Shown here: positions 1 through 64,000 of the stretch, in pieces
Numbering within the stretch: position 1 is the stretch's first letter
Layout: every line of letters starts with the position of its first letter
Assembly: GCA_963708025.1 (NCBI GenBank)
Contig: CAVPSB010000019.1
Coordinates: forward strand, 224,001 to 288,000
Source of the DNA: an uncultured Candidatus Rokubacteria bacterium
GTDB taxonomy: Bacteria > Methylomirabilota > Methylomirabilia > Rokubacteriales > DASRDR01
DNA: 64,000 nucleotides
Direction: 5' to 3'
The notes under the pieces: model-generated
Database searches by the model: none
Told to the model about the DNA's origin: nothing
The model's input: the letters and a program-made list of their open reading frames with translations, nothing else
Position numbers and translations under genes: made by a program

Positions 1-2485
1 GCCGGGTGGCGAAGCCGTCGGGGGCGGTCCGGGTGAGCCCGGTCAGCACCGCGCCGCCGCCGGCGAAGGCCGCCGTGAGCCGCTGGAGGTTCTCGGCGAC
101 GGCGTTGACGTAGAGGGAGCGGGGCGCGGTGAACTCGAGCCGCGCGTTGTCGTCGGTGTTCAGCTCGGCGCCGCGCGCGAAGCGGGTCACGTCCTCGACG
201 TCGAGCAGGAGCCACGCGAACAGGTCGGCCGGCTCCCGCAGCCCGACTCGGCCCAGGTCCGCGCGGACGGCGTCCGCCCCCAGGCGGCGCTCGAGGGCGG
301 CGAAGTCCACCCCGAAGGGCGCCGGGCTACCGATCAGGAGCGTGTCCTGGTTGATCGTCTGGAACACGACCGTGTGCGGGAACACCGCCTGGAAGGTCGC
401 GACCACGGTGCGGAGGGTCTCGGGCGTGAGCGAGTAGAGCTGGAGCCACTGCCCGAAGACGCCGCCCGGCTGGAGTCGCGCCCGGGCCAGCTCGAAGAAG
501 TCCCGGGTGAACAGGCTGGCGGCTCCGGTCACCCAGGGGTTGGACGGCTCGGAGACGATGACGTCGAAGCGGTCGGAGGTCAGCAGGAGGAAGTTCCGCG
601 CGTCGTTGATCACGAGCCGCGTCCGCGGATCGGCGAGCGGGCGGCCGTTCACGTGCTCGAAGAGGCGGGAGGCGGTCACCACCGCCCGCTCCAGCTCGAC
701 GACGGTGACGCGCCGGAGCGGGTGGCGGAGGGCGGCCCCGACGCTGACCCCGCTGCCCAGGCCGATCACCAGCGCTTCCCCCGGGGCCGGGTGGAAGAGG
801 AGCGGCAGGTGGCCGAGCAGGACCTGGGTCGGCATGTCGATGCCGCTGGAGGCGTCGGTCTTGCCGTTGACGCGCAGGAAGACGTCGCCGCGGGACTCCT
901 CGACGGACACCGTGGTGGTCAGGCCCTCCTCGTAGAAGAGGAGCCGGGCCCGCTCCCGCCGCTCCCGGAACTCGTCGCGCGAGAGCCGGTGGTAGCGCTC
1001 CGCGTAGACGGCGACGCCGCTTACCATGGTGAGGGCCGGCCACCGGGGGGCGACCACCGGGACGGCCAGCGCGAGCAGGACGGCCGCGGCGCCGAGGGCC
1101 AGGCGGGGGACCCGGCGGCGGGCGGGGAGCGCGAGGAACAGCGCGAACGCGCAGGCGAGGTCGAGCAGCACCGCGACGAGCAGCGTTCCCCGGATGCCGG
1201 CCGTCGGGAGGAGCACGAAGCCGCCGGCGAAGGAGCCGATGATCGCCCCGACGGTGTTGACGGCGTAGAGGTTGCCCACGCTCCGGCTGGCCACGCCGAC
1301 GACCGGCGCCGTCAGCCGCACGCAGATCGGGAAGACGGCGCCTGAGCCCAGCGCGGGGGCGAGGATCACGGCGGCGCTCAGCAGGAACTGGAGGACGAGG
1401 AGGAGATCGTGGCGACCACCGCTCCATGAGAAGAGCCGGAGGAACAGGTGCGGCAGCTCGGGCAGGAGCCACACGCCGGCCAGGGCGCTGGCGCCGATCC
1501 CGAGCTGGACGACGCCGAGGGCCAGACCCGGCTCGACGAGGCGATCCACGCGGCGCGCGAGGAGGTAGCTGCCCCCGGCCAGCCCCCCCAGGAAGGTCAC
1601 CAGCATGACCGTGAACGCGTAGACGGAGGAGCCGAGCACGAGCGCGAGCGCACGCGTCCAGGCCACCTCGTACACCATCGCGAGCGCGCCCGAGACGGCG
1701 ATCGTCGCGAAGGCGGCGAGGGCTGCCCGGCGGGCGCGCGGGTCGATGGCGTCGGCCGGCTCCGCCGGCGTCTCGCCGCTCCCGGCGCCGGCGGTCGGCG
1801 GCTCGACCAGCCGGCGGCCCACCGCGATCGCGGCCACCCCCACCGCGACGTTGAGGGCCACCGCGACCTGGTTGGTGAGCGTGGTCCCGAGGGCGGGGAG
1901 GAGGGCCAGCCCGGCCGCCGCCGTGCCCAGCACTGCCCCGGCGGTGTTCACGGCATAGAGACGGCCCACCCGCCCACCGAGCTGCGGGAGCCGCGGGGTC
2001 GCGAACCGGGCCAGGATCGGGAGCGTGGCCCCCATGCACGCCGTCGGGAGCGCGAGCACGAGGACGGCGAGGGCGAAGCGTCCCAGCGACAGGGCCGCGT
2101 ACGACGAGGCCTCGGTCGCTCCCACGAGCTGCAACCCGGGGACGACGCCTCGGAGCAGAAGAGGCAGCGCGAGCGCGTAGGCGCCGATGGCCAGCTCCAG
2201 GAGACCGTAGGCGCGGAGCGGTCGGGTGACGGCGGCCGCCCACCGCCCGGCCAGCCAGCTGCCGAGGGCGAGCCCGGCCATGTAGGCGGTGAGGATCGTG
2301 CTGACCGCGAGCGTCGTGGCTCCGAAGAGGTGAACGAGCCACCGGAGCCACACCACTTCGTAGACGAGCGCGCTCGCGCCGGAGGCGAAGAAGCAGAGGA
2401 AGAGCAGCCGGTCGACGCGGGTCAGCGCCGGGAGGCGGCGGCCCGGCTCACGACCGTCGACGCTCGAGGAGGGATCGCTGCTCAC
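1..2485 (-). CDS. Fused MFS-like membrane / spermidine synthase family protein (3' end runs off window)
   Basis: Not in the ORF track because it has no stop in the window. Manual translation from GTG 2485 (overlapping the upstream TGA) gives LFLCFFASGASALVYEVVWLRWL, LYAVNTAGAVLG, VIGLGSGVSVGA, DVIVSEPSNPWVTG, all typical of this family. Confidence 0.9.
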   Translation of the reverse strand, partial: MSSDPSSSVDGREPGRRLPALTRVDRLLFLCFFASGASALVYEVVWLRWLVHLFGATTLAVSTILTAYMAGLALGSWLAGRWAAAVTRPLRAYGLLELAIGAYALALPLLLRGVVPGLQLVGATEASSYAALSLGRFALAVLVLALPTACMGATLPILARFATPRLPQLGGRVGRLYAVNTAGAVLGTAAAGLALLPALGTTLTNQVAVALNVAVGVAAIAVGRRLVEPPTAGAGSGETPAEPADAIDPRARRAALAAFATIAVSGALAMVYEVAWTRALALVLGSSVYAFTVMLVTFLGGLAGGSYLLARRVDRLVEPGLALGVVQLGIGASALAGVWLLPELPHLFLRLFSWSGGRHDLLLVLQFLLSAAVILAPALGSGAVFPICVRLTAPVVGVASRSVGNLYAVNTVGAIIGSFAGGFVLLPTAGIRGTLLVAVLLDLACAFALFLALPARRRVPRLALGAAAVLLALAVPVVAPRWPALTMVSGVAVYAERYHRLSRDEFRERRERARLLFYEEGLTTTVSVEESRGDVFLRVNGKTDASSGIDMPTQVLLGHLPLLFHPAPGEALVIGLGSGVSVGAALRHPLRRVTVVELERAVVTASRLFEHVNGRPLADPRTRLVINDARNFLLLTSDRFDVIVSEPSNPWVTGAASLFTRDFFELARARLQPGGVFGQWLQLYSLTPETLRTVVATFQAVFPHTVVFQTINQDTLLIGSPAPFGVDFAALERRLGADAVRADLGRVGLREPADLFAWLLLDVEDVTRFARGAELNTDDNARLEFTAPRSLYVNAVAENLQRLTAAFAGGGAVLTGLTRTAPDGFATR

Positions 2486-3486
2486 CGCCGCTCTTCCCGG
2501 GGGAGGTCCGGGCGGCCCCAGCCCGCTGCGGCCTCAGTAGCCCCGGCGCAGGTCTGAACTCGCCCGCGCAACGGCCGCCCCTGGAGAAAGCGCTGGAGGT
2601 TCTCGTTGAAGATCGGCGCGATCTCGGCCGGGTCGCTCGGCCCCGAGATGTGGGGCGTGACGATGACGTTGGGCAGCTCCCAGAACGGATGGGTGGGAGG
2701 CAGGGGCTCCTCGGGGAAGACGTCGAGCACCGCCCCGGCGATCCATCGCTCGCGCAGCGCCCGCACGAAGGCGTCCTCCTGGATCAGCGCGCCACGCCCG
2801 ATGTTGACGAGCCAGGCCCCCGGGCGCATCGCCCGCAGCTCCGCCTCCCCGATCATGCCGCGGGTCTCCGGCGTGAGGGGCGCCACTAGCACGACGAAGT
2901 CGGCCGCCCGCAGCAGGTCCCGGACCGCGGCCCGTCGGTAGATCCGCTCGACCTCCGGCACCCGCCGCCCGCTGCGATTCATGCCGATGGCCCGCATGTC
3001 GAAGGCGCGACCGACCCGCGCGATCCTCCGCCCGATCGAGCCGAGCCCGATCACCCCGAGCGTGCGACCACGGAGCAGGGTCGGCCACATCGGCTCCCAC
3101 CGCTGCGCCCGCTGGGCGGCGCGCAGCGGCTCCAGGTGCTGCGTCCCCCACAGGAGCCAGGCGAAGGTGTACTCCGTCATCCAGGGGCTGAAGACACCCT
3201 CGGCGCGCGTCAGGATGACCCGGGGAGGAAAGGGGGCGTCGAGGAACCGGTCCACGCCGGCGCCCATGACCTGTACCCACCGGAGCCGTCGCGCGCCGGG
3301 AAGGAGCTGACTGGGAAAGCCCCACGTGAAGAGCACGTCCATCTCCTCGATGTAGGGCAGCGCCTCGGCGGGGGAGGAGGCGACGCGGATCCGGACACGA
3401 CCGCGGGGCGCGCGGATCAGCCGCGCATAGGTCTGGGCCTCGTCCGGGTGATACACCAGGACGGACACCGGACCCTGGAACGACAT
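2482..3486 (-). CDS. D-2-hydroxyacid dehydrogenase (NAD(P)-binding)
   Basis: GVIGLGSIG, NIGRG, LDVFPEEPLP and TPHISG motifs. ATG 3486 lies 7 nt after an extended -10 (TGTTATATT). Confidence 0.92.
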   Translation of the reverse strand: MSFQGPVSVLVYHPDEAQTYARLIRAPRGRVRIRVASSPAEALPYIEEMDVLFTWGFPSQLLPGARRLRWVQVMGAGVDRFLDAPFPPRVILTRAEGVFSPWMTEYTFAWLLWGTQHLEPLRAAQRAQRWEPMWPTLLRGRTLGVIGLGSIGRRIARVGRAFDMRAIGMNRSGRRVPEVERIYRRAAVRDLLRAADFVVLVAPLTPETRGMIGEAELRAMRPGAWLVNIGRGALIQEDAFVRALRERWIAGAVLDVFPEEPLPPTHPFWELPNVIVTPHISGPSDPAEIAPIFNENLQRFLQGRPLRGRVQTCAGATEAAAGWGRPDLPREERR

Positions 3487-3637
3487 GGGACGCAATATAA
3501 CACAAGGGTGCGCCGAAAAAGGAATTTACCGATCGTTACGGCGTCCTGAGCCTCTGATGTCGCGGGTGCACCGTGCCGGCGGGCGGCTCCGGCGTCGGCA
3601 CCGCGCTTGCGTCGGAGGCCTTCTGCCCCCCGAAAAA

Positions 3638-3800
3638 CTAGGAGCCGTGTCGGAGTATCGGCGGGTCTGCGGTGTGGCGTGCTCGGCCCGGAGCAGCGTC
3701 CGAGCGCCCACCCACGCGGAGGCGCTACGCGCCTCTGGCGGGGGTACCCGGCCGGCGCAACCGAGGGGGAGAATCGGGGGGGTCTTCCGAGACCCCCCGA
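3638..3800. repeat. Intergenic repeat family A, copy 1
   Basis: TGTCGGAG...CGAGCGCC...CCGGCGCAACCGAGGGGG...ATCGGGGGGGTCTTCCGAGACCCCCCGA recurs at 14481 and 51304; ends in a hairpin. Confidence 0.9.
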
Positions 3801-3811
3801 GGAACAGGAAC

Positions 3812-4225
3812 TTAGCGCGGCAGCGTGACGCCGCCGGCGACCGCGCGGCGGCCCGCATCGTTGACGGTGACGGCGCGCGTGGTGATGTCGCGGCGGAGGG
3901 CCGTCAGGCGGGCGCGGAGCGCTTCGGCTTCCTCCCGCGTCTTCTTGCGCTCGGCGCTGTCGGTGGAGCGGTTGTGGGCGTCGACGAGCTGGTCGTGCTT
4001 CTCGAGGGTGATGTGGTAGTCGTAGAGAGACTGATTGTAGCGCTGGATCGCTTCGTTGTAGGAGCGCTTGAGGCCCACGGCCTGGGCTGTGTCGTTGCCG
4101 GTGAACTCCGCGTAGGGCAGGTAGTTGGGCTTGGCGGGCTGGGCGCCCGCCGTCGCCGCGAAGGCCAGGGCGAGCGCGGTGAGAACGCCCGCCGCCTCGC
4201 GGCCGAGCGCCGGGACGGACCTCAC
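3812..4225 (-). CDS. Small secreted coiled-coil hypothetical protein
   Basis: GTG overlaps the upstream stop; signal-peptide-like ALALAFAATAGAQ, then a helical charged region. Confidence 0.7.
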   Translation of the reverse strand: MRSVPALGREAAGVLTALALAFAATAGAQPAKPNYLPYAEFTGNDTAQAVGLKRSYNEAIQRYNQSLYDYHITLEKHDQLVDAHNRSTDSAERKKTREEAEALRARLTALRRDITTRAVTVNDAGRRAVAGGVTLPR

Positions 4226-4467
4226 CCGATCGCGACCGCCAAGCACGTGGTCGTGCGGGTCACTCCGTCGATGGCCCCGATCCCGTCGGTGACCAGCTGC
4301 CCGATGTCGTCGAGCGTCGGCCCCTCGACCACGGCGATGTAGTCGAAGGGACCGGTGACGGCGTCGAGGGACTCCACCCGGCACTTCCCGGGCTTCACCT
4401 TGGTCAGGGCCTTCTTCACGGCCTTGGTCTTCCCGGCGCTAGTCTCGACGAGCACATAGGCCTTCAT
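4222..4467 (-). CDS. Stand-alone Lrp/AsnC ligand-binding (RAM) domain protein
   Basis: MKAYVLVE...VTGPFDYIAVVE...IDGVTRTTTC; GGAGG RBS upstream. Confidence 0.88.
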   Translation of the reverse strand: MKAYVLVETSAGKTKAVKKALTKVKPGKCRVESLDAVTGPFDYIAVVEGPTLDDIGQLVTDGIGAIDGVTRTTTCLAVAIG

Positions 4468-4553
4468 TCCGGCACCTCCATCGCGCCCGGCGCGCCCCGC
4501 CATTACAGCGTGGCGGCTCCAGGGCTGTCAAGCCTCGGTGCGTGTGTACGGAA

Positions 4554-6026
4554 TCATCCTCCGGCTCCCCCTCCCCCCCGCCAAAGGCCGAAGGCCGTCA
4601 AATGGTGGGGGAGGGGGGCTGGGGGCGGGCGGGAGGTGTGGAGCTGGCGACCGGTCGGGGCGCGCAGGAGCGACCCCAGACGGCGGAGGTCCGGCGCCCG
4701 CTCGATCCGGTTGACCAGGCGGGCGATGGCCGCGGCGCGGGCGGCGGGGACGGCGCCGGCGGCGAGGTCCCGGTACTTGGCGCGAACCTCCTCGGGCGTC
4801 AGCGGGCTCTCGGGCGTTCCCCTGGCGGCCTCGACGCGCCGGGCGAGCCGGCGGCCATCGCGGGTCACGAGCTCGACCACCGAGGTGTACCGCGCGGGGT
4901 ACCCGGCATCCAGCGCCGGGTCGTGGACGAGCCGCATCCCGGCGCCGAGGCGCGCCACCTCGGGGTGCCGGGCGCGGTCGAAGAGGATGTCGTCGATCAG
5001 CACCCGGCCGAAGACGAGGCCGACGGGCAGGATGTACTGCGCGTTGTGCGACTTGAGGGGGTTGTCGTCGATCATGTGGGCGCCGTTCCGCGGAAACCGG
5101 AGAACGATCTGCTCGACGTCGGCCGCGGTGAGCTTCTCGTCCGCCGCCAGACCCAGCAGCGCATCCAGGCCCGGGTGCGTGAAGGCGCAGGACGAGTAGC
5201 GCTTGTAGGCGAGCTCGGGCAAGTAGAAGCGGCGACCCCAGTCGGCGAGGAGGGCGTCGGGGTGCCCGGCACCCGAGAACGCCGTGAAGGCGTCGTACTT
5301 GCCCTCGAAGGGCGCCGGCGGGCCGCCGAAGCGCAGGTGGGCGAGGTACGCCGCGGTGACGCCGTTCCGGGCGGCAAGGCCGCAATTGAGCGGCCGCGAG
5401 TGTTCGGTGGGGTCATCGGCCCACGCCAGGAGCCCGCACGCCTGCTGCATGGCCAGCCCGAGGGCGACCGCCTGGCGCTGGGGCCGGAGCCGGAAGAGGA
5501 AGCCGGCGGCGGCGGCCGCGCCGAAGGCGCCGGCGATCGCGCTCGGATGGAAGCCGCGATTGTAGAGCGCGACCGGGTCGAGCGCGTACGAGACCCGGCA
5601 GGCCACCTCGATCCCGAGCACGACGGCGGCCAGGAATCGCCGGCCGTCGGCCGATTCCTTCTCCCCGACGGCGAGGCTGGCGGGGACCACCACGGCGGGC
5701 GCGTGGAGGATCGCGCCCGCGTGGTACGGCTCGATGTCGCAGTAGTAGCCCAGGGTGCCGTTGGCCAGGGCCGCGTTCACGCACGACGTGCGCCGGCCCT
5801 GCCCGACCAGCGTGGACTCCGGCGTTCCGCCCAGCCGGCGGACGAAGTCCATGACGAGCCGGCTGGCCGGGTAGCGTGGCGCCGAGGCGACCAGCATGGC
5901 GCCGAGCGTGTCTAGGAGCACCCGGCGGGCGGCGTCCACGACCTCGCGGGGGACGTCGCGGAGCTGGAAGGCGGCGATTCGTTCGGCGAATGAATGGGAG
6001 ACCGACGCGGCCGATCGGGACGCCAT
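4554..6026 (-). CDS. MmgE/PrpD family protein
   Basis: AALANGTLG, GFHPSAIAGAFGAAAAA and ARNGVTAA motifs; the C-terminal tail reads into a palindromic repeat. Confidence 0.92.
   Translation of the reverse strand: MASRSAASVSHSFAERIAAFQLRDVPREVVDAARRVLLDTLGAMLVASAPRYPASRLVMDFVRRLGGTPESTLVGQGRRTSCVNAALANGTLGYYCDIEPYHAGAILHAPAVVVPASLAVGEKESADGRRFLAAVVLGIEVACRVSYALDPVALYNRGFHPSAIAGAFGAAAAAGFLFRLRPQRQAVALGLAMQQACGLLAWADDPTEHSRPLNCGLAARNGVTAAYLAHLRFGGPPAPFEGKYDAFTAFSGAGHPDALLADWGRRFYLPELAYKRYSSCAFTHPGLDALLGLAADEKLTAADVEQIVLRFPRNGAHMIDDNPLKSHNAQYILPVGLVFGRVLIDDILFDRARHPEVARLGAGMRLVHDPALDAGYPARYTSVVELVTRDGRRLARRVEAARGTPESPLTPEEVRAKYRDLAAGAVPAARAAAIARLVNRIERAPDLRRLGSLLRAPTGRQLHTSRPPPAPLPHHLTAFGLWRGGGGAGG
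4558..4630. repeat. Palindromic repeat family B (C-rich / AAAGGCCGAAGGCCGTC / G-rich)
   Basis: Very similar to 40460-40540; related arms at 23866-23995. Confidence 0.75.
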
Positions 6027-6122
6027 GGCTGACGACGAAGGCCAGCCTAGCGATCGCCGCCGGCCCCGTCAAGCGGGTGTACAATCGGAGCGGGAGGCGA
6101 TCGCTCCAAACCCGGTGACCAG

Positions 6123-8830
6123 TTGACCTACCAGCCACCGCCGCTCGTCCAGGCGGCGCTCGACCAAGGGCGCATCGGGCCGGACGCCCTCGACCTCTAC
6201 CGCAGCTTCGAACGGCGCTACGCGTTCCCTCTCGACGACTTCCAGGTCCGCGCGATCCTGGCGATCCTCGAGGGCTCCTCGGTGATCGTGTCGGCGCCCA
6301 CCGGCGCCGGCAAGACGCTGATCGCCGAGTTCGCGATCCACGAGGCCCTCCTCCGCAAGAAGCGGATCGCCTACACCACGCCGCTGAAGGCGCTCTCCAA
6401 CCAGAAGTACGGCGACTTCTGCCGCCAGTTCGGCGTAGCCGAGGTCGGCATCCTCACCGGCGACGTGAAGGTGAATCCGCGGGCCCCGATCGTCGTGATG
6501 ACCACCGAGATCCTGCGCAACATGTTCTACACCGGCACCCTCGAGGGGCTGGCCCACGTGGTCCTCGACGAGTGCCACTACATGGGGGACGAGGGCCGCG
6601 GCACGGTGTGGGAGGAGATCATCGTCAACGCGCCGAAGGACGTCACGCTGGTGGCGCTGTCGGCGACGGTGGCGAACGTCGAGCAGATCGCCGAGTGGAT
6701 CAGCCTCGTCCACCGGCCGATCGTGCCGATCCTGCATCCCCACCGGCCGGTGCCGCTCCAGTACCTGGTGGCCGATCTCGCGGCCGAGCTCCACCCGCTG
6801 GAGGCCGTGCGCACCGGGACGGCGCGGCTGGTCGGCGGTTTGGACGGGGGCGACGGGGACCGCCGCGGCCGCTTCTACGCCCGGCGGGTCGCCTCGGTCA
6901 CCGCGATGATCGAGGAGCTGGAGGCGCGGAAGTGGCTGCCGGCGATCTACTTCATCTTCAGCCGGGTGGGTTGCGAGCGGGCGCTGGAGGACGTCCTGGC
7001 GGACGGCCGGCCGCTCCTGGACCGCGCCCAGCGGCGGGAGGTGGAGCAGGCCATCGGCGAGGCGGTGGCGGAGAATCCGGTGCTGGGCGCCTCGGCGCTG
7101 AACCAGACGATCTTCCAGGCGATGGCCCTCGGCGTCGGCGTGCATCACGCCGGCATCCTGCCGAGTCTCAAGCGGCTGACCGAGGTGCTCTTCGAGCGCG
7201 GGCTGGTCCGGGTCGTCTTCGCCACCGAGACGATGAGCCTGGGGATCCACATGCCGGCCCGGAGCGTCGTGCTCCAGGGGCTCACCAAGCGCACCGATCG
7301 CGGTTTCCGTCTGCTCAGTCACAACGAGCTGACCCAGATGGCCGGGCGGGCCGGGCGCCGGGGGATCGACCCCGAGGGCAAGTGCATCATCGCGCTGGAC
7401 GCGCGCGACAGCCTCACCGACGTGCTGGCGGTCGTCGGCGGCCCGCCGGAGCCGATCGAGAGCCAGTTCCGGCTCGGCTACGGCTCGGTGGCGCTCCTGC
7501 TCGAGGTGGTCCGGGACCAGCAGGCGATCCGGCGCATCGTCGAGTCGTCCTTCGGCCAGTTCCAGAACCTGCGGCAGATCCGGCGTCTGGAAGCGGAGGT
7601 CGCGGAGACGGAGCGCGCGCTGGCCGAGGCCGAGCGCTACGCCGCCCCCTGCGGGGACTTCGGCCGCATCGGCCGCTACCGGGCGCTGCAGGCCGAGGTC
7701 GAGGCGCGACGGCGGGCTCTCGGGGCCCGGAGCCGCGCGGTGCGAACCCGGGCCTCGGTGGAGGAGGTGGAGTCGGGCCGGGTCGTCCTCCTCCGCCAGC
7801 GGGGGGGAGCGGCCTCGGCGTGGTGGTCGGGATCCACCGGCTCCGCGGGAGCCGCGTCCTGTTCGACACGCTCCTGCCGCACGGCTCGCTGATCCGGGCC
7901 AAGCCGGGGAACATCAAGCGCGTGTTCTGGGCGACCCCCCCGCTGCTCCTGCCGCCGGCGATCAAGGGCCTCGCCGCCCACCACAAAGGCTTCGGACACG
8001 ACTTCCGGGAGACGCTGGCCCGGGAGGGCGGGGCCCTGCTGGCTCGGCTCCGGGACCTCGACGTGGCGAGCCTGCTCGAGCGCGAGCGGGGCGACGCGCC
8101 CGAGGACGCCCTGGAGCGGATCGAGTGCCATGCCTGCCCGTGGGAGGCGCGTCCCCGCTGCGACCCGGCCTGGCGGCAGATCGAGAGGCTTCGGACGCGG
8201 CTCGAGCAGCGCCAGACGGCGCTGGCCGCCATCCGGAACGCGCTGTGGCAGGAGGTCCTGCGCGTCCTGGAGGTCCTCGACGCCTTCGACGCCGTCCAGA
8301 AGGGCGAGCTGCGCCCGAAGGGCCGGCTGGTGGCGGCGCTCCGCCACGATCACGAGCTGCTCGTCGCCGAGTGCGTCTTCCGCGGCATCTTCGACGAGGC
8401 GACGCCGGCCGAGGTCGCCGCGCTGGCCTCGTGTCTGACCGAGGAGGCGCGGTCGGGCGAGGAGGCGCCTTCGCGCGTCTTTCTGAAGCAGCGGCCGAAG
8501 CTCCGGCGGCGCATCCGCCAGATGGAAGAAGCCGCGGCTGCCATCTTCGCCGTCCAGCGCCGGGTCGGGCTCTTCCGTCCGGTCGGCGTGCAGCCCGGCT
8601 TCGTGGCGGCCGTCCACCGGTGGGCGTCCGGGGACGACGACTGGCCGCGGATCGTCACCGAGTCCTTCGGCGGCCACGAGGGGGATCTCATCCGCGCCAT
8701 GCGGCGGCTGATCGACGTGCTCCGGCAGCTTGCCGAGGCGCCCGAGGTGCCGGCCGCCGTCGCCGGGGGCGCCCGGGCCGCCGCCCGGACGCTCGACCGG
8801 GGCATCGTCCTCGAGTCCGCCCTCATCTGA
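6123..8830 (+). CDS. Ski2/HelY-like DEAD/DEAH-box RNA helicase with DSHCT C-terminus; frameshift at the G-run near 7801-7807
   Basis: APTGAGKT, DECH, SAT and QMAGRAGRRG motifs in ORF 6123-7892; the C-terminus (GDLIRAMRRLIDVLRQL) continues in the frame of ORF 6572-8830. Confidence 0.9.
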
Positions 8831-8833
8831 GCA

Positions 8834-9131
8834 GGGGTCAGGCCTTTCATTCTTGTCAATTCACCCCGATCGGCGATTGCCGGAGACCGATCGCCATACT
8901 CGGACCGCTCGGACAGCGACGTTTGGGGGATCGCATGCGTTCGAATGACGGCCACCCACGGGGCGTTGACATCCACCCGTGGAGCGAGCTTGGCGCGGCG
9001 CCAGACCTGGGGCTCGCGTGGTCGCGATCATTCGACGAATCGCCGATCGGGGTTCACCCCCTTGCCGGGCCGGGCGGGGCCGTGGCGGGGCCGTGAATGT
9101 TAAGAATGTTAAGAATGAAAGGCCTGACCCC
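8834..9131. mobile_element. Family C inverted-repeat mini-element, long (298 bp) version
   Basis: Terminal IR GGGGTCAGGCCTTTCATTCTT ... AAGAATGAAAGGCCTGACCCC with a nested internal IR. Confidence 0.75.
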
Positions 9132-9361
9132 GAGCCCTTGACACCGGTCGCAGAGCGGGGCCAGGATGGGGGTGCCGGGCACGCCCGCCCCGGCCTGGAG
9201 TGCCCGCCCCGGAGTGGGTTGCCTCATGACCAGCCGAGTGATGGAGGCTCGGCCCTCGCGGACGGCTCGATCATCAGTCATTCGCGACCGAGGCAGCGCC
9301 CGGTCCACGCCCGGCCTGGAGCCGGACGGAGTCCCGGGCGATGGGGAAGGAGACAAGGGCC

Positions 9362-9601
9362 ATGGCCACTGCGATCGAACGGCCCTGCGCGAATCCCGCC
9401 TGTTTCTGTCAGACCCCGGATGGGACGTGCTCCCTGTGGTGCGGCGCCCTCGACCGTCCGGCCGGCGTGCGCTGCGTCTGTCGTCACGACGGGTGCGTCC
9501 GGCCGATGGTCCGGGTCCCGCTGTGGACGGCCGGAACGCGGCCGATGATGACGGACCCGTTGCCGGCTGGACCGCGCCGGGTCCTCCCCCGGGTTTCGTA
9601 A
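9362..9601 (+). CDS. Cys-rich metallothionein-like small protein
   Basis: AAGGAG RBS; CANPACFC...CSLWC...CVCRHDGC (8 Cys plus His), similar in spacing to bacterial metallothioneins. Confidence 0.65.
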   Translation: MATAIERPCANPACFCQTPDGTCSLWCGALDRPAGVRCVCRHDGCVRPMVRVPLWTAGTRPMMTDPLPAGPRRVLPRVS

Positions 9602-9811
9602 GGTCACCGCCCGCCCGCATCGGCGGGCGGGTCGCGCGCCTCGCGCCCCCCCGGCCGCTGCCGGCTCCGAGAGAGCCCGTGAAGAAGTGCGGCGGCTCCC
9701 ATTCCCATCCCCCGTCGGCTTCTCGCCCCACCGGCTCCGGCCACGCGGCCGTGGCGCGGCGTAGTAAGATACGGGCCGTCGAACGCCGCTGACCGCTGCC
9801 AAGGAGGCGCC

Positions 9812-10360
9812 ATGCTCTGGGTCGTCCTCGGTGTCGTCGTGTTGCTGGGTCTGTTCGTCGTCAGCCTCTACAACAAGCTGGTCGGTCTGCGGGTACGGGT
9901 GGACGCCACGTGGTCCGACATCGACACCCAGCTCAAGCGCCGCCACGACCTGATCCCCAATCTCGTGGAGACGGTCAAGGGGTACGCGGCCCACGAGCGC
10001 GGGGTGTTCGAGCAGGTCGCCGAAGCCCGGAGCCGCGCCATGGGCGCCACCACGCCGGCCCAGTCGGCCCAGGCCGAGGGAATTCTCACCCAGGCGCTCG
10101 GCCGGCTCTTCGCCGTCGCCGAGGCGTACCCGGAGCTGAAGGCGAATCAGAACTTCCTCTCGCTCCAGCAGACGCTCGCCGGCACCGAGGACGCGATCTC
10201 CGGGTCGCGCCGCGCGTACAACGAGGTAGTCCGGGAGCTGAACACCCGGATCGAGACTGTCCCCTCCAACTTCATCGCCAGCATGTTCAACTTCCAGCGA
10301 CGCGACTTCTTCGAGATCCAGGACGCCGCCGAGCGGGCGGTTCCCCAGGTGAGGTTCTGA
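9812..10360 (+). CDS. lemA: LemA family protein
   Basis: N-terminal TM helix; QLKRRHDLIPNLVETVKGYAAHE and AEAYPELKANQNF. Confidence 0.95.
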   Translation: MLWVVLGVVVLLGLFVVSLYNKLVGLRVRVDATWSDIDTQLKRRHDLIPNLVETVKGYAAHERGVFEQVAEARSRAMGATTPAQSAQAEGILTQALGRLFAVAEAYPELKANQNFLSLQQTLAGTEDAISGSRRAYNEVVRELNTRIETVPSNFIASMFNFQRRDFFEIQDAAERAVPQVRF

Positions 10361-10361
10361 C

Positions 10362-10676
10362 ATGCCCGAGGTGAAGCTGACGACCGGGTTCGGCTCGGTG
10401 CCGGCCGGCACCCAGGACGGGATCGTGCGGGTCCTCCGGGAGGCCATCGACCAGGTGGGGCTGGAGGAGGGGAGCTTCAAGAGGGCGAAGGCCGTCTTCA
10501 CCGAGTCGGACGAGCAGTGCGTGTTCACGGTGGAGCTGGACGGGATCCGCAAGGAGCCGAACCCGCTCCTGCTCGACCTGGAGATGCTCGAGGACGCCGT
10601 GACCGACTCGGGGGCGCTCTCGCTCCTCAAGGAAGAGCTGCGGACGTACTTCCGAAAAGTGCTCGGCGTCAAGTGA
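10362..10676 (+). CDS. Hypothetical protein (104 aa)
   Basis: Coding-like codon usage; tightly coupled to lemA and the downstream gene. Confidence 0.75.
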   Translation: MPEVKLTTGFGSVPAGTQDGIVRVLREAIDQVGLEEGSFKRAKAVFTESDEQCVFTVELDGIRKEPNPLLLDLEMLEDAVTDSGALSLLKEELRTYFRKVLGVK

Positions 10677-10680
10677 GCGC

Positions 10681-11451
10681 GTGAGCGCGCCGGTCCGCTC
10701 CCTCATCGTCAACGCCGACGACTTCGGCCTCACCGCCGGCGTCAGCCGTGGCATTCTCGAGGCCCACCGGCGCGGGATCGTCACCAGCACGACGGCGCTC
10801 GCCAGCCTGCCGCCCCGGCCCGACCTGGACGCCGAGGCCGTCGGCCTCTCGACCCTGGGCCTCGGGCTCCACGTCAACCTGAGCTGGGGGACGCCGGTCT
10901 CGCCGCCGGCTACCGTCGCCTCGCTGCTCGACGAGGAAGGCCGCCTCTCCCGTGACCTGGCGCGACTCGACGCGCGGGCCGAGCCCGACCAGGTGCGCCG
11001 GGAAGTGGAGGCCCAGATCGAGGCGTTCGCCCGGCGCTTCGGCCGTCCGCCCACGCACCTGGACAGTCACCACCACGTCCACCGGCTGGCCCGGGTGGCC
11101 GAGACCGTACTCGACGTCGCGCTGGCGGCCCGGCTCCCGCTCCGCAGCCAGGATCCGGGATTCCGGGACGGGCTCCGGCGGCGTGGCGCGCGGACCGCCG
11201 ACCACTTCCTCGGCGGCGACGGCGCCGAGCCCTACTGGACGGCGGAGCGCCTCCTGGACTCCCTGGCCGGGCTCCCCGGCGGCGTCACCGAGCTGATGTG
11301 CCATCCCGGCTACTTCGACGACGCCCTCGCCTACAGCCGGTACGGCAAGCAGCGCGAGACCGAGCTGGCGGCGCTCTGCGATGCGGAGGCCCGGGCGACG
11401 GTCGAGCGGCTCAGCATCCGGCTCGCGCACTTCGGGACGCTGTTCCCCTGA
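10681..11451 (+). CDS. ChbG/HpnK (YdjC) family deacetylase
   Basis: LIVNADDFG, GLHVNL, HLDSHHHVH and ELMCHPG motifs. Confidence 0.93.
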   Translation: MSAPVRSLIVNADDFGLTAGVSRGILEAHRRGIVTSTTALASLPPRPDLDAEAVGLSTLGLGLHVNLSWGTPVSPPATVASLLDEEGRLSRDLARLDARAEPDQVRREVEAQIEAFARRFGRPPTHLDSHHHVHRLARVAETVLDVALAARLPLRSQDPGFRDGLRRRGARTADHFLGGDGAEPYWTAERLLDSLAGLPGGVTELMCHPGYFDDALAYSRYGKQRETELAALCDAEARATVERLSIRLAHFGTLFP

Positions 11452-11453
11452 CG

Positions 11454-11975
11454 ATGCCTCCGGATCTGCGCTCCCACCGCGAGCTGGCCGTCGCTGCCGT
11501 CATGGTCGGGCTGGGGATCGTGGTGATCCTCCTGGCCGGCCGGATCGACCCCGGCGTCCAGACCGATCCCCTGGGTCCCCGTTTCTTTCCGCTGATTCTC
11601 GGCGCGGCGATCGGGCTCTGCGGACTGCTGCTGGCGGTGACGACCCTCGCGCCCGGCCGATTCACCACGGCCACGCCCGTGTTCGTCGAGAGCGCGGAGG
11701 ACGACGAGTCGGCGGCGTCGGGGGTGTTCTCGCCGGGCCGGCTCGTGGCGGCGGTCGTGCTCACCGCCCTGTATCTCGCGGCGTTCGAGCGACTGGGCTA
11801 CCTGCTCGCCACGCCCCTCTACGTGGCGGCGCTGCTGCTCGTGTACGGGGGCGTCTCGCGGCGCGCGCTCCTGACCTCGCCGGTCCTGCTCGCCGTGGCG
11901 TTCTACGCCGCGTTCCGGTTCGGCCTGCTCATCCCGGTGCCGGACGGGATCCTGGACGGCGTGCTGCCATGGTGA
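11454..11975 (+). CDS. tctB: Tripartite tricarboxylate transporter TctB
   Basis: Four TM helices, LGPRFFP motif, directly upstream of tctA. Confidence 0.85.
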   Translation: MPPDLRSHRELAVAAVMVGLGIVVILLAGRIDPGVQTDPLGPRFFPLILGAAIGLCGLLLAVTTLAPGRFTTATPVFVESAEDDESAASGVFSPGRLVAAVVLTALYLAAFERLGYLLATPLYVAALLLVYGGVSRRALLTSPVLLAVAFYAAFRFGLLIPVPDGILDGVLPW

Positions 11976-11982
11976 GCCGCCC

Positions 11983-13503
11983 GTGACCGTGCTGGCCGGC
12001 CTGGCCGCCGGGTTCGCGAGCGCGGTGGAGGGTCCGCGCCTGCTCCTGATGGTGGTGGGGGTGGCCTGGGGCGTCATCGGCGGCGCCATCCCGGGGATCA
12101 GCGGCGCCGTCGCGATGGCGCTGGCGCTCCCGTTCACCTTCGCCATGGACCCCGCGACCGCCCTCTGCATGCTGGCGGGGGTCTGGGCCGGCGCCAACTA
12201 CGGCGGCTCCATCCCCGCCATCCTCATGCGGATTCCCGGCACCCCGGCCTCGGCGGCGTGCCTGATGGACGGCTACGAGCTGACGCGGCAGGGGAAGGCG
12301 GCCAAGGCGCTCGGGGTCTCGCTGGTCTGTGGCACCATCGGCGGCCTGGCCAGCATCGTCGTGCTCATCGCGCTGGTGCTGCCGCTGGGCGAGCTGGTGC
12401 TCCACTTCCAGTCGCCCGAGACCTTCGCCCTGGCCATCTTCGCCCTCACCCTGCTGGCCGGACTCGCCGAGGCGAGCGTCCTCAAGGGGCTGGCCTCGGG
12501 GTTCTTCGGGCTGCTCCTCACGACGGTGGGCCTCGACACCCTGACCGGGTCGCTGCGCTTCACGTTCGGGCGGCCCGAAATGCTGACCGGCATCGACGTG
12601 GTGGCGGCGATGGTCGGCCTCTTCGCCGTGACCGAGATGTTCCACCGGATTGCCCACCCGGAAGGGGTGCCGGAGGTGGTGGCGGACCGCGCGCACACCG
12701 CCTTCCCGACCCTCGCCGAGCTGCGGGAGCTGTGGCCGGCCACGCTGATCGGCACCATCGTCGGGCTGATCGTCGGCGTCATGCCGGGCGCGGGCGCGAC
12801 CGCCTCCTCCTTCGTGGCCTACAACGAGGCGCGGCGCTGGTCGAAGCGACCGGAGCTGTTCGGCAAGGGCTCCATGGAGGGGGTGGCCGCGCCGGAGACC
12901 GCCAACAACGCCGTGCAGGGCGGGGACCTGGTGCCGACGCTGGCCCTCGGCATCCCGGGCTCGAACTCGGCCGCGATCATGCTGGCCGCCCTCATCCTTC
13001 ACGGCATCCAGCCGGGCCCGTTCCTGCTCTCCAAGCACGGCTCGCTCGTCTACACGCTCTTCGCCGGGCTGCTCATCGTCAACCTGCTCATGATCCCGGT
13101 CGGTCTGGTGATCCTGCGGCTCTGCCTCCTCGCCCTGCGCCTTTCGCCGCCGGTGCTGGTGGCGGCGGTCCTCGGCCTGTGCTTCATCGGCGCCTACGCC
13201 GCCGAGCTGCACATCGTCAACCCCTGGACCGCGCTCGCCTTCGGCGTGCTCGGCTACGGGATGCGACTCTACGGCTTCTCGGCGGCGGCGATGGTGCTCG
13301 GCATGGTGCTGGGCGTCATGGCGGAGAGCGAGCTGCGCCGGTCGCTCATCATCTCCCACGGCAGCTGGACGATCTTCATGACGCGCCCCATCACCGCCGG
13401 GCTCCTCGTGCTGACCCTCGGCGTCCTGGTCTACCCCCTCGTTCTCGGCGCCATCCGGCGCCGGCGCTCAAGGAGGCAAACGCAATGGGCAAGCGTCCGC
13501 TGA
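11983..13503 (+). CDS. tctA: Tripartite tricarboxylate transporter permease TctA
   Basis: [27 protein letters not shown] and PTLALGIPG motifs. Confidence 0.95.
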
Positions 13504-14471
13504 CCCTCGCCATCCTGGCCGCCCTCATGCTGGCCGCCCTCGCGGCTGGACCGTGGTCGGCCCCGGCCCAGACGCGCGACTTCCCGACCCGTCCGATCAC
13601 CTTCATCGTCGGTTTCGCCCCGGGCGGCGGGGCCGACGTCTTCGCGCGCGCGCTGGCCGAGGCGGCCAAGACGGTCCTCCCGCAGGCGATCGCCGTGGAG
13701 AATCGCCCCGGCGCCGGGGGGACGGCGGCCAACGCCTACGCCGCCTCCCGGCCGGCCGACGGGCACACCATCCTCTTCGCCCACGCCGGCTCCTCGATCA
13801 TCACCCCGATCATCACCAACCAGCCGACCCTCAAGTGGGATGCCTTCGAGCCGGTGGCTCGGATCCACGCCGAGGAGGAGTGGCTCTTCGGCCATCCCGA
13901 CGGTCCCTGGAAGACGATCGACGAGGTCGTCGCCTACGCCAAGGCGAACCCGAAGAAGGTCCGGGTCGCGGGCTCGGCCATCGGCGGCATCGACAGCTTC
14001 GTGGTGCTGTCGTGGGAGCAGGCGGCCGGGATCGACGTCGAGTACATCCCGCACGAGGGGGGCGGCCCGGCCACCCTGACGTTCCTCGGGAAGAACGCCG
14101 AGCTGCTGGTCGGCAACGTCTCGGAGGCCTTCCAGCACGTGGAGGCGAAGAAGATGGTGCCGCTCGCGGTGGCCAGCGAGAAGCGCAGCCCGATCTTCCC
14201 GGACGTCCCGACGCTGAAGGAGAAGGGCGCCGACGTGGTGATGGTGCAGTGGCGGAGCGTGCTGGCGCCCAAGGGCACCCCGGCGCCGCGCGTCGCGTTC
14301 CTGGCCGAGAGCTTCCAGAAGGCGCTCGGGGCCGATTCGTGGAAGACCTTCAACCGGAACGCCAAGGCGGTGGACGCGTTCCTGGGGCCGGCGGAGTTCC
14401 GTCAGTTCCTGGCGAGCGAGGAGGCGCGCTTCAGCAAGATCATCGACCAGCTCGGCCTCCGCAAGAAGTAG
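13485..14471 (+). CDS. tctC: Tripartite tricarboxylate transporter substrate-binding protein (Bug/TctC)
   Basis: AAGGAGG RBS, signal peptide, FAPGGGADVFAR, VENRPGAGG, PDVPTLKE. Confidence 0.93.
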   Translation: MGKRPLTLAILAALMLAALAAGPWSAPAQTRDFPTRPITFIVGFAPGGGADVFARALAEAAKTVLPQAIAVENRPGAGGTAANAYAASRPADGHTILFAHAGSSIITPIITNQPTLKWDAFEPVARIHAEEEWLFGHPDGPWKTIDEVVAYAKANPKKVRVAGSAIGGIDSFVVLSWEQAAGIDVEYIPHEGGGPATLTFLGKNAELLVGNVSEAFQHVEAKKMVPLAVASEKRSPIFPDVPTLKEKGADVVMVQWRSVLAPKGTPAPRVAFLAESFQKALGADSWKTFNRNAKAVDAFLGPAEFRQFLASEEARFSKIIDQLGLRKK

Positions 14472-14480
14472 ATGGCAGCA

Positions 14481-14636
14481 TGTCGGAGTATCGAGGAGTC
14501 TGCGGCCGGCCGGGCTCGGTGAGGGAGCATCCTTCGAGCGCCCACCCACGCGGAGGCGCTGCGCGCCTCTGGCGCGGGTACCCGGCCGGCGCAACCGAGG
14601 GGGGCATCGGGGGGGTGTTCCGACACCCCCCCGAAG
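14481..14636. repeat. Intergenic repeat family A, copy 2
   Basis: Aligns by eye with 3648-3800. Confidence 0.88.
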
Positions 14637-14643
14637 ATCCTAG

Positions 14644-15549
14644 ATGGCCGATCTCCAGCCGGGCCAGCTCGGCTTCGCCGCCTCGTCGGGGCCGGTGGAG
14701 CGGTACTTCCCGCTCGCCCGCCGCCACGGGCTGTCGTGGCTCGAGTTCTCGTGCCAGAACCCGGTGAACTTCCCCCAGACCTTCGACCGGGCCCGCATCC
14801 GCCGGGTCCGCGGGCTCGTCGAGGGCTCCGGGATCCGCTGCGGCCTCCACTCGGCCTCGTTCGTCAACACGGCGGAGATCATGCCGACCGTGCGGAAAGC
14901 CGCCGAGCAGCACCTGCGCGAGTACGTCGACCTGACAGCCGCCCTGGGCTGCGAGTACCTGGTGGTCCACTGCGGCTTCCACTTCAGCGTCTACCTGGAC
15001 CGGGTGCGGGCCGCGCTCTACGAGACCATGGCCCGCTGCGTCGACCACGCCGGACGGCGCGGGATCCCGGTGGTCATCGAGAACATGAACCGGCTGCCGG
15101 GAGATTCCGAGTTCCAGTACCTGGGGGTGACGGTCGAGGAGTACCGCGACCTCTTCCGGCGCATCCGCTCGCCCTACCTCGGTCTCGGCCTGGACGTGGC
15201 GCACTGCGAGCTGCTGCCGGGCGGCACCCTGCCGTTCGTCCGGGCGTTCGGGGACCGCATCCATTCCGTCCAGCTCTCGGACAACCGCGGGCGCGTCGAC
15301 GAGCACATGGCGATCGGGGAGGGGACGATCGATTTCCACCGGGTCCTGGGCGCGCTCCGGCGGATGGACTTCACCGGTCCGCTGATCATCGAGCTGTTCG
15401 ACGTGCCGAAGAAGCTGCTGAGCCTTCGCCGGCTGCGGGCGCTGCTGAGAGGGGACGGCCGGCGGTCGCCGGTCGGGCGAGGAAGCCGGCGGCGGCCACG
15501 AGCGTCCGCCGGACCGGGTCGGGAGCGACGCCGAGCCGCTCGCGCCTGA
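14644..15549 (+). CDS. Sugar phosphate isomerase/epimerase (xylose isomerase-like TIM barrel)
   Basis: VVIENM, LDVAH, LSDNRG..DEHMAIGEGTIDF and LIIE motifs. Confidence 0.88.
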   Translation: MADLQPGQLGFAASSGPVERYFPLARRHGLSWLEFSCQNPVNFPQTFDRARIRRVRGLVEGSGIRCGLHSASFVNTAEIMPTVRKAAEQHLREYVDLTAALGCEYLVVHCGFHFSVYLDRVRAALYETMARCVDHAGRRGIPVVIENMNRLPGDSEFQYLGVTVEEYRDLFRRIRSPYLGLGLDVAHCELLPGGTLPFVRAFGDRIHSVQLSDNRGRVDEHMAIGEGTIDFHRVLGALRRMDFTGPLIIELFDVPKKLLSLRRLRALLRGDGRRSPVGRGSRRRPRASAGPGRERRRAARA

Positions 15550-15679
15550 AGCCCGACCGTCGGAGCGCCGGCGGGATCGTCCGCGTTCGCCGGCAGGCGA
15601 GGTCCGCCGGGACGGCCACACGCGGACACGCGCCCCCGCCTGACCCTCGGCCCCCGCGGCTGTGAGACAATGGGCCGGG

Positions 15680-18577
15680 ATGAGTCGAGCCGCGGTCGTC
15701 AACGGCAAGGCGGGGAGCGACCTCGAGCGCGAGCTGCGGAAGGTAGTCGAGGGCGAGGTCCGCTTCGACGACTACTCGCGCCTCCTCTACTCGACCGACG
15801 CCTCGATGTACCAGGTCGAGCCGATCGGGGTGGTGGTGCCGCGGAGCGCCGCCGACGTCCACGCCGTCCTGGAGCTGGCCAACCGTTACAACGTTCCCGT
15901 CCTGCCGCGCGGCGGCGGAACGAGCCTGGCCGGCCAGACCGTCAACCACGCCATCGTCCTCGACTTCTCCCCGCACATGAACCGGGTGCTGGAGGTCAAC
16001 CGCGAGGAGCTGTGGTGCCGGGTCCAGCCCGGCGTGATCCAGGACGAGCTGAACGCCCACGTCCGCCCGCTGGGCCTCCTCTTCGGGCCCGACACCTCGA
16101 CCTCGAATCGGGCCACCATCGGCGGCATGTGCGGGAACAACTCGGCCGGCTCGCACTCCATCGCCTACGGCAAGACGCTCGACCACGTGCTGGAGCTCCG
16201 GTGCCTCCTGGCCGACGGCTCCGAGGTCGTGCTCCGCGACCTCTCCGCCGGCGAGCTGGAGGCCCGGTCCCGGGCCGACGGCCTCGAGGGCCAGGTCTAC
16301 CGGGAGGTCCAGCGGCTGGTGGGCCAGCACGCCGGCGAGATCCGCGCCCGCTACCCGACGATCATGCGCCGGGTGTCCGGCTACAACCTCGACGAGTTCG
16401 TGAAGCGGCAGCCGTTCGGGCTCCACCGCCTGGCCGTCGGCTCGGAGGGGACGCTGGTCGTCGTCGTCGAGATGAAGATGCGGCTGGTCCCCCGGCCGAA
16501 GCACACGGCGCTGGACGTCGTCCACTACGCCACGCTCGAGGAGGCCCTGGAGTCCTCGCCGGACCTCCTGACCACCGGGCCCTACGCGGTGGAGCTGACC
16601 GACAAGCTGATCCTGGACCTGGCGAGACAGAACATAGAGCAGCGCCAGCGGATGGGCTTCGTCCAGGGCGACCCGGCGGCGATCATGCTGGTGGAGTACG
16701 CGGGGGAGAGCGAGGCGGAGGTCCGGGCCAAGGTCGAGGCCCTGGAGAGCCTGCGGGCTCGCCGGCGGATCGGCTACGCCGCCCACCAGGCGTTCGACCC
16801 GGCCGAGCAGCAGTCGATCTGGAAGCTCCGCAAGGCGGGGCTCGGCCTGCTGCTGGGGATGAAGGGCGAGAAGAAGGCCATCGCCTTCGTCGAGGACACC
16901 GCGGTGGACCCGGCGAAGCTCCCCGAGTTCATCGCGCGCTTCCGGGCGATCCTGGGCCGCCACGACGCGGCCGCCGGCTACTACGGGCATTGCTCGGTGG
17001 GATGCCTCCACATCCGCCCGCTGATCAACCTGAAGGACGCGGCCGAGATCCGCAAGATGCAGCGGATCGCCGAGGAGATCACCGCCCTGGTCCTCGAGTT
17101 CGGCGGGGCGCTCTCCGGCGAGCACGGGGACGGCCGGGCCCGGAGCCCGTTCAACGAGACGCTCTACGGCCCGCGGCTCTACGACGCCTTCCGCCAGGTC
17201 AAGCGCGCCTTCGACCCGAAGGGCCTGCTCAACCCCGGCAACATCGTCGACGCCCCGCCGATGACCGAGTCGCTCCGGTACGGCCCGACCTACCGGACCT
17301 GGGAGCCCGACACGCTGCTGGACTTCTCGGCCCAGGGCGGCTTCGCGGCCGCCGTCGAGATGTGCAACGGGATCGGCGTCTGCCGGAAGAAGCTCGAGGG
17401 CACCATGTGCCCCTCGTACATGGCCACGCTCGACGAGGAGCACTCGACGCGCGGCCGGGCCAACGCCCTCCGGGCGGTGCTGTCGGGCCGGGCGCCGGCC
17501 GCCGACTTCACGGGCCGGCGGCTCTACGAGGTGCTGGACCTGTGCCTGGAGTGCAAGGCCTGCAAGGCCGAGTGCCCGGCCAACGTCGACATGGCGAAGC
17601 TCAAGTACGAGTTCCTCGCCCACTACTACCGGGCCAACGGCCTGCCGCTCCGGAACCGCCTGTTCGGCCAGATTCATCGCCTCGCGCGCTGGGGCTCGGC
17701 GCTGGCACCCCTGTCGAACTGGCTGGCGCGCTCGGCGCCGAACCGCTGGCTTCTCCAGCGCCTGGCCGGTATCGATTCGCGGCGGCCGCTGCCGGCCTTC
17801 GCGGGGACGCCGTTCACGATCTGGTTCGCTCGTCACCGGCCGGAGGGGACGGGGGAGCGGGGCGCCGTCGTCCTCTTCCACGACACCTTCAACACCTACC
17901 AGACCCCGGAGGTGGCCATCGCGGCGACGCGGGTCCTGGAGGCGGCGGGCTACCGCGTGGTCCTGCCGGAGCGGCGCTGCTGCGGGCGCCCGATGATCTC
18001 GAAGGGGATGCTGGGGGAGGCCCGCGCGCTGGCCGCCTACAACGTCGCGCAACTGGCGGGGCACGCGCGCCAGGGCTTGCCGATCGTCGGCCTCGAGCCC
18101 TCCTGCCTGCTGACGCTCCGGGACGAGTACGTGGACCTGCTCCGCACCGACGACGCGCGGCTGGTGGCGCGGCAGAGCCTCCTGCTCGACGAGTTCCTCC
18201 AGCGCGAGACGGCGGCCGGGCGGCCGCTGCCGTTCGCGGCGGGGAGCGGCCGGACGGCGCTGCTCCACGGCCACTGTCACCAGAAGGCGCTGGTCGGCAA
18301 CGGCCCCACCGTGGCCGTGCTGAAGGCCGCCGGCTACCAGGTCAGCGAGGTGGACGCCGGGTGCTGCGGGATGGCCGGGTCGTTCGGGTTCGAGGCCGAG
18401 CACTACGAGCTGTCACTCGCCATCGCCGGGCGGCGGCTCGTCCCCGCCGTGAAGGCGGCCGCGCCCGACGTCGCCGTTTGCGCCCCGGGCATCTCCTGCC
18501 GCCAGCAGATCGAGCACACGACCGGCCGCCACGCGCAGCACCCGGCGGAGCTCCTTGCCGAGGCCCTCGCCCGCTGA
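15680..18577 (+). CDS. FAD-binding / Fe-S / CCG-domain 2-hydroxyacid oxidoreductase (YdiJ/GlcD-F fusion type)
   Basis: PRGGGTSLAGQ, SGEHGDG, CLECKACKAECP and CCG motifs. Confidence 0.93.
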   Translation: MSRAAVVNGKAGSDLERELRKVVEGEVRFDDYSRLLYSTDASMYQVEPIGVVVPRSAADVHAVLELANRYNVPVLPRGGGTSLAGQTVNHAIVLDFSPHMNRVLEVNREELWCRVQPGVIQDELNAHVRPLGLLFGPDTSTSNRATIGGMCGNNSAGSHSIAYGKTLDHVLELRCLLADGSEVVLRDLSAGELEARSRADGLEGQVYREVQRLVGQHAGEIRARYPTIMRRVSGYNLDEFVKRQPFGLHRLAVGSEGTLVVVVEMKMRLVPRPKHTALDVVHYATLEEALESSPDLLTTGPYAVELTDKLILDLARQNIEQRQRMGFVQGDPAAIMLVEYAGESEAEVRAKVEALESLRARRRIGYAAHQAFDPAEQQSIWKLRKAGLGLLLGMKGEKKAIAFVEDTAVDPAKLPEFIARFRAILGRHDAAAGYYGHCSVGCLHIRPLINLKDAAEIRKMQRIAEEITALVLEFGGALSGEHGDGRARSPFNETLYGPRLYDAFRQVKRAFDPKGLLNPGNIVDAPPMTESLRYGPTYRTWEPDTLLDFSAQGGFAAAVEMCNGIGVCRKKLEGTMCPSYMATLDEEHSTRGRANALRAVLSGRAPAADFTGRRLYEVLDLCLECKACKAECPANVDMAKLKYEFLAHYYRANGLPLRNRLFGQIHRLARWGSALAPLSNWLARSAPNRWLLQRLAGIDSRRPLPAFAGTPFTIWFARHRPEGTGERGAVVLFHDTFNTYQTPEVAIAATRVLEAAGYRVVLPERRCCGRPMISKGMLGEARALAAYNVAQLAGHARQGLPIVGLEPSCLLTLRDEYVDLLRTDDARLVARQSLLLDEFLQRETAAGRPLPFAAGSGRTALLHGHCHQKALVGNGPTVAVLKAAGYQVSEVDAGCCGMAGSFGFEAEHYELSLAIAGRRLVPAVKAAAPDVAVCAPGISCRQQIEHTTGRHAQHPAELLAEALAR

Positions 18578-18590
18578 TCCGGTCGCCGGC

Positions 18591-18630
18591 CCCCTCACCC
18601 TGACCCTCTCCCCCGAGGCGGGGAAGAGGG
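18591..18630. repeat. REP-like hairpin family D (CCCTCACCC..CCCTCTCCC...GAGGG)
   Basis: Second copy in the opposite orientation at 41538-41580. Confidence 0.75.
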
Positions 18631-18639
18631 AAGCGAGCG

Positions 18640-19374
18640 ATGACCTGGATCCTCGGCCTCGCCGGCCTGCTGACCGGCGGCTTCGTCAAGGGCGCCATCG
18701 GCTTCGGCTTCCCGGCCGTCGCGACGCCCCTCCTCGCGCTGGCCACCGACGTCCGCACCGCGATCGTCGTCCTGCTGGTCCCGAACATCGTCATGGACGG
18801 GATCCAGGTCGTCCGCCGTCCGGGCGCCCTCGTCGCGGCGCGCCGGCACGCCCCGCTCATCCTGGCGGGCGTGGTGGGGACCGTCATCGGCACCCAGTTC
18901 CTGGCGTGGGTCTCGCCGCGCGGGCTGCTGGCCAGCCTCGGGAGCGTGATCCTCGTGCTGGTGGTCGTCTCGCTGGCCCGGCCGGCCTGGCAGCTCCCGC
19001 CCGGGTGGGAGCTGCCGGTGGCGCCGCTGGTGGGGCTGGCCGCGGGCGTGCTCGGCGGGCTCACCAACGTGCCGGGCCCGCCGATCCCGCTCTACTACCA
19101 GGCGCTCCGGCTGTCCAAGACCGAGTTCGTCCGCGCCGTGGCCCTGACGCTCCTCGTGCTCAAGATCGCCCAGCTCGGCGCGGTGTGGCAGGTGGGCTTG
19201 ATGGAGTCGCGTCTGCTGGCGCCGTGCCTCGGCGCGACGGTGATCGCGCTCGGGGCCTTCCGGCTGGGGCTGTGGGTCCAGGACCGGGTGCCGGCCGCGG
19301 CCTTCAACCGGGCGGTGCTGCTCTTCCTCGGCGCCGTCAGCATCGCCATGCTCCTGCGCGCGCTCCGGGGCTGA
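18640..19374 (+). CDS. Sulfite exporter TauE/SafE family protein
   Basis: GGFVKGAIGFG and GVLGGLTNVPGPP; about 8 TM helices. Confidence 0.9.
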   Translation: MTWILGLAGLLTGGFVKGAIGFGFPAVATPLLALATDVRTAIVVLLVPNIVMDGIQVVRRPGALVAARRHAPLILAGVVGTVIGTQFLAWVSPRGLLASLGSVILVLVVVSLARPAWQLPPGWELPVAPLVGLAAGVLGGLTNVPGPPIPLYYQALRLSKTEFVRAVALTLLVLKIAQLGAVWQVGLMESRLLAPCLGATVIALGAFRLGLWVQDRVPAAAFNRAVLLFLGAVSIAMLLRALRG

Positions 19375-19406
19375 CGGGGATTGGATCTGCCGGATCACGG
19401 TGCAGA

Positions 19407-19446
19407 TTGACATCTCCAGGCATACGCAATAGCATCAGGCGTATGC
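19407..19446 (+). promoter_or_regulatory. sigma70 promoter and palindromic operator of vapBC (probably leaderless mRNA)
   Basis: TTGACA(19407)-N17-TAGCAT(19430); inverted repeat GCATACGC...GCGTATGC spans the -10 and the ATG, which lies 7 nt after the -10. Confidence 0.75.
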
Positions 19447-19646
19447 GCACAACGCTCGACATTCCCGAGTCGCTCATCGAGGAAGCCCGCCGTCTGCTCG
19501 GCTTCAAGTCAAAGACGGACACCATAGTCTTCTCCCTGCAGGAGCTCGTCCGCAGGAAACGCATCGAGGCGCTCAAGGAGTCCATGGGCTCGGTCCGCCT
19601 CGAGCTGAATCTTCCCGAATCCCGCCGCCGACCGCGTCGTAGGTGA
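19443..19646 (+). CDS. vapB: VapB-type antitoxin (MRTTLDI / DUF2191-like)
   Basis: MRTTLDIPESLIEEARRLLGFKSKTDTI; stop overlaps the vapC start. Confidence 0.88.
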   Translation: MRTTLDIPESLIEEARRLLGFKSKTDTIVFSLQELVRRKRIEALKESMGSVRLELNLPESRRRPRRR

Positions 19647-20032
19647 CCCTGGTCGACACGTCGGTCTGGATCAGGGCCTTCCGTGCCGGCGGAAGTCCCG
19701 AAGCCGTGCACCTCCGCTCGCTGCTCGACGCAGACGACGTGGTGCTTGCCGCGCCCGTTCGAATGGAGATCCTCCTGGGCGCGTCGTCACGGGACCGTAT
19801 TCGGCTGCGTCGTCTCCTCTCCGCTCTTCCGTACTGGGTCCCGACGGAATCGACGTGGGGACTCGTGGACTCGTGGCTCGACCCGGTGGCCACGGCCGGA
19901 GAGCGATTCGGCGTCACGGATCTGCTGATCGGCGCGCTCGCTGCCGAGCGCACCGCCACGCTCTGGTCCCTGGATCGCGACTTCGAGCGCATGGCCCGGC
20001 TCGATCTCATCAGGCTTCATCGCGTCACCTGA
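19643..20032 (+). CDS. vapC: PIN-domain VapC toxin
   Basis: LVDTSVWI, E, DLLI and LWSLDRDF acidic PIN residues. Confidence 0.92.
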   Translation: MTLVDTSVWIRAFRAGGSPEAVHLRSLLDADDVVLAAPVRMEILLGASSRDRIRLRRLLSALPYWVPTESTWGLVDSWLDPVATAGERFGVTDLLIGALAAERTATLWSLDRDFERMARLDLIRLHRVT

Positions 20033-20116
20033 CGAGCGCGTCGCGAGAGGCAATGTCGTGCCGGGCGGATCGGGGATTGCCGGGCGTGCGCCGGGGGCGC
20101 TAAGATGGGCATCGCG

Positions 20117-20386
20117 ATGGATTCCCTATCCGACATCTACTGGGAGCTGCAGGGTGCCGAGGATCCGGTCGGCCTCGAGGAGTTCGTCGGCCGGGCGGCT
20201 GGTGGCGCCTACGGGCCCGTCACCAAGGCCGAGCTGTGCGACTTCCTCCACGAGGTCGAGGCGCGCCTCGTCCACCAGATCGAGCGGGGAGAGGGCGGCG
20301 CTCACGACGAGGCGGCGCGCGACGAGCTGATCGACGAGACCCACGGCTGGATCGAGGACCTGATCACCCGGTTCTGCGAGGAATAG
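20117..20386 (+). CDS. Small acidic helical hypothetical protein
   Basis: Coding-like ORF after a TAAGAT -10 element; start at 20105 or 20117. Confidence 0.7.
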   Translation: MDSLSDIYWELQGAEDPVGLEEFVGRAAGGAYGPVTKAELCDFLHEVEARLVHQIERGEGGAHDEAARDELIDETHGWIEDLITRFCEE

Positions 20387-20395
20387 GGGGCCGAC

Positions 20396-21946
20396 ATGCG
20401 CGAGCGCCATCTGAGCCGGCGGGCGTTTCTGACACGAAGCGGGGCGATCACGCTGGGTCTCGCGGCCGGGCTGTCCGGCCGGCGGGCGGCCGCCCAGGGG
20501 AAGCCGGGCGGCACTCTCACCTTCGCGAGCGCGGCGCTGCCGCCGAACCTCGAGCCCCACATGCAGGGGCTCGACATCTGGCAGAAGCGAAAGCCCCTGA
20601 TCTACGAGAACCTGGTCTGGATCGACCAGGCCCTCGAGCCGCAGCCCGAGCTGGCCGAGCGGTGGGAGCAGCGGTCGCCGACCGAGTACGTCTTCCACCT
20701 CCGGCGCGGCGTCCGCTTCCACGACGGCAAGGAGATGGATGCCGAGGACGTCAAGTACACGTACGACCGGGTCCGCGACCCGAAGGTCAGCCCGGGAGCG
20801 AACGACCTCCTGGCCATCAAGTCGATCGAGGTCGTCGACAAGTTGACCGTCCGGGTCACCCTCAACGGGCCCTTCGCGACGTTCCTCGTGAACGTCGCCG
20901 GCAAGTACAACGGCGTCATCCCCAAGGGCTCCGCCGGGGACGGCAAGGAGCTCCTGACCAAGGCGGTCGGGACCGGCCCGTTCACCGTCGAGGAGTTCGA
21001 CCCGAGCCGGCGGCTCGCCCTCAAGAAGAACCCGAGCTACTGGGGCGCGCAGAAGCCGCTCCTCGACGGCATCGTGTTCCAGGCGATCCCGGACGAGTCG
21101 TCGATCGTGGCCGGGCTCCGGACGGGACAGGTCACGCTGGCCGAGTTCGCCTCCGCGCTGACCTTCCAGGTGGCCCGGGGGATCGGCAGCCTGGACGCGG
21201 TCCAGGCCCCCTCGACCCGGTGGGTGGTGCTCGACCTCGCCGGTGACCAGGAGCCCACGAGCAAGCCTGAGGTGCGGCAGGCCATCGCCCTCGCCCTCGA
21301 CCGGCCCGCGATCCTCCAGATCGCCGGCTCCGGGCTGGGCCAGCGTCTCGGGGTCCTGCCGCCGGGCCTCAAGTACTGGGCGGTGCCGGCGGCGGAGCTG
21401 CCAAACCAGCAGCGCGACATCGCCCGGGCGAAGGCGCTCCTCCAGAAGGCGGGATACGCGGGCCGCGTCCCGGTGAAGATCCGGAACATCGTGGGGTACC
21501 CGGCGCTGGCCGCCGCCCTGCCGGTGATCGTGGACAACCTGCGCGAGGCCGGGATCGACGTCCAGGTGGAGACCGTGGACGGCGGGGTGTGGATCAAGGA
21601 CTGGGTCGTCCCCCAGTCGCCCCCGACCATGAACGAGTGGGGCGGCTTCGTGGACCCCGACCAGGCCTTCCACCGCCACTTCCACTCGGCCCCGGGCGGG
21701 AAGGACTTCCGGCGCTGGAACAACAAGAAGGCCGACGAGCTGCTCGATGCGGGGCGGACGACTCTCGACCGCGGCCGGCGGAAGACGATCTACGACCAGG
21801 TCCAGCGGCTGGTGGCGGAGGACCCGATCACGATCCCGCTCTACTCCCCGGACCTCCTCTACGCGATGCAGAAGACCGTCAAGGGCTTTCAGCCCCATCC
21901 CACCGGGTTCTACTACGGGCTCCGCTTCGCCTGGGTTGAGCGCTGA
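20396..21946 (+). CDS. Peptide/nickel-type ABC substrate-binding protein (family 5), Tat signal
   Basis: SRRAFL twin-arginine motif; LRRGVRFHDG and VGTGPF. Confidence 0.93.
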   Translation: MRERHLSRRAFLTRSGAITLGLAAGLSGRRAAAQGKPGGTLTFASAALPPNLEPHMQGLDIWQKRKPLIYENLVWIDQALEPQPELAERWEQRSPTEYVFHLRRGVRFHDGKEMDAEDVKYTYDRVRDPKVSPGANDLLAIKSIEVVDKLTVRVTLNGPFATFLVNVAGKYNGVIPKGSAGDGKELLTKAVGTGPFTVEEFDPSRRLALKKNPSYWGAQKPLLDGIVFQAIPDESSIVAGLRTGQVTLAEFASALTFQVARGIGSLDAVQAPSTRWVVLDLAGDQEPTSKPEVRQAIALALDRPAILQIAGSGLGQRLGVLPPGLKYWAVPAAELPNQQRDIARAKALLQKAGYAGRVPVKIRNIVGYPALAAALPVIVDNLREAGIDVQVETVDGGVWIKDWVVPQSPPTMNEWGGFVDPDQAFHRHFHSAPGGKDFRRWNNKKADELLDAGRTTLDRGRRKTIYDQVQRLVAEDPITIPLYSPDLLYAMQKTVKGFQPHPTGFYYGLRFAWVER

Positions 21947-22056
21947 AGTCTTTCGGGTGGGTCTCCTGGCCGTCGGGCTGACGGGCTTCATCCTGATCGT
22001 TCGCGCCGGGCGACGCTCGCGCCCGTTGTGAAGGTCATGGCTGTAATTGCCCGCGA

Positions 22057-23007
22057 GTGCGCGCCTATCTAGGCCAGCGACTCGCCGCGATGGGGCTCAC
22101 CCTGCTCGGGGTGAGCCTCCTCGTCTTCAGCATGGTCCGCCTGATCCCGGGGACCGTGGTCGAGCAGCTCCTGGGGCAGGCGGCCATCGCCTCGCCGGAG
22201 GTGCTGGCGAGCTTCCGCCGCTTCTTCGGCCTCGACCGGCCGGTCCACGTCCAATACCTCGCCTGGCTGGGCGGCGTCTTGCGCGGCGACTTCGGCGTGT
22301 CCTGGCTGTCCGGCCGGCCGGTGCTGGGCCTCTTCCTCGAGCGGCTGCCCGTCTCGGCGGAGCTGGCGTTCCTGGCTGTCGGCTGGTCGCTCTGCCTCGG
22401 GCTCCCGCTGGGCACGGCGTCGGCGGTGTGGCGGGGCGGCCTCCGCGACGGGGCGATCCGGGTTCTCGCAACCCTGGGGCTGTCGCTTCCGGCCTTCTGG
22501 CAGGGGACGGTCCTGATCCTGCTGTTCTCGATCTACCTCGGCTGGATGCCGTCCCTCCAGTGGGTGCCGCTCCTCCGCGATCCCGGCGCCAACCTCGCGA
22601 TCATGGCGCTGCCCGCCCTGACGCTGGGCACGGCGACGGCCGCCCTGATCACCCGGATGGCGCGCTCGTCCATGCTCGACGTCCTCGGCCGCGACTACGT
22701 CCGGACCGCCCGGGCCAAGGGGCTTCCCGAGGGTCGGGTCACCTTCCGCCACGCGCTCCGGAACGCGCTCATCCCCGTCGTCACGGTGGCCGGGGTCCAG
22801 CTCGGCTACATCGTCGGGGGCATCGTGGTCGTGGAGGACGTCTTCACCTTGCCCGGCGTCGGCCGCCTCCTCCTCGACGCCATCTTCCAGCGCGACTACC
22901 CGGTGGTGCAGGGCGTCATCCTCATCCTGGCCGCCGCCTTCATGCTCTTGAACCTGGTCGTCAACCTCCTGTACGCGGCACTGGACCCGAGGCTTCGTCG
23001 TGCCTGA
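22057..23007 (+). CDS. Peptide ABC permease (DppB-like)
   Basis: DYVRTARAKGL, HALRNALIP and YAALDPRLR. Confidence 0.93.
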   Translation: MRAYLGQRLAAMGLTLLGVSLLVFSMVRLIPGTVVEQLLGQAAIASPEVLASFRRFFGLDRPVHVQYLAWLGGVLRGDFGVSWLSGRPVLGLFLERLPVSAELAFLAVGWSLCLGLPLGTASAVWRGGLRDGAIRVLATLGLSLPAFWQGTVLILLFSIYLGWMPSLQWVPLLRDPGANLAIMALPALTLGTATAALITRMARSSMLDVLGRDYVRTARAKGLPEGRVTFRHALRNALIPVVTVAGVQLGYIVGGIVVVEDVFTLPGVGRLLLDAIFQRDYPVVQGVILILAAAFMLLNLVVNLLYAALDPRLRRA

Positions 23008-23848
23008 CCGTCGGGGCGTGCCGGGACGGTGGCGGCGGGCGGCTCGGAGCCGGCTCTTCCTGGCCGCCTGTGGAGCGCTGGCGGCCCTGATCGCGGCCGG
23101 CCTCCTGGCGGACTGGATCGCGCCGTATCCCCCGACCGCGGTGGACGCGCGCGGCATGTTCAGGGGGCCGAGCGCCACGCACCCCTTCGGCACCGATCGC
23201 TTCGGTCGCGACGTGCTCTCCCGGGTCCTCTTCGGCGTACGGGTCTCCCTCGGGATCGCCGGCGCGTCGATCGCGATGGCGGTGACGACCGGGAGCCTGC
23301 TCGGGCTCCTCGCCGGCGCGGGTCGGGGCGTGGACCAGCTCCTCGGCCGCGTCATGGACGTCTTCTTCGCGTTCCCGCCCATCCTCCTCGCGATCGGCAT
23401 CGCCGCCGTCCTCGGGGCCGGCCCCGGCACCGCGGTCGTCGCCATCGCGGTGGTGTACGCGCCGTTCTTCTTCCGGGTCGTGCGGGGGAGCGTGCTGGCC
23501 GAGTCGGCGGAGGCCTACGTCGAGGCGGCGGAGGCGCTCGGCCTCGGGCGGGCGGCCATCCTCGTCCGTCACGTGCTGCCCAACGTGGTCTCGCCCATCG
23601 TGGTCCAGACGGCGGTCTGCCTCTCCTACGGCATCCTGATCGAGTCGGCCCTCTCCTACCTCGGGGTCGGCGTCCAGCCGCCGACGCCGTCGTGGGGGAC
23701 GATCCTGAACGAGGGGAAGGAGTTCCTGGCGCTCGCCCCCTGGGTGTCGCTCTTCCCGGGCGGGGTCATCATGCTGAGCGTCCTGGCGTTCAACATCATC
23801 GGCGACGGCCTGCGGGACGCGCTCGACCCGCGCAGCGGCGTGCTCTAA
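23000..23848 (+). CDS. Peptide ABC permease (DppC-like)
   Basis: HPFGTDRFGRD, YVEAAEALG and GDGLRDALDP. Confidence 0.93.
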   Translation: MPDRRGVPGRWRRAARSRLFLAACGALAALIAAGLLADWIAPYPPTAVDARGMFRGPSATHPFGTDRFGRDVLSRVLFGVRVSLGIAGASIAMAVTTGSLLGLLAGAGRGVDQLLGRVMDVFFAFPPILLAIGIAAVLGAGPGTAVVAIAVVYAPFFFRVVRGSVLAESAEAYVEAAEALGLGRAAILVRHVLPNVVSPIVVQTAVCLSYGILIESALSYLGVGVQPPTPSWGTILNEGKEFLALAPWVSLFPGGVIMLSVLAFNIIGDGLRDALDPRSGVL

Positions 23849-23865
23849 GGAGCGTGTGAAGGACT

Positions 23866-24025
23866 GGGGTCCTCCGGCTCCCCCTCCTCCCCGGTGGGCC
23901 ACCGGAGGGGTGGGACGTCGCGAGGGCCGCAGGCCCGAGCCGTCCCGGCGGTCCGGTCGGATGGAGGGGGGTTGGGGGGTGGGCGGGAGGTCCCGAACAA
24001 TCACCACCGGAACAATCACCACCGG
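23866..24025. repeat. Family B-related palindromic element followed by a 15-bp tandem duplication (AACAATCACCACCGG x2)
   Basis: C-rich/G-rich arms; GAGGGCCGCAGGCCCGAG shared with 59456-59473; tandem repeat at 23996-24025. Confidence 0.65.
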
Positions 24026-24035
24026 AGGGTGCGAG

Positions 24036-24521
24036 ATGAGCTACGAACCGACGGAGACGATCGGTGGGCTGAGCGACGCGGAGATGCTCCGCTTCCTGCA
24101 GGAGCCGTGGAACGGGCGGATCGCCACGCTGGCGCCGGACGGCTGGCCCTACCTGACGCCGGTGTGGTACGAGTTCGACCCGGCGGCGCGGGCCTTCCTG
24201 ATCGTGGGGCGGGAGAGCGCCGAGTGGGTGGGCCACATCCGGGCGGACCCCAGGGTCGCCTTCCACGTCGCGGACGATGTCCACGCCGAGCACACCCGGG
24301 TGCTCGTCCAGGCGCGCGCCGAGATCGTCGAGGGCCCGGTGCCGCCGTCCGCCAGCCCGCGCCTCGGGGAGCTGACGCGGCGGCTGTCCATCCGGTACCT
24401 GGGGCCGAGCGGCCCGGCCTACGCGGAGAAGACCTTCGGGCGGCCCCGCGTCCTCGTCCGCCTCGGCCCGACCCGCTGGCGCACCTGGACCGGGCGCGAG
24501 TGGCACCGGCGCTACCGTTGA
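24036..24521 (+). CDS. Pyridoxamine 5'-phosphate oxidase-like (PPOX/FDOR) protein
   Basis: IATLAPDGWPYLTPVWY and IRADPRVAF. Confidence 0.85.
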   Translation: MSYEPTETIGGLSDAEMLRFLQEPWNGRIATLAPDGWPYLTPVWYEFDPAARAFLIVGRESAEWVGHIRADPRVAFHVADDVHAEHTRVLVQARAEIVEGPVPPSASPRLGELTRRLSIRYLGPSGPAYAEKTFGRPRVLVRLGPTRWRTWTGREWHRRYR

Positions 24522-24583
24522 CAAGATCCGCCGGGGCAATGGAAGATCGCGGCGTCCCGAACCCTTTCACCAGGAGGCCGAGC

Positions 24584-25927
24584 ATGACACGCACGAAGCG
24601 GATCCTGACCGGCGCGGTGACCGCGTGGGCCTTCCTCGCCCTGGCCGGGGTGGCGGGGGCCCAGGAGAAGAAGGTCGTCCGGATCTGGCACACGGAGACC
24701 GAGTCGCAGACGGTCGCGATGCTCAACCAGATCATCGCGGACTTCGAGAAGACGCGCCCCGACATCCAGGTGAAGGCCGAGGCTCTGGCCTGGGGCGATC
24801 TCGAGACGAAGCTCACGGCGGCGCTGGCCGCCGGCGCGCCCCCCGAGGCCTCCCACGGGCAGGCCATCACGTGCGCGTCGTTCGCGGCCAAGGGGCTGCT
24901 CCGGCCCGTGGACGACCTCGTCGACTCCCTGGGCAAGGACAACCTGATCGAGGGCTTCCGCAACCTGTGCCGCGTGGACGGCAAGTACTACGGCGTGGGG
25001 CACTCCGCCGCCGCCTCGGTGTTCGTCTACCGCAAGGACCTCCTGGCCCAGAAGGGCCTCAAACCGCCCCGGACCTGGGACGAGCTGATCCAGGCGGCCG
25101 AGACGCTGAAGGAGACGAAGGACGGCCAGGTGACGCGCTGGGGGCTCACGCTGTCCGGCCAGCCGCTGTTCGTCAACATCCAGGTGGGCGAGCTGCTCCG
25201 ATCGAACGGCGGGCGGCTCTTCGACGCCGAGGGGCGGCCGACGCTCACCGAGAAGCCGGTCATCGAGCTGCTCGACTTCTACAAGCGGCTCAACGCCGTG
25301 CTCCCGCCCGGCTGGACGAGCCACAGCTACCTCGACACCTTCGCCAACCTGGCCAACGGCCGGGCTGCCATGCAGTACCAGGCGTACGGGCGGGGGACCG
25401 GGTACATCGAGAAGTACGCCGCCGCCGACATCGCCGACCCCGAGCACTTCGCGGTGACGGACAAGGTGGTCGGCCCGTCGGGCAAGATGTCGGTCGCCCA
25501 GATCGACTCCGAGCCGTGGATGGTCTTCAAGCAGGCGAAGCACCCCAACGAGGCGGTCGAGTTCCTGAAGTTCTTCTACAAGGAGGAGAACTACGTCCGC
25601 TACCTCCACACGGTGCCGATCCACCTCCTGCCCATGACCCGGTCGGTCTACCGGAGCCCGAAGTACCTGGACAACCCGACGATCAAGAAGTGGCGGTCCT
25701 GGGTGGACATGCAGGAGGCCTACTTCAAGGCGGACCGCGTGCGACCGGTGCTCGTGATGGAGTGGGACGACATGAAGAAGCCCTACCTCCTCGAGGTCAT
25801 GGGCTCCGGCATCCTGGTCGACATGGTGCTCGACTCGGTCAAGGGGATGCCCTCGGCCGAGGCGGCCGCCAAGGCCCAGAAGCGGGTCGAAGACCTCCTG
25901 ACCAGGGCCGGCTACCTCAAGAAGTAA
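24584..25927 (+). CDS. Carbohydrate-type ABC substrate-binding protein (family 1)
   Basis: AGGAGG RBS, signal peptide, YRKDLL...PPRTWDEL. Confidence 0.9.
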   Translation: MTRTKRILTGAVTAWAFLALAGVAGAQEKKVVRIWHTETESQTVAMLNQIIADFEKTRPDIQVKAEALAWGDLETKLTAALAAGAPPEASHGQAITCASFAAKGLLRPVDDLVDSLGKDNLIEGFRNLCRVDGKYYGVGHSAAASVFVYRKDLLAQKGLKPPRTWDELIQAAETLKETKDGQVTRWGLTLSGQPLFVNIQVGELLRSNGGRLFDAEGRPTLTEKPVIELLDFYKRLNAVLPPGWTSHSYLDTFANLANGRAAMQYQAYGRGTGYIEKYAAADIADPEHFAVTDKVVGPSGKMSVAQIDSEPWMVFKQAKHPNEAVEFLKFFYKEENYVRYLHTVPIHLLPMTRSVYRSPKYLDNPTIKKWRSWVDMQEAYFKADRVRPVLVMEWDDMKKPYLLEVMGSGILVDMVLDSVKGMPSAEAAAKAQKRVEDLLTRAGYLKK

Positions 25928-25932
25928 GGCCG

Positions 25933-26820
25933 GTGCCGCCGCGGTGGAGGCTGTCCGGGTCGGCGCTCGGGCTCCTCGGGCTCGCCCCCGCGCTGCTCCT
26001 CATCGCGGCGCTCATCCTCTACCCGGTCGCCTACGCGGCCTGGCTGAGCCTCCACGACAAGCACTCCTTCTTCCCGACCGAGCAGTTCATCGGCCTCCGG
26101 AACTACTGGGACATCGCCCGGGACCAGGAGTTCTGGGACAGCACCTGGCGCGGCGTCGTCTACGCCGGCGGCACGACGGCGCTCCAGCTCGTCTTCGGCG
26201 TGGCGGCCGCGCTCGTCCTCCACCGGTCGTTCCGCGGCCGGACGGTGGTGCGCGCCCTCGTCCTGTTCCCGTACATGATCCCGACCATCGTGGCCGTCAT
26301 CGTCTGGCGCTGGCTCCTCAACGACACCTACGGCGTCGTGGACTACCTGCTCGTCCGCTGGGGGCTGGTCCGGCAGCCGGTCGTGTGGCTCAGCGTGGAC
26401 CACATCATGGCCTCGCTGATCGTCATGAGTGTCTGGCAGTTCGCCCCGTTCGTGGTCCTGAGCGTCCTGGCGCGGCTCCAGACCATCCCGCCGGAGCTGT
26501 ACGAGGCGGCCCGGGTGGACGGGGCCTCCGCCTGGGGACGGTTTCGCCACGTCACGCTGCCGCAGATCCAGGCGGTGCTCTTCGTGGTGATCCTGCTGCG
26601 CGGGATCTGGATGTTCACGAAGTTCGACACCGTGTGGCTGTGGGGCGAGGGGGCGGGGGCCGGGCGGGAGATCCGGACGCTCCCGATCTACGCCTACATG
26701 CGGACCTTCACCTACTACCAGGCCGGCTTCGGGTCGGCGCTGGCGGTGATCATGTTTCTCATGCTCCTATGTGCAACCGCCCTGTATTTCAGGCTCTTCT
26801 GGCGCGAGGAGGAGGCGTGA
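25933..26820 (+). CDS. Carbohydrate ABC permease (MalF-like)
   Basis: FIGLRNY and LQTIPPELYEAARVDGA; C-terminal part of ORF 24625-26820. Confidence 0.9.
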   Translation: MPPRWRLSGSALGLLGLAPALLLIAALILYPVAYAAWLSLHDKHSFFPTEQFIGLRNYWDIARDQEFWDSTWRGVVYAGGTTALQLVFGVAAALVLHRSFRGRTVVRALVLFPYMIPTIVAVIVWRWLLNDTYGVVDYLLVRWGLVRQPVVWLSVDHIMASLIVMSVWQFAPFVVLSVLARLQTIPPELYEAARVDGASAWGRFRHVTLPQIQAVLFVVILLRGIWMFTKFDTVWLWGEGAGAGREIRTLPIYAYMRTFTYYQAGFGSALAVIMFLMLLCATALYFRLFWREEEA

Positions 26821-26842
26821 GACTGGCCCGGCGGCAGGGCGG

Positions 26843-27703
26843 ATGAGGCGCCACCCGCGGTCGAGCGCGATCCGGGCGGGCCGAGCCATGGGGCGTGTCC
26901 TGCTCTACGCGGCGGCGCTCGGGCTGGCGGCCCAGGCCATCCTGCCCCTCCTGTGGATGCTGTCCACCTCGCTCAAACCGCCGCGCGAGGTCTTCGCCGT
27001 GCCGCCGACGTTCGTCCCGGCCGCCCCCACGCTGGCGAACTTCGTCCGTCTCGCCCGCGAGACGGCCTTCCTCACCTACTTCGCCAACAGCGTGCTGGTG
27101 GCCGGGCTCACCGTCCTCCTGACGATGGCGGTGGGCGCCGTCGGCGCCTACAGCCTCACCCGCTTCCGCTTCCCGGGCCGCGAGGCCTTCGCCCGGCTGA
27201 TCCTCTGCACCTACATGTTCGCGCCCATCATGATCGTTATCCCGATCTACATCCTGGCCCGGCGGCTCGGCCTGGTGAACACGCACGCCGCGCTCGTCCT
27301 CTCCTACGCCTCGTTCTGCCTGCCGTTCTCGCTGTGGCTCCTGCGCGCCTTCTTCCGGTCGATCCCGCTCGAGCTGGAGGAGGCGGCGCTCGTCGACGGG
27401 GCCAGCCGGGGGCGGGCGGTGGTCCACGTCGTCGTCCCCCTCGCGCTGCCGGGGGTCATCGCGACGTCGATCTTCACGTTCACGCTGGCCTGGAACGACT
27501 ACATCTTCACCCGCATCCTGGTCGCCTCGGACGAGCTGAAGACGCTGCCGGTGGGCGTGCAGGACCTCTTCTCGGCGGCGGTGGTCGACTGGGGGCTCAT
27601 CATGGCGGCCGGGATGCTGATCACCATCCCCGCCCTCGCGTTCTTCATGGCGGTCCAGCGCCACCTGGTCGAAGGGTGGGGGAGCGGAGGACTCAAAGGA
27701 TGA
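26843..27703 (+). CDS. Carbohydrate ABC permease (MalG-like)
   Basis: IPLELEEAALVDGA and FTLAWNDY; start may be 26888. Confidence 0.9.
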   Translation: MRRHPRSSAIRAGRAMGRVLLYAAALGLAAQAILPLLWMLSTSLKPPREVFAVPPTFVPAAPTLANFVRLARETAFLTYFANSVLVAGLTVLLTMAVGAVGAYSLTRFRFPGREAFARLILCTYMFAPIMIVIPIYILARRLGLVNTHAALVLSYASFCLPFSLWLLRAFFRSIPLELEEAALVDGASRGRAVVHVVVPLALPGVIATSIFTFTLAWNDYIFTRILVASDELKTLPVGVQDLFSAAVVDWGLIMAAGMLITIPALAFFMAVQRHLVEGWGSGGLKG

Positions 27704-28644
27704 CGATCCAGTTCGGCTGGTCGCTGCAGGGCCGGGGTCTCCTGGCCGGCCGGGAGGCCATCACCACGCTGGCGAAGCGGGCCGACGCCCTCGGCTACGA
27801 CTCGGTCTGGGTCACCGACCGCCTGGTCATCCCGACCGCGGGCACGACCGCGTACCCGTACTCGGCCACCGGCGGTTTCCCCATCGGCCCCGACGAGCCC
27901 TGGCTCGAGGCGCTGACCGCCGTGACCTACCTGGCCACGGTCACCGAGCGCATCCGGGTGGGGACGAGCGTGCTGGTGATTCCCTACCGGAACCCGATCC
28001 ACACCGCGCGGGCGCTGGCCACGGCGGACTACCTCTCCGGCGGCCGCGTGATCCTCGGCGCCGGCATCGGCTGGTGGCGCGAGGAGTTCGCGGCGGTCGG
28101 CGCGTCCTTCGAGGATCGGGCCGCGCGGACGGTCGAGGCACTCCGGCTGATGAAGCGGATCTGGACCGAGCCCCGGGTGACCGTGGCCGGCGCCGGGGAG
28201 GTGGGCGGCCTCCGACCCCAGCCGGTCCAGCGGCCGCACCTGCCGATCTGGATCGGCGGCCACAGCGACGCGGCGCTCCGGCGGGTGGTGGCGGTGGCCG
28301 ACGGCTGGCACCCGCTGGGTCTCCGGCCGCCGGTCGCGCTGCACCCGCCAGAGCTGGCCGCGCGGGTACGCCGGCTCGGCGAGCTGGCCGTCGCGGCCGG
28401 CCGCGATCCGGCGTCGATCACGGTCGCCTTCAAGGCCCCGGTCCGGTTCGACGACACCGCCGGCCCGGGCCGCTCCCCGCTGGCCGGGTCGCCGGCCCGG
28501 ATCGTGGAAGACCTCGAGGCGTACGTGGCGGCCGGCGTCCGGCACTTCGTGCTCGACTTCTCGGTGACGACGCTCCCCGAGATGCTCGGCGTGCTCGATC
28601 GCTTCGCCGAGGACGTTCGACCCCGTCTCGTGGGCTCACGGTGA
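27700..28644 (+). CDS. LLM-class (luciferase-like, probably F420-dependent) oxidoreductase
   Basis: GYDSVWVTD, SGGRVILGAGIGW and PIWIGGHS. Confidence 0.9.
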   Translation: MTIQFGWSLQGRGLLAGREAITTLAKRADALGYDSVWVTDRLVIPTAGTTAYPYSATGGFPIGPDEPWLEALTAVTYLATVTERIRVGTSVLVIPYRNPIHTARALATADYLSGGRVILGAGIGWWREEFAAVGASFEDRAARTVEALRLMKRIWTEPRVTVAGAGEVGGLRPQPVQRPHLPIWIGGHSDAALRRVVAVADGWHPLGLRPPVALHPPELAARVRRLGELAVAAGRDPASITVAFKAPVRFDDTAGPGRSPLAGSPARIVEDLEAYVAAGVRHFVLDFSVTTLPEMLGVLDRFAEDVRPRLVGSR

Positions 28645-28680
28645 GAGCGCCAGAGGCCGACGGCGGCTCAGCGGCGCCCG

Positions 28681-28763
28681 GGGGTCAGGCCTTTCATTCT
28701 TTACATTCCTTGCGCGGTCCCGGCGGGGAGCCGGAGACTGTCACGAATGAAAGGCCCGACCCC
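28681..28763. mobile_element. Family C inverted-repeat mini-element (83 bp)
   Basis: GGGGTCAGGCCTTTCATTC ... GAATGAAAGGCCCGACCCC; near-identical to 29376-29458. Confidence 0.85.
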
Positions 28764-29392
28764 ACGCCGGGGCGATAGCCGGCCGCGATCGCGGCGACGC
28801 TGGAGCGCGGGGTGAGGACCGTGACGATCGCCTCACCGGGGCAGTCCCGGGGCGGTCCATATCCAGCGGGTGACCAGGGCCGGAGGGTGCCCTGCCACAC
28901 CAGGAGTGGATCGGCGGCGCCGGGCAGCGCGACGATCACGCCGTCCGGCAGCGTGCCGAGCGTGGCGCGGAACGTGTGCTGCCGGCCGTCGGAGCCGAGC
29001 CGATCCCGGTGGAGCTCCCGGTCGATGGCGGCGATCGGAGCGCCGGGATGGAGACCCCGATCGGGGTTCCCGGTGAGCCAGGCGGCCTTGAACCGGCGGT
29101 AGTCGGCCCGGCGGCACTCGCCGCACGGGCGGTGTCCAGCGGCCAGCGCGGTGGCCTCGTCCAGGAAGAAGAGCTCGGTGTACCGCCCGGGCGTCATCAC
29201 GGCCCGCCGGCGCCCGCGGAAATCCAGCCGACACGTCACCCAGGCGCGATAGCCGGCGGCGACCCGGCGGACGATGCGGCGGGACGCATCGTGGAGCCGC
29301 CCCCGGTTCCCCATGAGCGTGCCGCGGGTGGAGACGGCGAGAAGGTCCCCGAAGGGGTCCCCGCGGTTCTGCAGCGGGGTCAGGCCTTTCAT
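28694..29392 (-). CDS. Conserved hypothetical protein (LQNR.DPFG / GNRG.LHD / AAGHRPCGECRR), putative metal-binding
   Basis: Clean ORF with YTELFFLDEATALAAGHRPCxEC; start and stop both fall inside family C elements. Confidence 0.8.
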   Translation of the reverse strand: MKGLTPLQNRGDPFGDLLAVSTRGTLMGNRGRLHDASRRIVRRVAAGYRAWVTCRLDFRGRRRAVMTPGRYTELFFLDEATALAAGHRPCGECRRADYRRFKAAWLTGNPDRGLHPGAPIAAIDRELHRDRLGSDGRQHTFRATLGTLPDGVIVALPGAADPLLVWQGTLRPWSPAGYGPPRDCPGEAIVTVLTPRSSVAAIAAGYRPGVGSGLSFVTVSGSPPGPRKECKE

Positions 29393-29458
29393 TCTTTACA
29401 TTTCTTGCGCGGTCCCGGCGGGGAGCCGAAGACTGTTAAGAATGAAAGGCCTGACCCC
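29376..29458. mobile_element. Family C inverted-repeat mini-element (83 bp)
   Basis: Perfect 21-bp terminal inverted repeats. Confidence 0.85.
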
Positions 29459-29460
29459 AC

Positions 29461-30198
29461 TTACCAGATCTCGGCGGGGATCGGGAGGCTCCGGAGGTCG
29501 GCCTCGGTGAGCGGCGCGTTTGGCGTGATGCCCACGCCGCCGAGGAGGGCGTGGATCTGGCGGACGTGCTGGGCGGCGTGCCAGGTCGTGCGCTCCAGCA
29601 GGTCGTGCCCGCTCTGCGGGCCGTAGTAGGTCTCGACGAGGCCCTCCCACGCCCCGGGCCGGGCGAACCACTCGGCGAGTCGGCGGCGGACCGTCTTGCC
29701 GTAGGCCGCCACGGCGGGTCCGTCGGCCACCTCGGGCGGCGCCGCCTCGTCGAGCCACGCCTTCGGCAGGCGCCGCGCCGCCATGGCCTCGGGGAAGGCG
29801 AGCGCCAGCCGGAACACGTGGTAGCCGAGCTGCCGGATCGAGCGGTCACGGCCCGGGTGGGCCAGCTCCAAGTGCTCGGGCGGGACCTGGCGCATCGCCT
29901 GCGCGGCCAGGTCGAGGATCCGATCCAGGCGCCGGGCCAGCTCCGGCGGCGCCAGGCGGTCCGCCGCCTCGTACGGCATCCCGACCAGCGCCGCGAGCGC
30001 CTTCGGGTTCCAGCCATGGACAACGCGATCGCCAATGACGGTCGCCGGCGGCCCCGGTACGCCGAGACGGGCCAGCTCCGCGCGCGCCGCGGGCCGCGCC
30101 TCGACGTCGATCGCCTCGAACGGCACGTTCCACGACGCGAGCAACTCTCGCGTCTTGGCGCAGGAGCTTCAGCCGGGGCGGAGGTACACGGTGACCAT
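29461..30198 (-). CDS. Probable selenoprotein: glutaredoxin (UxxC)-DinB-like fusion, 245 aa with Sec at codon 10
   Basis: ATG 30198 gives MVTVYLRPG-TGA(30169-30171)-SSCAKTRELL, in frame with ORF 29461-30144. Grx cis-Pro region (GVPGPPAT...VHGW) and DinB-like His motifs (LGYHVF, TWHAAQHVRQ). Confidence 0.85.
30140..30168 (-). promoter_or_regulatory. Candidate bacterial SECIS hairpin
   Basis: Immediately 3' of the UGA: AGCUC-CU-GCG-CCAAGA-CGC-GA-GAGUU stem-loop, folded by eye. Confidence 0.55.
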
Positions 30199-30219
30199 GC
30201 GCTTCACCTCTTCCGGTTC

Positions 30220-30452
30220 AGTGGGCGGGGCCGATGAGCGTCGCAATCTTCATCTCGGTCGTGACGCGCTCGGCCTACGGCCTCGCGTCCGTCCCGACCT
30301 CTGGTCGTCGTTCGGACGGCCCTCGGCCTTTGGGGTCGTCGCCGATCCTCGGCGTACTCGGAGTACGCCTGCGGTCGGCGACTCCCTGCGTCCTAGCGCT
30401 GCTCGCTCCTCGACCCCGCCCCGAGAACTTGACTCACCTTGACTGGAGTCTA
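30220..30452 (+). repeat. Repeat family E, copy 1
   Basis: GGGGCCGATGAGCGTCGCA...GTCGCCGATCCTCGGCGTACTCGGAGTACGCCTGCGGTCGGCGAC...GCTGCTCGCTCCTCG; also at 34845 (-) and 55037 (+). Confidence 0.9.
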
Positions 30453-30471
30453 GACCAGGCTAGCGCCGAGC

Positions 30472-31110
30472 TCAACGCGTTGCGCGGCGGCGGGCGCACT
30501 TGGGTCGCCGGCGCGGGGGGATCGAGGCCTCCCCGACGGGGGCGGTCGCGCCGGACGCGGTTTCCCACGCCGCCGGGTCCTGGCGGAAGTAGTCGCTCAG
30601 GATGTCGTACAGCGCCCGGTGGCTCCGGCGGAGCGCGACGGGGATCCCGAAGAAGGCCTCGGCGGCGACGGCGAGGAACTCGACCCGGTTCGTCAGCGCG
30701 TACGGGCTGAGGACCGACTGCCCGCGCAGCAAACGCTTCTCCTCGCGCGGCCACAGTCGGTCCCAGGCCGCCCTCCGGGCCGAGCCAAAGCCGACCGGGA
30801 TCCCGTCCGCCTCGCCGTCCCCCATGTCCAGGAGGTGCGTGAACTCGTGGATCCCCACGTGGTAGCCGCCGGCGCGATTCTCGAAGCTCGCCTGAAGGCT
30901 CGGCGCCGACATCACCACGATGCCCCACGGGTGAGCCTGTCCCGCCAGCTCGGGGGCGTCGAAGCCGTACTCCTCGTCGAAGTCCTTCGGGTAGAGGAGG
31001 ACTTCCGACAGGCGGGTCCACGCGGACCCCGGCCAGCCCGCCGTGAGGGTCACGGCCGACGCGGCGACCAGAACCCGCAGCTCCTCGGTCACGTCGATCT
31101 CGATCCCCCC
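30472..31110 (-). pseudogene. M90 (MtfA/DgsA-like) zinc peptidase, apparently N-terminally truncated
   Basis: VLLYP, HVGIHEFTHLLD, YALTNRVEFLAVAAEAFF and LYDILSDYFRQDP; no N-terminal region or clear start after the ABC gene stop. Confidence 0.7.
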
Positions 31111-31166
31111 CGGACGAGGTCGGGGAAGAGGTTTTGCGAAATGGGCGCCGCTCCCGGATGGGAGGG

Positions 31167-34100
31167 TCAGGCGCCGAGGGCGGGGACGGCAGCGAGCTGG
31201 CGGTGGACGAGGCGGGCGTAGAGGCCGCCGCGCTCCAGGAGCTCGGCGTGGCGGCCGATCTCCGCCACCCGGCCCTCGTCCAGCACCACGATCCGGTCGG
31301 CGTCGCGGACGGTCGACAGCCGGTGGGCGATCACGAGCGTCGTCCGCCCGCGGGAGAGCCGGTCCAGCGCGTCGTGCACCGCCTGCTCGTTGACCGCGTC
31401 GAGGTGCGAGGTGGCCTCGTCGAGCAGCAGCACCGGCGCGTCCTTGAGGAAGGCCCGGGCGATCGCCACCCGCTGGCGCTGGCCGCCCGAGAGCTGGGCA
31501 CCCCGCTCGCCCACCAGGGTGTCGAGGCCGTCGGGCAGCGAGGCCACCAGCTCGCCGAGCGCGGCCTGCTCGACGGCCGCCTGGAGGTCCGCCGGCGTGG
31601 CGTCGGGCCGGGCCAGCAGCACGTTGGCCCGCAGCGTGTCGTTGAAGAGGTAGGTGTCCTGGGCGACGAGCGCGATCCGGCGGCGGAGGTCGTCGAGCCG
31701 GTACTCGCGGAGGTCGTGGCCGAGGAGCCGCAGGCTCCCCGCGTCGGGGTCCCAGAAGCGGAGGAGCAGGTGGGCGACCGTCGTCTTCCCCGCGCCCGAG
31801 GGGCCCACCAGCGCGATCCGGCTGCCGCGGGTGACCCCGAACGAGACGCCGGCCAGGGCCGGCCGCCGCCGGCCGGGGTAAGTGAAGGTGACCTCGGCCA
31901 GCTCGAGGGCGAGCGGCGAGCGCGGCGCGCTGGCGGGCACCCCGGGGCCATCCCGGACGGGCACCGGCTCCGCGTGCACCACGTGGAGCCGCCGGGTGGC
32001 GGCGAAGGTGTCGGCGAGCTGGCGTCCGACCTGGGCGACCTCCCAGACCGGGACGAACGCGGAGAGGGCGAGGAGGGTCAGCAGCGGGAGCGCGCCGGGG
32101 TCGAGCGCGCCCCCCGCCGCGAGCGCGGCGCCCGTGCCGGCGACGGCGAGCCCGCCGAGCGCCGTCACCGCGTCCTGGATCGCGCCCTCGCGCGTCACGT
32201 CGCGGAGGAACGGCATCCGCGCCTCGAAGTAGCCGCGGGCGCGCGCCGCGAACTCCTCGCCGCGGCGCCGGACCTGCTGGAAGGCCAGGATCTCCCCCAG
32301 CCCCTGGATCGTGTCGACGGCGTGGGCGTTCAGCTCGCCCGACGCCTCCCGCGCCCGGGCGCCCAGCCGGTCGATCCGCCGCCGGCGGAGGACGGGCGTG
32401 AGCGCGGCGTAGGCGAGGAACGGCAGGAGGACCGCGGCGATCTCCCAGCGGTGGGCGAGGAGCGTTCCGATGACCACGGCCGGGACGAGGACCGCGACGG
32501 CCACCGGCGTGATTGTGTGGGCGAAGAAGTACTCGATCAGCTCGACGTCGTGGGTGGCCATGCCGACGAGGTCGCCGCTCCGCCGGCGGGTCAGGTACGC
32601 CGGCGCCAGCGCCTCGAGCTTCCGGAAGAGCCGGATCCGCATGTCGAGGAGGAGCCGGTAGGCGATGTCGTGGGCGAGCCAGGACTCGAGCCAGTGAAGG
32701 ATGCCCGCCAGCGGGGCGACCGCGCCGAGGAGGAGGAGCCAGCGTCCGAACGGCTCCCCGCGGGCGAGGGCGCGGACCGTGAGGGCGCTCGCGACGCCCA
32801 CCCCGATCAGCGCGGCCACGCGGGCCACGCCGAGGCCGAACGTCAGGCCGAGGCGGAGCCGGTGGCCCCGGCTCAGGCCGAGCAGGACGCGGATGACCCC
32901 GCCCCAGCCGAGCCCCTCCGCCCGGAGGACGGCCTCGTCGCGCTCGGCGGGCTCCGGCCCCTCGTCGGGCGGGCTCGTCGGGCGTGACGGCCGGCCCCGG
33001 TCCCGCCGCGACGGGGGCGCCGGAGCCCGGCTCCGCGACCTGGCCCGCCATCAGCCGGTAGTACGCGCCCCCGCGCGCCAGGAGCGCCGTGTGACGCCCG
33101 CTCTCCACGACGCGGCCTCGGTCGAGGACCAGGATCCGGTCGGCGCCGATCACGCTCGAGAGCCGGTGGGCGCAGATCAGCGTGGTCCGGCCCTCCATCA
33201 GGCGGTCGAGCGCCGCCTGGATGGCGGCCTCGCTCTCCGCGTCGACGGACGAGAGCGCCTCGTCGAGGACGAGGATCGGCGCGTCACGGAGGAGCGCGCG
33301 GGCGATGGCGACGCGCTGGCGCTGGCCGCCGGAGAGCCGCACGCCCCGCTCGCCGACGACGGTCGCGTAGCCGTGGGGGAGCCGCTCGATGAACGCGTGG
33401 GCGCTGGCCGCGCGCGCGGCGGCCTCCAGCTCGGCCGGCGTGGCGTCCGGCTTGCCCATCCGGAGGTTGTCCTCGACGGTGCCGTGGAAGAGGTAGGTGT
33501 CCTGACTCACCACGGCGATCCGGCTGCGGAGCGGGTCGAGGCCGAGCTCGCGCACGTCGCGCCCGCCGACCCGCACGTGGCCGCCCTGCGGATCGTAGAA
33601 GCGCAGGAGGAGCTTCAGCACCGTCGACTTCCCCGATCCGCTCGGCCCCACGATCGCGACGCGCTCCCCGGCGCCGACCGTGAAGCTCAGCCCCTCGTGG
33701 GCCGGCCGCCGGCCCCCGGGATAGGCGAACGCGACGTTCTCGAACGCGATCGTGGGCGGCAGCGCGGCGGCATCCACGGGCGGGCCGACGGGATCGCGGA
33801 CCAGCGGCTCCGCCGACAGCACCTGGGTGATGCCCTCCGCCGCCGCCAGGCCGAGCATGCCCTGGTGGAGCAGGACGCGCAGCTCGCGGAGTGGGCGGAA
33901 GACCTCGATCCCGAGCATGAGGACGACCAGCAGCGCCGGGAGCGTCATGTCGCCGGCGCGGACCCGGTAGGCGCCGAGGGCGAGGGCCGCGGCCGCCCCC
34001 ACGGCCATCCCGGCGTCGGTGAGGCCGCGGGCGAGGGTGTTGGTGCCGAGGACGCCCATGGTCCGGCGAAACAGCTCCCCGCCCTCGCGCTCGAGCCGCG

Positions 34101-34755
34101 CCGCCCGGGCGCCGCCCTGGCCGAAGGCCTTGAGCGTGGCCAGGCCCTGGAGCGCGTCGAGCAGCTCCGCCGCGTAGGCGCCGTAGGCCCGTTGCCGCTC
34201 CCGGCTCCGCCGGCTGTCGAGCCGGTGCCAGGCGGAGGGCGCGACGAGCGTGACGATGGCCGCGAGCAGGAAGACGACCGCGACGGGCCGGTCGATCACC
34301 GCCACCAGGCCGAAGATGAGGAAGGGCGTGGCGGCCGTCACCAGGAGCTGCGGCAGATACTGGCCGAAGTAGATCTCGAGCTGCTGCACGCCCTCGACCA
34401 GCGACACCATGACGTCCCCGGTCCGCTCCCGGACGAAGTGGGCGGGCCCGAGGCGGGTGACGTGATCGTAGAGGGTCTCGCGGAGGCGCGCCTGGACGCG
34501 GGCCGCCGTGTGGTGGGCGAGCATGGCCCGCGCGTACTCGAGGCCGGCCCGGACGGCGACGAGGCCCGCCACCAGCGCGACCGGGAGAACGAGGGCGCCG
34601 AGCGGGGCGCCGATCAGGACCCGGGCCAGCAGCCAGCCGAGGAGCGCCAGCCGGGCGGTGCCGGCGGCGACGGCCAGGATCCCGAGGACGGCGGCAGCGA
34701 CGATGCGGAGCCGCAGCCCCTCGGTGAAGCACCAGAGCCGTCGGTCGAAATACAC
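31167..34755 (-). CDS. Fused double ABC exporter (TMD-NBD-TMD-NBD, CydDC-like); frameshift near 32970
   Basis: Two Walker A motifs (GPSGSGKS, GPSGAGKT) and two LSGGQRQR; the linker VLRAEGLGW continues in the frame of ORF 31167-32828. Confidence 0.88.
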
Positions 34756-34844
34756 CCCGTCAGCCGAGGACGAAGGCAGGCGAAGTCCACTGGACCCGCA
34801 CTAGCTTCCCTGAAGTGCCAGTGTTATTCCAGATGGGTCAGCTC

Positions 34845-34998
34845 CTCGGGGGGCGGGGCCGAGGAGCGAGCAGCGCCCACAGGCCGAAGGCCGTCCAATG
34901 GACGCAGGGAGTCGCCGACCGCAGGCGTACTCCTAGTACGCCGAGGATCGGCGACGACCGAGGACGACGCGATGCGACGCTCATCGGCCCCGCCCACT
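34845..34998 (-). repeat. Repeat family E, copy 2 (inverted)
   Basis: Reverse complement aligns with copies 1 and 3. Confidence 0.9.
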
Positions 34999-36184
34999 AG
35001 GCGAAGCTGCCCCAGGCGTACTCGTAGGCCCCGCGGATCTCGCGGCCGCGCTCCAGCCGGTCGACCGCGAACGCGGCGAGCGGGCTCGGCTCGAACGGCT
35101 CGCCGGCCACCACGCGGGCCAGGGCCCGGCCCATCGACGGCCCGAACTTGAACCCCTTGCCGTTGCCGCCGGTGAGGACGTAGAGGCCGGCAACCCCGGG
35201 CACCGGGCCGGCGAGCGCGTGGCCGTCGGGTGTCCGCGAGTCGAGCCCGACCCAGGTCGACCCCGGACTGGCGCCTTCGAGGGCGGGGATGCGGGGCAGG
35301 AGGCGCGCCGCGCCCGCCACCAGCTCCTCGCGGGTCGGCGGCGTGAATCCGGCCTTGCCGTGGAACGGCTCGCCCCGGAAGCCGATCGAGTCCTCATAGC
35401 CGGCGCCGACCACCAGCGCATCGCCGATCTCGCCGCGGTACCACTGCTCGAGCGGGTGGTCGATCACGCACATCGGGAACCTCGCGGGCGGCGCCCAGTG
35501 GAAGAGCCCGGCGCCGATCGGCATCGGGAAGACCGGCAGGTCCACGCCGACCTGGGCGGCCAGCTCGCGGGTGCCGGCGCCCGCCGCCAGCACGACCGCC
35601 GGCGCCGCGATCTCCTCGGCACCGGCCCGCACCCCGGTGATCCGCGCGCCGGCGGCGAGGAGCCGGACGGGGCCGGTCTCGACGAGGACCTGGCCGCCGC
35701 GCCGGCGGACACCCGCCAGCAGGCTCCCGATCGAATCCGAGGGGTCGGCGTAGCCGCTGTCCGGCTCGTAGGCGGCGGCGCCGACGTCGGCCGTCTCCAT
35801 GAACGGCTGGAGCTCGCGGAGCCCCGCCCCGTCGACGACCGACGTCTTCACCCCCAGCCCGGTCATGATCTCGACGTTCTTCTCGAGGGCCGGCACCAGC
35901 GCCGGCGGCACGATGAAGAGAAAGCCCACTCGGCGGAAGCCGCTGTCGCCGCCGACCACGTCGGCCCAGGCGGCGTGCATCCGCCAGCTCTCGATCGCGA
36001 AGTGCGCCTCGTCCGGGTTGGCGTAGTGGCAGCGGATGTAGCCCGCGGTCCGGCCCGACGCGCCGGCGGCGGGGAGCGACTGCTCCACGACGACGGCCCG
36101 CAGCCCGGCCGCCGCCGCGAAGAAGGCGGTGCTGGCGCCGGCGATCCCGGCGCCGACGACGACCACGTCGGCTGTCTGAGCCAT
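34997..36184 (-). CDS. FAD-dependent oxidoreductase (DAO / sarcosine oxidase beta family)
   Basis: VVVGAGIAG, TPDGHAL and GGNGKGFKFGP. Confidence 0.9.
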   Translation of the reverse strand: MAQTADVVVVGAGIAGASTAFFAAAAGLRAVVVEQSLPAAGASGRTAGYIRCHYANPDEAHFAIESWRMHAAWADVVGGDSGFRRVGFLFIVPPALVPALEKNVEIMTGLGVKTSVVDGAGLRELQPFMETADVGAAAYEPDSGYADPSDSIGSLLAGVRRRGGQVLVETGPVRLLAAGARITGVRAGAEEIAAPAVVLAAGAGTRELAAQVGVDLPVFPMPIGAGLFHWAPPARFPMCVIDHPLEQWYRGEIGDALVVGAGYEDSIGFRGEPFHGKAGFTPPTREELVAGAARLLPRIPALEGASPGSTWVGLDSRTPDGHALAGPVPGVAGLYVLTGGNGKGFKFGPSMGRALARVVAGEPFEPSPLAAFAVDRLERGREIRGAYEYAWGSFA

Positions 36185-36303
36185 GCTGGGTGCCTCCCCG
36201 GTGAAGTGCCGGCGCACCGCGTCGCGGCACGCCCGCTGGCTATCATACGCGAGCGTCGCTCTCGGCGCCGGCTCGGCTGGACCGGCCTGCGGCTCAGCCA
36301 GCC

Positions 36304-36333
36304 TTGACAGGGACCCCGTGCCCTTCGTATGGT
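36304..36333 (+). promoter_or_regulatory. sigma70-like promoter for the SBP56 operon
   Basis: TTGACA-N18-TATGGT. Confidence 0.55.
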
Positions 36334-36521
36334 TCCGGTAGTCGTCCGCTACCCCGATTCCTTCCCGGCCGGCGTCGCCGTCAAGCCGTCAGGGCGTCCT
36401 CACGGGCCCGGCGTCAACTCGAGACGTGCCCGGTGTGAGCCCGGCGCGATCTCCGCGCGATGGAGGCGGCGGCGACCGGTCGGGCGGTCGCAAACCGAAC
36501 AACGATCAGGAGGGCCACCGA

Positions 36522-37913
36522 ATGGCGACCTGGACGCCGGACCCGACGTTCTATCCCTCGCCGCGCATGGCCATGAAGGCCCCGCCCGAGAAGCTCGCCT
36601 ACGTGGCGGAGTTCGATCCCGAGCGCAAGCGCCCGGACCGCCTGGCGGTCGTCGACGTGGACCCGGGCTCGTCCACGTACGCGAAGATCGTCGGCCGGGT
36701 GCAGGTGTCGACCGTCGGCGACGAGTTCCACCACTTCGGCTGGAACGCCTGCAGCTCCTCCCTGTGCCCCAACGCCCCGCATCCCCACCTCGAGCGCCGG
36801 TACCTGATCGTGCCCGGCCTGCGCTCCTCCAACATCCACGTCTTCGACACCCAGCCCGACCCCCGGCAGCCCAAGCTGATCCGGACGATCGACGCCCGGG
36901 AGGTCGCGGAGCGCGCCGGCTACTCCCGGCCCCACACCGTGCACTGCGGGCCGGAAGGCATCTACATGAACGCCCTCGGCGACGCCGATGGGAAGGCGCC
37001 CGGCGGCGTGTTCCTCATGGACCACGACACCTTCGACGTGCTCGGGCGCTGGGAGGTCGACCGCGGCCCGCAGCGGTTCGCCTACGACGCGGCGTGGCAC
37101 CTCGGCTACGACACCCTGGTGACCAGCGAGTGGGGCACGCCCGACATGTTCGAGAACGGGCTCGTGCCCGAGCTGCTGCTCGGCAGCAAGTACGGCCGCC
37201 GGCTGCACTTCTGGGACCTGCACAAGCGCAAGCACCTCCAGGAGATCGACTTCGGCCCGGACTACCAGCTCGTCTTCGAGCTGCGGCCGGCCCACGATCC
37301 CACCAAGGCGTATGGCTTCGTCAACAGCGTGATCTGCCTGAAGGACCTCTCGGCGTCGATCTGGACCTGGTACCGGGACGGCGAGAAGTGGGCGGTCAAG
37401 AAGATCATCGACATCCCGGCCGAGCCGGCCGACCCGGACCAGCTCCCGCCGGCGATCAAGGGCTTCAAGGCGGTCCCGCCCCTGGTCACCGACATCGACC
37501 TGTCGGTGGACGACCGGTACCTCTACGTCTCCTGCTGGGGCACCGGCGACCTGCAGCAGTACGACGTCTCGGATCCGTTCAAGCCGAAGCTCACCGGGAA
37601 GATCCGGATCGGGGGGATCGTCGCCCGCGCGGCGCATCCCAGCGGGGGCGGCCCGCTCAACGGCGGGCCACAGATGGTGGAGGTCAGCCGCGACGGCCGG
37701 CGGGTGTACTTCACGAACTCGCTCTACGGCGCGATCGACCCCCAGTTCTACCCGGACGGGGTGAAGGGCTGGATGGTCAAGCTCGACGCCAAGCCCGAGG
37801 GGGGCATCGAGCTGGACAGGAAGTTCTTCCTCCAGTGGACCGACGGGTACCGGCCGCACCAGGTCCGGCTGCAGGGCGGGGACGCCTCGTCGGATTCGTT
37901 CTGCTATCCGTGA
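36522..37913 (+). CDS. Selenium-binding protein SBP56 / methanethiol oxidase family
   Basis: WTPDPTFYPSP, DEFHHFGWNACSS, RPHTVHC, GGPQMVEVSRDGRRVYFTNSLY and GGDASSD. Confidence 0.95.
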   Translation: MATWTPDPTFYPSPRMAMKAPPEKLAYVAEFDPERKRPDRLAVVDVDPGSSTYAKIVGRVQVSTVGDEFHHFGWNACSSSLCPNAPHPHLERRYLIVPGLRSSNIHVFDTQPDPRQPKLIRTIDAREVAERAGYSRPHTVHCGPEGIYMNALGDADGKAPGGVFLMDHDTFDVLGRWEVDRGPQRFAYDAAWHLGYDTLVTSEWGTPDMFENGLVPELLLGSKYGRRLHFWDLHKRKHLQEIDFGPDYQLVFELRPAHDPTKAYGFVNSVICLKDLSASIWTWYRDGEKWAVKKIIDIPAEPADPDQLPPAIKGFKAVPPLVTDIDLSVDDRYLYVSCWGTGDLQQYDVSDPFKPKLTGKIRIGGIVARAAHPSGGGPLNGGPQMVEVSRDGRRVYFTNSLYGAIDPQFYPDGVKGWMVKLDAKPEGGIELDRKFFLQWTDGYRPHQVRLQGGDASSDSFCYP

Positions 37914-37976
37914 CGCGGCGCTGACCGCGGGGGGCCCGGCTCGCGCCGGGTCCCCCACGGCCTCCGGGTCCAGGCC

Positions 37977-38615
37977 GTGAGTGACCTGGGGCCCTGGCTG
38001 GGCCTGGCGGGGCTCGGCATGTTCCACGGGCTGAACCCCGCCATGGGCTGGCTGTTCGCGGTCGCCCTCGGCCTGCACCGGCGGAGCCGCCGCATCGTCC
38101 TACTGGCGCTGCTCCCGATCGCGCTCGGCCACGCGGTGGCGGTTGCCCTCGTCACGCTGGCCGTGGTCGCGCTCGGCCTGGTGGTCGACCAGCGGGTGGT
38201 GCGCGGCGCCGCCGGGGTCGTGCTGATCGGCTGGGCGGTCTATCACGCCCTCTACGGCTCGCGGCACCGCGTGCGGGTCGGCATGCGGACCGGCCTGGCG
38301 GGCCTCGCGCTCTGGTCGTTCCTGATGGCGACGGCCCACGGCGCCGGGCTGATGCTGCTGCCGATCCTCCTCCCGCTCCATCGGGCCGCGTCGCCGGGCC
38401 ACCACGCGATGGCCGGCGGTCCACTGGCCGTCTCGCTGGCCGCCGTCGCCGTGCACACGCTCGCGATGCTGGCGACGACCGGCGCGATCGCCATCGTGGT
38501 CTACGAGTGGGTCGGCCTCGCCTTCCTGCGCCGCGGCTGGATCAACCTCGATCTCCTCTGGACGCTGGCCCTCGTGGCCACCGGCGTGATCCTGCTCCTC
38601 ACGGCCATCAACTGA
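37977..38615 (+). CDS. His-containing membrane protein (SBP56-associated)
   Basis: LGMFHGLNPAMGWLFAVA and SFLMATAHGAGLML; about 6 TM helices. Confidence 0.85.
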   Translation: MSDLGPWLGLAGLGMFHGLNPAMGWLFAVALGLHRRSRRIVLLALLPIALGHAVAVALVTLAVVALGLVVDQRVVRGAAGVVLIGWAVYHALYGSRHRVRVGMRTGLAGLALWSFLMATAHGAGLMLLPILLPLHRAASPGHHAMAGGPLAVSLAAVAVHTLAMLATTGAIAIVVYEWVGLAFLRRGWINLDLLWTLALVATGVILLLTAIN

Positions 38616-38617
38616 AA

Positions 38618-39634
38618 CTAGGGGATGGGGCGCAGGCGGAGCAGGCGGCCGGGGTCCTCGGCGACGAGCAGGCTCCCGTCGGGCAGCGCGGCGACCGCCG
38701 CCGGCCGCACGAGGCCCTCCACGAAGGACTCCACCGCGCCATCCACGCCGACCCGCAGGATGCGTCCGCCGAGCGGGTCCAGCCCGTACAGCTCGCCGGC
38801 CGGCCCCGCGGCCACCACCCGGGCGCCCAGTCGCCGGATTACCCGGCCGAGGGTTCCGTCCGGCCGGAGGCGATCGACGACGCCCGTCGAGGTGCTGAGG
38901 ACGAGGTCGCCGGTCGGCAGCCCGAGGAGCGCGACGTAGCCCTCGAGCTGCGCGCCGCGCTGCCGGATCACCCGCGTCGGAAAGACGGGGTTGGCGAGCT
39001 CGAGGTTGCGGGGTAGCGGGAGGTCCTCGTCGACCCGCAGGCGATAGAGGACCGGCCCGACGTAGCCGTCCGACTCGCCGAACATCTCCCGCAGCCAGTT
39101 GGTCCCGGCGTCGGCGACCAGGCTCCGGCCGGCGAAGTCGAGGACGACCAGACGGCCCTCGGCGTCGAAGCAGACGGCCCGGGTATCGGCGAGGCGGTTC
39201 AGTCCGCGCGCGTACTGGACGACGGCGCCGTCGGGCGCGACCCGGAGGACACGGCGGCCGGACTGCTCGGCGACGTAGAGGTGCCCCGTCCGCGGATCGC
39301 GAGCCAGGCTCCCGACCCGAACAGGGGTCTCGCCCGCGAACGGGATGGAGATGGACGGCAGCGCGGCGAGGTCGAGCGGTCCCGGGTTGGTCAGGGGCAC
39401 CCGCACGAGAGCGCCGGCGCCGCCCGCCGGATCCGCCTGGGTCAGCAGCCAGACGCTGTCCCCCGAGTTGACCGCGAGATCCTGGGGCAGCCGGAAGCCG
39501 CGCGCCACCAGTTCGAGCTGGTAGCCCGACGGCATGCGGAGCGCCCGCGCCGAGCGGAGGGACGCGCCGCTCCAGTCCTGGGCCTGCACGGCGACCGGCA
39601 GGAGCAGGAGCCAGAGCGCGAGGTGGCGAGCCAT
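38618..39634 (-). CDS. Secreted beta-propeller protein (SMP-30/NHL-like)
   Basis: Signal peptide; repeated LYVAE..GR.LRV..DG blades. Confidence 0.7.
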   Translation of the reverse strand: MARHLALWLLLLPVAVQAQDWSGASLRSARALRMPSGYQLELVARGFRLPQDLAVNSGDSVWLLTQADPAGGAGALVRVPLTNPGPLDLAALPSISIPFAGETPVRVGSLARDPRTGHLYVAEQSGRRVLRVAPDGAVVQYARGLNRLADTRAVCFDAEGRLVVLDFAGRSLVADAGTNWLREMFGESDGYVGPVLYRLRVDEDLPLPRNLELANPVFPTRVIRQRGAQLEGYVALLGLPTGDLVLSTSTGVVDRLRPDGTLGRVIRRLGARVVAAGPAGELYGLDPLGGRILRVGVDGAVESFVEGLVRPAAVAALPDGSLLVAEDPGRLLRLRPIP

Positions 39635-39779
39635 CGGCGTCAATCGGGCCGGGGGGGAGCTGCGCGCTCCATCCGAATCGCCGCAGCGCCTCGGGCGTAC
39701 CGCCCTCGGGACGCCGCGTCCCTCCGGAGGCCCGGCCCCCCTCCGGGTGTTCCCGTGCTCGCGGTTCACGGTCATTCCG

Positions 39780-40325
39780 TTACGGCCTCTCGACGCGCGG
39801 ACTCCGGCGCACCACGTAGCGACACGGCCGGTCGGGCAGCGGCTCCCGCTCCACGGTGAAGCGGTAGCGGGGGCTCAGCGCCTCGCCCCAGGCCCGCTGC
39901 CGCTCCATCCAGCCGAGGCACGGCGGGTACTGCCCGGGCGCCAGCTGCGCGTAGCCGCTCCGCTCCGCGATCCCCTCGCCGAAGCACCGCGCGTTCTCGA
40001 GAACGAGGGTCTCGTCGTCCACCACCGTCAGCGTCCGCTCCGCCCGATCGATGCCGCCGAAGAGATACCAGGCCAGCCGGTACCACTCGGCGACCTCGGC
40101 GATCGTGTCGAGCGCCTGCAGGCCGGCGACCTGCTTGAACTCGCGCAGCTCGATGCGGGCCAGGCTGGCCAGGGCCCGCTCGTTGAGGCGCATCGCCTCC
40201 TCGAGGCCGACGCGCCCCCGGGTCTTGAGGAACCACTGGCCGTCGTGCCGGCGCCAGCAGCCGGAGATCAGGTCGACCAGCGTGTCGGCGTCGAGCCCGA
40301 ACGGGTAGCGCCGTTGCTCAGACAT
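39780..40325 (-). CDS. DUF6125-like protein
   Basis: W.RHDGQWFL...G.EEA N-terminus with conserved-looking Cys residues; GAGG RBS. Confidence 0.7.
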   Translation of the reverse strand: MSEQRRYPFGLDADTLVDLISGCWRRHDGQWFLKTRGRVGLEEAMRLNERALASLARIELREFKQVAGLQALDTIAEVAEWYRLAWYLFGGIDRAERTLTVVDDETLVLENARCFGEGIAERSGYAQLAPGQYPPCLGWMERQRAWGEALSPRYRFTVEREPLPDRPCRYVVRRSPRVERP

Positions 40326-40374
40326 CGCTGGCGTGACCTCGGAGTGATTGAATCAATCCTGGCGGCCTCGTTCC

Positions 40375-40540
40375 CACTCCTCGCTGGCTTCTCGCTATTC
40401 TCTCGCGTCAGGCCTCGCAGCCGTGGCGTTCCGCTCCGAGCCGCGGCGAAGCCGCGGCTCCGACCCCCCCCTTCCCCCAGCCAAAGGCCGAAGGCCGTCG
40501 AAAAGTCGGGGAGGGGGGCTGGGGGGGAGGAGGGAGGCCC
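40375..40540. repeat. Composite of family F (40375-40465) and family B (40460-40540) repeats
   Basis: Reverse complement of 40375-40465 aligns with 54195-54283; the right part matches 4558-4630. Confidence 0.75.
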
Positions 40541-40548
40541 CGAAGATC

Positions 40549-41520
40549 TCAGCGCGGGACGGCCGGCGTCACGACGATGTCGGTCGGGCCGCCGCGGAGG
40601 AACGCCTCGACGTTCTCGACGGCCCGGTGGAGACCGGCCTCGATCACCTCGCGGGTCATCCCGGCGTTGTGCGGCGTGAGCACGACGTTGGGGAGAGCGA
40701 GGAGGGGATCGCCGGCCACGACCGGCTCCTCGTGGAAGACGTCGAGCCCCGCGCCCGCCAGCCGGCCGTCGCGCAGGGCCGCGACGAGCGCATCCCTCTC
40801 GACGAGGCCGCCCCGGGCCGTGTTGACGAGGAACGCCGTCGGCTTCATGAGCGCCAGGCGTTCGGTGCCGAGGAACCACCGCGTCTCCGCGGCCAGCCGG
40901 AGGTGGAGGCTCACCACGTCCGACTCGCGGAGGAGCGTCTCCAGGCCGACCGACCGGGCCCCGGCCGCCGCGACGCGCGCGTCGTCCCGGCGGAGGGTCC
41001 AGGCCAGGAGGCTCATGCCGAGGCCCCGGCCGAGGGCCGCCACCCGGCTGCCGATGGCGCCGAAGCCGATCAGCCCGAGCGTCTTGCCCCGGGCCTGGAC
41101 GAGGAGGCCGCGCGGCCACTGCCCGGCCCGGGTCTCGCGGTCGAGCGCCGGGATCCGCCGCATGACGGCGAGCATGAGCGCGATGGCGTGCTCGGCGACG
41201 GCATCGGCGTTGACGCCCGGCGTGTTGGTGACCATGACGCCGCGCTGCCGGCACGCCTCGAGGTCCACGTTGTCCACGCCGGTGCCCCAGATCGAGATCA
41301 GCCGGAGCCGCGCCGCGCTCTCGAGGACCCGGTCGGTGAAGTGGGCATGGGCGCGGATGTTGACGACCACCTCGGCGTCGCCGATCCGACGGATCAGCTC
41401 CGCCTCCTGGTCGGCGCCGCGCTCGGTGTGGATGGTCACGTCGCCAAGGGCCCGGAGGCGCGCCTCCGCGCTGGACCCGCTCAGCGCGGGCGGAAAATCG
41501 TCCGGAACGACGATCCGAAT
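40549..41520 (-). CDS. Phosphoglycerate dehydrogenase-like D-2-hydroxyacid dehydrogenase; no ATG/GTG at the expected start
   Basis: GLIGFGAIG, VNTARG, LDVF.EEP and TPHNAG; the homologous-looking N-terminus IRIVVPDDFP begins at ATT 41520. Confidence 0.85.
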   Translation of the reverse strand: MRIVVPDDFPPALSGSSAEARLRALGDVTIHTERGADQEAELIRRIGDAEVVVNIRAHAHFTDRVLESAARLRLISIWGTGVDNVDLEACRQRGVMVTNTPGVNADAVAEHAIALMLAVMRRIPALDRETRAGQWPRGLLVQARGKTLGLIGFGAIGSRVAALGRGLGMSLLAWTLRRDDARVAAAGARSVGLETLLRESDVVSLHLRLAAETRWFLGTERLALMKPTAFLVNTARGGLVERDALVAALRDGRLAGAGLDVFHEEPVVAGDPLLALPNVVLTPHNAGMTREVIEAGLHRAVENVEAFLRGGPTDIVVTPAVPR

Positions 41521-41537
41521 GGTTCCGCTTCCTCTTC

Positions 41538-41580
41538 TCCCTCTCCCCCTTCGAAGGGGGAGAGGGTAGGGGTGAGGGGG
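41538..41580. repeat. REP-like hairpin family D, copy 2
   Basis: CCCTCTCCCCC-TTCGAA-GGGGGAGAGGG then TAGGGGTGAGGGG. Confidence 0.75.
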
Positions 41581-41583
41581 TGC

Positions 41584-42810
41584 CTACGGCGACTCTGCGT
41601 CGAAGATCGCCTGCGCGGCCGCCAGCGCTTCCCCGGTGTCCGCCTTGTAGCCGAGGTCGCGGAGGGCCATCCCGAGGGCTGAGAGCGTCGGCAGCACGTA
41701 GAGCGGGCTCGCGGTCATGCCCATCGTCCCGACCCGCAGCGCGCCCTGACGCATCGGGTCGGTCCCGATGCCGGTCGAGATCAGGATGCCGTAGGCGTCA
41801 CGCATCCGCCGGGTCACCGCGCCCGCCGCGATCCCCGGGGGCGTGCGGAAGCAGGAGACCGTGTCGGAGGCGAGCGTGGGCTCGCCGAACAGATCGAGCT
41901 TGAGCCCGGCCAGCCCGGCGCGGAACGCCTTGCCGGCGATCCGGTGGCGCCGGATCCGGTGCGGCAGCCCCTCCTCGATGATCATCCGGGTCGCCTCCCG
42001 GAGCGCCTGGGTCAGGTGGGTCGGGATGGAGATCGGCTGGTTCCGGCGCGCGCCTTCCTTCACGCCCCCGCCGCGCCCGGCCGGCACCCACTGCTGCTTC
42101 CACCGGACCAGGTCGTAGGCGTAGGTGGTCGGCTTCCGCGTCCGCCGCTCCATCGACTCGAAGGCGCGGGGCGAGACCGAGACGACGGCCAGGCCGAGCG
42201 GCATGGCCAGACACTTCTGGGAGCCGGTCATGTTCACGTCGACGCCCCAGGCGTCCGTCTGGACGTCGAGCCCCGCCAGCGAGGAGACGGTGTCGAGCAG
42301 GTAGAGCGCGCCGTGGCGCCGGGCGATGTCGCCGACCTCCCCCGCCGGGTACGTGACCCCGGTGGACGTCTCGTTGTGGACGAGCGTCAGGAGCTTGGGC
42401 CGGGTCTGGGCCACCGTCCGCTCGAGCCCCGCCAGGTCGAGCGTCCGGCCCCACTCGACCTCGACCGGGGTGACCGCCGCCCCGGCCCGCTCCATGATCT
42501 CCCGCATGAGCTGGCCGAAGACGCCCGCCACCACCACCACGACCCGGTCGCCCGGCTCGACTAGCGAGCTGGTCGCCGCCTCGAGCCCGGTCCGTCCCGA
42601 GCCGGGCATCACGAGCACCTCGCCGGTCGTCTGGAACACCTGGCGGAGGTCGAGGCAGGCCGGCTCGAGGATCTCCTCGTCGAACGGCGGCTCGTACTGG
42701 ATCATGGCCGGCTGTGCCATCGCGCGGATCACTCGCCAGGGCACCTCGGTGGGCCCGGGGATCATGAGAATGGGGCGGTCGAGGCCTCGCATCCAGTGCT
42801 GCTGACTCAC
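41584..42810 (-). CDS. Class V PLP aminotransferase (alanine/serine-glyoxylate type)
   Basis: LMIPGPT, VHNETSTG, DTVSS and GSQKCL (PLP lysine); AAGGAG RBS before GTG 42810. Confidence 0.92.
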   Translation of the reverse strand: MSQQHWMRGLDRPILMIPGPTEVPWRVIRAMAQPAMIQYEPPFDEEILEPACLDLRQVFQTTGEVLVMPGSGRTGLEAATSSLVEPGDRVVVVVAGVFGQLMREIMERAGAAVTPVEVEWGRTLDLAGLERTVAQTRPKLLTLVHNETSTGVTYPAGEVGDIARRHGALYLLDTVSSLAGLDVQTDAWGVDVNMTGSQKCLAMPLGLAVVSVSPRAFESMERRTRKPTTYAYDLVRWKQQWVPAGRGGGVKEGARRNQPISIPTHLTQALREATRMIIEEGLPHRIRRHRIAGKAFRAGLAGLKLDLFGEPTLASDTVSCFRTPPGIAAGAVTRRMRDAYGILISTGIGTDPMRQGALRVGTMGMTASPLYVLPTLSALGMALRDLGYKADTGEALAAAQAIFDAESP

Positions 42811-42918
42811 ACGCGTCTCCTTGTCATGAGGGAACAGCTCGAGCGCGACGCGTTCCATTCTATGCCACGGTCCGGGCCTTTGCCACCGGCCCCGGTCGAT
42901 CGGGCCCGGTCCGCTCGA

Positions 42919-45792
<2,874 letters not shown>

Positions 45793-45835
45793 GCCGGACA
45801 TTCCCGGGAAGCTTCGCACGATCGGCGCGACCGTG

Positions 45836-47792
45836 TCACGCTCTGCCGCCGGCCTGCTCGGCGAACGCGGCGATCTGCTCCGGCAGGCCGAACACCCGCA
45901 CGCGGTCGCCCGGTCGAAGGATGGCGTCGGGCGACGGGTTGACGATCAGGTCCCCGGCGTCGGCGCGGCGGATCGCCACGACGGTCACCCCGAACCGCTC
46001 GCGGATCCGGGCGCCGCGCAGCGACTGATCGACGATCTCCCCCGTGCCCAGCGTTACTTCCCGCACCTCGGGGAGCCGGTCCCGGTCGCCGGCGCTCCGG
46101 GTGCTCCGGCGTCTCCATCGCCTGGTGGAACCGGTCCAGGTAGGCGAGGACCCGATCCCCGGGGAGCGCCAGGTGGGCCAGGGCGTGGCGGATCAGGGCG
46201 GCCGCGCCTTCCAGCTCGGGCCGGATCACCTGAACCGCGCCCTCCCGCTCGAGCGCCTCGGCGCCCCCCCGGTCGTGCGCCCGGGCGAGGATGGGCAGGC
46301 GGGGGCCGAGGGCCCGCAGGTGCCGGACGACCAGGTGGGCGCGGTCGAGCTCGGGGACGGTGACCACCGCCAGCCGCGCGCGCTCGGCCCCCGCCGCCTG
46401 GAGGAGCGCCCGCTGGGCGCCGTCGCCGAACAGGCACGGCACCCCGCGGGTCCTCAGCCCTTTCACGATGTCGGGGTCGGTCTCGATGGCGAGGTAGCGG
46501 AGGCCGAAGGTCTCGAGCGCCTCGCCCACCGCGCTGCCGACGCGGCCGAAGCCGACGATGACCACGTGATCGCGCAGGAGCTCGGGGGCCGGGCTCTCGG
46601 CCGCCAGCCGCCGCTCGTCGGCGGCCAGGCGGGCCCGGCCGATCCAGGTCGGCGCGACGCGCACCAGGGCGGCGTTGATCAGGATGGTCAGCAGCGAGGC
46701 GGCCAGGGTGGCCGTGTAGACGTCGTGACCGACGTGACCGGCGGTGCGCGCGGCCTGCACCAGGATGAAGGAGAACTCGCCGATCTGCGTGAGGCCCACG
46801 CCGACGAGCAGGGCGGTCCAGATCGGGTAGCCGAAGAGGAGGACCACCGCCGTCCAGATGACCAGCTTCCCGACGACGACGAGGCCGACGATCGCGCCCA
46901 GCAGGGGCAGGTGGTCGAACACCGTGCGGGGATCGATGAGGGCGCCGATGGTGACGAAGAACAGCGCGACGAAGGTGTCCCGCAGCGGCAGGAGCCGCGC
47001 CAGCGTCTCGTGGGCGTAGTCCGACTCGTTGATGATGAGCCCGGCCAGGAAGGCGCCGAGCGCCAGCGACAGCCCCAGGGCCTGACTGAGAGCGGCCGTC
47101 CCGATGACCACGGCCAGCGCCACCAGCAGGAACAGCTCCTGGTTGCGGGTCCGAGCCACCCGCGTCAGCAGGGGAGGCACGAGCTTCGTGGCCAGGTACC
47201 CGAAGGGCACCAGGACGACCAGCGCCTTGCCGACGGCGGTCCCGATCGCCAGCAGCCGGCCGGGCTCGAGCGTCCCCAGCGCCGGGACGAGGACCGTGAG
47301 CACGACGACCGCCAGGTCCTCGACCAGCGAGATCCCGACCATGACGCGGCCGTGCTGCGAGTGGAGCTCCCCGCGGTCGAGGAGGAGGCGGCCCAGGACC
47401 ATGGTGCTGGCCACCGAGGCCAGGAGCCCGATGACGACCCCCTGGAGCACGCTCCAGCCCATCGCCCGCCCGACGGCCAGCGACAGCCCGACGGACAGCA
47501 CGATCCCCAGCGGGCCGCCGAGCAGCGCCACCCAGCGGACCCGCATCAGGTCGCGCAGCGAGAACTCGATGCCGATGGAGAACATGAGCAGGACCACGCC
47601 GATCTCGGCGAACAGCTCGAAGGTGTGGACGTCGGAGACCGCGGGGCCGGGCGTGAGGGGGCTGATGAGGATGCCGCCCACCACGTAGCCGAGGATCAGC
47701 GGCTGGCGGAGCCACCAGGCGAGCCCGCCGCCGAGCAGGGCGGCCAGGAACACGTAGGCCAGGTCGTGGAAGAAGTCGGGATTGGCGATCAT
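45836..47792 (-). CDS. CPA2 cation:proton antiporter (Kef/YbaL-like) with RCK N- and C-domains; frameshift near 46080
   Basis: [20 protein letters not shown] and VGFGRVG; the TrkA-C domain is in ORF 45836-46066. Confidence 0.88.
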
Positions 47793-47873
47793 CCGCGTCC
47801 GGCGGGGCCCGGGCGACGGAGCCCCACTCGAATCCGATCATAGCGGTCCGGCCCCCCGCCGGTCCACCGCTGA

Positions 47874-47915
47874 CCACCCTCGGTGCTGGCGCGGGCGAAC
47901 GAGATCATCCAGTAG
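47874..47915 (+). pseudogene. C-terminal remnant of an ABC_sub_bind-type substrate-binding gene
   Basis: Encodes PPSVLARANEIIQ*, paralleling the downstream gene end PQLVLLRADEVIE*. Confidence 0.6.
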
Positions 47916-48110
47916 CCGCCCCCGCCGAGCCACTTGGTCGGACCGCGTTAGACGCTTGACTCCTCGCGACTCGAGGAACACCCTTCGGACCATCCGAACC
48001 CGACTCACGGTCGCGCAGGGGCAACAGGAGGGCGCCGCATGGGACCGATTCGCCCGCGGTTGTCCCGCGGCCGCCCAGCGTAGAATCCCGGCCATCCGGA
48101 GGTGTCCGCC

Positions 48111-49085
48111 ATGGTGCGCCTGACTGTTGTCCTGTTCGTCCTCGCTTTCCTCTCTGGGCCGCTCGCTGCCGACCCGCGGTCGCCACGGAAGCTCGTCCGC
48201 ATCGGCATGCTCGAGAGGACGTCGCCGGTAACCAATGCGGCCAACCTCGAGAGCTTCCGACAAGGCCTGCGGGCGTTGGGCTACGTCGAGGGGAAGAACC
48301 TCGTCATCGAGTACCGATCAGCCGATGGCCACGACGAGCGTTTTCCGGGCCTGGCCGCTGAGCTGGTTGGGCGGAAGGTGGACCTGATCCTGACCAGAGG
48401 GACGCCAGCCGCCCTGGCCGCCAAGAATGCGACAGGAACGATCCCGGTGGTCATCACGGGGGTTGGCGATCCTGTGGGGCAGGGCGTCGTCGCCAGCCTC
48501 GCACATCCGGGCGGGAATGTCACCGGCCTGAGCGCCATCGTTACCGAGATATACCCGAAACGGGTCCAGATGCTCAGGGAGCTGGTTCCAAGAGCCGCAC
48601 GAATCGCGGCCCTCTTCAATCTGGGTAACCCAGCTCTCCCGCCTCAGTGGAAAGAGGTCGAGATGGCGGCGCGATCCCTCGGTATCCAGCCCCAGCTTCT
48701 CGACGTGCGAACGGCTGATGATCTGGGGCCTGCGTTCGACACCGCAGTCAGGCACCATGCCGACGCGCTCATCGTGGGGCTGGACACTCTCACGCAAGCG
48801 AACCAGCAGCTCATTGTTGACCTTGCCGCCCGGCACCGGCTGCCCGCGATGTACGCCTCTACGGAGTTTGTCGGAGGATTGATCGCCTACGGAGTGAACT
48901 ACCCTGACATGTATCGTCGCGCCGCCACCTTCGCGGACAAGATCCTCAAGGGCGCCAAGCCCGCTAGCCTTCCTGTCGAACAGCCCACGAAGTTCGAGCT
49001 GGTCATCAACGTCAAGGCCGCGAAGGCGCTGGGGCTCACGATCCCACAGTTGGTGCTGCTGCGGGCGGATGAGGTCATCGAGTGA
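48111..49085 (+). CDS. Orphan ABC transporter substrate-binding protein (ABC_sub_bind family)
   Basis: LGYVEGKNLVIEYR, SLAHPGGNVTG and LPVEQPTKFELVIN; visibly lower GC3 than its neighbours. Confidence 0.92.
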   Translation: MVRLTVVLFVLAFLSGPLAADPRSPRKLVRIGMLERTSPVTNAANLESFRQGLRALGYVEGKNLVIEYRSADGHDERFPGLAAELVGRKVDLILTRGTPAALAAKNATGTIPVVITGVGDPVGQGVVASLAHPGGNVTGLSAIVTEIYPKRVQMLRELVPRAARIAALFNLGNPALPPQWKEVEMAARSLGIQPQLLDVRTADDLGPAFDTAVRHHADALIVGLDTLTQANQQLIVDLAARHRLPAMYASTEFVGGLIAYGVNYPDMYRRAATFADKILKGAKPASLPVEQPTKFELVINVKAAKALGLTIPQLVLLRADEVIE

Positions 49086-49145
49086 TCGGGCGCGCTGTCA
49101 GACTCGGAAGGTGCGCCTCCTGCATTCTCCACCCGAATAGGGACA

Positions 49146-51098
49146 CTACCCATCGCCATCCTCGGCCTCGACCCACCCGAGACCCGAGCGACGGGAGGGC
49201 ACCCACCCACTAATCTCGCGAACCCGCTGTCCCGTTCTTGTTGACAGGCTCCGGAGGGCGGGGCGGGTGAGGTGATACGCGACGTCGGTCACGATCACGC
49301 CGCGCCGGAACAGCAGGGAGCCCTTGATCAGGAGCGCGGTCTGGTTGTGCAGGAGGTGCTGCCACCAGCGGGCCGGCACGAACTCCGGCAGGATGATGGT
49401 GACGAGCAGATCGGGCGCCTCCCGCTGGATGTCGTCGAGGTACTCGAGAAAGGCCGAGACCACCGAGCGGTAGGGTGACCGGAGCACCACCAGGGGAACC
49501 CCGCTCGCCCACTTGGCCCAGCGGTCTTCCAGGCGCCGCCGGGCGTCCGGGTCGGTCTCGACGTACACCCCGCGCGCGCTCGCGGAGATGGTCCGCGCGT
49601 AGCGGATGGCCCCGAGCACGCCTCGATGGATGTCGCCGACCAGGACGAGGACGAGGTGGTCCGGCGGCGGCGGGTCGTCGAGATCCAGCCCGTTGACCGA
49701 GAGCTGGCCCGCGACGTCCGCGTAGTGGCGGTGGATGGCCCGGAGCCCGAGCACCAGGCCGGGGATCAACAGGATGATGAGCCAGGCGCCGTGGGTGAAC
49801 TTCGTGGTGGCGATGACGAGCGTGACGACGCCGGTCACCAGGGCGCCGGTGCCGTTCAGGGTGGCCCGCAGAGGCCACCGGGGCCCGCGCTCCCGCCACC
49901 AGAAGCGCACCATGCCGGCCTGCGACAGCGTGAACGAGACGAAGACGCCCACCGCGTAGAGGGGGATCAGGGCGTGCGTCTCGGCCCGGAACACGACGAG
50001 CAGGAGCGCGCTCAGCAGCGCCAGGATGAGGATGCCGTTCGAGAACGCGAGCCGGTCCCCCCGGTTGGCGAGCTGCCGCGGCATGAACCGATCGCGGGCC
50101 ATGAAGGACGACAGCCGCGGAAAGTCGGCGAAGCTGGTGTTCGCCGCCAGGACCAGGATCAGCATCGTCAGCGCCTGCACGGCGTAGTACAGGAGGCTGT
50201 GGTCGCCGAAGACCCGGCGGGCCAACTGCGAGTTGATCGTCTCCTGCGCGGTGGGGACCAGGCCGAAGGCGTTGGCCAGGATGGTGATGCCGACGAAGAG
50301 GGTGATGAGGACAACGCCGAGCAGGACCAGGACCTGCCGGGCATTGCGCGCCTCCGGGGGCCGGAAGGCCGGCACGCCGTTCGACACCGCCTCGATGCCG
50401 GTGAGCGCCACGCACCCCGAGGCGAAGGCCCGGAGCGCGAGGAACAGCGTCAGCGCCTCGGTCCCCGCCCCGGCCGGCGGCGGGGGCGCGGCGCCGCCCG
50501 GGGCGCCGCCCCCGCCGAGCCAGACGGCGGCGCCCCAGCCGATCATCACCAGGTAGGCCGCGATGAACGCAAAGGTCGGGATCGCGAACAGGCGGCCCGA
50601 CTCCCGGACGCCGCGCAGGTTGGCGAGGGTGATGCCGATCACGCCGAGAATGCACAGCTCGACCCGGTAGGGATACAGCGGGGGCGCCGCGGAGGTGACC
50701 GCCGCGATGCCCGCGGCCACGCTCACGGAGACCGTCAGGACGTAGTCGGTCAGCAGGGCGGCGCCCGCGACGAGGCTCGGGTAGGTCCCCAGGTTCTCCC
50801 GGCTCACGATGTACGCGCCGCCCGCGCTCGGATACGCCAGGATCGTCTGGCGGTAGGAGCCGACGACGATGGCCAGGAGGGCCGCGATGCCCAGCGAGAT
50901 CGGCACCGAGGTGTGCAGCGCGCCCGTCCCGGCCAGGACCAGGATCAGGAAGATCTCCTCCGTCGCGTACGCGCTGGAGGAGAGCGCGTCCGACGCGAAG
51001 ACGGCGAGACCGGTGGCGCGGCCGAGACGCTCGTGGCGCTCGAGCGAGGTCGGGATGGGGCGGCCGAGGAGATTTCGCTTCAGGCGCAGCAGCCACAT
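49146..51098 (-). CDS. APC-family permease, KimA/YdaO-like (putative K+/H+ symporter)
   Basis: FASDALSSSAYATEE, ALTGIEAVSNGVP, LIPLYAVGVF and WWQHLLHNQTAL. Confidence 0.9.
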   Translation of the reverse strand: MWLLRLKRNLLGRPIPTSLERHERLGRATGLAVFASDALSSSAYATEEIFLILVLAGTGALHTSVPISLGIAALLAIVVGSYRQTILAYPSAGGAYIVSRENLGTYPSLVAGAALLTDYVLTVSVSVAAGIAAVTSAAPPLYPYRVELCILGVIGITLANLRGVRESGRLFAIPTFAFIAAYLVMIGWGAAVWLGGGGAPGGAAPPPPAGAGTEALTLFLALRAFASGCVALTGIEAVSNGVPAFRPPEARNARQVLVLLGVVLITLFVGITILANAFGLVPTAQETINSQLARRVFGDHSLLYYAVQALTMLILVLAANTSFADFPRLSSFMARDRFMPRQLANRGDRLAFSNGILILALLSALLLVVFRAETHALIPLYAVGVFVSFTLSQAGMVRFWWRERGPRWPLRATLNGTGALVTGVVTLVIATTKFTHGAWLIILLIPGLVLGLRAIHRHYADVAGQLSVNGLDLDDPPPPDHLVLVLVGDIHRGVLGAIRYARTISASARGVYVETDPDARRRLEDRWAKWASGVPLVVLRSPYRSVVSAFLEYLDDIQREAPDLLVTIILPEFVPARWWQHLLHNQTALLIKGSLLFRRGVIVTDVAYHLTRPALRSLSTRTGQRVREISGWVPSRRSGLGWVEAEDGDG

Positions 51099-51240
51099 GA
51101 GAGACGCGCTACCCGATTTCGGGGACGATCGGCGGTCGGTGTCGAGGCATCACGCTGCCAGGCGCGCGTCGCGCGGCCCCGGCGAGCCCGATGCTACGCG
51201 CGGGCGCAAGCCCGGGCAAGCAAAATTCCCTCCGGCGATC

Positions 51241-51257
51241 TTTATGGCTTCTTTACA
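51241..51257. promoter_or_regulatory. Putative KdpE-binding box
   Basis: TTTATG-GCTTC-TTTACA resembles the E. coli kdp box TTTATA-N5-TTTACA; AT-rich island between the divergent permease and kdpD. Confidence 0.7.
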
Positions 51258-51303
51258 TCGCCCGTGGCTCCTCGTGGAGTGCCGGAGATCCCGATCGGAT
51301 AGA

Positions 51304-51430
51304 CTAGGAGCGTGTCGGAGGTCGGTAAGGTGCGGCTTGCCGTGCTCGGCCTGGAGCAGCGTCCGAGCGCCGGCTTCGCCGGCGCAACCGAGGGGGGGAA
51401 TCGGGGGGGTCTTCCGAGACCCCCCCGAAG
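51304..51430. repeat. Intergenic repeat family A, copy 3 (internally shorter)
   Basis: Starts CTAGGAGC like copy 1 and shares the terminal hairpin. Confidence 0.88.
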
Positions 51431-51442
51431 GACCTCCCGCCC

Positions 51443-54148
51443 GTGAGCGAGCGCCGGCCCGATCCCGAGGAGTTGCTGGCGCGCGCGCGCGACGAGGAGG
51501 CGCGACGCGCCCGCGGCCGGCTCAAGGTGTTCTTCGGGGCGGCGGCCGGGGTCGGCAAGACGTACGCCATGCTCGAGGCAGCGCGCGCCCGGCGGGCCGA
51601 CGGCGTGGACGTCGTGGCTGGCTGGGTCGAGACCCACGGCCGGTCCGAGACGGCCGCCCTGCTGGATGGCCTGGAGCGGCTACCGCCGCGGCTCGCGCCG
51701 TACCGCGGGACGAACCTGCCCGAGTTCGACCTCGACGCCGCCCTCGCCCGGCGGCCCACGCTCCTGCTGGTTGACGAGCTGGCCCACACGAATGCCCCCG
51801 GCTCGCGGCACGCCAAGCGCTGGCAGGACGTGAAGGAGTTGCTGCAGGCGGGCATCGACGTCTACACCACCGTGAACGTGCAGCACCTCGAGAGCCTGAA
51901 TGACGTGGTGGCGCAGATCACCGGGGTGATCGTCCAGGAGACCATCCCCGACTCGATCCTCGAGGAGGCCGACGAGGTCGAGCTGGTCGACCTGCCCTCG
52001 GACGACCTGCTCCAGCGGCTCCGGGAGGGCAAGGTCTACCTGCCCGAGCAGGCCGGGCGCGCCGTCGAGAACTTCTTCCGGAAGGGGAACCTGACCGCGC
52101 TCCGCGAGCTGGCTCTCCGGCGGACCGCCGACCGGGTCGATGCCCAGATGCAGGACTACCGGCGCGATCACGCCATTCCCCAGACCTGGCCCGTCGCCGA
52201 GCGGATCCTCGTCTGCGTCAGCCCGAGCCCCTTCTCGGCGCGGCTGGTCCGGGCGGCGCGGCGCATGGCGAGCGGGCTCCGGGCGGAGTGGATGGCGGTG
52301 TACGTCGAGACGCCGGCGGCCCTCCGGCTGCCCCAGGCCGACCGCGACCGGGTCAACGAGACGCTGCGGCTCGCCGAGCAGCTCGGCGCCGAGACCGTGA
52401 CCCTGAGCGGCCAGCGGATCGGCGAGGAGCTGCTGCGCTACGCGCGGGCCCGCAACGTCAGCAAGATCGTCGTCGGCAAGCCCGGCGGGTCCCGTTGGCG
52501 GGAGCTCCTGTCGCGCTCCGTCGTGGACGAGCTGGTCCGGGGCAGCGGCGACGTTGACGTCTACGTGATCACCGGCGAGCGCGAGCGGGCCCCGGCGCCG
52601 TCCCGGCCCACCGTGGAGCGGGTCCCGGCGCCGGGGGCGTACGGCTGGAGCCTGGCGGCGGTGGCCCTGGCCACCGGGGTCGCCTGGCTCATGTTCCCGC
52701 ACTTCGCCCTGGCCAACCTCATCATGGTCTACCTGCTGGCGGTCGTGGTGGTCGCGATCCGGTTCGGCCGGGGCCCCTCGATCCTGGCGGCCGTGCTGAG
52801 CGTGGGGGCGTTCGACTTCTTCTTCGTCCCGCCGTACCTGACCTTCGCCGTCACGGACACCCAGTACCTGATCACCTTCGGCGTGATGCTCGCCGTGGCG
52901 ATCGCGCTCGGCACGCTCGCGGTGCGGGTCCGGCAGCAGGCGGAATCGGCGCGCCATCGGGAGCGGCGGACGGCGGCCCTCTACGCCATGAGCCGGGAGC
53001 TGGCGAGCGTCCCGGGCCTGGACGCGCTGGCCGGCATCGCCCGGCGCCACGTCGGCGAGCTGTTCGGCGGCCGGGTGGTCGTGCTCCTGCCCGACGCGTC
53101 GGGTCGGCTGGTCGAGGTGGGCGGCCCCCCGTCGTACTCGCTCGACGGGAACGAGGAGGCCGTGGGCCGGTGGGTGTACGAGCACCGCCAGATGGCAGGG
53201 CTCGGTACGGCCACGCTGCCGGGCGCCCGGGCGCTCTACCTGCCGCTCGTCGCCTCCCGCGGCGCCCTCGGCGTCCTCGGCTTCCAGCCCGCCGATCCCC
53301 GCGCGTTCACGGCGCCGGAGCCGATGCACCTGCTGGAAGCCCTGGGCGACCAGACCGCGCTCGCGCTGGAGCGCGCCAAGCTGGCCGACGAGGCCCGGCA
53401 GGCCCAGGTCCAGGTGGAGACCGAGCGGCTGCGGAACACCCTCCTGAGCTCCGTCTCGCACGACCTGCGGACGCCGCTGGCGGCGATCACGGGGGCGGCG
53501 AGCAGCCTGGTGGCGGGCGGCGAGCGCCTCGACGCCGCGACGCGTCGCGAGCTGAGCCAGAGCATCCAGGAGGAAGGGGAGCGCCTCAGCCGGCTCGTCC
53601 ACAACCTGCTCGACATGACGCGCCTGGAGGCCGGCCAGGTCGCGCTGAACCGGGAATGGCAGTCGCTCGAGGAGATCGTCGGCGCGGCGCTCGGCCGGCT
53701 CGAGACCCGGCGGGTCAGCGCCCGGCTGCCGGCCGACCTGCCGCTGATTCCGCTGGACGGCATGCTGGTCGAGCAGCTCTTCGTGAACCTGCTCGACAAC
53801 GCCCTCAAGTACACGCCGGCCGGGTCGCCCATCGAGATCGTCGCCGAGGCCGGCAGCGGCGTGGTGACGGTCGAGGTGGCGGACCGGGGCCCCGGCTTCG
53901 CGCCCGGCGACGACCAGCGCGTGTTCGAGAAGTTCTACCGCGGCCGGGAGAAGGCCGGGCGGAGCGGCGTGGGCCTCGGGCTCGCCATCTGCCGGGCGAT
54001 CGTCGAGGCCCACGGGGGCCGGATCTGGGCGGAGAACCGCCCGGGCGGCGGGGCGGTGATCCGGTTCACACTGCCCGTCCCCGGCGCACCGCCGGAGATC
54101 GCGCCGCCCGACTTCCCGCCGTCCGACCTCCCGCACGAAAGTGGCTGA
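51443..54148 (+). CDS. kdpD: Sensor histidine kinase KdpD
   Basis: [29 protein letters not shown], Usp, DUF4118 TM, GAF and SHDLRTPL. Confidence 0.97.
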
Positions 54149-54159
54149 GATGAACGTGA

Positions 54160-54285
54160 GGGGGGCTGCGCCCCCCTCCCGGACCTCCCCCCGGAGCGGA
54201 GGCGCGGGCGAAGCCCGCGCCAGGAGTGGAACACCACGGCCGCGAGGCTTGGAGGCCGCGCGTTGCGAGAAACCAGCGAGGGGCC
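54160..54285. repeat. Repeat family F between kdpD and kdpE
   Basis: GGAGTGGAACACCACGGCCGCGAGGC...GCGAGAAACCAGCGAGG is similar to the reverse complement of 40375-40465. Confidence 0.7.
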
Positions 54286-54306
54286 GGACAACCGGCCGCC
54301 AATTCC

Positions 54307-55032
54307 TTGACGGGCGCTGAGACCGGATCCCCGAGCGCCGCCGACGGGTCCGTCGTGCTCGTCATCGAGGACGAGCCCGCCATCCTGCGCTTCCTGCGGG
54401 CGTCCCTGGTCGCGCAGGGGTTCCGGCTCGTCGAGGCGACCTCCGGGGACGAGGGGCTGAGGCAGGCGGCCACCCGGCAGCCCGACATCGTCGTGCTCGA
54501 CCTCGGGCTGCCCGACGTGGACGGGCTGGAGGTTATCCGCCGCCTGCGGGAGTGGACGGCGGTCCCCATCATCGTCCTGTCGGCGCGCGGCCAGGAGAGC
54601 GACAAGATCGCCGCGCTCGACGCTGGCGCCGACGACTACGTGAGCAAGCCCTTCGGGGTGGGGGAGCTGCTGGCGCGGATGCGGGTGGCACTCCGGCACG
54701 CCGCGCGGGGGCCGCACGACGCCGCCAACCCGGTCTTCGCCCTCGGCGAGCTGCAGGTGGACCTGGCCCGCCGGCGGGTCTCCGTGCGCGGCGCCGAGAT
54801 CCACCTCACGCCGATCGAGTACCGCCTGCTCACGACCCTCGTCCGCCACGCCGGCCGGGTCGTGACCCATCGCCAGCTCCTGCGTGAGGTCTGGGGGCAG
54901 CCCTACTCCGAGCAGACGCACTACCTGCGCGTCTTCATGGGCGCCCTCCGCCGCAAGCTGGAGGCCGACCCCGCCCGCCCCCGCTACCTCCGGACGGAGC
55001 CGGGCGTAGGCTACCGCCTCGCCGACGAGTGA
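54307..55032 (+). CDS. kdpE: Response regulator KdpE
   Basis: LDLGLPDVDG, LDAGADDYVSKPF and YLRTEPGVGYR; start uncertain (TTG 54307 chosen). Confidence 0.93.
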   Translation: MTGAETGSPSAADGSVVLVIEDEPAILRFLRASLVAQGFRLVEATSGDEGLRQAATRQPDIVVLDLGLPDVDGLEVIRRLREWTAVPIIVLSARGQESDKIAALDAGADDYVSKPFGVGELLARMRVALRHAARGPHDAANPVFALGELQVDLARRRVSVRGAEIHLTPIEYRLLTTLVRHAGRVVTHRQLLREVWGQPYSEQTHYLRVFMGALRRKLEADPARPRYLRTEPGVGYRLADE

Positions 55033-55036
55033 GGAC

Positions 55037-55195
55037 GGGGCCGATGAGCGTCGCATCGCGTCGTCGTTCGGACGGCCTTCGGCCTTTGGGGTCGTCGCCG
55101 ATCCTCGGCGTACTCGGAGTACGCCTGCGGTCGGCGACTCCCTGCGTCCGTGGAGGTCGGGGGGCGCTGCTCGCTCCTCGGCCCCGCCCGGACTT
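55037..55195 (+). repeat. Repeat family E, copy 3
   Basis: Long exact match to 30322-30393; lies between convergent kdpE and ynfA. Confidence 0.9.
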
Positions 55196-55197
55196 GG

Positions 55198-55542
55198 CTA
55201 GCGCGGGGCGTACATGATGACGAGGACGCCGATGAGGCAGATCGCCCCGCCGAGGAGGTCGTAGCGGTCGGGACCGATCCCGTCGGCCGCCCAGCCCCAG
55301 AGGAGGGCGAGCACGACGAACCACCCGCCGTAGGCCGCGTAGACGCGCCCGAAGTGGGCCGGCTGGTAGGTCGGCACGATGCCGTAGGCGAAGAGGACCA
55401 GCGCGCCCAGGAGGCCCTGCGACCAGTGGGCGCCGGCGCGCCACCAGCGCCACACGAGGTACCCGCCGCCGATCTCGCACACCCCCGCCAGCAGGAACAG
55501 CGCCGACGACGTCAGGATCCCCCCCGGGGTCAGGCCTTTCAT
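55198..55542 (-). CDS. ynfA: YnfA (UPF0060) small membrane protein
   Basis: [29 protein letters not shown] and PDRYD; the ATG lies inside the family C element. Confidence 0.9.
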
Positions 55543-55618
55543 TCTATACATTCCTGTCGAGTCGCCACCGGCCCCCGGGCCGACGGGTGAGATTGATAAG
55601 AATGAAAGGCCTGACCCC
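55526..55618. mobile_element. Family C inverted-repeat mini-element (93 bp)
   Basis: GGGGTCAGGCCTTTCATTCT ... AGAATGAAAGGCCTGACCCC. Confidence 0.85.
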
Positions 55619-55621
55619 TTC

Positions 55622-57588
55622 CTACGGCCGCGCGCGGCGGCGCGGGCGGCTACCAGGTCACGGACTTCCTGGAGCAGCGCCTCGCGGGTGTGGACCTTTC
55701 TGGAGGACCTGGTCGACGTGACCCCGGAGCCGCGCCGGTCCTCGGCGGTGAGGTCGCGGGCGGTGAGGACGACGACGGGGATGGCCCGGCCGTCGGGGGT
55801 GGCGCGCAGCTCGCGAAGGAACTCGAAGCCGTCCATGACCGGCATCATGAGGTCGAGGAGGACGAGGGCGGGGCGGCGGCGAGCGATCTCGGCGAGGGCG
55901 GCGCGACCGTGCTCGGCCTCGACGACGGCGAGGCCGTCCTTCTCCAGCGAGCGGCGGAGCATCTCCCGCATGGTGGGGTCGTCGTCGACGACGAGGACGG
56001 GGTCGGCGGAGGCGCCGGGGCGGAAGCGCTTGACGACGTCGAGCAGGCGGGCGCGATCGACGGGCTTGGTGAGGTACTCGACGGCGCCGAGGGCGAAGCC
56101 CATCTCCTTGTCGTCGAGGATGGTGACCATGACGACGGGGATGGCGGCGAGCTCGGGGTCGGCCTTGAGGGCGGTGAGGACGGCCCAGCCGTCCATGCCG
56201 GGCATCATGACGTCGAGGGTGATGGCGGCGGGGCGGAGGGCGCGGGCGAGGGCGAGGCCGTCGGGGCCGGAGGGGGCGGTGCGGACGGCGAAGCCCTCCT
56301 TGGTCAGGAAGCGCTGCATGAGGTCGAGGACGGCGGGGTCGTCGTCGATGACCAGGACGGTGGGGCCGGTGGGCGCCGGCACTGCCGTCGCGCCCGGCGC
56401 CGGCGCGGCGGCGGCGGGCGCGGCCTCGGCGGCGGCGACCTCGACCTCGGCGGGCAGGGTGATGGTGAAGGTGGAGCCCTGGCCGTGGGCGCTCTCGACG
56501 GTGACGTCGCCGCCCATCATCCGGCAGAAGTGGCGGCTGATGGCCAGACCAAGGCCGGTGCCGCCGTACTGGCGGGCGGTGGAGGTCTCGGCCTGGCTGA
56601 AGGCCTGGAAGAGCTTGCCGAGCTGCGCGGGGGTCATGCCGATGCCGGTGTCGCTGACGCGGAAGGTGAGCCAGTCGCGGCCGCCCTCGGCGTGGCGGCG
56701 GGCCTCGAGGCGGATCAGGCCGTGGTCGGTGAACTTGGCGGCGTTCGAGAGCAGGTTGAAGAGGGTCTGGCGGACCTTGGTGAGGTCGGCCCGCATCGTC
56801 CCTCCGCCGGCCGCGCCGATCAGCTCCAGGCGGTTGCCGCGCCGCTCGATCAGGGGCTGGACGGTGGCAGCCACGTCGTCGAGCACGCCGGCGACCTCGA
56901 AGGTCTCCAGGTGGAGGGTCATCTTGCCGGCCTCGACCTTGGAGAGATCGAGGACGTCGTTGATGAGGGCCAGGAGGTGCTTGGCGGCGCCGCGGATCTT
57001 GTTCAGGTCGGCGACGAAGTGGCTCACGTCGGGGGCGGGCGCGGGGGCGCCCGGCGCCGGCGCCGGGTCGGGATTCTCGAGCTCTTCCAGGAGGATCTCG
57101 CTGTAGCCGATGATGGCGTTCATCGGCGTGCGCAGCTCGTGGGACATGTTGGCCAGGAAGGCGCTCTTGGCCTGGTTGGCGGCGTCGGCGTGACCGCGGG
57201 CCTCCTCGGCTTCGGCGGCGGTGTGCTCGAGCCGCTCGTTGGAGTCGCGGAGCGCGTCCTCGGCGTGCCGGCGGGCGTTGGTGACCGAGCTGACGATGAG
57301 CGCCAGCGTCACGAAGATGAGCAGCTCCGCGACGTCGGTCAGGCCGAGGTCGAGCGTGTAGTACGGCTGGAAGAAGTAGTAGTCGGCCAGCAGCACGGCG
57401 AGGACGGTCGTCACCAGGCTCGGACCCAGGCCGCCGTACCAGGCGGTGATCACGATCGCCCCGAAAAAGAAGATGAGCGGGTCCGTGCGGAGGGCCGACC
57501 ACAGGAGCCACGTCAGCCCGAACGCGGCCCCGACGGACGCCAGCGCGACCGCGTACGCGAGGAGCGTGGAGCGGCGGGGCGCCGCCAT
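55622..57588 (-). CDS. Hybrid histidine kinase: DUF4118-HisKA-HATPase-REC-REC; C-terminus disturbed by small indels
   Basis: YAVALASV...[17 protein letters not shown]; kinase and REC domains nearly identical to 42919-45792; probable true stop is TAG 55622-55624. Confidence 0.88.
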
Positions 57589-57611
57589 GCCCGGGCCCGG
57601 GGCCGCCGCCG

Positions 57612-57893
57612 TCAGCCCACGACGGGCTGCAGCTTGCGCTGCCGGCCGATGAGGTACAGGTTGCGCGCGTACACGATCAGGCCGGCGGCCTGGCCCAGCA
57701 CGAACACCGGGTCCCGCCGGTGGATCGCGTAGGCCAGCAGGATCAGGCCGCCGACGACGCTGAAGTACCAGAAGAAGACGGGCACCACGCTCTGCCGGCG
57801 TCGCTCGGAGGCGATCCACTGGACGAGGAAGCGGGCCGAGAAGCACGCTTGCCCGAGGAAGCCGACGACGAGCCAGGCCTTCGAGGGATCCAT
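57612..57893 (-). CDS. Lipid-A-disaccharide synthase N-terminal (LAB_N) domain protein
   Basis: [20 protein letters not shown]...FWYFS...DPVFVLGQ...YARNL. Confidence 0.9.
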
Positions 57894-58012
57894 GCCACTA
57901 CCTCTCGCCACGCTGTCGATCGCGCGGTCGGGCACCGCCGCTTCCGGCGCCCCCCGGGACGGTGCTAAGATTCACGCGAGCTCCCATCACTTGATCGGAG
58001 GCGACGCGATCC

Positions 58013-58246
58013 ATGGTCAAGGGCTTCATCCTTCTGCGTCTCGTGCCCGGGCTCGAGGCCGACGCGCTGAACCACATCCGGGCCGTTCCCGGCGTGTCCG
58101 ACCTCACGCTGGTCTTCGGTGGCTGGGACGCGATCGTCCAGGCCGAGGCCAAGACGCTCTCGTCCCTCACCCGGCTGGTGGTCGGGCAGATCCGCGGCAT
58201 CCAGGGGGTCCAGGCCACCGAGACCCTGGTCGCCGCCGAGCTGTAG
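58013..58246 (+). CDS. Stand-alone Lrp/AsnC ligand-binding domain protein
   Basis: MVKGFILL...VFGGWDAIVQAE...IRGIQGVQATET; GGAGG RBS. Confidence 0.88.
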   Translation: MVKGFILLRLVPGLEADALNHIRAVPGVSDLTLVFGGWDAIVQAEAKTLSSLTRLVVGQIRGIQGVQATETLVAAEL

Positions 58247-58324
58247 CCGGCTCCGTCCCGCTCCGACTCGAAGGATAGCACGGCGACGCGGACGGGCCGC
58301 TAGCCGGAGGGTTGACCGACCGCG

Positions 58325-59143
58325 ATGGCGATCGCGCGCGTGAACGGCGTGTCACTCTCCTACGAGGAGGCCGGCTCCGGCCCGCCCCTTCTCTTCATCC
58401 ACGCCTTTCCCGTCGGCCGGGGGATGTGGGAGCCCCAGCTCCGGTTCTTCGTCGAGCGCTTCCGTGTGATCACCTACGACTGCCGCGGCTTCGGCCGGTC
58501 GGAGGCCCCGACCAGCCCGACCGCCTACTCCCAGGCGCACTCGGTGGCCGACGCCCGAGGGCTGCTGGAGCACCTGCGGGCGGCGCCGGCGGCGGTGTGC
58601 GGGCTCTCCATGGGCGGGAACATCGCCCTGAACCTGGCCCTCAACCATCCGGAGGCCGTGCGGGCCCTGGTCCTGTGCGACACCGGGGCCGGGTCGGAGG
58701 ATCCGGGGAGCTTCCGTGCGCGCTGCGTCGAGTACGCGGAGGCGACCGAGCGCGGCATGGACGGATTCTTCGAGCAGCTCATGCTGTGGCCGGTCTTCGC
58801 CGACTTCGTGAAGGGCCCGCGCGAGAGCGCCCTCCTCCGGGAGATGGTGCTGGCTCAGCCGCCGCACGGCATCGGGCTGACCGCGCTCTACACGCTGGCC
58901 ACCCGGTTGCCGGTCTACGCGCTCAGGGAGCGTCTGGAGTCCCTCCGGGTTCCCACGCTCGTCGTCTACGGCGAGCGGGACGCGCCGTGCGTGGCGACGT
59001 CGAAGTTCCTGGCCGCCACGATCCCGGGCGCGCGGCTGTGGCGGGTGCCGGGGGCGAGCCACTTCGTGAACCTCGACACGGCCGATGGATTCAACGAGAC
59101 CGTCGCGGCGTTCCTCCGCGAGCACGGCGCCGACCGGAGGTAG
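58325..59143 (+). CDS. Alpha/beta fold hydrolase
   Basis: YDCRGFGRS, GLSMGG nucleophile elbow, GERD and ASHFVN. Confidence 0.92.
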   Translation: MAIARVNGVSLSYEEAGSGPPLLFIHAFPVGRGMWEPQLRFFVERFRVITYDCRGFGRSEAPTSPTAYSQAHSVADARGLLEHLRAAPAAVCGLSMGGNIALNLALNHPEAVRALVLCDTGAGSEDPGSFRARCVEYAEATERGMDGFFEQLMLWPVFADFVKGPRESALLREMVLAQPPHGIGLTALYTLATRLPVYALRERLESLRVPTLVVYGERDAPCVATSKFLAATIPGARLWRVPGASHFVNLDTADGFNETVAAFLREHGADRR

Positions 59144-59146
59144 ATC

Positions 59147-59305
59147 GTGACCATCATGCTCCGCGCGCTCGCCGCAACGCTGGCCTTCCTCCTCCCCGCG
59201 GTGGCCGCCGCCACCCCGTACGCCCTCGGCTACGCGAAGATCAAGAACTACGACGGCTCGTGGAACGAGTGGGGGAACGACCCCACGCTGCCCGCCGCCC
59301 GGTGA
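59147..59305 (+). pseudogene. Internally deleted sulfurtransferase (rhodanese) mini-ORF, 52 aa
   Basis: Signal peptide + PYA fused in frame to LGYAKIKNYDGSWNEWG, the rhodanese C-terminal signature; GGAGG RBS. Confidence 0.75.
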
Positions 59306-59374
59306 GCGTCCCGGGCCGATACCCGTCGCCGCGGGTCGTCCTCCATCCCGACCGGGACGCGCTCGGCCTGCGTC

Positions 59375-59570
59375 GATCGGACGGCCTTCGGCCTGAGGGC
59401 GTCCGTCCCGGTCTCGGGGGGCCTCGCCGGTCCTTCCAGAAGGGAGCGACGTCCCGAGGGCCGCAGGCCCGAGGCGTCGCGACCAGATGGACGTATGCGG
59501 CATACGCCTGCGGCCGGCTCGGCCCTGCGTCTTTTGGGACGGCCTTCGGCCTTGCGGACGGCCTTTGGCC
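59375..59570. repeat. Composite palindromic element sharing modules with families B and E
   Basis: GGACGGCCTTCGGCCT x2, GAGGGCCGCAGGCCCGAG and CGTATGCGGCATACGCCTGCGG. Confidence 0.65.
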
Positions 59571-59636
59571 GCGGCTCGGGTCTGGGCCCGGTACCATGCG
59601 AGGACACTCGGCCGCGTCTGACGGCAGGGTAGACCG

Positions 59637-59927
59637 GTGAGCGACCTTCCTCCCGATCCCCACGCCGCCGGCAGCGAGGCGGCCGCCGTGGAGCTGGACA
59701 TCCGGAACGAGGTGTGCCCCTACACCTTCCTCGCGGCCAAGCTCGCGCTGGAGCCATTGGCCCCTGACCGGATCCTGCGCGTAGTCGTCGGGAACGAGAC
59801 GTCCGCACGCGACGTGCCGCGCAGCCTCGCCGACGCCGGCCATGCCATCCTCGCGGTCGAGCCGGCGGGCCCGGGACTCTGGCGCATCACGGTCCGCAAG
59901 GGGAGCGATCGCCGCCGCCCCGTTTGA
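59637..59927 (+). CDS. TusA/SirA family sulfur carrier
   Basis: LDIRNEVCPYT motif; LRVVV...DVPRSL..GH. Confidence 0.88.
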   Translation: MSDLPPDPHAAGSEAAAVELDIRNEVCPYTFLAAKLALEPLAPDRILRVVVGNETSARDVPRSLADAGHAILAVEPAGPGLWRITVRKGSDRRRPV

Positions 59928-60076
59928 CCGGATCGCCTCGCGCCCTGGCCGCGTGTGCCATGTTGGCCAGGAATGGACTAGGGTCTGGCCAGCTTGACAA
60001 CGATCGCTCCGCCCCGCGAGGAGTAGGATCGGCTCAACCTCCGATCACCATTGCGGTTCTCAAGCGGGACGGATTG

Positions 60077-60092
60077 TGGCACATCCGATGCT
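60077..60092 (+). promoter_or_regulatory. sigma54 (-24/-12) promoter of the EPS operon
   Basis: TGGCAC-ATCCG-ATGCT with GG-N10-GC spacing. Confidence 0.7.
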
Positions 60093-60247
60093 ACAGTGAC
60101 AACCCGATCCATGGCGATTTCACCGTCCCGACAGGCTGGGGTATTCAGTCGGAGCCGTCCCGTCGACGTCTCCAGACCAGACCCCCGGGTCCTTTTTGTT
60201 GCGGGATTCGAACGGGCACGACGTAAGGTTTCCCGGTGGAGGGACCA

Positions 60248-61309
60248 ATGATCGCTCTCGCGTGCGGGCGCCGGATGCTCGCTGGCCTGCTCGTTCTTCT
60301 CATCGCGGCGCCCATTCCCGGCTGGAGTGCGCCGACCGGGTCTCTGGGAACGGCGCGCGGCGTCCGGGGCGTCGAGCTGTCCCTCGACGGCGGAAAGACC
60401 TGGCTGCCGCTCGGCTCCCGGTCGCTCCCGGTCCTGGAAGGGACGCAGATCCGGACGAAGACGGGGGGTGCCCTGGTTGACCTGGCGGACGGCAGCCGGT
60501 TGAACCTGCTCCCGTTCAGCAGCGCCAGCTTCCGGGAAACCGGTCCTGCTACCGAGATTTCGCTCGTCTACGGCCGTCTCAGCTTCCGCCTTCCGCCCGC
60601 GACGCGGGCCGACATCCGGAGCACCGCGGCTCGGCTGGTGCCGGTGCGAGCACAGGCGATGGCCGGCGAGGTTTTCGTTGGGGGCGACGGCACCGTTGGG
60701 CTGAGGATGACCCAGGGTAGCCTGCAGGTCGAGGAGCTGTCCGGGTCGAGGCGCACCTTGCTGGCGAGCCTCGAACCGGTTTTCCTCCCGAAGCGCCCGG
60801 TCAACTCGGGCCCCGTCTTTGCGTCCGAGGCGGCGGCCGCCATACCCCCGGCTGGTGCCAAGGGAGTCTTCAACCCGGGCGGCGAGAGTCTCGGGTATCT
60901 CCAGGGCAACCAGCTCGTAATGCACCCAGGCTTCACGGCCGACCTCACCCGGCCTTTCCCGACCAGGCTGGTCCTGGTCGCCATGGCGAAGGTCCCCGAG
61001 ACGAGCCGGGATGACGCGACCCCGCTCTTCGACGTCAACGGTGGCTACCTCGGGTACCTCGTGGGGCCGGTGTTCCACGCGCCGGCGCAGATCGCGCAGG
61101 CTCAGCTCGTTCAGGGCGGGGGCGGTGCGGGACCGGGGGGCGGGGATGGAGAGAGCCAGACCTTCCTGATCGGCGCCGGCTCAGGTCTTTTGCTTCTCGG
61201 GGGTGGCGGTATCGCCTACGGGGTGACCCAGGGTGGGAGCGGGCCGCGCCGATCCTGCATTGGTGGGTCGGGTCAGCCGGCTGCCACCCCTTTCGGGCCC
61301 TGCCGGTAG
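60248..61309 (+). CDS. Secreted FecR-like beta-rich protein with Gly-rich C-terminal membrane segment
   Basis: Signal peptide; IRTKTGGALVDLADGSRLNL...LVYGRLSF FecR-like pattern. Confidence 0.65.
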   Translation: MIALACGRRMLAGLLVLLIAAPIPGWSAPTGSLGTARGVRGVELSLDGGKTWLPLGSRSLPVLEGTQIRTKTGGALVDLADGSRLNLLPFSSASFRETGPATEISLVYGRLSFRLPPATRADIRSTAARLVPVRAQAMAGEVFVGGDGTVGLRMTQGSLQVEELSGSRRTLLASLEPVFLPKRPVNSGPVFASEAAAAIPPAGAKGVFNPGGESLGYLQGNQLVMHPGFTADLTRPFPTRLVLVAMAKVPETSRDDATPLFDVNGGYLGYLVGPVFHAPAQIAQAQLVQGGGGAGPGGGDGESQTFLIGAGSGLLLLGGGGIAYGVTQGGSGPRRSCIGGSGQPAATPFGPCR

Positions 61310-61334
61310 CGCCCCTCGAACATCTCGACGCTTC

Positions 61335-62462
61335 ATGAGGAGGGAAGCTCGAGGGCGTCGTGCTGCCGCGATCGCTGGCCTCGGGCTGGCCATTGCGGCG
61401 TGTGGGGCGGCCCGCGTGCGGTCCCCAGAGCCCCCGGTGCCGATCATGCTCGCCCAGGGGCCTGGACAGCCAGTCACCGGCGGTACCGCCCCGCCCCTGC
61501 CACCGGGCGTTCCCCTCGACGGCGGTGCCGCGGTCCTGAACAGCCGGCTCCTCAACCACGTCAGCCCTCCGACCGGGGACACGGATCTACCCATCGGTGC
61601 CGGGGACATGATCGAGGTGTCCGTGTTCGAGGTCGAGGAACTGTCGAAGCTCAAGCTTCGCGTCCCGCTGCGCGGCACGATCACGTTGCCATTGCTCGGA
61701 GCGATCTCGGCGGCTGGACGGACTCCCATCGAGTTGGAAGACGAGATCCGGCAGCGGCTTCAGCAGAAGTACATGCACAACCCCCAGGTCTCGGTTTTCG
61801 TCCACGAGCACCAGAGCCAGCGCATCTCCGTCATCGGGGCCGTCCGCAAGGGCGGCGTCTACGCGCTGACGAGCCGGCTTCGGCTGGCCGACGCCCTCGC
61901 CTTGGCTGAAGGCCTCACAGACGATGCCGATCAGGTGGTCTACCTGATTCGTCGGCTGCCGGCCGGCACCGTGGCCCGGGCTCAGGCCGGGGCGGGCACG
62001 GCCCGCGCGTCGGTCCCGTCGCTGCCGGGGGCGGGCACCGAGGACGTCATGGCGGCGATCGACCTCGAGGCGCTGGCGGCCGGCCGGGAGGAGCTGAACG
62101 TAGGGCTCGAGGCCGGCGACGTGATCCACGTGCCCCGGGCCGGCTCCTATTACGTCGGTGGCTCCGTCGAGCGCCCGGGCTCCTTCTTCCTCAAGGCGAA
62201 GACGACGGTGCAGCAGGCCATCCTGGCGGCCGGCGGCGTCAAGGACGTAGCCGACTGGGAGGACATCCGGCTCTACCGAGCCAAGACGGGCGGAGAGCGC
62301 GAGGTCCTGACCTTCAGCCTGAAAAACTTCGAGAAGGGGCAGGGCGCGCCGGAGCTTCAGAAGTCCGATGTGGTCATCGTCGGCAAGTCCGGGAGCAAGG
62401 CGTTCTGGTATGGCTTCGTCAACTTCTTCAAGGGCGTGTTTGGCCTGTCGAAGGGATTGTGA
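61335..62462 (+). CDS. wza: Polysaccharide export lipoprotein (Wza/SLBB)
   Basis: Lipobox LAIAAC; IGAGDMIEVSVF, GTITLPLLG and SLBB repeats. Confidence 0.88.
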   Translation: MRREARGRRAAAIAGLGLAIAACGAARVRSPEPPVPIMLAQGPGQPVTGGTAPPLPPGVPLDGGAAVLNSRLLNHVSPPTGDTDLPIGAGDMIEVSVFEVEELSKLKLRVPLRGTITLPLLGAISAAGRTPIELEDEIRQRLQQKYMHNPQVSVFVHEHQSQRISVIGAVRKGGVYALTSRLRLADALALAEGLTDDADQVVYLIRRLPAGTVARAQAGAGTARASVPSLPGAGTEDVMAAIDLEALAAGREELNVGLEAGDVIHVPRAGSYYVGGSVERPGSFFLKAKTTVQQAILAAGGVKDVADWEDIRLYRAKTGGEREVLTFSLKNFEKGQGAPELQKSDVVIVGKSGSKAFWYGFVNFFKGVFGLSKGL

Positions 62463-64000
62463 TCGAGCCCGTCGACCCCCGCGGCGATTCCCGGGCGCTG
62501 CCCCCCGGTGCCTCCAATGGCGCTCTCGCGCAGTCGGTGGCCGGTCCGCTCGCCACCACCGACCTGCTGAACCGCGTCTACGCCGAGGTCCTGCAGCCTG
62601 AGGAGGCACATTTCTGGGACTACTGGCGGATTCTCGTCCGCCACCGCTGGACGGTCGTCAGCTTCTTTCTGGTGACGGTAATGGTGGCGATGGTGTGGAC
62701 CTTCACAACGCGGCCAGTCTTCATGGCGACCACGACCCTCCGCATCGAGAAGGAGGAGCCCCGGGTCCTCAAGTTCGAGGAGGTCGTCAAGGAGGCCAAC
62801 CCGCAGCAAGACTATTACCAGACGCAGTTCAAGATCCTCCAGAGTCGGACGCTGGCAAACCGGGTCGTCGGCTTGCTCTCGCTAAATCAGCACCCGGAGT
62901 TCGAGGACGACGATGGCGGCTGGTTCCAGGGCGCGCAGGCGTGGGCTCGCGAGCGACTGGTGCAGTGGATTCCCGTCCCGCCCCCGCCAGCGCCGCAGGG
63001 GGCCGAGGACCTGGTGCTGGAGTCGCCGCTGACCCGGGCCTTCGACAAGCGGCTCTCCGTGGATCCGGTCCGCAATGCCCGACTCGTCAAGGTGTCGTTC
63101 GAGAGCCACTACCCGGATCTGTCCGCTCGAGTCGCAAACACACTAGCCGAGGCCTTCATGGCCCAGAGCCTCGGACAGCGGGTCGAGGCGAGTCGTTACG
63201 CGACCCAGTTCCTCGCACAACAGATGGAGGAGGGGCGGCAGAAACTCGAGGCTTCCGAGGGGCGGCTGAACGAGTTCTTGAAGACGAACGACATCATGTT
63301 CGTCACCTCCGAGCGCTGGGGGAGCGGCAGGATCTCAGCACTCAGCAGCTGACGGTGTTCTCCGATGCGCTCCTCCGCGCCAGGGCCGATCGGATCAGCA
63401 GGGAGAGCCTGGTCCGCCAGGCGCTCGGCCAGAGCGTGGACTCGCTCCCTGTCGTGCTGCAGAATCCGCTGGTTGCGAAGCTCAAGGAAGAACTGGTCAC
63501 GTTGGAGGGCGAGTACCGGAAGCTCGGCCATACCTTCAAGACCGAGTACCCGCGGATGCAGCGGCTCGAGCAGAACATCGGTGAAGTGCGGCGCCAGCTC
63601 CGGGTCGAGATCAACCGAGTGGTGGAGTCACTGGACGCCGACTACCGCGCGTCGCTTCGCAACGAGCGAGAGCTGGAAAAGGCGATGGACGAGCACCGGA
63701 TACTGGTGCGGAAGCTCGGCGATCAGATGGTGCAGTACAGCCTCCTCCGCCGGGACGTGGACACGAGCCGCGAGTTGTACACCGCGCTCCTGACCCGCCT
63801 GAAGGAGACGCAGATCTCTTCGAGCCTGCTCACGTCGAACATCTCGATCGTCGATCGGGCCGAGGTGCCGAGCGAGCCGTCGAAGCCTCGCAAGGGGCTC
63901 AACCTGCTTCTGGCCACGATCGTCGGAATGTTCGGCGGCGTCGGCCTCGCCTTCTTCTTCGAGTATCTGGACACCAACATCAAGGACGCCAAGGAGGCCG
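62459..64000 (+). CDS. wzc: Wzc/GumC chain-length determinant / tyrosine autokinase (partial); frameshift near 63320
   Basis: DYWRILVRHRW and YYQTQFKILQSR; after the shift, FKTEYPRM and NISIVDRAEVPSEPSKP; runs off the window. Confidence 0.88.

Follow-up and report, generated by a model that had tools for sequence, protein, structure and literature searches.

The locus described here raises the question of whether an in-frame TGA triplet, at 30169..30171 on the (−) strand, ends a reading frame or encodes selenocysteine (Sec) within a longer gene. The 64,000-nucleotide stretch of DNA that contains it is referred to below as the window. Read on the (−) strand from 30198 to 29461, the window sequence runs ATG-VTVYLRPG-TGA-SSC-AKTRELLASW… and closes with TAA, so that, with TGA read as U, the predicted selenoprotein coding sequence (29461..30198, (−) strand) has 245 codons plus TAA and specifies 245 amino acids with Sec at codon 10. 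The ATG start codon (30198-30196) and the TAA stop codon (29463-29461) are read directly from the (−) strand sequence, and a predicted Shine-Dalgarno-like motif, GAGGTG (30205..30210, (−) strand, motif match), lies 6 nt before the ATG. In the mechanical list of open reading frames, the frame opens at TTG 30144 and yields a protein of 227 aa. This TTG (30142..30144, (−) strand), which ORF callers take as the start, would be a false start lying in the apical loop of the putative SECIS element. The preliminary description had pointed to the callers' TTG and to ATG-VTVYLRPG-TGA-SS-C upstream of it in the same frame, and both are indeed present in the window sequence. The gene is single-copy in its own genome and has one in-frame TGA, and when the whole window was crudely screened for other TGA sites of the UxxC, CxxU or CU type, 65 candidates were returned, among which, by eye, a protein-like context surrounds the codon at position 10 alone. 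We consider it highly probable (about 0.93) that 30198..29461 on the (−) strand is a selenoprotein gene encoding a redoxin domain joined to a DinB domain, a figure that applies to the gene and its domain make-up, with the enzymatic mechanism graded separately below.

Comparison with relatives bears directly on the TGA. A scan with one genome per species gave 80 related loci, of which three, being incomplete, do not include the site; the other 77 cover it, with TGA as the codon in 71 of them and TGC in 6. Two full-length database proteins (P0122 and P0123) have PGCSSC at the site and a third (P0124) has PGSSSS. Further away, C-x-x-C is found at the site in 49 of 50 distant full-length representatives, mostly as PGC[ST]SC, with P0175 the one without it (these 50 were taken from the best 150 of the 50%-identity representatives as having a match that begins no later than query residue 5). 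The relatives include both Cys-bearing forms aligned with the TGA and further TGA-bearing forms, in line with the earlier proposal that the UGA occupies the first Cys position of a glutaredoxin CxxC.

The codons around the TGA are conserved for what they encode. Immediately 5′ of it, the 72 Sec sequences have Arg (68), Pro (64) and Gly (72), each written with 4-6 different codons, and immediately 3′ they have Ser/Thr, Ser and Cys. The last of these, Cys13 (TGC, 30160..30162, (−) strand), the presumed resolving Cys of the UxxC motif, is invariant, being found in all 32 proteins of the alignment and in all 72 Sec loci. The callers' TTG, on the other hand, is found in only 29 of the 72 Sec loci, the rest having CTC, CTG, CTT, TTT and the like. 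Judged from these alignments, selection acts on the encoded protein both before and after the TGA. Furthermore, contigs from two other public runs bridge the codon (30130-30207/30245), with no differing letter at 30169-30171 among the rows listed; the contigs from other public runs are mostly those of relatives (88-99% alike), and none covers the complete stretch.

A candidate bSECIS hairpin (30130..30158, (−) strand) is proposed from covariation, minimum free energy (MFE) and published bSECIS constraints. On the (−) strand, it comprises a lower stem (30158-30156 paired with 30132-30130), an 8-bp upper stem, GACGCGAG/CUCGCGUC (30154-30147 paired with 30141-30134), and an apical loop, AGUUG (30146-30142). 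In a gapless alignment of the 72 Sec sequences, extending 54 nt from the TGA, the stems correspond to columns 14-16/40-42 and 18-25/31-38, equivalent to window positions 30158..30130. Their positions pair in 90.8% of cells, compared with 36.8-55.2% for controls in which the partner was slid. Double changes occur at 5 pairs, in 36 cells, with a score that is reached by 0 of 500 shuffles, and the compensatory changes include AU<->CG in 9 rows and AU<->GC in 18 rows. An Arg/Lys codon, CGA, AGA or AAA, covaries with CTC-GCG, CTC-TCG or CTT-TCG in the other arm, partly through synonymous sites. Counting against the structure, 16 of 59 distinct sequences leave the stem pair of columns 23/33 unpaired.

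The published bSECIS model specifies a loop of 3-9 nt with G among its first two places, an upper stem of 4-16 bp, a UGA-loop spacing of 16-37 nt and an MFE of ≤ −7.5 kcal/mol (PMC13188914). The hairpin at 30158..30130, with a 5-nt loop in which G is second and is followed by U, an 8-bp upper stem, a UGA-loop spacing of 22 nt and an MFE of −17.1 kcal/mol for its 29 nt, lies within all four of these constraints (PMC13188914). Energies of ≤ −7.5 kcal/mol are found in 71 of the 72 Sec loci, the exception being L102 at −5.5, and in five of the six Cys forms the energy lies only between −0.2 and −7.5 kcal/mol. The sixth Cys form, L089, keeps the hairpin at −12 kcal/mol and is placed within a Sec clade on a quick tree.

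Folded as a single sequence, a 66-nt stretch has z = −0.59 and 53 of 200 shuffles fold as well, which is not unusual for G+C-rich DNA; support for the SECIS therefore comes from the comparison of homologues and not from energy. The particular hairpin drawn in the preliminary description stands in part: its segments AGCUC/GAGUU and GCG/CGC are present and can pair, but the structure is not conserved among the 72 homologues, and the true SECIS would lie slightly downstream. We rejected this earlier pairing (columns 4-8/25-29 and 11-13/20-22), which is 67.2% paired, shows 0 compensatory changes and does no better than shuffles. An Rfam scan of 28600-30600 returned only two sub-threshold matches to miRNA models, both on a palindromic repeat, and a scan of 29300-30500 for promoters and terminators returned 0 sites of either kind.

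The machinery for Sec insertion, for which the preliminary description had advised a search, is encoded in the same genome. The tRNA-Sec scores 76.2 bits (cut-off 47) and is called SeC(tca) by ARAGORN; adjoining it on contig C32 are selA (597.8 bits) and selB (371.9 bits), whose matches have no internal stops, and selD (398.4 bits) has an in-frame TGA of its own (SHGAG-U-ACK). All four are above their curated cut-offs and are located on other contigs (C32 and C7) of a draft assembly. The assembly has 49 contigs and an estimated contamination of 8.18%, but the repeat found upstream of the gene also occurs beside selB on contig C32. Across the family to which the genome belongs, selB is above cut-off in 20 of 21 genomes; in one genome, G165, it was not found at E ≤ 1e-60, though this genome is 99% complete and bears the TGA gene. 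Together, four independent lines, namely the Sec/Cys pairs, the reading frame, the machinery and the SECIS, identify the TGA (U10, the first position of UxxC) as a selenocysteine codon, as far as sequence comparison can do so.

The gene is widely distributed. It occurs in 123 of 201 genomes sampled from the phylum, including all 16 others of its own family and 104 of 125 of the neighbouring family (120 of 141 together). One TGA is present in 117 of the phylum's 118 site-spanning matches by hand count, the match in G179:C139 having none; site-spanning here means that the match begins at residue 5 or earlier, and the tally is of TGAs anywhere within a match. These phylum tallies include three unpublished genomes (G101, G058 and G029), and the picture is the same without them. 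Record titles in the 80-locus scan are mostly Candidatus Rokubacteria or Methylomirabilota, and a few records are labelled Binatia, Acidobacteriota, Thermodesulfobacteriota, Verrucomicrobiia, Actinomycetota, SAR324 or Nitrosocosmicus, some of which may reflect binning errors. Also among the related loci are seven Sec forms from Alphaproteobacteria and a Cys clade of Betaproteobacteria, Ramlibacter monticola among them, and on a quick tree the Cys label needs 2 changes. At E ≤ 1e-3 the wider family has 990 representatives, a number that falls to 71 at E ≤ 1e-30.

No conserved neighbour accompanies the gene or points to its function, the four neighbouring proteins in the window matching 0, 0, 4 and 2 of the 80 loci. 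When the flanking ORFs were clustered all against all, no real neighbour recurred in more than 12 loci; larger clusters were dismissed, on the basis of member counts, as low-complexity shadow frames, and Pfam identified one PEP mutase only among five flank-cluster representatives. As to expression, none of the 24 runs listed is an RNA run containing the gene.

The encoded protein is predicted to consist of two domains. Residues 1-75 (29974..30198, (−) strand) form an NrdH/glutaredoxin-like thioredoxin-fold domain with P51 as the cis-Pro, according to Pfam and fold matches. The Pfam Glutaredoxin family (PF00462) matches residues 2-60 above threshold (E 4.1e-13, 49.8 bits against a cut-off of 22.9), the order of elements in the modelled N-domain is β-α-β-α-β-β-α, and the redox motif is U10-S-S-C13. 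For residues 1-75, VIA gives 3zij at Z 13.8 (rmsd 1.1 Å over 73 residues) and NrdH (1h75) at Z 12.9. NCBIfam returned sub-threshold matches alone, with no known selenoprotein family model at its cut-off; TIGR02196 (YruB family; E 2e-14) reaches 53.8 bits against 88.55 and TIGR02194 (NrdH-redoxin; E 1.2e-8) 35.1 bits against 85.75. The redoxin domain resembles the NrdH and YruB families in fold but is not filed as a member of either. In a search of PDB sequences with the family profile, this domain alone was matched, the best entry being a clostridial glutaredoxin, 7c10, 'Dithiol cGrx1' (E 3.9e-14).

Residues 80-231 (29506..29961, (−) strand) form, by fold match, a DinB/YfiT four-helix bundle. 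VIA pairs this region with DR0053 (6iz2) at Z 15.3, with an rmsd of 2.3 Å over 141 residues, and the Foldseek match of the domain has a TM of 0.81. The Pfam model DinB_2 (PF12867) matches residues 91-215 just under its cut-off (E 1.6e-4, 22.5 bits against 24.8) and is precomputed for many close relatives, and TIGR03086, a metal-binding family, matches below threshold (E 1.9e-9). Among 32 full-length members, the invariant residues are G9, U/C10, S12, C13, P51, R119 and H127, followed by a block comprising E202, R203, T204, W206, H207, A208, Q210, H211, R213 and Q214. These include His127 (29818..29820, (−) strand; 32 of 32), the first of a presumed metal-binding His triad, and His207 and His211 (also 32 of 32), which lie in the motif ERTTWHAAQHxRQ (29566..29580, (−) strand). 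Such a triad we take to be the catalytic metal site of the DinB family, and metal binding by His127, His207 and His211 is inferred by analogy.

An AlphaFold2 model built from the 32-member alignment has a pLDDT of 94.3 and a pTM of 0.89, and in the fold search no solved chain covers both domains well. From alignment and model, the protein is an NrdH/glutaredoxin-like domain fused to a DinB/YfiT bundle with a His127/His207/His211 triad. The PF00462 match, the model and the fold matches for both domains are in agreement with the fusion of glutaredoxin and DinB that had been read from the sequence at the outset.

Could the TGA nevertheless be a true stop, with the gene opening at TTG 30144 and the nine codons upstream being a remnant or a leader peptide? 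Every gene caller reads the locus in this way, all of the best 120 matches being 214-228 aa long, but we judge this very improbable. The truncated product would, according to the model, lack strand β1 as well as the thioredoxin fold's entire redox motif; the upstream codons are conserved in frame at the protein level, just 29 of 72 loci have the supposed TTG start, the frame of the Cys forms continues unbroken across the site and the hairpin covaries. Even less credit can be given to the idea that a fault of sequencing or assembly has turned a TGC or TGT into TGA, or that TGA is a general sense codon in this organism. A metagenome or draft-like assembly of 49 contigs with 8.18% contamination makes an error conceivable, but the same TGA is present in 71 independent genome records and in 117 of 118 phylum matches (hand count), and the contigs of two other public runs that bridge the codon show no differing letter among the rows listed; a sequencing error is excluded because of the number of independent records with the same TGA. 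Nor is TGA a general sense codon, because the selA and selB matches are without internal stops and the homologues have exactly one TGA.

With the TGA taken as a Sec codon, the question becomes what the protein does. The ribosome would decode the UGA at codon 10 as selenocysteine, and the SECIS hairpin, 13-42 nt 3′ of the UGA, presumably recruits SelB with Sec-tRNA(Sec). The metal bound by the three His residues of the DinB domain might then bind and activate a thiol-containing or electrophilic substrate, as in DinB/YfiT thiol S-transferases; the U10 selenolate would be the attacking nucleophile and form a selenenylsulfide, which C13 would resolve, and the U10-C13 pair could be returned to its reduced state by a low-molecular-weight thiol or by thioredoxin reductase. 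In its layout of a thioredoxin-fold domain plus a helical domain, such a protein would resemble a self-contained glutathione S-transferase (GST). Given that the gene is real, we put this enzymatic mechanism as a whole, which is drawn by analogy, at a little under an even chance. In the main alternative, U10 and C13 together with the His triad might be the ligands of a metal or metalloid, such as Hg, As, Cu or selenium itself, and the protein might serve in chaperoning, sensing or detoxification and not in thiol transfer or reduction. Metal-binding or organometallic proteins are numerous among the bacterial selenoproteins described in recent years, according to Table 1 of PMC13188914; the N-domain has weak matches to ArsC/Spx-type models (NF002459, E 5.8e-5; NF041106, E 0.054), EgtB, OvsA and SenA, which form C-S and C-Se bonds, have DinB domains that match at Z about 10, and the predicted pTM of 0.89 suggests that the two domains pack together. 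However, the best N-domain matches are the NrdH/glutaredoxin redoxins and not ArsC, no metal-resistance genes are conserved beside the gene, and Z values of about 10 are within the range common for helical bundles, and we regard this metal- or metalloid-binding role of U10 and C13 with the triad as unlikely. A bolder form of the redox mechanism, in which this would be the first DinB/YfiT-fold selenoenzyme, with the selenolate of the fused redoxin working directly at the His3-metal centre, convergent with GSTs and near-universal in Rokubacteriales-type genomes, is speculative and seems doubtful to us. If true, it would represent a new thiol/selenol-dependent detoxification or a sulfur/selenium-transfer chemistry. 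Cys versions of the protein occur in Proteobacteria.

The expectation that standard pipelines would truncate the gene is borne out by the databases. In a search of 5.8 billion clusters, the best 120 matches are all 214-228 aa long with query coverage of at most 93%, and these entries are without the first ~18 residues, and so without the entire active site; an example is GenBank MBI3455456.1, a 'DinB family protein' of 227 aa. Among the database matches listed, there is no full-length Sec-bearing record. About 20 of the 50%-identity representatives start just past the motif, and more Sec-bearing subfamilies may be hidden among such truncated entries.

Full-text searches of the literature that paired DinB with selenocysteine or selenoprotein brought up nothing relevant, and the main text of deep-Sep contains 0 mentions of DinB or glutaredoxin (PMC12013277). 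Likewise, neither a Grx-DinB fusion nor any DinB entry appears in the table of 119 families and subfamilies in PMC13188914. A 2026 survey of groundwater MAGs cited there is described as reporting a Methylomirabilota MAG with 63 selenoprotein genes and 'potentially novel candidates' (Deng et al., 2026, as described in PMC13188914), and it could already list the Grx-DinB family. Sec-glutaredoxin with UxxC is an already established family (Table 1 of PMC13188914), and the new part would be the fusion with DinB.

These observations describe a selenoprotein architecture that is both widespread and consistently recorded wrongly, and that calls for correction in the databases. They also link selenocysteine to the DinB/YfiT thiol-transferase superfamily, a link that we did not find in print. 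Few DinB/YfiT proteins have a known in vivo role, according to PMC5790435, and a natural Sec/Cys pair with a fused redox partner offers a concrete route towards one. Furthermore, since most genomes of this soil and groundwater phylum, about which little is known, carry the gene, it belongs in accounts of the phylum's redox biology and selenium demand.

Among known selenoproteins, the closest counterpart of the N-terminal domain is Sec-Grx (PF00462, UxxC), which belongs to the same Pfam family, has Sec at the first UxxC position and appears in Table 1 of PMC13188914 among the experimentally verified families. Known Sec-Grx proteins are small and single-domain, whereas here the redoxin is fused to a DinB domain of roughly 165 residues, and the motif is U-S-S-C with scores nearer to YruB/NrdH-type models. 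The NrdH-redoxins and BC3987 (1h75, 4hs1 and 3zij) are similar in structure, with Z 12.9-13.8 and rmsd 1.1-1.9 Å over 73-74 residues at 26-33% identity, but differ from the present protein, which has Sec in place of Cys, a fused domain and no ribonucleotide-reductase context. The Uxx-star (NF041212) and HUGP/GUXX-star (NF045501) families also combine a Grx-like fold with Sec and give weak matches (E 2.6e-8 and 9.8e-5, respectively), but these are below cut-off (34 against 66 bits and 21.9 against 325 bits), and Sec in those families is three residues from the C terminus, whereas here it is residue 10 of 245.

Among the DinB/YfiT proteins are S-transferases for bacillithiol and mycothiol as well as an isomerase that depends on mycothiol (PMC5790435). 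The C-terminal domain shares with them the four-helix bundle, with an invariant His triad here, and matches YfiT (1rxq, Z 12.7), MDMPI (2nsg, 12.0), MST (8f5v, 11.7) and BstA (5wk0, 10.1). Identity to these thiol S-transferases is only 10-18%, and no solved member has a redoxin domain or Sec. As regards the whole protein, the order of a thioredoxin-fold N-domain followed by a helical C-domain recalls GSTs and E. coli Grx2, with weak whole-length matches, such as 1g7o and 4hz2, at a TM of about 0.3. The fold of the helical domain differs, being a DinB bundle, and the likeness to GSTs and Grx2 is therefore one of analogy and not of membership.

The selD gene of the same genome (contig C7, 91381-92304) carries an in-frame TGA within the motif SHGAG-U-ACK and is thus a selenoprotein gene too. 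A second selD-like match (L020; contig C23, 88505-89419; 270 bits) has no stop and lies inside an 833-aa open frame, which may encode a fusion.

DinB-only paralogues, which lack both a redoxin domain and a stop, occur in some genomes of the phylum (G030, G032, G073, G196, G123, G070 and others) and align to the Grx-DinB protein from residues ~65-87 to residue 245, and their occurrence suggests that a DinB gene standing on its own was the starting point of the fusion. The family has variants: in the database protein P0124 both redox positions are Ser (PGSSSS), in P0175 the site lacks Cys, and in P0214 (721 aa) the entire Grx-DinB module occupies residues 471-715. In alignment A3 (~residues 60-63), the HGW of the Sec forms corresponds to xCQ in the proteobacterial Cys forms (loci L099 and L103-L106), and the additional Cys there may be a third, clade-specific redox residue. 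About 20 distant representatives (31-40% identity; P0167, P0170, P0201, P0213, P0273 and others) start just past the redox motif, with MKEFLS… or MRTKEFL…, and judging from these starts they resemble truncated gene calls. The DNA-level check of this late-starting group covered the seven alphaproteobacterial loci with TGA (L094-L102), which look like members of it.

Directly after the selenoprotein stop codon begins a palindromic element of 85 nt whose arms are 28 nt long (window 29376-29460), and a second copy, 94% alike, lies at 28681-28765. Between the two copies is an ORF of 232 aa (28694-29392) whose own ATG sits within the element and which has no Pfam family. The element has 51 matches in the genome, counting both strands, and the Rfam matches on it are to miRNA models alone, all below threshold.

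On the other side of the selenoprotein gene, the listed ORF of 1427 aa (30472-34755, minus strand) is an artefact that arises because frames stay open in G+C-rich DNA. The 3′ part of this ORF is the gene for an M90 (MtfA-like) peptidase (30472-31170; E 4e-41), and an ABC transporter gene with a membrane domain (31167-32828) also falls within its span. A dispersed repeat of ~220 nt (30220-30439) lies between the genes for the selenoprotein and the M90 peptidase. Searched with the intergenic stretch 30205-30470 as query, the repeat gave 56 matches at 76-98% identity on many contigs of the genome, including one copy adjoining selB (contig C32, 201381-201558), and reached a very high depth, up to ~1700, in contigs from four metagenome runs. 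The repeat looks like a MITE- or REP-like element.
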